The translations under genes and the position numbers were made by a program. 25,588 nt of DNA. Origin: an uncultured archaeon. Lineage in GTDB: Archaea; Asgardarchaeota; Lokiarchaeia; Sigyniarchaeales; SOKP01. Positions 1-25,588 of this stretch are shown one piece after another. The stretch is taken from contig CAZGJX010000059.1 in NCBI GenBank assembly GCA_964525635.1, positions 1 through 25,588 on the forward strand, in the 5' to 3' direction. Each line of letters starts with the position of its first letter. Positions within the stretch are counted from its first letter, which is position 1. The notes below the pieces were generated by a model. The model did not search any database. It was not told the origin of the DNA and saw only the letters and a list, made by a program, of their open reading frames with translations.

Positions 1-20
1 TTATTATAAAAGAAAGTAAT

Positions 21-315
21 ATGGAGGTATATAAGAATTATAGGACACTAAGAAAATTTAGATAATTTAGAAAATTTAAAAACATTAAATTTAAGCTATA
101 ATAATATCACAGCTATAAAGGGATTAGAAAGATTAGAGAATTTAGAGAATATAGACTTATCTTATAATCAAATCAAAGAAGTTACTGGTTTGGAAAATCT
201 AGAAAAATTAGAATATATTGATCTAGACCATAATCCTCTTCCTGATAATTTAAAAAAAATTGATGATGATGCTTTTTATCTGAAAGAATATTGTAGAACA
301 GGAGAATTACCCTAG
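21..315 (+). pseudogene. Leucine-rich repeat protein, truncated or frameshifted C-terminal fragment
   Basis: Frame 52-315 reads ENLDNLENLKTLNLSYNNITAIKGLERLENLENIDLSYNQIKEVTGLENLEKLEYIDLDHNPL...ELP* (SDS22-like LxxLxLxxNxI repeats). It is closed upstream by in-frame TAA at 49-51. The nearest upstream ATG (21) is in another frame. Confidence 0.75.
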
Positions 316-372
316 CTAATAATCTTATTCTCTTTATTGGTTTTTTACATTAAAAATCTTTCACGATCTTTA

Positions 373-409
373 TTCATGAAAGGTTCATGAAATGAATATT
401 AAAATCCTT
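373..409 (+). repeat. Degenerate copy (R0) of the cassette-leader motif
   Basis: TTCATGAAATGAATATTAAAATCCTT resembles R1 TTAATGGAAAATGAATATGAAATCAT. Its AAAATC box (401) lies 171 nt before ATG 572, matching the spacing of R1-R3. Confidence 0.5.
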
Positions 410-571
410 GCAATGGAATTATAAAAATAAGAAAATGTTAAACTAAGAAAATATAATTTTCATTAATTCTTATGTACTAATTAACATTCTTTATATTCAT
501 CAAAACCGATTTTATTAAAATTCTATCTTAATATTGAAAAAAAATAAATTATCAAAACACCTTATTATATT

Positions 572-781
572 ATGTCACTTGATAAATTTCCTGATTTAGT
601 CGAATTACCGACCAAAGAAAAAATACTGCTTGTGGAAAATTTATGGGATAGTATTAGATCTGAAATTATTACTAATCCAATACCTAAAAGTCATGAGGAA
701 GAATTAGATAAACGTCAAAATACTCTCAATAAAGATAATCTTTTATCACTTGAAGATCTAAAGAATCGAATTAAAAAATGA
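572..781 (+). CDS. Addiction-module antitoxin component (TIGR02574-like)
   Basis: 69 aa with the LPxxEKILLVENLWDSI...HEEELDKR pattern; overlaps the next gene by ATGA. Confidence 0.85.
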   Translation: MSLDKFPDLVELPTKEKILLVENLWDSIRSEIITNPIPKSHEEELDKRQNTLNKDNLLSLEDLKNRIKK

Positions 782-1095
782 AAATACATTATACTTTAAG
801 GTTTCACCCTGATATCCAAGGAGATCTTCAAGAAATTTACTCTTGGTATGAAAAAAAAATGTTTGGTCTTGGAGAAGATTTTCTTCAAGTCTTTTATTCT
901 AGTACAAAAGTAATTATAGAAAATCCCCTTCAATATCCTAAGATATATAGAAATTATCATCGATATTTACTTCAAAAATTTCCTTATGCTCTTTATTATA
1001 TTATTGAAAATAATCTAATTATTGTAATGGGTGTCTTTCATCATTCACGTGATCCACGAATGATTAAATCTGAATTGAGAAATAGAAAAGATTGA
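778..1095 (+). CDS. RelE/ParE-family type II toxin
   Basis: DLQEIYSWYE...GLGEDF...NPLQYP...KFPYALYY...VFHHSRDP is a typical ParE-like pattern; translationally coupled to the upstream antitoxin. Confidence 0.9.
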   Translation: MKIHYTLRFHPDIQGDLQEIYSWYEKKMFGLGEDFLQVFYSSTKVIIENPLQYPKIYRNYHRYLLQKFPYALYYIIENNLIIVMGVFHHSRDPRMIKSELRNRKD

Positions 1096-1416
1096 TAATC
1101 TTTTTTTACTATTAGTTATGTTATAGAAGATTTCATAAGATCAACTATTTTTAAAGATAGTATTTGATGATCTTAAAAAAAATAAATCTTTTTTATTCTG
1201 TCTTTCTTTAGAATTTTTTGAAAATCGGAATAATTACTTAAAATAACATATTTATGCAAACTATAACCTCTCTAATATTCAAAAATAATAAAAAATGAGA
1301 GAGGGGAATCGAATTTATGGGAATTGAACTTATATTCCTCAGAATAACATTTTTTTAATTGTATTTTTTTATTAACAATCTTATTAATAGAAATTTTTTT
1401 TTTTGAAAATAAGTTT

Positions 1417-1463
1417 TTAATGGAAAATATGGTTATTTTAATGGAAAATGAATATGAAATCAT
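1417..1463 (+). repeat. Cassette-leader motif copy R1
   Basis: TTAATGGAAAATATGGTTATTTTAATGGAAAATGAATATGAAATCAT; aligns without gaps to R2 and R3. Confidence 0.85.
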
Positions 1464-1624
1464 CGTATGGGGATAAAATACCTTTTCAATAATAAAAATC
1501 TGACAATTCTAGTTTCAAGGTAAAATAATTATATTATAAATATAAATTTATATGTGTAATTCCAATCTTATAATTAATTAGATACACAAATAAAATATAC
1601 AAATAAAAAGAGGAATGAAAAATT

Positions 1625-2383
1625 ATGTATTTTTGGAAACATTGGGACGTTACTCACGATAAACACGTTGTATGTAATCCCATGAGTAGTGAAAAAATAG
1701 ATGAATTAGTAAAACTTCTAAATCCTTATCTTTCAGCGGAATCTAAAATCGTAGATATAGCAATGGGAAAAGCAGAATTTATAATCCGTTTAATTGAGGA
1801 ATATAATCTCTCAGCTATAGGTATTGACCTCTCCCCTAAATTCTGTAAAGATGCCCAGGAAAATGTGAAAAAACGAATATCTAATGCAGATGTAGAACTT
1901 CTCGAAATGGATGGAGCAGATTATAAACCAAAGGAGTTAGAATCATTCGATTTGGTTTCATGTTTAGGTGCCAGTTGGATTTATGGAGGATATGAAGGAA
2001 CCCTAAAATATATGATGGAACTTACAAAGAAAGGAGGAATCGTGATAAGTGGTGAACCATATTGGAAATCTGCCCCTCCAGAAGAATATATTAAGATAGC
2101 AAAAGAATTATATGATGATTTTGGAGAATATGCTAGTCACTATGAAAATGTGCAAATTGGAGAAAAATTAGGTTTAAAGTTAGTTTACTCAATCGCAAGT
2201 AATTTAGATGATTGGGATAGATATATAGGGCTCCAATGGCACTCCACGGATGTCTTCGCTAAAGAACATCCTGATGATCCTGATCTAATTAAGATCTATG
2301 AGAAATTGGATAAAGAAAAAGAAGTATACTTTAATTGGGAAAGAGATCTTTTTGGTTGGGCAATTTATGTCTTTAGAAAATAG
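1625..2383 (+). CDS. Class I SAM-dependent methyltransferase (YjhP-like)
   Basis: VDIAMGKAE motif I, GIDLSP, FDLVSCLGASWIYGG, GEPYW, C-terminal FGWAIYV. Confidence 0.9.
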   Translation: MYFWKHWDVTHDKHVVCNPMSSEKIDELVKLLNPYLSAESKIVDIAMGKAEFIIRLIEEYNLSAIGIDLSPKFCKDAQENVKKRISNADVELLEMDGADYKPKELESFDLVSCLGASWIYGGYEGTLKYMMELTKKGGIVISGEPYWKSAPPEEYIKIAKELYDDFGEYASHYENVQIGEKLGLKLVYSIASNLDDWDRYIGLQWHSTDVFAKEHPDDPDLIKIYEKLDKEKEVYFNWERDLFGWAIYVFRK

Positions 2384-2646
2384 TATTTTTTCTTTAAATT
2401 TTGAAGCTAAAGATTTCTGAATAATAACGGAAATTTATAACTCTTCAATAAGAAAATCAGATTTAGGAATTAAGAAAATTTTTTTAACTGAATTTTATTT
2501 TGGAAAATGAACTAGATCACTTTGTTACCAAACCACATCTATCAAGTATTTCATATTCATTATTTTTTCTATATTCACTGAGTAAAAGAAAAGAAGTAAT
2601 ATAATCTATTTTTTTTCATATAGGAATTTACTTAATATATATATAC

Positions 2647-2693
2647 TTAATGGAAAAGGATTCTTTTTTAATGGAAAATGGAAAGGAAATCCT
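2647..2693 (+). repeat. Cassette-leader motif copy R2
   Basis: TTAATGGAAAAGGATTCTTTTTTAATGGAAAATGGAAAGGAAATCCT. Confidence 0.85.
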
Positions 2694-2851
2694 TCTGTGA
2701 TGATAAAAGGTTATTAGAATTATGAAAAATTAATAATGTTGTTTTTAAAAAAATGATAATAATTCCAAGAAATAAATTATAAATTTTTTTCCACCTTTCT
2801 TATTATAGTAAAATTTAATTAAATGGATATTCTTAACAATAATGAAGAAAA

Positions 2852-3085
2852 ATGAATGAATATATTGATCGAATTATTAGCGATCCAAGGATATTATCAG
2901 GAAAACCTGTTTTTAAAGGAACTAGGATTCCCATTTCTATTGTATTAACCATGTTACGGGATGGTGCTTCATTTCAAAAAATTATTGAAGAGTATCCACG
3001 ACTTACTGAAGAAGATATTAAAGCAGTTTTAGATTATTCTGTTTTTATTATTGACCATCCTGAAGAAGAAATAATCAATATTTAA
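2852..3085 (+). CDS. DUF433-family antitoxin (VapB45-like)
   Basis: RIISDPRILSGKPVFKGTRIPI...EEYPRLTEEDIKAVLDY is the DUF433 signature. Confidence 0.92.
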   Translation: MNEYIDRIISDPRILSGKPVFKGTRIPISIVLTMLRDGASFQKIIEEYPRLTEEDIKAVLDYSVFIIDHPEEEIINI

Positions 3086-3117
3086 TTCTGACTTTTAAAT
3101 TTTAAAGGATATCCATT

Positions 3118-3480
3118 ATGGAAATTATTATTGATGAATGCATTGCAAAATCAACAGGATTATGTTTAATAGACGCAGAATTTAAAATTATTAGAGTAGA
3201 GGATGTATTAAATCCTGGAGTTGATGATAAAAAGATATTTGAATATGCTAATAAAAATAATCTAGCGATACTTACTCATGATCGAGGATTTGGTGTGCTC
3301 TACCATTTTTCTAAAGATACTCATCCAACAGTTATAATACTTCAAGTTCTTTCTCCTCATCCTAAAGCAACTAATAATCTCTTAAAGAATACCTTATTAA
3401 AAATAGATTTAAATAAACCTAAATATCATAGAAAATTAATCATTGTTTCGAAAAAAAATATCAGAATAAGGTCAAAATAA
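3118..3480 (+). CDS. DUF5615 PIN-like toxin (VapC45-like)
   Basis: IIIDECI...DDKKIFEYA...ILTHDRGFG acidic PIN motifs; lies directly after DUF433. Confidence 0.88.
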   Translation: MEIIIDECIAKSTGLCLIDAEFKIIRVEDVLNPGVDDKKIFEYANKNNLAILTHDRGFGVLYHFSKDTHPTVIILQVLSPHPKATNNLLKNTLLKIDLNKPKYHRKLIIVSKKNIRIRSK

Positions 3481-3656
3481 TCTAAAATCAGTAAATAAAT
3501 TTAACTGGAAATTCCTTTTATTAGGAATTTGATTTCTTCATTTTTAATAAAAAATAATTAAAAATTAAAGAAAAAAATCATAATAATATTTATTAAAATC
3601 TATATTTTAATAATTTGGCAGATTAAATTGATATTATCCTATATAAAAGTTATTTT

Positions 3657-3703
3657 TTCATGGAAAAAAGTCTTTTTTTAATGGAAATTGAGAGTGAAAT
3701 CAT
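3657..3703 (+). repeat. Cassette-leader motif copy R3
   Basis: TTCATGGAAAAAAGTCTTTTTTTAATGGAAATTGAGAGTGAAATCAT. Confidence 0.85.
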
Positions 3704-3845
3704 AGTTTTACGCACTCTTGTATATATGAATATATGATATAAGTGATATCTATACTACTTATTTTCCAAATTTCTGATTTAAAAAAATAGAGTAAAAACA
3801 GAGATTTAAATAAAACGAGTTTTTTAAATAATAAGAAGAACTAAA

Positions 3846-3850
3846 GGAGG
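3846..3850 (+). promoter_or_regulatory. Shine-Dalgarno-like GGAGG upstream of a probable ATT start
   Basis: AAAGGAGGT lies 10 nt upstream of in-frame ATT at 3861. Confidence 0.55.
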
Positions 3851-3860
3851 TCCGTTTTTA

Positions 3861-5600
3861 ATTACAAAAAATAATAAATCTTCAAGAATTACTATAGGGA
3901 TTCTTATACATTATATTGATGATCCCTATGCTGAGATGTTATGTGAAGGGATTGAAAAGGTGGCAATAGAACAAGATATTAATACAATTTATTTTATGGG
4001 AGGAAATCTTGGAAAATCCCCTGATCCTTACGCAATAAGATCTAATATTATATATAACTTAGCTGATAGTTCTAATGTTGATGGACTAATTATTAGTTCT
4101 GCAATAATAAGTAATTTTATTACAAAAGATAAAATGGAAGAATTTGTAAAACAATATAAAGATATCCCCAAAGTAAGTCTTGGAATGTCAATACCTGATA
4201 CAATAAATATATTAATTAATAATAAGAAAGGTATGAAGGAAGTTATTAGTCATTTAATTGAAGTTCATAAAATCAAGAAAATTGCTTTTATTAAAGGCCC
4301 TGAGGATAATTTGGATGCCAAAATACGTTTTAGGGCATATCAGGAGATTTTAGAGGAGTTAAATATCCCATATGATCCAGAATTAGTAATACAAGGTAAT
4401 TTCACAGGGGTTAGCGGTAAAAATGGTACTGTTGCACTTCTTGATAATGGTATTGACTTTAAAGCGATAGTAGCTGCTAATGATGAAATGGCTTTAGGGG
4501 CGATTCATGAATTAAAAAAAAGAGGATATGGAATTCCCAAAGATTTCTTAGTTGTTGGATTTGATAACATTTTCACAAGTAAATTCTCTACTCCTTCTTT
4601 AACAACAGTTAAACAACCTATATATGAACAAGGTAGAAAAGCTATGGAGACAATTATCTCCTTAGTTAAAGGCCAAGATAAAGTTGAAGATATAATCTTA
4701 TCAACTAAATTAGTAATACATAAATCATGTGGTTGTTATCCTAAATCAATGGTTGAAAATATCTTAGATACTCATTTAAAATCAAAAGAATCTGAAAGTG
4801 ATTTAGCTATTGATCTAAATAAAATTATTTCAGAAATTCAAAAATCAAACATTTATGAAAATTTTAAAATGAATCCAATATTAGTTCAAGATTTATTAAC
4901 TACTTTTATTGAGGATATTTCAGGAAAAAAGGAAGATTTCTTTTTAAAAAAACTAAATGAATTAGTTGATGATTTAATAACAATTGATTCAGATTTAAAA
5001 GATTGGAAAGACATTCTTTCAATGTTTAAGAATTTTTCTTTAATCTATAAATCTAATAGCAAGATTAAGGCGAGAGCTGAATATATATTGCTTAAAGCAA
5101 ATAATCTTATTAATGATACAATTGAACAATTTGATTTTTTTAAATCTCATCAAGACTATAAAATGATTATTAATTATGCTAGAGCAACTACTTCTTTGAA
5201 TTCATGTTATGATCTCTCAAAAATAAATGATATTATTTCAGAAACATTTCCTCGTTTAGGTCTCAATTATACATACATCTCTTTGTATGAAGGAGAGACA
5301 TTACCACCAGAAGAGACTAGATTAATTGCTGCTTTTAATTTAAATAAACAAATTAATTTACCTGAAAAGGGAGTACTTTTTAAAACAAAGCAATTAATAC
5401 CAGATGATTTCTTCCCAAAAAATGAGAGATATAGCTTTTTTATTGAATCGCTTCATTTTAGAAATGAACCTCAATATGGATTTGCTATTTATGAACTTAA
5501 ACCAGATATAATACATTTTGATTTAAGAGGCCACCTTGGTAATACCATAAAAGGAGCATTTTTACAAAAAGAGCTTACAGATTTAAAAAACAAATCATGA
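3861..5600 (+). CDS. LacI/periplasmic-binding-protein-fold sugar sensor lacking HTH and output domain
   Basis: NKKGMKEVISHLIEVH..KKIAFIKGP, AANDEMALGA, VVGFDN, LTTVKQPIYEQG, SCGC. The frame is open upstream of ATG 3936 (ITKNNKSSRITIGILIHY...) back to TAA 3825. The start position is inferred. Confidence 0.85.
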   Translation: MTKNNKSSRITIGILIHYIDDPYAEMLCEGIEKVAIEQDINTIYFMGGNLGKSPDPYAIRSNIIYNLADSSNVDGLIISSAIISNFITKDKMEEFVKQYKDIPKVSLGMSIPDTINILINNKKGMKEVISHLIEVHKIKKIAFIKGPEDNLDAKIRFRAYQEILEELNIPYDPELVIQGNFTGVSGKNGTVALLDNGIDFKAIVAANDEMALGAIHELKKRGYGIPKDFLVVGFDNIFTSKFSTPSLTTVKQPIYEQGRKAMETIISLVKGQDKVEDIILSTKLVIHKSCGCYPKSMVENILDTHLKSKESESDLAIDLNKIISEIQKSNIYENFKMNPILVQDLLTTFIEDISGKKEDFFLKKLNELVDDLITIDSDLKDWKDILSMFKNFSLIYKSNSKIKARAEYILLKANNLINDTIEQFDFFKSHQDYKMIINYARATTSLNSCYDLSKINDIISETFPRLGLNYTYISLYEGETLPPEETRLIAAFNLNKQINLPEKGVLFKTKQLIPDDFFPKNERYSFFIESLHFRNEPQYGFAIYELKPDIIHFDLRGHLGNTIKGAFLQKELTDLKNKS

Positions 5601-5684
5601 TGAGTGAAAAAAAAGCTTTTAGAATAAAATATTAATCATAATATAGCTTTTTTAATTTAATATATTATTTTTTAATCATTAAAA

Positions 5685-6191
5685 ATGAATATTAAACAAA
5701 GACATTTCATAAGAAAGAATGAATTAAATCAAATAAGGGAAGATCTTAAAAAACAGTATAGTGATGAGTTTTCAGATATAATTTTTCCGAAAAAGAGTAA
5801 CGTAGAAATTATAATCACTGAAGAGGGAGATGAATTATATGCTGTTAATGATAAATTGACCCTTTGGAGATCAAAAGAGGGATTTTTACCCGTATTAACG
5901 TTATTATTAAATAAACAGGTTGATCTAAAGACCGTTATAGTGGATATGGGCGCTGTTAGATTTGTTACAAATGGAGCAGATATAATGAGACCAGGAATCA
6001 CAAAAATAAATCCCAATATAAAACAGAATAATATTATTAGAATTGCAGATGAGAAAAACAACCAAACATTAGCTATAGGAAAGGCAATGTATGATGCTGA
6101 AAAAATGGAAAAAATGGATAAAGGTAAAGTTATAAAAAATTTGCATACAATCCAAGATAGTGTTTGGAAATTTGCTAAAAACTTCAAATAA
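5685..6191 (+). CDS. PUA-domain RNA-binding protein (MCT-1/Tma20-like, DUF1947 + PUA)
   Basis: VDMGAVRFVTNGADIMRPGI, AIGKA, KGKVIKNLHTIQD. Confidence 0.92.
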   Translation: MNIKQRHFIRKNELNQIREDLKKQYSDEFSDIIFPKKSNVEIIITEEGDELYAVNDKLTLWRSKEGFLPVLTLLLNKQVDLKTVIVDMGAVRFVTNGADIMRPGITKINPNIKQNNIIRIADEKNNQTLAIGKAMYDAEKMEKMDKGKVIKNLHTIQDSVWKFAKNFK

Positions 6192-6275
6192 CATTTAATT
6201 TATTTTTTCAACAACTTCTTCATTTATATTATTTAGTATATCTATACAAATATTAAAAAATAGATTATAGTCCCT

Positions 6276-6995
6276 ATGAATTTTATCTTAATTATCTTAA
6301 TTTTTATTTTTGTTATAAGTATTGGCATTGTTCATGGTTTAGAACCGGCTCATGGTTGGCCTATTGCATTATTATATTCTTCTGAAAGAACTAACTATTA
6401 TAAAGCATCATTTTTAAGTTCGTCTATAATCGCTATAGCTAATGTTATTTCTAATATTATTATCATTTTTATCTTTATTTTATCTAGTTTTTTTTTACAG
6501 ATGGAAAAATATATGATGAATATAATAGCCTTAGCTATTCTAATGATAATGGCAATTTTATCTATAAAAAATTATTTTATAAGAAAAGAAAAATTAAATT
6601 CAAGAAATAATGATGAAACTGATATTAATTCAAACTCTTATAATACTGATTACTATAATAATATCTTAATATCAGCATACTTTCAAGAGCATTTCACTAA
6701 ACATCCTTATTCTCTTAAATCGATATTTATATTTGGTTTCCTTTTAGGATTTCTTAATCAAGAGGAACTTGCCATTCTTGGTATAGCTTTCACAGGTATT
6801 AATCCATATTTATTAATTTTAGTCTATACCCTTAGCGTATATTTTTCTTTTATTATAATTACTCTATGGAGTATAAAAAAATATGAAATTTTAAAAGAAG
6901 GCAATAAATTAAAGAAGATTTTACCAATAATAAATTTCTTGAACTTTATTATTCTTGCTATTTTAATTATACTTGATTTAGCTAGTATGATTTAA
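6276..6995 (+). CDS. Ni/Co transporter-like (NicO/HoxN superfamily) membrane protein
   Basis: GIVHGLEPAHGWP motif followed by about six hydrophobic segments. Confidence 0.7.
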   Translation: MNFILIILIFIFVISIGIVHGLEPAHGWPIALLYSSERTNYYKASFLSSSIIAIANVISNIIIIFIFILSSFFLQMEKYMMNIIALAILMIMAILSIKNYFIRKEKLNSRNNDETDINSNSYNTDYYNNILISAYFQEHFTKHPYSLKSIFIFGFLLGFLNQEELAILGIAFTGINPYLLILVYTLSVYFSFIIITLWSIKKYEILKEGNKLKKILPIINFLNFIILAILIILDLASMI

Positions 6996-7031
6996 AAATG
7001 AGTTTATTAATTTAAATGACTAATAAGATAT

Positions 7032-7322
7032 TTAATCTTCTATATTTTCTTTTAGAAGATCATTAAGAATATCTATTTCATTATCATTAAGTCTATCTCT
7101 TTTTTTACTATATGCATCAAAGGGATCTTCACATTTATCATTAAAAAGAGATAATACAATTGGCATAGCTTTTTGAAAAAATTCATAATTTCCAGTTGCT
7201 GTATAGATTTCCATTAATTCTCTTATTGAATTACTTTGTAATAATTCTATTTTTATAGGATCATTTTTGATTTCTGAATATTTTTCAATAACCTTTGTAA
7301 AAAATTCGTTTTCACTTAGCAT
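7032..7322 (-). CDS. Hypothetical protein
   Basis: 96-aa ORF with normal composition, convergent with the upstream gene; no recognised motif. Confidence 0.7.
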   Translation of the reverse strand: MLSENEFFTKVIEKYSEIKNDPIKIELLQSNSIRELMEIYTATGNYEFFQKAMPIVLSLFNDKCEDPFDAYSKKRDRLNDNEIDILNDLLKENIED

Positions 7323-7810
7323 GATATATCATTGAATATAGATAGATCGTTGATGTTTATAAAACTTTATTTTTTTGTATATTTTGTATCATTATCTCAA
7401 ATTTCTTCATAATTTTAATATAAATAATACAGAGATATATGATTCGTTTTATAAATCATTAAAAATGAACAAAAATATAATTATTACTATTTTTTTTGCA
7501 GTGGAAAAAAAAACACATTGACCTATAGAATTTCAATTTCTGTATTCAGTGAACTTTTTTTTACTATGTTATTTAAAAAGGAAGTTAAAGTTCTTTATAT
7601 CATACATTTTCTAAATAATATATTTATTAGTTCTTTGACTAAATATAGGAAAAATAATATCTGGATAGTGTGTAATCTGCATAATACAGTGTAATAATAA
7701 TCAAAGCTTCAATATTCTATCTATATTATTTAGATCTTATTCCAACAATTATAATCAATATATCATCATAATTTGTTGGGATTACGTTTATATTATATTC
7801 AAATAAAAGA

Positions 7811-8125
7811 TTGTGTGTGAAAATGAAAATGGGTATGTATAGAAGTTACCTTCTTAAAAATAATTTTTGGGCAAAAAAAGGAAATGAGCAGAATGAAAAT
7901 GAAAAGGTATTCATTAAACACGATTCAATTGTCGGTGGAATCTATGCAATAATACAAAGAGAAAATAAAGGAGTTAAAATCGTTGCAGAAGGAGAAGAAC
8001 ATTTTTTTAATAACTTTGATAAATTAGATCTATTTTTAAATCAATTACAACATAGAAAAGATGATTTTATAAAGATTTTAAAAAGAAGAAATATTTCCAG
8101 GAGATTGAGAACTTTAGAAATTTAA
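7811..8125 (+). CDS. Hypothetical protein (start uncertain; ATGs at 7823, 7829, 7835)
   Basis: About 100-aa open frame in an otherwise stop-rich AT region. Confidence 0.7.
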   Translation: MCVKMKMGMYRSYLLKNNFWAKKGNEQNENEKVFIKHDSIVGGIYAIIQRENKGVKIVAEGEEHFFNNFDKLDLFLNQLQHRKDDFIKILKRRNISRRLRTLEI

Positions 8126-8366
8126 TATTTTTTTTCCTTATTCTTGATATTAAATTGTTTTGTAATAATCATTCAAATAATAATATCAATTCTTAATTGA
8201 TTATTGAGATTAAAAATTTCATTTTTTATAAACAACAATCGATTTCTAAACCTAATAAGAAAGTAATATTTGGAATTGTAGTGTAATCTTTTTAATTTAA
8301 TACGTTTTTTCATATCTACTATAAAAAAAACAATCAATATCAAAATTTTTACAATTATTTGTTAAT

Positions 8367-9131
8367 ATGAACAGCGATAATCAAGTAGTAAGGTGGCTCA
8401 AATCAAATTCTTTACGTGTTATTATATTTGATTTTGATGGAACCTTACTTGATATAAGAGAAGTATTGGAACGAGCAATCCGAGAAGTACTTAAAGAATA
8501 TAAAATAGATGTAGATCTTGATATCATAATAAAAGAAATTGGATCAATATTGGAATCAATACAAGGCTATCCAATCCCTAAAGTTATATTACAAACACAT
8601 AAAATCTTCAAATTTATAACTACACTTAATCATATTGATTTTATGCAAAAATTAGAAATAGCTGCAAAAATTTTCACTCGATATCTTGAATATGAAAAAG
8701 ATGCTCCATTATTTCCAGGAACTAAATCTTTACTGGAAGAATTAAAGAAACACTTTGATCTTTATATTATATCACATAGTCAAAGCAAAAATTTGGAAAG
8801 ACATTTACAAGAAAAGAAAATTGAAAAATATTTCAAGGGTATATTTGGAGCAGATAAATTACCATCATTGAAACCTGATCCTAAAGTTATTGATCCAATC
8901 ATAAATCTGTATAAAAGACCAAATAGAAATGAATTTTTATTCATTGGAGATATGCCCACTGATATTGAAACAGGACAAGAGGCAGGGATTTGGACAATCG
9001 GAACCGCAAGCGGAATAAGTAATGAAAAATTATTAGCCGATTGTCAACCTGATTTGGTTATTACTTCATTAAATGAGTTATATGATCTATTTGGTCTAAA
9101 AAAAAGAAGTCTTTTAGATTCAATAAAATAA
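8367..9131 (+). CDS. HAD-superfamily hydrolase (phosphoglycolate phosphatase-like)
   Basis: FDFDGTL motif I, KPDP motif III, IGDMPTD motif IV. Confidence 0.92.
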   Translation: MNSDNQVVRWLKSNSLRVIIFDFDGTLLDIREVLERAIREVLKEYKIDVDLDIIIKEIGSILESIQGYPIPKVILQTHKIFKFITTLNHIDFMQKLEIAAKIFTRYLEYEKDAPLFPGTKSLLEELKKHFDLYIISHSQSKNLERHLQEKKIEKYFKGIFGADKLPSLKPDPKVIDPIINLYKRPNRNEFLFIGDMPTDIETGQEAGIWTIGTASGISNEKLLADCQPDLVITSLNELYDLFGLKKRSLLDSIK

Positions 9132-9184
9132 AAATCGTGGAAAAATAAATATAAAATATTTATAAATGGAAAAATAAAAGAATA

Positions 9185-10648
9185 TTATCCCCAAAAGGGT
9201 TTCCAACTATTCCATACATCCCATTTACTAACATTTTTAAAGTTATATAATATTCCTTTTAACCTATATGGACTTTTTAAAGTCTTAAAAATTTGTCTAG
9301 ATATATAACTTGGTCGCTTCATAAATTTTCTATGAGTATCTCTCAGTCTCTGCATAATTTCACTCAGAGGAATGGTAAGAATGGCTGTACCTGTCTCCCA
9401 GCATTTCTCAGGATCTATTTTTTTCTCCTTAACCATTTGATCCCAAATCCAATTTCCCGGAATAATACCTAAAATATGAAATTGTGGAAAATCAATATCT
9501 AATTTAAGCGATAAATCTAAGGTTTGAATTATTTCTTCTCGGGTTTCAATTGGAGCACCTACTATAAAATTAGCTAAAATCATATCAATACCCACTTTTT
9601 TAGAACTTTTTATTGCATCATGAACTTGAGTTAAAGTAATCTTTTTATTATACCAATCTAAAATTCTTTGTGAGCCACTTTCAACTCCATAGCTTATAAT
9701 TTTACATCCCATATGTTTCATTGCAGTTAATAATTCTTTGGAACTTTGATTTACCCTTCCTTCTGCCATCCAATTTAAATTCAATCTTTCTCTTCTAACT
9801 AAATTAGATAATGTCATCAATCTTTTTTTACTAATTGTAAAATTATCATCCACCCAAAGTAGATTTTTATAACCCTGATCTTCAAGATAAGATAATTCTT
9901 CTATAATATTTTCTGGGGATCTTGGACGCCATTTATTCCAAAACATGGCACTTGAACAAAATGAACATTTGTATGCACATCCTCTTGATGAGGACAAAGT
10001 TGTGAATTTTCCAATACCAATATCAAGACCTTCAACTTCTTGTTTATATTCTACATTTCCCAACAATTTTCTATCAGGAAAGGGTAATTCATCAATATTC
10101 TCCATAAGAGGCCTATCATTATTTCTGATAACCTTACCATTATTTCGATAAGTAAGACCTCTAATATCTTCAAATCCTTGCTCTTTCTCTAGTTTTTCAG
10201 CAATTTCTAAAAGAGTTCGTTCACCTTCTCCTCTGATACAAGCGTCAATAAAGGGGTATTTATTTAAGATTCTGGTATCATTAAAAGTCGCATGATAATT
10301 CCCAAATAGCACCTTCATGTTTGGATTTATTTCTTGTTTTGCTCTTCTAGCCATTTCTGCAGATGTGATACCTGTTCCAGCAGTTGTAATTGTAGAAAAT
10401 CCAAGTATATCTGGATCTTCGCTTTTTATCCATTTTAAAGTATCTTCAATTGATGTACCTCTAGCAAATTGATCAAATATAGTTACATCATAATTATGTT
10501 CATTAAGGTACGTAGCTATATATAGAATTCCAATAGGAGGGAATCCATAAAATTCTATTTTTTCTTTATTATATCGTTCAGCTTCTTTTACGGTACCACA
10601 AAAAGTTCCTTTTCTTGGTGGTTTGGGAAATATTAAAGAGATTTTCAA
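9185..10648 (-). CDS. Cobalamin-binding radical SAM protein (class B methyltransferase-like)
   Basis: PPIGILYIA B12-binding N-terminus, RGEGE, SRGCAYKCSFC (CxxxCxxC), DDNF, GVESGSQRIL; TTG start. Confidence 0.93.
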   Translation of the reverse strand: MKISLIFPKPPRKGTFCGTVKEAERYNKEKIEFYGFPPIGILYIATYLNEHNYDVTIFDQFARGTSIEDTLKWIKSEDPDILGFSTITTAGTGITSAEMARRAKQEINPNMKVLFGNYHATFNDTRILNKYPFIDACIRGEGERTLLEIAEKLEKEQGFEDIRGLTYRNNGKVIRNNDRPLMENIDELPFPDRKLLGNVEYKQEVEGLDIGIGKFTTLSSSRGCAYKCSFCSSAMFWNKWRPRSPENIIEELSYLEDQGYKNLLWVDDNFTISKKRLMTLSNLVRRERLNLNWMAEGRVNQSSKELLTAMKHMGCKIISYGVESGSQRILDWYNKKITLTQVHDAIKSSKKVGIDMILANFIVGAPIETREEIIQTLDLSLKLDIDFPQFHILGIIPGNWIWDQMVKEKKIDPEKCWETGTAILTIPLSEIMQRLRDTHRKFMKRPSYISRQIFKTLKSPYRLKGILYNFKNVSKWDVWNSWKPFWG

Positions 10649-10975
10649 ATTTATCCTTATATTCTTTTTTATTTTATGTAATTTAATAGAATCTAATATA
10701 TTTTTTATAATTAAGGATGTTTCAATTATTATGTATTTTTAATTTTCTTTTCATTGTAAAATTTAAAAATTAAATTCTGTATAATAATTTAAAATCATAC
10801 TTATCATATTTTTAATACTTTTATTAAGTTTTTATTGCTTCACTTGTTATTTATCTAAAATATTATTTTAATCAAATAGCTATTTAAATAAATACAACTT
10901 TTAAGTCTTCTAACATTTGTTTTTACTACACTTAAATTGTATTTTTATTATTAAAAAAAATAAAGTTGAATTTGT

Positions 10976-12784
10976 ATGGTTATTGAAAAAACAGTTTTGG
11001 ATGAAACTGAAAAGAAAATTAGAGAAAAGACTATTGGTGATTTTGAACAAGAAGAATACGAAAAAGAACATAAAGAAGTCATCGAATGGAAAAAACCTCA
11101 TCAAGACTTGCTCTACAAAATCCTGAAGTATAACCCCATTGACCCTCTCAACGACCTTTACCATAAAATGATTGATTACTTTGGTTTCACTGAAAAAGAA
11201 AAAAAATTACAATGGTGGATTGCTAATGTTTGGGTAAAACAAGCAGCCCGTCTCATGTGGAGATTCGAAGCTACCTACGAAGATGGAGAAATGTTTCCAG
11301 AATACAGTGGGGGAATTGTCGTATCAAATCACGAGTCGCACTTAGATCCGTTTTAGCATTTTTATCATGAAACTCCTCAATACTATGAGGCTTCTGGCTA
11401 AGATTCTTAGCGATGGAACAATATCCTGCTTAATTTCTAAGCGGTAGAAAAGACTGGATGCGCTTGTGATAGTATAATTAACTATATGAGTAAGGATGAA
11501 AATTTTAAAACACCTATAGTCAAAACATTATTTAGAAACTTAAGTGCCTTCTCTCTGGGAGAGAGAGGAAATAAAGAGCAGGTAAAATTAGCATGGGAGA
11601 CTGCTAAAGAAAAAATAAAAGACGGAGAATGGATTGGACTTTTTCCAGAAGGAACTCGAAGTATGGATGGAGAACTTGGAGAATTTAAGACAGGCGCTGT
11701 TAGATTGGCGATTGAATGTGGCGCCCCAATTGTACCAATGGCGATTCTTGGCTCAAAAGATGCACTTCCAAAGGGTAATCTTATTGGTACTCCTGTTCAA
11801 GTAAGAGTGAGAGTAGGAAAAGCAATATATTATGATGAATATAAAGATAGACTAACACCGAAATTAGCCAAGAAACTTACTAATGAGTTAAGACAAAAAG
11901 TCACTGATTTACGTGATGGAAAAGGTAATTTTTCTAAAATAAAAAGAAGATTTGAGGAAAAATCAGAGCTTTCTATAGGTTCTCCAAAAGATTCCATAAA
12001 AGAAACAGAAAAGAAAAGAGATTTTAAATATTGGTTGAAATATTATCAACATTTTTTATTAATATCTATTGATGATGCATGGATTAGTTTTTTAAAAACT
12101 TTAGATATATTTGGATTACGCTGGGATTTTCAAGAATTAGCTTGGCGTTTTAACCATGCGATTGTTGATTTCCTTACAAGTAATTTCTTTCCATATAAAT
12201 CAATTGGATATGAAAATGTTCCTGATAATGGAGCCGCAATCATATGTTCAAACCATAATTCTGAGTGGGATGTTATACTTAATGCTAAATGTGTTATAAA
12301 AGATAAGAATCGAATTTTATGGCAAATGGCAAAACAACAATTATTCCAAATTCCTATTGTTAATTCATGGATTAGAACGCATAATGCATTTCCATTAAAG
12401 AGAGGTGAGGGTGATAATGAATGCTATAAATATGCAAGGGAATTGCTTGATAAAGGAATTTTACTGATGATCTATCCAGAAGGATCCACATCTAATGGTG
12501 GTGGAGAAGTTCTTGAAGGTCATACAGGAGCGGTTCGTTTAGCTATTGAAGCAAAAGTTCCAATAATACCTGTTGGAATTACTGGTACTGAAAATACTTT
12601 TCCTAAACATGCAAAAACATTATATTGTGGTCATGGTTCAACCCTTAAAGCAGGAGAACCTTTTATGGAACATGCTCAATATTTTGATCAACCAATTCCA
12701 GATTATAAAGAACTGAAAAGATTAACTAGCAGATTAATGGATCGAATAAGAGATCTATTGGTATATAACAAACCTAATGCTTAG
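10976..12784 (+). CDS. Two-domain PlsC-like (lysophospholipid) acyltransferase interrupted by a 96-99 nt insertion
   Basis: ORF 10976-11356 ends at SNHESHLDPF. The same frame resumes at 11453 with TGCACDSIINYMSK...FPEGTRS. A second complete domain follows (SNHNSEWD...YPEGS). Intact-after-splicing versus pseudogene or split gene is unresolved. Confidence 0.85.
11354..11452. mobile_element. Small structured insertion (MITE/omegaRNA-like or intron-like element)
   Basis: Four in-frame stops (11354, 11399, 11408, 11438) and four hairpins: CCTCA/TGAGG 11375-11390, GCTAAG/CTTAGC 11397-11411, GGA/TCC 11415-11426, GCTTA/TAAGC 11428-11442. The flanks rejoin into a canonical PlsC block. Confidence 0.75.
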
Positions 12785-12811
12785 GTTATATGATTATAGG
12801 AGAATTAATAA

Positions 12812-13876
12812 ATGACTTCTGAAAAATCAGAGGCTGATAACAAAATAAAAGTTGGAATTCCAAGAGCACTTCATTTTTATAGATATTTTCCTTTTTGGAA
12901 AAAAATCTTAGAAGAATTGGATGTTGAAATCGTATTGAGCCCTCCAACAAACAAGAAGATAGTAGAAATTGGTGTACAACATGGTTTTGGAGAACTTTGC
13001 ATTCCAATCAAAATTTATTATGGTCATGTGATGCATTTAATTGACAATTATCCTGAATTGGATTATATATTCGTACCTAGATATATTGCAGAAGTCAAGG
13101 AAGCTTTTTTTTGTCCTAAATTTTTATCTTTACCAGATGTAATTAAAATCATACCAAATGTCCCTAAAATATTAAATTTTGAAGTAAACGTTAAAGAATT
13201 CCCAATTTCTTATTCCGCGATAGAACTTGGTAAACAATTAGGAAAAAGCCAAACTAAATCTTTAGAAGCATATAAAAATGCTAAGGATTATTATCATAAA
13301 TATTTAGATTTTCTTCGACAAGGATCTTCAGTTAATCATGCATTACGTCTCGTAAGAAGAGACCTTCCATTTAAACTCCCAAAGCAACAACCTAAACAAC
13401 AAATAAGATTTCTATTACTTGGTCATGGATACAATCTGTTTGATACTTTTATTAATTTAGACTTCGAAAAGAAATTAAAAGAGCGAGATGTAGAAGTCCT
13501 AACTATCGAAAATATGCCTGAATCAGTTTTTAAAGTTCCTGTGATCGTTAATAGGAAGTTGAGAAATTATTGGCGACATGAGGAAGAAATAATGCAAGCT
13601 ATTCGTTACTTTTTAACTAAAGGAAGAGATGAAATTGATGGAGTTATATTTCTAATAAGTTTTGCTTGTGGACCAGATAGTTTAATTTCTGAATTAATCA
13701 TGAGAGATATGAAAGTTGTTAAATTACCATACCTTGCAATAATAATGGATGAGCATTCTGGAGAGGCTGGTATGTTAACTCGAATAGAAAGTTTTGTCGA
13801 AATGATTAAAAGAAAAAAAAGAAAAATAGAAATGGAATCTAAACAAAATTTAATAAAAGTTAAAGAAATAATTTAG
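12812..13876 (+). CDS. Acyl-CoA dehydratase activase-related protein (DUF2229)
   Basis: KVGIPRAL, ELCIPIKIYYGHV, FCPKF, SFACGPDS, DEHSGEAGMLTRIESF; starts 27 nt after the acyltransferase. Confidence 0.88.
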   Translation: MTSEKSEADNKIKVGIPRALHFYRYFPFWKKILEELDVEIVLSPPTNKKIVEIGVQHGFGELCIPIKIYYGHVMHLIDNYPELDYIFVPRYIAEVKEAFFCPKFLSLPDVIKIIPNVPKILNFEVNVKEFPISYSAIELGKQLGKSQTKSLEAYKNAKDYYHKYLDFLRQGSSVNHALRLVRRDLPFKLPKQQPKQQIRFLLLGHGYNLFDTFINLDFEKKLKERDVEVLTIENMPESVFKVPVIVNRKLRNYWRHEEEIMQAIRYFLTKGRDEIDGVIFLISFACGPDSLISELIMRDMKVVKLPYLAIIMDEHSGEAGMLTRIESFVEMIKRKKRKIEMESKQNLIKVKEII

Positions 13877-14044
13877 CTTATAATAGTTCCTTTTTAACAT
13901 ATAGAAAATTAATCTAAATCTTATTTTATTTAATTATCTTTTCTAATTATATAAACCTTATCTATTTATATATAGTCCCTTATTAATTCTTAATAATCAT
14001 TTTTCAGAAAGATATATTTATAAATTGTAATTAAGAGTGAAAAA

Positions 14045-15737
14045 ATGAAAAAAGATAAAAAACCTCAAATTAATCTTCTTATATTTTTACTCATTGGTAT
14101 TGTTTTAATTTTAGTTCCTTTTCTGAGATTTTCAAAAATAAGCCATATGGGATTAATGAATAAGGACTATAATAGAGGAGAAAATAAACTTAACATTTCA
14201 GAAGATTCAATTATTTTAGGTTCAGAAAATATACCTCATACATATTCCACCTATTTTGGAGATAGTGGATATGATTAAGGATATTCAATTGCTGTAGATT
14301 CAACTGGATGTGTATATATAGCGAGTATAGCAGGTAGCCCCGATTTTCCAACTACATCAGGAGCATTAAATGAATCTTACTTTGATTCTGGACCTTATTT
14401 TGTCAGTAAAATTAGTGCAGATGGAAGAAAACTTATTTATTCCACATTTATCGAAGGATAGAGAACTGAAACAGGTTTTCCAATACCTCTTGCTGTGGAT
14501 TCTCAAGGGTGTGTTTATTTAGCAGGAATTATTGATTTCTTATCCTATGGAAATTTTCATACTACTTCAGGAGCAATGAATGAAACTTATAATGGAGGAT
14601 GGAGTGATGCCTGCGTATTAAAGTTAAGTGCTGATGGATCTTCACTAGTTTATTCTACTTTTCTTGGAGGTTGAGATATTAATGAAGTAAGTGCTATTGA
14701 TCTAGATTCACAAGGAAGCGTATATATAACGGGTATGACATATTGGATAAATAGTTCTAATCCTCTGAATTACGATTCTTTATCCGCAGATTTCCCAACA
14801 ACACCAGGATCTTTGAATGAAACTTACAATGATATTGATAATGAATATTCAGAAAATTATGTCTATAAATTAAATCCTGATGGATCTTCTCTTGAATATT
14901 CAACACTCTTTGGTGGAACAGGTGATGAATATGGACTAACAATATCAGTGGATTTAAATAACAATATGTATGTAACAGGACGTACATCTTCCTTAGATTT
15001 TCCCACTACTTCAGGAGTATTGAACGGAACATTGAACACAAGTGATGGTGATTTTGCATATAAAATAAGTGCAGATGGGTCTTCATTAATCTATTCTACC
15101 TATATTAATGAACATATTGATGCAAGTATCGATTCAGAGGGAAATTTATATCTTCTTGAATCTAAATATAATACTACTATTAATCCACCTTATAATGATT
15201 ATGATATTTGTGTATCAAAACTCAATAATGATGGGTCCACTTATCTACTCCACATTATTTGGTGGAATGGATTATGATGAACCTTTTTCAATAGACGTTG
15301 ACTCTCAAGGTAATACATATATAACAGGATCCACTGAAACAACAGATTTTCCCATAACTCCTAATGCCCTTATGAATGTTCATGATAATATCACAAAAGC
15401 ATTTTTAACAAAATTAAATGATAATGGAACTACACTTCTTTATTCTACATATCTCGGAGGTGACGAATCCACAATAGGTCTCTCGATCACTATGGATACT
15501 AAAGATAATATTTATATTTTAGGTGCTACAATCGCATCAGATTTTCCTACTACTCAAGGAACCTTATATGAATCCCCTATTGGTGGTGTTGATATGTTTA
15601 TTAGTAAGATTGGAACAAAAATTACACAAAAAGAGGGTATACCTGGATTTATAATTCCACATTTGATTTTAATTTCTTTGGTATCTTTTGTAGCATTTGT
15701 ATTATATTTTAAAAAGAAAATAAATATTTACAGTTAA
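14045..15737 (+). pseudogene. SBBP (beta-propeller) repeat surface protein, disrupted
   Basis: N-terminal hydrophobic segment, repeated YSTxxGG / AVDSxGxVY / DFPTTxGA units, and a C-terminal IPGF + TM anchor. In-frame stops TAA 14276, TAG 14459, TGA 14672, plus a frameshift near 15239. Confidence 0.88.
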
Positions 15738-16041
15738 AATTATAAATTCCTTGCATTATAATAATTAATTTTAATTTTCTTTTTTTTTCAAATAACCAAT
15801 TTTCGCTTATAGCTATTCTTTAAATTTTATTCTTTATATGAAATAATACTTTCAATAATTTTATCATTTTGACAGTATTTTTATGTAACATAGTTTTATT
15901 TAATTAAAATAATATTTATATAAATCATATCATTTTTTTCAAAAATAAGCTAAATACGTTAAAAATTTTACATATAAATCACTTTGATACTAAATATCTT
16001 TTTACACTCTAAATATAAAATAATAAAGGTTTATCATAAAA

Positions 16042-17220
16042 ATGCGCGTTACTTTCCCTAGAATGGGAACCTCATGGATTGCTTTTAAGGCTTTAATCGA
16101 AAATCTCGGTGTAGAGGTTATTGTTCCTGAGCCTGTTAATAGAGAATTAATTAAGTTTGGCGTAAAACATAGTCCTGAATTTGTATGTTTCCCATTTAAA
16201 CCAACTTTAGCAGAATTGAAAAGTGCTCTGGACAAAGGCGCAGATACCATCATAATGGCTATTGATTGTGGTCCATGTAGATTTGGATTTTATGCAAGTG
16301 TACAAGAAAGGATATTACGAGACGTAGGATATAAAGATTTTCGTCTTGTTCCTCTTGATCAAGGAGATTTATTGGATTTTCAATGGGTTAAAACACTTTT
16401 TAAAGTATCCCCTAAACATAATCTCCAACTTTATCCTAAGTTTGTAAAATCAATTGTCTATTTCTTAAAAAAAACTAAATATCTCGAAGATATTCATACT
16501 GCTGAAGGAATTTTTAGAGCATATGAAAGAAATAAAGGAGATACCACCAAAATAGTTAATGATTTATTGATAAAACTTGATGAAACAAATACAATAAAAG
16601 GTCTTAGGAACTTTAGATCTGTCATTAAAGAAGATTTTGGTAGACTTGATATTGATAAATCTCTTAATCCATTAAAGATTGGAATTGCTGGAGAAATTTA
16701 TATAACTTTAGAACCATACGTTAATCTTGACATAAGAAGGAAATTGGGTGAAATGGGAGTTGAAATATATCAGTGTTTAAGTTTATGGGATTGGATAATT
16801 CATAAACTTCATTTAAATTATCATAGAAAGTGGTTAGAGCATCTTGCTGAACCATATATGCCTCTTGATATAGGCGGAGAGTGTGTTTGGGTGCTTGGTC
16901 AATATATCGACAATGCTAAAGCAGGATTTGATGGTTTTGTTCATCAATATCCCTTTACCTGTATGCCAGAGGTCACTGCCCGCACCATTATTACTAACAA
17001 GCTTAAGAAAGTATATGATTTACCAGTTATTTTCTTTTCATTTGACGAGCAAAGTGGTATGGAGGGCTTTCGCACACGCTTGGAAGCATTTGTAGATTTA
17101 ATGGAAGGAAGAAGGGAACAAAAGAATAAGATAAAAACAACAAATTTTGTTCCTAATTCAAATGGCAGGTATGGTAATCATTTTTATCAAGAGTGTTTAA
17201 AGTTAATTCAGAATAGTTAG
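16042..17220 (+). CDS. 2-hydroxyacyl-CoA dehydratase / CoA-activase-associated subunit
   Basis: VTFPRMG, SPEFVCFPFK, GPCRFGFY, IGIAGEIY, PFTCMPE, DEQSGMEGFRTRLEAFVD. Confidence 0.87.
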   Translation: MRVTFPRMGTSWIAFKALIENLGVEVIVPEPVNRELIKFGVKHSPEFVCFPFKPTLAELKSALDKGADTIIMAIDCGPCRFGFYASVQERILRDVGYKDFRLVPLDQGDLLDFQWVKTLFKVSPKHNLQLYPKFVKSIVYFLKKTKYLEDIHTAEGIFRAYERNKGDTTKIVNDLLIKLDETNTIKGLRNFRSVIKEDFGRLDIDKSLNPLKIGIAGEIYITLEPYVNLDIRRKLGEMGVEIYQCLSLWDWIIHKLHLNYHRKWLEHLAEPYMPLDIGGECVWVLGQYIDNAKAGFDGFVHQYPFTCMPEVTARTIITNKLKKVYDLPVIFFSFDEQSGMEGFRTRLEAFVDLMEGRREQKNKIKTTNFVPNSNGRYGNHFYQECLKLIQNS

Positions 17221-17436
17221 AGCTTTAAATCCATTATAAGAGAATAGAATTTAATTTGTGATTTTTTGAATTTATCTTCAATCGTTTTTTAAGTTTCAAA
17301 TGAAGTTGGATATATTTTATTCTTTCTTTTCTAATTTATTTATTCAATTCTTACCTGATGATCTGAAAAATAATATAAATAAAATCCACTATCTTATTTT
17401 AGAAAAACAAGAATAAAGAGAATTAAATAAAAATTA

Positions 17437-17510
17437 AATTCATTAAATTTTCATTCAATCTTTCCTTTTAAATCGATATTTTTTTTATAGGTATTGATGG
17501 TATTTGACTC
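17437..17510 (+). repeat. ~74-bp dispersed direct repeat, copy A
   Basis: AATTCATTAAATTTTCATTCAATC...ATAGGTATTGATGGTATTTGACTC aligns with 20021-20093 with one gap. Confidence 0.8.
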
Positions 17511-17788
17511 AGGATTAAAGGAGTAAGAGAAGAAAAATAGTGTCCCTATCATTCCTCTTGAAGATGAGACACTAAATAAGCTTCTACTCAGTGGATTTCG
17601 ATTAGATCTACTTTATTTAGTCTATGGAGATAAGCAAATTACGATTGAAGATATACAACAAAATAGGTATAGAATCATTTTCTTTAAATAAAATGATTTC
17701 TAATTATCTAAAAAAATAAGATTTTTAATCTTAAAAATAATAAGATCAATAATCTCTTCCTATTAAATAATAAGAAGGAATAAAAGAA

Positions 17789-18325
17789 ATGAAGTCATAT
17801 AAGTCCATACTTTTAATAATAACCATTTCATTAATTCCTTTATTATTAACAGCAACAATTCCTTGGGGTATAAATACACGATTGGAATTGGATGAAACAG
17901 AATTTGGAGACACAATTGGATATTTTCCAATATGCTATTATGTAATATCTTTGGAGCAAGGTTCTTATTATACAATAAGACTAATTGATTCTGATGAGTA
18001 TGATTATGTTATAAGAATAGGGGATACACCATATATGATCCCTGGAAAAAGAATCGATACAAATGGAAATGGATCAACTTGTGAGATAACGTTCTTTCAG
18101 GCATCAAGAACAGGAGATCATTATATTCAGGTAATAAATAAATATAGAGCTTTTGGTTCTTTTGAATTAAGAATTGAGTCAGGGATTACTGGGACTCCAA
18201 TAGGACAACTTGAAGATTTCATTAGTATACCATATCTTTTAGTCTTGTTATTACCTAGTTCAATTCTTTTCTTGATTGGATTATGTATCTTTTTAGTGAA
18301 GAGAAAGAGTAAAAATAATGAATAA
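17789..18325 (+). CDS. Hypothetical membrane protein (N- and C-terminal TM, small extracellular beta domain, possibly PPC-like)
   Basis: Hydrophobic termini; GSYYTIRL...TGDHYIQV...GSFELRIE pattern. Confidence 0.8.
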   Translation: MKSYKSILLIITISLIPLLLTATIPWGINTRLELDETEFGDTIGYFPICYYVISLEQGSYYTIRLIDSDEYDYVIRIGDTPYMIPGKRIDTNGNGSTCEITFFQASRTGDHYIQVINKYRAFGSFELRIESGITGTPIGQLEDFISIPYLLVLLLPSSILFLIGLCIFLVKRKSKNNE

Positions 18326-18370
18326 AATTGGTTTTTCAAAGAAAAAACACAACTAAAGAAAAACCAATTT
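18325..18370. terminator. Inverted repeat between convergent genes (probable bidirectional terminator)
   Basis: Perfect 13-bp arms AAATTGGTTTTTC (18325-18337) and GAAAAACCAATTT (18358-18370), each touching one of the two stop codons. Confidence 0.6.
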
Positions 18371-18542
18371 AATAGAGATCGTGATATTTCTCTCTTAAAT
18401 GACTCTTCTTTAGCTGATACTCAGAACATACTTTATAGCAGGGAAAATTGCAAATTACTTCTGTCTGGGGAAGAATACAACTCTGCGAAAATGGGCAAAA
18501 TAAAATATGCTCGGTCAAAAAACTATCTTTTTCAATACTCAT
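18369..18542 (-). CDS. Small Cys-rich protein, 57 aa (absent from the ORF track)
   Basis: MSIEKDSFLTEHILFCPFSQSCILPQTEVICNFPCYKVCSEYQLKKSHLREKYHDLY*; ATG start, stop at the hairpin, less AT-rich than its flanks. Confidence 0.75.
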   Translation of the reverse strand: MSIEKDSFLTEHILFCPFSQSCILPQTEVICNFPCYKVCSEYQLKKSHLREKYHDLY

Positions 18543-18811
18543 AATATATGATAAATCTTGTTTTATTTAAATAAAAAATGGAGATCTAAATATTTAATAT
18601 GGGTTAGTCTTTAGAATTTATGATTTTTTTATAAAAGCATTACTCATATCGATTTTTGCTTTAAATAATTATAATAAAAGAAAAAAAAATTGATCATAAA
18701 AATTATTTTAAAATTGGATTTTATAAAGAAAAAAAAGGTAAAATCTAAAGTAAAGATAATTTTTCAAGTGTAATTGCATTAAAATCAAGTATAATGCTAA
18801 CTATAATTATT

Positions 18812-19858
18812 TTACTGTATTTTTTTTAGAATTAACTCATATATATCATTTATAGTACTCTGTAAATTAAACATATTAAATTTCACCCCACGTTCAGGTT
18901 GTAATAAAGTTGGAACATGACTAATTTCAGAAAAGATTGGGATAATAATCTTTCCCATAAATTGTGCTGCTTCATATTCCTTTTTAACAGCTGAAGATGC
19001 TAATGCATTAGGTGAGCAGAATAATAATAATATATCGGTTTTTTTGAGATTTTCTTCCATATATTCGATAATGCTTGCTCCAGCATCCTCTTGCCAATAA
19101 AGTACATCTCCAATTCTATCATAACTAGTCAATTGTTCAGCAATTTTATGAATTCTAAATCCCTCAGCGTCCTTGGTAGCATAGCTTATAAAGAGCAAGA
19201 GATTTTCATTTTTCAACTGTATTTTAGGTACTGAGAATCCTGATATTGCAGGAGTAGATTGCTGAGATCTCATCCTTTTTTGTTTTTCTAATTCTAATTT
19301 AAGTTTCCATTCAAAATCATCTTTACAATTATTACATAGGTCTTTTTCTTCATCAAAGCAATTTTTACAGAATTTTTTACCACATTCTTTACATCTATTT
19401 AATTGTTTTTTCAGATATGGTTTTTTACATATTTTACATTTTCTAATGTCCCTAAAGTGGATTAATAGTAAATTCATCAAAATCATAATAATTAAATATA
19501 TTGACTTTATATAAAATCCAATCTGTATGGATGGATAGTAATAAGAGGCACTTGAAATACATACAACAAGAAGAAACCATAAGAATGGTATAAGTATAGA
19601 TAAAATACCAGCTAAACCGAAAATCAATGATATCTTATTTTTATATAAAAATACAAGACAAACAGCAATTAAGAAAAACGTTGCTGCTATAATAAAGGCT
19701 TCAAAATAGGATTCATACCTTGATCCCTCCCATATAGGGTTCATTTTGACTATGGGAAGGGGGTATATAAAAAATGGAATTATAGCAAGAACAAGATAAA
19801 TCCATTTTATTTTATTGTTTTTCTTTATTTTATCTATATTTGAGACCAACAAGGACAC
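18812..19858 (-). CDS. Membrane protein with Cys-rich Zn-finger and C-terminal TIR domain
   Basis: About four TM segments; CKIC..CKEC..CKNC..CNNC; TIR motifs FISYATKD, LLFCSPNA, VKKEYEAA, IIPIF. Confidence 0.9.
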   Translation of the reverse strand: MSLLVSNIDKIKKNNKIKWIYLVLAIIPFFIYPLPIVKMNPIWEGSRYESYFEAFIIAATFFLIAVCLVFLYKNKISLIFGLAGILSILIPFLWFLLVVCISSASYYYPSIQIGFYIKSIYLIIMILMNLLLIHFRDIRKCKICKKPYLKKQLNRCKECGKKFCKNCFDEEKDLCNNCKDDFEWKLKLELEKQKRMRSQQSTPAISGFSVPKIQLKNENLLLFISYATKDAEGFRIHKIAEQLTSYDRIGDVLYWQEDAGASIIEYMEENLKKTDILLLFCSPNALASSAVKKEYEAAQFMGKIIIPIFSEISHVPTLLQPERGVKFNMFNLQSTINDIYELILKKIQ

Positions 19859-20005
19859 CTATAAAATCTAATTATAAAGTAAATATCAATTCATTTCTAT
19901 TTAAGAATTTCTTTTTTTCTTTAAATATTTCCATCCTATTTTATTCAGTAAGCACTTCAAATAATAATTCTGAATTAACTATGGTTGTTGAATACACAAA
20001 TATTA

Positions 20006-20029
20006 TACTGAATTACCAGTAATTCAGTA
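20006..20029. promoter_or_regulatory. Perfect palindrome (11-bp arms, 2-bp spacer)
   Basis: TACTGAATTAC-CA-GTAATTCAGTA; its right arm overlaps the start of repeat copy B. Confidence 0.5.
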
Positions 20030-20093
20030 ATTTTTCATTCAATCATCTCTTTTAAGTCAGTATTTTTTCATAAGTATTGATGATATTTGACTC
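20021..20093 (+). repeat. ~74-bp dispersed direct repeat, copy B
   Basis: AATTCAGTAATTTTTCATTCAATC...ATAAGTATTGATGATATTTGACTC. Confidence 0.8.
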
Positions 20094-20389
20094 GGACAAT
20101 GGATATATGAAATTAATTTCTACTCCTAAAGATCAATATTCAATTTTGTCCCATATGGCTTTAAATAGCGAAGAATATAGTTGATAATTATTCAGTACAT
20201 TAAAAATACTGATATTCCTAATTAAAGGGATAAAATAAGAAAAGAGCAAAAATATTATAAATATTTGGTATCGAATGGTGCTTAAATCCAATTAATTTAA
20301 AACCTACTAGAGAAGTGTACCTCAAATATTATAAATAACTTTGGCTTTTTTTTGATTAATCCCTTCTAAGGGACAATAAACTAATAAAA

Positions 20390-20422
20390 ATGAAAAAAAA
20401 ATGAAAAAAAAATGAAAAAAAA
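20390..20422 (+). repeat. (ATGAAAAAAAA)x3 tandem repeat at a start codon
   Basis: ATGs at 20390, 20401 and 20412, each followed by eight A. Confidence 0.85.
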
Positions 20423-22646
20423 CAAATTAAAGAAAATCTCAGCTAAATTATTATTAGTTGTTTTTATAATTAATGCTATTTGTATTTTTGGATTTACAAC
20501 AACTGCTTTAGCAGTTGAGGATGGTATGAATTTGAGTATCTCAGATTATGATATTATAGAGGGGGAAAGTGTCATTATTATATGGGATCATAAGGATAAA
20601 GATCCTGATGGAATTGATAGATATTCTGATTATGATACACAGATTTACATAAGTTTAAAAAATAAAGATACTGAAGAATGGAGCTCATGGACTCATGTAG
20701 CTAGTGTGGATTGGAACTATCAATCAACACAGAGTTATTCTCTTTCATTTGATGATGGTGGGACATACATGATAAGATTAGTACAATATGCTCGCAGAAA
20801 AGGCCATTGGGAAAAAGATATGTATAGCGATTATGTTTGGGTAGGTACTACAGGTACGTGGTTTGTTGCTGAAGAAATCTCAAGTGAAATATATGTAGAA
20901 TATTCTATGAATGTCCAATTAAATATAATGACAATTGATGAAGGGGATAGTATTACACTTTCTTGGAATCTTGTTATTAAAGACTGTGATGATTATTACA
21001 ATGGATACAGATGTGGTTATATCGATTATGATACTGAGATATGGATACAAAAAGATTCTGAAAATTTAACACAAATTACCACTGTAGATTTTATTGGTAA
21101 TTTTATTGGCGGTAAATCAGAGACACAATATTATACAGTGACAATACCTCAAGCGGGTTGCTATAAATTCATATTAAAAGAATATTCCCGTGAAAAAGGG
21201 TATTGGGATCACTGGGAGGAACAATGGTATGGTATTCGAGAAGATAATCTACTTTATGAAGGAGAAACTGAAACATTCTTAGTTGATGAGCTATTATATG
21301 ACCTTAATGCAAATCCAGATATCATCCATCAAGGAGAGCAAACAACCATATCTTGGATGATAAATCCTAAGATTGGAGCCTCTAATTATTTATCAATACT
21401 TTCTTTGAAATATGAAAATGGTAATCAATGGTATCCTCTTATAGATTTTAGTGATAGTGGTTCACATAGTCATGATATTGTATTAAATCAACCTGGCTTC
21501 ATTTATTTCAAAGTAGACTTATATATAGATGGTGTCTATACTACTTCAGAGAATACTGTTGCTTCGATTTCTATTTCTTTTATTAGTGCAGAAAATAGAA
21601 GATTTCCTTCCGGAGAGGCTACTCGACTGATATACACATTACAAACAATTAAGACTAATGATAATTTTATCCCTCGAATCTACTATGGATTTTCCAAAGA
21701 TACTACCCATACCGTATGTATATCTTATAATGTATATGTTGATGGTATTATGATCAGGTCTGTCCGGATTCAATATTTAGATAGTAGTCTTAATTTTGAA
21801 ACCTTTATTGAAGAACCTAATTTCAAAATTACATTTACGCATCAAATTGAAATTGAAATTACCTCTTCTATAGATTTAATTACAGAAGAAAAATTAGATA
21901 ACAATATATTCACATTAAAATATCTAAAAATTGGAGGAATCGAAGTTAGAGAGGGTAAAAAGTATGCAATAATAATTGGAATTTCTGATTATGGATATAT
22001 AAGCGATCTTAATTATGGCGATGAAGATGCATCTGATTGGTATTATCATCTAACTGAACTGGGATATTCATGCGAAGTTTATGGTGATTTTAATCAAGAA
22101 AATTACCCTATTTGGAATGGTTGTGCTAATGAAAATAGAGTACGTAAAGCCATACAAGATTTAGCTCTTATTGCAAGACCAGGAGATCATATTGTTATAA
22201 CTACTAGTGGACATGGAGGTAATGATTGTTCAGAATATTTATGTATGTGGGATTGCGGTTATCCTGATTATTATGATGGTTGTTATTTTGATACAGAATT
22301 AGCATCTGATATTGAACTATTTGATACAGGTATAAATATGTTTTTTTTACTTGATAATTGTTTTACTGGTGGAATTGGATCAGAACTTATGACTACAAGT
22401 AATAAAGAGTATATATATTGTGTTACACCGTGTACATCTAAAGGATGGGGATTTGACAGCGAAATGTATCAGAATGGTTTATGGAATTATTATTTCTTAG
22501 ATTATTCATGGCAAAATCATTTCTGTGGATATCCTTTTCAATCAATGGAAAGTGTATTTCAGTATGCACATGAAAATTATCCTTTAGGCGGAGAGTGTGA
22601 ACCTCAAGAATTTGATGGTAATAGAAATATAGATTTCTATTTATAA
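20412..22646 (+). CDS. Secreted multidomain protein with C-terminal caspase/metacaspase-fold (clan CD) peptidase
   Basis: Signal peptide; repeated beta-rich modules (IxEGxSxxxxW); KYAIIIGISDY...DL.Y.DEDA; His-Cys dyad SGHGG and DNCF. Confidence 0.85.
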   Translation: MKKNKLKKISAKLLLVVFIINAICIFGFTTTALAVEDGMNLSISDYDIIEGESVIIIWDHKDKDPDGIDRYSDYDTQIYISLKNKDTEEWSSWTHVASVDWNYQSTQSYSLSFDDGGTYMIRLVQYARRKGHWEKDMYSDYVWVGTTGTWFVAEEISSEIYVEYSMNVQLNIMTIDEGDSITLSWNLVIKDCDDYYNGYRCGYIDYDTEIWIQKDSENLTQITTVDFIGNFIGGKSETQYYTVTIPQAGCYKFILKEYSREKGYWDHWEEQWYGIREDNLLYEGETETFLVDELLYDLNANPDIIHQGEQTTISWMINPKIGASNYLSILSLKYENGNQWYPLIDFSDSGSHSHDIVLNQPGFIYFKVDLYIDGVYTTSENTVASISISFISAENRRFPSGEATRLIYTLQTIKTNDNFIPRIYYGFSKDTTHTVCISYNVYVDGIMIRSVRIQYLDSSLNFETFIEEPNFKITFTHQIEIEITSSIDLITEEKLDNNIFTLKYLKIGGIEVREGKKYAIIIGISDYGYISDLNYGDEDASDWYYHLTELGYSCEVYGDFNQENYPIWNGCANENRVRKAIQDLALIARPGDHIVITTSGHGGNDCSEYLCMWDCGYPDYYDGCYFDTELASDIELFDTGINMFFLLDNCFTGGIGSELMTTSNKEYIYCVTPCTSKGWGFDSEMYQNGLWNYYFLDYSWQNHFCGYPFQSMESVFQYAHENYPLGGECEPQEFDGNRNIDFYL

Positions 22647-22756
22647 GCATAAGCTTATAGATTATTCAAATTTTAACTTAATAAGACAATCAAACTAAAA
22701 AAATAATTTTTTTTTATATTAATTTTAATTATTTAATTATAAAAACAAAATTAAAA

Positions 22757-23977
22757 ATGAATTCCAGAAAATATTTAAAAATAGTTCTAGCATTATCAAT
22801 TTGTTTTCTTTCGATTTTTGTTGGATTCTATAGATTCAATGATTCAACCCAAAAAATAGAGAATGATTTAAGATTTTCATCTGAGATTCAATTATCTACA
22901 CCTATAATGGGGGCAGAGGGAATTAGTCTTAATACGATGATAGGAGTATATGTTGAAGATGATGATATTTCTACTCCTTCTGGTTTATTAGAGGTGTATT
23001 TCTATGATGCTTCTGATGATTCTTTAATTGGGTTTACGATGGTAGTTAGTGGAGCAACAGCATCAAAAATGTGGTTATATCTCACAGAAGAAACTTTATA
23101 TGAATGGTATGTTGTTGTAGATAATGGGAATGAGCAAACAATTTCTGATATTTGGTCATTTACAACTAAAACTGCTGAAGGAAATATCCCACCAAGTATA
23201 AATGAAAATTTTCCAGAAGATGGTGCTGTACTTACTAGTTATGACGATTGTGGTTTATCAGTAGATTTATCTGATACTGATGATGAAATAGTGGTCCTAT
23301 CATTTTGTAATGGTTTTGATGATAGTATTCTTTCATCTAATGGTGCATTCAATGGATTTATGTCAATTACATGGTCTGGTTTAGAAGAAGATACCACTTA
23401 TGAGTGGTATGTAATTGTGGATGATGGTATAGACCAATTTATTTCAGATACATGGACATTTACTACAGGCATTGCCCTACAAAATCCTCCTGATGAACCA
23501 TATAACCCTTATCCCGAGGATGATGCTTTAGATGTTGGTATTAATCCAGAGCTAAGTGTTACCGTTTCTGATCTAGATAATGACGAATTAATAGTATCCT
23601 TTTATGATGAATCGGACTATTCTCTTATTGGGAAAGATACTGTTGCTAGTGGAGAAATTGCCTCAATTTCTTGGTCAGGATTATCAAAAGAAACAACTTA
23701 TAATTGGTATGTGAGTGTAGATGATGGAACTGAATCAACTATGTCTGATTTATGGTCATTTACAACAGCTTCATTTATATTAGGAGATGTAAATGATGAT
23801 AATTCTATTAATATCATAGATGCCTTAGTGATCGCGCAATACTTTAGTGGATTAAATCCAACTGGATTTTTAGTTCCTGAAGCCGCAGATGTAAACCAAA
23901 ATGGTGCAATTGATATTGTCGATGCTTTATTAGTTGCGCAATATGATTCGGGTTTAATTGATGAATTCCCATCTTAA
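22757..23977 (+). CDS. Surface protein with three Fn3/Ig-like repeats and a C-terminal dockerin
   Basis: Three copies of YxWYVxVDxG...SDxWxFTT; duplicated dockerin motif GDVNDDNSINIIDAL / ADVNQNGAIDIVDAL; N-terminal hydrophobic segment. Confidence 0.9.
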   Translation: MNSRKYLKIVLALSICFLSIFVGFYRFNDSTQKIENDLRFSSEIQLSTPIMGAEGISLNTMIGVYVEDDDISTPSGLLEVYFYDASDDSLIGFTMVVSGATASKMWLYLTEETLYEWYVVVDNGNEQTISDIWSFTTKTAEGNIPPSINENFPEDGAVLTSYDDCGLSVDLSDTDDEIVVLSFCNGFDDSILSSNGAFNGFMSITWSGLEEDTTYEWYVIVDDGIDQFISDTWTFTTGIALQNPPDEPYNPYPEDDALDVGINPELSVTVSDLDNDELIVSFYDESDYSLIGKDTVASGEIASISWSGLSKETTYNWYVSVDDGTESTMSDLWSFTTASFILGDVNDDNSINIIDALVIAQYFSGLNPTGFLVPEAADVNQNGAIDIVDALLVAQYDSGLIDEFPS

Positions 23978-24028
23978 ACCTTAATTTCATAGAAATTTTA
24001 TAAATATCCTTTTTTTTTTATATATTAT

Positions 24029-25165
24029 TTATTTATCTATTTTTATAAAGAATAGAGGAATACAGGATAAAACTATCAAATAACCAGAGATATATATAAT
24101 ATTTTCTGTTATAATAAAATCAGAAAGAAAAGTTCCTAATGGGATAAACACAATTTTTGCAACTACTACAGCAGCTGCCATTATCTGAAAGATTAATACT
24201 TGTTTTTTGCTGATATCAATCATGAGGCTAATTATATTTATGAGTAAAAAACCTGAAAAGATCTGTATTATTGAAAAAAATATAAAGAATAATATTATAT
24301 GAACAAATGGAGTAAACATTAAGAGTACTCCTGAAATAATAGATGAATAAATTAATATCTTTTTTTTATCATAATTATCAGAAATTAATCCTGCTAGTAT
24401 AATTCCAATTGTATTAATTATAATCATTAATATTACACCCAAATCGAAAAAACCTCCTAAATATCCTTTTACCCATGGTTCGAATGGATATTCATATAGC
24501 TCAGATGCATAGATAAAAAATATGAAAATAATCATCAGAATGAGGTTTTTAACGGAAATAGATGATAATTTATCATTTATTATTGTTTCTTTATTCTCCT
24601 TTTCTATATCTGAAGGATTAATTATAAAGAAACTGAAAATTAATAGGGGTATTGATGTGCTAAAAATCATAAGAAAAAAGAGAGCCCATGAAGAAAAACT
24701 TAGATAATTCAAAATTGGTACTACAAGTGATCCAAAAGCAGCTCCTAATTGAAGTAAAAGTGTATTTCTACTTTTTTGCTTTTCCGTCACCGATTCTTCA
24801 ACCAAAATCCTATCTACAACAACATCTGAAACAGAAGTAAATGCAAAATTAATACCCAAAAACACACCAAAGATTAGTAATAAGTTTAAACTAAGCAAAG
24901 TTAAAAAAAGAGTAACTGTTATTCCAAGAGTTGAGAAGATAAATATTGACTTAACTTTTTTTAAATTGTTAAAATAAATCGAGATTATTGGCTTTATTAG
25001 AAGTGCTGGATAAGAAATGATCTGAACAAAAGCTAATTCACTCTTTTCAACCTTAATCACATTGTAAAAATATAAAGGAAGATAAGTATGGACAAACACA
25101 AAAATCAAAGATACAACAAAATAGGTATAGAAATAGACAATTTTATTTTGGAAATGTGTTTTCAT
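24029..25165 (-). CDS. MFS transporter
   Basis: About 12 TM helices; GLISDNYDKKK motif A-like loop; SDVVVD. Confidence 0.85.
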   Translation of the reverse strand: MKTHFQNKIVYFYTYFVVSLIFVFVHTYLPLYFYNVIKVEKSELAFVQIISYPALLIKPIISIYFNNLKKVKSIFIFSTLGITVTLFLTLLSLNLLLIFGVFLGINFAFTSVSDVVVDRILVEESVTEKQKSRNTLLLQLGAAFGSLVVPILNYLSFSSWALFFLMIFSTSIPLLIFSFFIINPSDIEKENKETIINDKLSSISVKNLILMIIFIFFIYASELYEYPFEPWVKGYLGGFFDLGVILMIIINTIGIILAGLISDNYDKKKILIYSSIISGVLLMFTPFVHIILFFIFFSIIQIFSGFLLINIISLMIDISKKQVLIFQIMAAAVVVAKIVFIPLGTFLSDFIITENIIYISGYLIVLSCIPLFFIKIDK

Positions 25166-25588
25166 TTAATTTTACCTTTTAATTCTATATAATTAAATCT
25201 TTTTTTATAATATATGATATAGAATGATATAAGTATTTAAAGAAAAAATCAATTTAAAAAATTGTATCATTTATAAACTCTATATTTATAGGAATAATAT
25301 ATTGAAAAAAAAAAATTTTACTTATATTGTTTCAACGGTTCGTCGAAATTCTATACAAACTTATAATTTCTTATAAAAATCAACAAATCATCTCTCTATT
25401 CTGTTTTATATAATTATTATCTCCTTATTATAATAGAAAATTTATAAGAAAAAGAAGGGAGTGTGATTAGAAAAAATAAAGGTATAAAAAAGTAAAGCAT
25501 TGGAATGTCATCTCAGAATGATAATGAATTCTATTGACACTATATTCCATAAATCATCTTATATCCTTCCTACAGAATATAATTCACG

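Follow-up and report, generated by a model that had tools for sequence, protein, structure and literature searches.

Exchangeable gene cassettes in co-oriented arrays bounded by a composite palindromic site in a genus of Lokiarchaeia

Introduction

Integrons, the textbook device for the capture and shuffling of genes, are defined by IntI and attC. The attC site is an imperfect palindrome (R''-L''...L'-R') with RYYYAAC and GTTRRRY cores, and crossover occurs in G|TT. Xer-dependent modules include the pdif modules of Acinetobacter plasmids and the IMEX elements. Archaea are also known to carry integrons and attC clusters that have no integrase (CALINs) (Ghaly et al. 2022, PMC9668308); Data S1 of that study lists seven Lokiarchaeia entries, all from other lineages, and the four that we examined carry only 2-4 attCs. 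A dif/XerA system has been described in archaea (PMC2958812, PMC8371274); in dif, inverted repeats lie on both sides of a 6-nt spacer, at the ends of which cleavage takes place (PMC8371274).

Here, we analyse a stretch of 25,588 nt (contig CAZGJX010000059.1, assembly GCA_964525635.1; hereafter, the window) from an uncultured member of the Sigyniarchaeales (genome G000), and compare it with three congeners (G001, G002 and G003). A sequence-only reading of the window had described a cassette-like array, in which one conserved motif precedes each of several unrelated units. The site formed by this motif, called T1, separates the cassettes of arrays that are best read as an integron-like, integrase-less cassette system.

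Results

The T1 site

A 47-nt pattern has three ungapped matches in the window (Table 1), all on the + strand and as described earlier, whereas 100 dinucleotide-preserving shuffles yielded none. A scan of the genome allowing ≤2 mismatches returned 43 T1 matches, versus 0 for the reversed-pattern control.

T1 is a composite site, ~60 bp long in the window copies and ~75 bp long where conservation extends beyond the core. It features, in order, a run of 5-9 T residues, box A, a hypervariable 8-nt gap (N8), box B and a 7-6-7 palindromic core, either CGTGAAA-N6-TTTCACG or TGCAAAA-TAACTG-TTTTGCA. Core arms and consensus were read from 105 aligned T1 copies, in which the core is found at the expected position; the strict pattern matches 43 of 100 copies. 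The arms co-vary (GTGAAA/TTTCAC versus GCAAAA/TTTTGC), and the palindrome is kept. Extended arms of 12-14 nt are found at G000:C199:733 and at sites of the T2 type described below (T2 range, 11-14 nt). T1 sites feature 39 kinds of core spacer; such differences are not tolerated in classical two-strand tyrosine recombination, which counts against a site-specific mechanism.

In canonical T1 sites, box A, N8 and box B form one inverted repeat and the downstream core forms another; the single-strand fold has z scores of -4.3 to -4.7, reached in 0 of 200 shuffles. The motif had been regarded as non-palindromic, which is wrong for the canonical form; the window copies are degenerate (z -0.25 to -1.85).

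Features of the window

The accessory units of the window (TA pair, methyltransferase, TA pair and sensor) were confirmed by Pfam and are listed in Table 1. Cassette block 1 is 93% identical to G003:C573:410-1344, while the flanking genes are 68-78% identical. Identity stops right after box B of T1 copy 1. The left end of the block is not at any site, and the cores of the window copies are degenerate. A homologue of the methyltransferase gene (69%) is found beside a G001 array, in reverse orientation.

The spacers of two window copies recur at sites elsewhere. The spacer of copy 2 is also that of the intact cores CGTGAAA-TCCTTC-TTT(C/T)ACG in G000:C180, G001:C158 and G002:C106. A site with the spacer of copy 3 (CGTGAAA-TCATAG-TTTCACG) is retained 5' of the orthologous sensor gene in G003:C242, and the same core is found at G002:C248:2706.

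The sensor gene opens a stretch that is syntenic with G002 and G003, and its product shares 55% amino acid identity with the orthologues. A search of 25 genomes from 12 other genera gave no hit to the protein at E<=1e-30, and the gene is, judging from this search, genus-specific. Its proposed start at 3861 is an ATT codon, and the first ATG lies at 3936; however, an N-terminal extension upstream of this ATG is plausible, because in a translation from 3861 the Pfam match begins at residue 11, and the open frame extends over 590 aa.

The segment 373-409 had been taken for a degenerate fourth copy of the motif. It belongs instead to T2, a separate but related repeat family, which in the window lies on the strand opposite to T1. 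T2 includes dozens of copies, 88-100% identical and arrayed in the congeners, and the layout of the window site is matched at G000:C58:3144 and C118:4242.

Table 1 Features of the window. Gene assignments are by Pfam.
Feature	Position	Strand	Details
T2 site	359-396	-	boxes TTCATGAA at 384-391 and 373-380, then TAAAGAT; core left arm CGTGAAA 365-359; right arm degenerate
Cassette block 1	497-1449	+	promoter region, TA pair, 3' non-coding module, left part of T1 copy 1
Antitoxin gene, Unstab_antitox	572-781	+	cassette block 1
ParE toxin gene	778-1095	+	cassette block 1
3' non-coding module	1285-1416	+	cassette block 1; common to a T1 subfamily
T1 copy 1	1414-1472	+	nhmmer 38 bits; 47-nt pattern 1417-1463; box A 1414-1427 (TTTTTAATGGAAAA), N8 1428-1435, box B 1436-1449; degenerate core: TATGAAA 1453-1459, spacer TCATCG 1460-1465, right arm TATGGGG 1466-1472
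Class-I SAM methyltransferase gene	1625-2383	+	cassette 2 cargo
T1 copy 2	2646-2702	+	nhmmer 36 bits; 47-nt pattern 2647-2693; box A 2646-2657, N8 2658-2665, box B 2666-2679; degenerate core: AAGGAAA 2683-2689, spacer TCCTTC 2690-2695, right arm TGTGATG 2696-2702
DUF433 antitoxin-like gene	2852-3085	+	cassette 3 cargo (2852-3480)
DUF5615/PIN-like toxin gene	3118-3480	+	cassette 3 cargo
T1 copy 3	3654-3712	+	nhmmer 43 bits; 47-nt pattern 3657-3703; last site 5' of conserved flank; box A 3654-3667 (TTTTTCATGGAAAA), N8 3668-3675, box B 3676-3689; core: AGTGAAA 3693-3699, spacer TCATAG 3700-3705, right arm TTTTACG 3706-3712
LacI-type periplasmic-binding-domain 'sensor' gene	3861-5600	+	first gene past the last T1

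Distribution and array organization

G000, which is 100% complete by marker count, carries 53 T1 copies. They cluster in arrays, as a cassette system had been expected to do: adjacent copies are co-oriented in 24 of 25 pairs, with a median spacing of 2158 bp (range, 1-20 kb). Several arrays are found per genome, at several chromosomal places, and take up roughly 2-3% of the genome. Contigs shorter than 16 kb, which make up 23.6% of the assembly, contain 41 of the 53 sites, indicating that arrays break short-read assemblies. T1 is present in all three congeners. A single match with 2 mismatches was found among 37 other genomes of the order; exact matches are confined to the congeners among 185,579 species genomes, and viral contigs contain none.

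Cores also occur without boxes. Stacked cores with 'empty' (gene-less) cassettes of 40-200 nt were found at 3 of 100 copies, versus 0.3 expected. One cassette, 98.3% identical between G000 and G001, begins at a core that has no boxes in the former and at a complete T1 in the latter.

Cargo genes include PIN (six), MazE (four) and AbiEii-type AAA_21 (three) genes, as well as ParE, VapB, UPF0175, HepT/MNT and assorted enzymes. The motif had been said to lie at a fixed distance from the next start. This holds in the window, where the GAAATC box lies 169, 166 and 165 nt ahead of positions 1625, 2852 and 3861, respectively. It does not hold across the family, in which the next gene past T1 has the same orientation at 39 of 80 copies and the opposite one at 41, and the starts of co-oriented genes lie 80-1000 nt from T1. 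A shared regulatory leader at fixed distance, also suggested earlier, thus fails family-wide, and the random orientation of the next gene speaks against a gene-specific leader.

Cassette exchange between species

Cassettes have been swapped between species of the genus and re-ordered. Inter-site segments are 90-100% identical between genomes, and single G001 contigs feature such segments next to others that are only 65-80% identical. Among 44 site pairs, 24 share the upstream flank and 20 the downstream flank; only one shares both. Both the identity and the order of cassettes vary across relatives, and homology ends inside the motif, as the sequence-only reading had foreseen for a gene-capture array. 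A precise gain or loss of one cassette was not seen among the compared site pairs.

Sites stay linked to the upstream cassette mostly as far as the point in the core where the spacer meets the right arm. In pairs that have only the upstream flank in common, similarity is 0.73-0.93 through box B, left arm and spacer (background, 0.38-0.54), and reaches the background level at +28 to +30. Of the switches linked to the upstream flank, some 70-85% occur within 3 nt at this spacer/right-arm boundary, as opposed to an even spread over ~56 bp. Each type of left arm plus spacer joins several unrelated right sides, many of which consist of TTTCACG followed by unique sequence. Each cassette begins with the right arm of a core, continues with its own promoter and cargo, and closes with the T-run, box A, N8, box B, left arm and spacer that belong to the following site.

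Breakpoints are not all at the core. Several pairs switch directly past box B, and N8 changes independently of the sequence on either side; homologous recombination within the 60-bp repeat could produce this scatter. Left arm plus spacer types are strongly tied to types of conserved downstream module, an association that would weaken if exchange at the core were free.

Recombinase and transposase searches

A PF00589 search revealed one full-length tyrosine recombinase (307-315 aa) in each of the four genomes. Gene order around it is conserved, and neither T1 nor T2 lies within 6-8 kb of it. An additional PF00589 fragment was found at the edge of contig C211. The single intact enzyme of each genome is XerA-like and is read here as XerA. 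The sequence-only reading had proposed to look for a recombinase or reverse transcriptase flanking the array; none was found at any array examined in these fragmented assemblies, and the lone intact recombinase lies away from the examined arrays. A search for the Y1 (HUH) transposase PF01797, which recovers the family in 6 control genomes, gave no match in G000.

Discussion

T1 arrays resemble integrons and CALINs in several respects. In both, one co-oriented, lineage-specific repeated site separates short cassettes, among which toxin-antitoxin pairs and odd accessory genes abound; relatives carry shared cassettes in different order, joined at one edge of the site; some cassettes contain no gene; and an integrase is missing near most arrays. 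T1 arrays thereby show the variation in cassette content and order among relatives, with site-bounded junctions, by which integrons are recognized. T1 differs in design, however. The 105 aligned copies feature neither R''/L''-L'/R' arms nor a GTTRRRY or RYYYAAC core but two direct or inverted 'CATGG' boxes and a 7-6-7 palindrome. Integrons have an IntI-type tyrosine recombinase, with its specific extra domain, next to attI, whereas the PF00589 search revealed no integrase linked to any array examined. Integron cassettes are mostly co-oriented and promoter-less, whereas T1 cargo lies about equally on either strand and has its own upstream regions, such as the ~75 nt 5' of the first gene in block 497-1449. 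Finally, the presence of several arrays per genome is unlike sedentary chromosomal integrons and CALINs.

Similarities to Xer/dif systems are of another kind. In the T1 core, inverted arms enclose a 6-nt spacer, which is the layout described for dif, and the arms extend to 11-14 nt in T2-type sites. The only intact tyrosine recombinase per genome looks like a housekeeping XerA. Toxin-antitoxin pairs are frequent, as in Xer modules, for which the recombinase acts in trans, as is proposed for T1. In contrast, dif is a single-copy site, and T1 has additional box repeats and a hypervariable N8. Moreover, the pdif sites around modules are inverted in alternation, whereas adjacent T1 sites are direct in 24 of 25 pairs. 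T1 is also distinct from CRISPR repeats, because the repeat of this genome (C81, C240) is a different 37-mer and T1 spacing is measured in kilobases, not 25-50 nt.

Cassettes may be moved by site-specific or by homologous recombination. If the latter, T1 would be a conserved functional intergenic element, on copies of which ordinary homologous recombination swaps cassettes without a dedicated recombinase; the T-run would be a terminator, and the boxes and palindrome transcription-factor sites followed by a TATA-like box. We regard this as possible but rather unlikely. Breakpoints at more than one position and the lack of an array-linked recombinase are consistent with it, whereas the narrow clustering of upstream-linked switches is not. 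The T-run 5' of box A would suit a functional element, as would the AT-rich TATA-like string at <=12 nt in ~9 of 16 'CACG' right sides (counted by eye, without statistics) and the occurrence of the same palindrome in long intergenic regions of other genera, sometimes 40-80 nt 5' of a gene start. Nevertheless, genes past T1 are randomly oriented, and some convergent genes end 31-76 nt past box B, too close for a promoter to fit. The stacks of cores without boxes and the mini-cassettes without genes also argue against this role, and an operator of a regulon would leave the uniform site orientation in arrays unexplained. A regulon site was rejected, as a fixed position and orientation relative to syntenic genes is not seen family-wide, the near-constant 165-169 nt being peculiar to the window.

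It is improbable that T1 and its downstream module (~100-250 nt) form a small selfish element that spreads within accessory islands, whether as a MITE-like repeat or as a promoter-bearing small RNA gene, and yields the cassette pattern as a by-product. Subfamilies of T1 plus module do evolve as units, with a further conserved box near +215, and the genus of genome G030 has its own intergenic repeat (>30 copies) beside the same palindrome, in a syntenic locus. Like REP/BIME and MITE sequences, T1 is a multi-copy, hairpin-forming intergenic repeat with modular subfamilies. Unlike them, it is uniformly oriented in arrays and bounds exchanged gene segments rather than being singly inserted; whole gene segments, not the repeat alone, change context. 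Many copies have no module and feature unique sequence directly after TTTCACG, and neither terminal inverted repeats nor target duplications were seen. A REP/RAYT or IS200/IS605-derived repeat was rejected, since G000 has no RAYT/Y1 transposase; a known RNA family or structured leader was rejected too, as Rfam gave 0 matches in the window, and RNAalifold with a column-pair scan of 36 downstream modules revealed only the core hairpin, with no base-pair covariation in the module. Least credible, and in our view practically dismissed, are the readings of T1 as an ordinary transcription-factor site that precedes core genes in synteny, or as a random match in AT-rich DNA. At a G+C content of 26.8%, short A/T-rich words recur, and by itself the 10-mer TTAATGGAAA shows no enrichment in the window (18 observed versus 12.7 expected); against this stand the shuffles, the reversed-pattern control, the concentration of copies in arrays and the lack of synteny between relatives in the genes that flank T1.

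The reading of T1 as the site at which mobile gene cassettes are joined, with movement by site-specific recombination at the core and catalysis in trans, has in our judgement about an even chance of being correct. Against it stand the degenerate cores of the window copies, the left end of block 1 away from any site, the breakpoints outside the core and the absence of a precise one-cassette gain or loss among the compared pairs. A recognition or recombination site, as suggested earlier, fits the arrays, their variable content and the end of homology within the motif; that the system captures genes is something we infer, because no flanking recombinase or reverse transcriptase was found. Under site-specific recombination, the 7-6-7 palindromic core would be the site of exchange, and boxes A and B would be putative accessory (arm-type) protein-binding sites. 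Since no recombinase is linked to any array examined, we infer catalysis in trans, for which the sole intact tyrosine recombinase of each genome, read as XerA, is the candidate. Excision between two direct sites would produce a circle with one whole site, which could re-insert at any other site; this would explain the uniform orientation of sites. Cargo genes would carry their own promoters, which would explain their presence on either strand.

We tentatively propose that T1 represents a previously undescribed class of site-specific cassette system of Lokiarchaeia, in which an order-wide core, CGTGAAA-N6-TTTCACG, underwent array expansion at the genus level with two accessory boxes and a hypervariable loop; serviced in trans by XerA or an unrecognised recombinase, it would be an integron analogue independent of IntI and attC. 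Because T1 has no attC consensus, such arrays are probably invisible to surveys based on attC and IntI. An Asgard archaeon reaches an integron-like outcome at the population level with a differently designed site and no integron integrase found. If recombination is site-specific, a second kind of cassette system would have evolved independently, in the archaeal lineage nearest to eukaryotes, with a core traceable order-wide; if it is homologous, a dedicated non-coding repeat can replace an integrase.

Structure of the T1 site

The repeated motif, hereafter T1, occurs in the window as three exact plus-strand copies of a 47-nt pattern, as the sequence-only reading had reported, and no fourth copy is present. 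The pattern was never matched in 100 dinucleotide-preserving shuffles; these and the reversed-pattern controls rule out chance or low complexity as the source of the matches. The 10-mer TTAATGGAAA by itself is not enriched in the window, which indicates that the signal resides in the composite pattern.

Alignment of 105 copies from four genomes resolved six consecutive elements, which are listed in the table along with the other features described in this section. The two arms of the core co-vary, (C)GTGAAA being found with TTTCAC(G) and TGCAAAA with TTTTGCA, and hybrid sites also occur. Core spacers are of 39 kinds, the commonest of which is TAACTG. The N8 gap is hypervariable, and has been replaced even between copies that are 98% identical on either side of the site, as though a short stretch had been exchanged alone.

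As single strands, canonical T1 sites form two hairpins, one made by the core and the other by boxes A and B with the N8 as loop (z -4.3 to -4.7, equalled by 0 of 200 shuffles). The three copies in the window are degenerate, with fold z values of -0.25 to -1.85. Boxes A and B do not behave as a covarying stem, as changes in box A (CC to TC or AA) occur without compensation in box B. For this reason the two boxes, conserved as sequence, are read as candidate protein-binding words and not as a stem. On the 3' side of the right arm, T1 copies take one of two forms. Either unique sequence starts at once, as in the many copies in which TTTCACG is followed by unrelated DNA, or the site leads into a conserved module of 100-250 nt, of which there are a few types. 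Some T1 variants end in a sequence similar to ATTGAAAG; a solitary CRISPR repeat or crRNA-like element was rejected, the CRISPR repeat of the genome being unrelated.

Elements of the T1 site and location of the features described in the text (G000, source genome; bare C numbers, contigs of G000; G030, a genome from another genus of the order)
Feature	Location	Strand	Description
T1 element 1			run of 5-9 T
T1 element 2, box A			TTTTCCATGGAAAA; variants TTTTTCATGG, TTTTTAATGG
T1 element 3, N8	e.g. window 1428-1435, 2658-2665, 3668-3675		8-nt gap; 82 different sequences among 105 copies
T1 element 4, box B			TTTTAATGGAAAAT
T1 element 5			3-4 nt between box B and core
T1 element 6, core			two 7-nt inverted arms flanking a 6-nt spacer
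T1 copies of the window	window 1417, 2647, 3657	plus	exact matches to the 47-nt pattern
T2 site	window 359-396	minus	two TTCATGAA boxes 11 bp apart, followed by TAAAGAT and CGTGAAA-N6-(degenerate arm)
Leucine-rich-repeat protein gene	window 1-314		contig begins within the gene
ParE pair and 3' region	window 500-1449		cassette shared with G003, a congener
LacI-type binding-domain gene	window 3861; first ATG at 3936		apparent start ATT, 8 nt downstream of AAGGAGGT (window 3845-3863)
DDE_Tnp_1 transposase gene	C103:9997-11655; C167:4020-5678		553 aa; two copies within T1 arrays as cassette-like cargo
CRISPR array of G000	C81:1-400; C240:1-200		37-nt repeat ATAGCATAGAAAATAGCTTCATAAAGAAGATTGAAAC; split across contig ends
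Intergenic repeat of G030	G030:C2:255230-255460		one of >30 copies

Distribution of T1 arrays

The G000 assembly comprises 4.45 Mb in 245 contigs (26.8% G+C), of which the window is a complete one, C59. With a profile derived from initial fuzzy matches, 53 T1 copies were identified in this genome at a cut-off of at least 22 bits. Of these 53 copies, 41 are carried by contigs shorter than 16 kb, although such contigs make up just 23.6% of the assembly. The copies form several arrays, each bordered by ordinary genes; 24 of 25 adjacent pairs share one strand, and the median spacing is 2158 bp. Twenty metagenome contigs featuring the T1 pattern are ~100% identical to G000 and bridge its small contigs (for instance, C213-C103-...-C225, C231-C139-C205, C152-C167 and C214-C192-C162), so the arrays extend beyond their assembled length. 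These contigs stem from the same population as G000 and merely scaffold its contigs; they were accordingly discarded as a source of population polymorphism. The window itself starts within a leucine-rich-repeat protein gene; such repeats, which also terminate contig C54, probably break the assembly. According to ARAGORN, C54 hosts a large tRNA array, with 22 of the 32 tRNA genes of the assembly, many of them head to tail and separated by spacers of a few dozen bases.

T1 matches with at most two mismatches number 22, 5 and 25 in the three congeners of G000 (G001, G002 and G003). Thirty-seven other genomes of the order yielded a single match, with two mismatches, and the reversed control gave none. 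In a search of 185,579 species genomes, exact matches were confined to the three congeners. A phage or plasmid carrier was rejected, as no viral contig bears the pattern.

Gene content of the arrays

The units between the copies in the window are those described in the sequence-only reading, i.e., an Unstab_antitox/ParE pair, a class-I methyltransferase, DUF433 with DUF5615/PIN-like genes, and a LacI-type periplasmic-binding-domain protein. For the window, the arithmetic behind the box-to-start distances of 169, 166 and 165 nt is correct. The last of them depends on a start whose codon turned out to be ATT; the N-terminal extension past the first ATG is nonetheless backed by the Pfam alignment and by an open frame. 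A start at that ATG would cost the Pfam domain its first strand, hence ATT is the apparent start. The idea of a shared leader at a fixed distance did not survive a wider count. The gene following T1 is co-oriented with it in 39 of 80 copies and opposite in 41, and co-oriented starts are found 80-1000 nt from T1, with a small cluster at 175-195 nt that takes in the three of the window. Some convergent genes stop 31-76 nt past box B. Given the random orientation and variable distance of the next gene, T1 is not a leader bound to it.

A census of 76 ORFs on twelve array contigs of G000 revealed that the cargo mostly consists of toxin-antitoxin parts (six PIN, four MazE, two ParE, two VapB and two UPF0175), to which HepT with a nucleotidyltransferase and three AbiEii-type AAA_21 proteins are added. 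Other cargo includes a histone-deacetylase-like enzyme, an aldo-keto reductase, GNAT, a CAAX protease, methyltransferases, Pst/PhoU parts and two DDE transposases.

Exchange of cassettes between species

T1 marks the joints of cassettes, the segments between neighbouring sites, that are re-ordered and exchanged between species. Identity between genomes is 90-100% for dozens of inter-site segments, and 68-78% for the ordinary genes of the window compared with those of the congeners. For instance, the cassette carrying the ParE pair matches a G003 contig at 93% identity, which stops just past box B. Single G001 contigs feature a cassette of 98.3%, 97.3% or 91-94% identity to G000 amid segments that are 65-80% identical, a contrast that excludes mis-binning as its cause. 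The sequence-only reading had asked whether gene identity and order vary in relatives; they do, as near-identical segments are found in differing contexts among the congeners. The cassette C139:3, for example, is set among different neighbours in each of G000, G001 and G003, and paralogous copies of one cassette precede different sites inside G000 (C31, C103 and C152). Site pairs share the upstream flank in 24 cases and the downstream flank in 20, and both flanks in only one. No precise one-cassette indel between genomes was found in the loci compared. An outgroup locus for empty-site comparison does not exist, since the gene that follows the last T1 is confined to the genus.

The joints cluster at one edge of the palindromic core. 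In the 15 pairs sharing only the upstream flank, similarity extends across box B, left arm and spacer (0.73-0.93 versus a background of 0.38-0.54), and falls to background at +28 to +30, which corresponds to the boundary between spacer and right arm. Left arm and spacer types each occur with several unrelated right sides. The 98.3% identical cassette of G000 and G001 starts at a full T1 in the latter, but in the former its start is a core devoid of boxes (ATCGTGAAA-TAACTG-TTTTGC); both copies end in ...GTGAAAGGACAGTTT. Extra box-less cores were found 40-200 nt behind T1 in 3 of 100 copies, compared with ~0.3 expected, and are in effect gene-less mini-cassettes.

The T2 family and the order-wide core

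The degenerate copy placed at 373-409 by the sequence-only reading is not T1, and belongs to a second, related family, T2, which has the same plan in miniature. T2 is represented by 5 copies in G000 (up to 7 mismatches) and by dozens in the congeners, where it forms arrays at ~1-kb spacing between small ORFs (e.g., G001:C1, C15 and C24). In G001:C1, two T2 arrays converge on a gene pair encoding a secreted cellulase and a subtilase.

The bare core CGTGAAA-N6-TTTCACG, with at most one mismatch, occurs in each of the 25 genomes searched within the order, with 157 matches in total versus 14 for the reversed control (~11-fold). This order-wide occurrence indicates that the core is older and wider than the boxes. 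Outside the genus, the bare cores listed for G030, G011 and G008, which represent other genera, are on separate contigs or far apart. Most of 20 core sites inspected, 18 of which are from other genera, lie within long non-coding stretches. The palindrome was rejected as a synteny breakpoint in G030, since the sole locus with matches to the left and right of the core retains synteny with the congener in both flanks, and no cassette variation was seen there. The core of that locus adjoins an intergenic repeat particular to G030, about 120-230 nt long, the G030:C2 copy of which is located 60 nt from a CGTGAAA-N6-TTTCACG core.

Recombinases and possible mechanisms

One full-length tyrosine recombinase, which we take to be XerA, is encoded in each of the four genomes, within the same three-gene neighbourhood and with no T1 or T2 nearby (open frame of 309-315 aa, 307 aa from the first ATG). 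G000 has an additional tyrosine recombinase fragment at a contig edge. The search revealed no array-adjacent integrase, and the genes at array borders and in the middle of the T2 arrays of G001 are ordinary ones. None of the three serine recombinases of G000 (C51, C22 and C1) is on an array contig, and those of C51 and C22, 2-3 kb or less from TnpB genes, are like IS607-type elements. Y1 transposase is absent from G000.

Cassettes may be joined by recombination at the palindromic core, with a recombinase acting in trans and boxes A and B serving as accessory sites. We consider the chances of such site-specific recombination to be about even. XerA would be the first candidate recombinase, by analogy with archaeal and bacterial dif sites, in which inverted repeats likewise flank a 6-nt spacer whose ends are the points of cleavage (PMC8371274, PMC2958812). 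Several observations run counter to a single fixed crossover. Several pairs switch directly past box B, the N8 is often swapped though both sides stay linked, and the left arm and spacer type is tied to the type of downstream module. In one T1 copy the upstream flank, the N8 and the downstream flank each have a different nearest relative. The 6 pairs alike in the downstream flank alone uniformly belong to the commonest type and do not discriminate between these possibilities.

In the main rival, homologous recombination takes place between copies of an intergenic element with a function of its own, as combined terminator, operator and promoter; it would account both for the scatter of breakpoints and for the lack of a recombinase. 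This process leaves unexplained why joints concentrate at the core edge, why gene orientation is random and why cores are stacked, and we regard it as possible but rather unlikely. A structured RNA in the T1 downstream module was rejected, as covariation is found nowhere except in the core hairpin, and no known RNA family has a match within the window; that T1 is a selfish repeat or a small RNA gene appears improbable.

Relation to known systems

T1 and its arrays can be compared with two known systems. Xer-site modules resemble T1 in core design, but differ in site orientation. Functionally, T1 arrays are closest to sedentary chromosomal integrons and CALINs (integrase-less attC clusters), which are reported in Asgard archaea by attC/IntI criteria in one survey (PMC9668308). 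The seven Lokiarchaeia genomes of the survey belong to other lineages, and four of these entries bear 2-4 attCs. Unlike integrons and CALINs, T1 arrays lack the attC consensus and have neither an array-linked nor a second intact integrase, and their cargo is neither co-oriented nor promoter-less. The literature searched yielded no published account of the T1 site or of such arrays in Lokiarchaeia. We class the T1 system among gene-cassette arrays, and there is a substantial chance that it represents a new class of site-specific system.

Follow-up and report, generated by a model that had tools for sequence, protein, structure and literature searches.

The window, the whole stretch of 25,588 nucleotides analysed here (contig CAZGJX010000059.1 of assembly GCA_964525635.1), comes from an uncultured archaeon placed by the GTDB in the Lokiarchaeia (order Sigyniarchaeales, SOKP01). 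It carries a tandem gene for a PlsC-type acyltransferase with two domains, whose reading frame breaks off after NHESHLDPF and resumes, in the same frame, at ...EKTGCACDSIINYMSK (Table 1). An earlier note, made from the sequence alone, had described both halves as lying in one frame and the insert between them as holding four stop codons; the two open reading frames (10976-11356 and 11486-12784) are indeed frame-matched, and in-frame read-through from DPF to EKTGCAC meets TAG, TAA, TAG and TAA. The first exon shares 65-72% identity with the N-terminal part of orthologues that have no interruption, and the second is 77-81% identical to the orthologues; both are otherwise intact, with every catalytic motif present.

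Orthologue alignments, which the note had proposed as a check, define the empty site as DPFF|TG. In three genomes of the same genus, and in family-level matches beyond them, the PlsC gene is one open frame of about 550-584 amino acids, and the three same-genus genomes read GAT CCA TTT TTy ACN GGA at the site. In the window, 98 nt (11355-11452) replace the last two bases of the second phenylalanine codon, a net gain of 96 nt. The motif D-PFF-x-G is invariant in all 55 further intron-less loci inspected, and 14 residues separate the catalytic aspartate from the MSK block in 54 of 55 inspected homologues. The note had also argued that a single residue between DPF and the following block would match the usual PlsC spacing, and that residue is phenylalanine in 55/55 intron-less homologues. 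A scan of the family found the gene in 112 of 135 genomes, among which the window genome is the only one with a gene split at the insert site. The gene is absent from the other 23 (about a sixth), so its loss is tolerated. In one further genome (G004, contig C9, locus L102) the match to the orthologue falls into two pieces in different frames, about 120 nt apart at most, and the linker (query residues 260-417) is unaligned; a deletion may account for this break, or else a further intron or a frameshift.

The surroundings of the gene differ between species. Just upstream of PlsC, the sister species L021 has a gene for a HAD-family hydrolase (L021 1761-2522), a place taken in the window by a divergently oriented B12-binding radical SAM gene (9185-10648, minus strand), so the operon head upstream of the window gene is rearranged. 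Downstream of PlsC, a coding region contains a unit of about 210-250 nt repeated in tandem in five diverged copies (14343-15582, repeat families D1 and D2), which probably encode a repeat-domain surface protein.

Table 1. Features of the interrupted PlsC gene and related loci. Positions are those of the window, except where a contig (C) of the window genome, G000, is named; splice registers and helices are candidates.
Feature	Position	Strand	Basis or remark
Tandem PlsC-type acyltransferase gene, two domains	10976-12784	+	Pfam PF01553
Exon 1	10976-11355	+	ends in NHESHLDPF plus UA in the 99-nt register; ORF and Pfam PF01553 match
Exon 1, alternative end	11356	+	under the 96- and 97-nt registers
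Exon 2	11455-12784	+	rest of acyltransferase domain 1 and whole of domain 2; Pfam PF01553, E = 7e-50
Exon 2, alternative start	11453	+	under the 96-nt register
Helix h, 5' strand (AUCC)	11346-11349	+	would pair with 11456-11459 (GGAU)
Helix H, U-tract	11351-11354	+	would pair with the A-tract 11447-11451 (GAAAA)
Lineage-specific addition, 38 nt	11354-11391	+	at the putative 5' splice site; holds the UAG and hairpin 1 (11375-79/11386-90)
Segment homologous to sister 60/61-nt introns	11392-11452	+	alignment A1, shuffle tests; holds hairpin 2 (11397-402/11406-11)
Conserved 3' hairpin (hairpin 3)	11426-11444	+	14-nt core identical in three species
99-nt register	11356-11454	+	candidate intron; register scans, constrained folds
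96-nt register	11357-11452	+	positional homologue of the sister introns
97-nt register	11357-11453	+	best paired, out of frame
EndA paralogues	C18:18795-19022; C105:10281-10529	-; +	ORFs of 203 and 206 aa
RtcB, single gene	C119:10187-11494		PF01139, 554 bits
Motif-anchored introns	C17:44839-44869; C4 (RNase HII), near 30100; C1 (MoxR)		C4 and C1 on the minus strand

The insert is genuine DNA and no assembly artefact, since separate samples and assemblers give the same insert at the same length. Seven contigs from separate samples and different assemblers carry it at identical length; Logan contigs from two other salt-marsh samples (runs X5 and X6) span it, and its length is unchanged in six further Logan or JGI contigs from different samples. 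Over 2.1 kb the only difference is a T>C change at 11427, inside the insert, found in five of these six. Neither the source run X1 nor run X2 yielded contigs matching the stretch, which may be a false negative. The insert is single-copy in the 4.45-Mb assembly: the search for further copies advocated in the note, made here by BLAST and exact patterns, found none at unrelated sites. BLAST of the genome returned only AT-rich or coding coincidences of 14-30 nt, and look-alikes of the hairpin turned out to be coding coincidences in UvrA- and transketolase-like genes. Exact 22-24-mers of the insert were absent from JGI metagenome contigs and GTDB genomes, and no Rfam family matched at the gathering score; at E <= 10 the sole hit was a chance match to SAM-II on the minus strand.

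Four hairpins are predicted in the insert, the number given in the note (two listed in Table 1, and 11415-17/11424-26 and 11428-32/11438-42). The fold has a z-score of -2.47, and 4 of 200 shuffled sequences fold equally well. Pairing between the insert's ends and between its flanks, also claimed in the note, exists in the sequence, but the exon-exon complementarity is no more than the amino acids impose: synonymous recoding gives p = 0.14, and intron-less orthologues show similar complementarity. On these two grounds we dismissed the exon-exon helix as a sign of selection. The insert also contains an internal duplication of about 31 nt (11394-11424 against 11425-11452).

By searching for truncated N-terminal PlsC products, we found inserts at the same PlsC codon in two other Lokiarchaeia. 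One is 60 nt long (L021-L024, including GCA_019894835.1) and reads GAC CCG TTC + 63 nt + ACG GGT; the other is 61 nt long (L025) and reads GAC CCG TTC + 64 nt + ACG GG, where the contig ends. In alignment A1, from which the row of the intron-less G001 is left out, positions 11392-11452 of the window correspond to these inserts, with similarity to the L025 insert over 11392-11427 (shuffle test, p = 0.004). The preceding 38 nt have no similarity to the sister-species inserts (p = 0.74-0.86). A 14-nt block, GCTTAATTTCTAAG, is identical in the three inserts, forms a hairpin and stands 11 nt upstream of the threonine codon in each. Only 45% of four-fold degenerate exon sites are identical between the window and L021 while this core is unchanged, which indicates that selection has conserved the hairpin. 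Beyond the core, paired bases show covariation between the three species (C-G, U.G, U-A), a test that the note had proposed, and the population variant at 11427 changes a U.G pair of the hairpin into C-G.

Archaeal introns of the bulge-helix-bulge (BHB) kind are recognized by two 3-nt bulges on opposite strands of a 4-bp helix (H), flanked by helices h and/or h'. We calibrated this geometry on three mRNA introns of the window genome whose junctions are fixed by protein motifs: one in pyrG, with the unique junction GGTACAT|...|ACGAA that restores G-T-Y-E-R-F (motif GxYERF), one in the RNase HII gene, set by D-E-A-G-R-G-P, and one in a MoxR gene, set by the Walker A motif. Two further species, described as belonging to another genus or to two other genera, have a 32-nt BHB intron in the same tandem PlsC gene at a different site. 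These two introns (L100, G102:C21, about 470-505; L101, G105:C17, about 505-537) share the site QWW-x-A-Y|IYI, have all four pairs of H, bulges A-U|U and A-A|A or A-U|A, and an h' of at least 4 bp, and their predicted spliced products match the intron-less protein P0007.

In the calibrating introns and the 32-nt ones alike, positions -6 to -3 of the exon pair with the same positions of the intron, frequently with a mismatch beside h. The 3' bulge is A-N|A in all seven motif-anchored mRNA introns, and the H pair adjoining helix h is mismatched in four of the seven. Three (MoxR, L021 and L025) also offer a better-paired but wrong register that is 2 nt shorter; because these perfect registers are out of frame, the best pairing alone mis-predicts the cut. 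The A-N|A bulge, the mismatch and the offset of 2 nt from the perfect register may together form a lineage-specific signature of Lokiarchaeial EndA substrates.

With this geometry, the L021 and L025 inserts each have one good in-frame BHB register, which would restore DPFL|TGAAC in L021 and DPFF|TG in L025. Helix h is ACCCG/CGGGU (5 bp in L021; 4 bp or more in L025, whose contig stops there), H has three pairs and one U.U mismatch, and A-U|A forms the 3' bulge. On its 3' strand, H adjoins the conserved hairpin, immediately in L021 and after a single spacer nucleotide in L025. Because about 30 nt, with another hairpin, separate the 5' cut from the conserved hairpin, the 5' site would lie in a loop, a relaxed arrangement of the hBH or bulge-helix-loop type. 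The perfect register that is 2 nt shorter is out of frame in both.

The junction in the window is degenerate. Its U-tract (UUUU, 11351-54) can slip on GAAAA (11447-51), giving rise to registers of 96, 97 and 99 nt. The 96-nt register has the 3' bulge A-G|A and a weak h, reduced by three synonymous differences, and leaves a UAG where phenylalanine is otherwise invariant. Of the BHB-compatible registers, only that of 99 nt is free of stops; it yields DPF-Y-GCAC, a product one residue shorter than every orthologue, and takes this residue from the conserved 14-residue spacing. Its H has three pairs and a mismatch, its h is AUCC/GGAU, and its position, the best-paired register plus 2 nt, follows the rule of MoxR, L021 and L025; its 3' bulge is A-C|U, unlike the A-N|A of all seven validated introns. 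The complementarity of h is found equally in the intron-less G001 and is therefore inherent to the Asp-Pro and Gly-Cys codons. The note's statement that the insert fails a strict BHB test is right only in part: a strict hBH can be drawn (h 11346-50/11455-59, H 11351-54/11448-51), but it cuts out 97 nt and leaves the frame. No register in the window has all the features of the validated introns. Automated one- or two-step excision of nested or sequential BHBs under the empirical rules returned no open product, and the 38-nt segment has no acceptable BHB of its own in any equivalent register. Reading of the UAG as sense was rejected on stop-codon use: TAG is an ordinary stop codon in the window genome, ending 227 of 1557 long open reading frames, like TGA. 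Spliceosomal-type GT...AG boundaries were rejected on inspection, as every available pair would take out 98 or 103 nt and put the two halves out of frame.

The full-length protein tree, (window,(L021,(G002,(G001,G003)))), has support of 99-100% and rejects a clade of the intron-bearing window and L021 sequences (p-AU 0.0045). Because the intron-bearing sequences do not form a clade, the simplest history would be a single gain in the ancestor of the genus, followed by one precise loss, in G001-G003. The sequence left there, TTT TTy ACN, is the outcome predicted by excision at the proposed junctions. Between the two intron-bearing lineages, dN/dS is 0.11 in exon 1 and 0.12 in exon 2, and comparisons that include the window lineage give 0.11-0.15 (exon 2: 0.12-0.15), no different from the 0.08-0.15 between intact PlsC genes. 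Since the exons have stayed intact and constrained across a dS of about 1, it appears that the insert must be removed at the RNA level now, or must have been for most of that time.

Candidate enzymes are encoded in the window genome: two EndA-family genes (PF01974, 102 and 68 bits) and a single gene for RtcB. Two EndA genes are consistent with a two-subunit (alpha-beta)2 endonuclease, and the EndA of Asgard archaea has been reported to be of the broad-specificity (alpha-beta)2 type (PMC5829648; bioRxiv 10.64898/2026.10.13.758758).

Our preferred explanation, to which we give a probability of about 0.75, is that the insert is an archaeal BHB-type intron in the tandem PlsC pre-mRNA, relaxed and enlarged in the window; for a BHB-intron origin as such, we consider the case very strong. 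EndA would cut the intron and RtcB would rejoin the exons. The ancestor of the Lokiarchaeial genus would have acquired the intron, in a single event, as a 60-nt element that may have consisted of two 30-nt hairpin units; at least three lineages would have retained it and one would have lost it precisely. Helix h would form, in the sister species, between the Asp-Pro codons of exon 1 and the Thr-Gly codons of exon 2, and helix H between the four exon bases that follow and the four intron bases preceding the last two. The 3' cut would fall within the 3-nt bulge A-U|A, with the conserved 3' hairpin stacking on H as the internal helix h', and the 5' cut would fall where a large loop begins, which makes this a relaxed hBH or bulge-helix-loop.

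In the window, the 38-nt addition at the 5' end would have enlarged the intron to 96-99 nt. If the gene is still productive, the likely cuts would be 11355|11356 and 11454|11455, removing 99 nt and leaving ...DPF-Y-GCAC... Because the 96-nt register leaves a UAG, the 97-nt register is out of frame and the 99-nt register is atypical, we would give a full-length product from the window copy an even chance at best. A bolder reading, which we think less likely than not, is that intron sliding rescued the nonsense codon created by the addition; the micro-exon parse described below is its alternative. EndA cleavage would have shifted by -1 nt at the 5' site and by +2 nt at the 3' site as the helix of U-tract and A-tract slipped and AUCC re-paired with GGAU, turning the G of the UAG intronic and assembling a new tyrosine codon (UA|U) across the junction. 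The analysis shows the homology of the inserts, their position, the phylogeny, the selection on the exons, the presence of the host enzymes and the junction geometry in the sister species; that splicing happens at all, and which register the window uses, we infer.

A competing view, which we think a serious contender though not a probable one, holds that the ancestral 60-nt BHB intron was functional and that the gene has only just died in the window species, leaving an intron relic. The 38-nt addition would have landed at the boundary of helix H and the 5' bulge, and EndA would cut after the UAG (96 or 97 nt) or not at all, so that only a 126-aa fragment is made, possibly alongside a separately initiated C-terminal protein. 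The UAG in place of the invariant phenylalanine codon in the positionally homologous register fits this view, as do the weakening of h by three synonymous differences in that register, the lack of a register passing all empirical rules, a 38-nt segment without its own BHB, and the absence of the gene from 23 of 135 family genomes. It is harder to reconcile with exons that are otherwise intact and keep all catalytic motifs, with the dN/dS of 0.11-0.15 in comparisons including the window lineage, with the availability of an open 99-nt register, and with an intact 3' hairpin that the sole variant in 2.1 kb, itself intronic, strengthens. The note had offered a recent inactivating insertion as its fallback; for the whole element this is wrong, given the homologous inserts and the constrained exons of the sister species, but it is a possible description of the 38-nt addition at the 5' splice site. 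Excision of two introns around a 3-nt micro-exon, with 11354-11391 (38 nt) and 11395-11452 (58 nt) removed and UUC (11392-11394) kept, seems improbable. The product, DPFF|TGCAC, would be identical to the orthologue consensus, 11392-11452 is homologous to the sister-species region, and, reasoning from the sequence, once the 38 nt were gone the 58-nt part would form an H of the ancestral type (UUUU/GAAA) with the 5' bulge U-C|U. The 38-nt part, however, has no acceptable BHB in any equivalent register, and the fit of the product weighs little, as an AT-rich insert of 99 nt offers an in-frame phenylalanine wherever it contains a TTY triplet.

Explanations from outside the BHB system fare worse. 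A miniature transposable element, or an IS200/IS605-type end (omega-RNA-like, minus strand), inserted in the gene would agree with a hairpin-rich insert whose minus strand is open throughout; we judge it very unlikely, as the insert is single-copy in the genome, has no exact 22-24-mers in the metagenome contigs or GTDB genomes searched and no Rfam match, its hairpin look-alikes are coding coincidences, and homologous sequence occupies the same codon in three species. Group I and group II introns have a conserved core (P3-P9 or domains I-VI) spanning hundreds of nucleotides, and programmed bypassing of the T4 gene 60 type relies on matching take-off and landing codons that flank the gap. We give the least credence of all to a translational bypass element or a novel, group-I-like mini-intron that would splice itself. 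Removal of 11354-11452 (99 nt) would indeed give an exon ending in U and an insert ending in G, and the stop directly follows the last sense codon as in T4 gene 60, but no group I or group II model matched even at E = 10 and the 98-nt insert is far below the size of known ribozyme cores. Bypassing would take off from UUU with AAG as the codon before ACU and no phenylalanine landing codon before the threonine, and in the inserts of the sister species the take-off position is not followed by a stop codon. Separately, an inversion of coding sequence was rejected: the minus-strand frame is open but has no PlsC similarity, and the length does not fit. For the note's central proposal, a new miniature intron-like element, the intron part finds support in the sister-species homologues, the selection on the exons, the precise loss in three species and the presence of EndA and RtcB; the new class and the group-I-like chemistry do not.

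The PlsC intron would thus be of the known BHB, or tRNA-endonuclease, kind and not a new class of intron. In our literature searches, BHB introns within protein-coding sequences were described essentially only for crenarchaeal cbf5, and we found no report of them in Asgard protein-coding genes. The cbf5 pre-mRNA intron, the nearest published parallel, occurs in Desulfurococcales and Sulfolobales and is patchy, with gain and loss among close relatives (PMC2738675). The window intron would share with it the BHB type, an often relaxed motif and the place within a protein-coding gene; the patchy distribution and the hetero-oligomeric EndA of the cbf5 hosts are further likenesses. The window intron differs in lying in a lipid acyltransferase gene of an Asgard archaeon of the Lokiarchaeia, in forming four hairpins over 96-99 nt, and in a predicted 5' cut in a large loop instead of a 3-nt bulge, with splicing that is here predicted from DNA. 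It would share its junction geometry and presumed enzymes with the MoxR, pyrG and RNase HII mini-introns of the same genome, but it is two to three times longer, its h' is not adjacent to the 5' bulge, its sequence is conserved across species, and its junction in the window is degenerate, with a UAG at the exon end. One canonical bulge and a central helix, with the second site in a loop, recall the non-canonical archaeal tRNA introns (hBH, HBh' and bulge-helix-loop). Such relaxed motifs are cut by (alpha-beta)2 or epsilon2 EndA (PMC5829648), and the window intron falls inside the 11-175 nt range of tRNA introns (quoted in PMC2738675).

Unlike cases known from a single genome, the PlsC locus adds comparative support for an Asgard mRNA intron: a codon shared across species, purifying selection on the exons, a hairpin conserved far above the neutral level and precise loss in one clade. 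It also points to a route of intron growth in which duplication and insertion may take the length from about 30 nt to 60 nt and then to 99 nt, and suggests that such lengthening can put the host gene at risk. With the genome's other mini-introns, it opens to direct test the idea that the tRNA endonuclease of Lokiarchaeia routinely splices mRNA. The sliding of the junction, if true, would be a natural case of splice-site migration under endonuclease-type splicing, in the closest archaeal relatives of eukaryotes.
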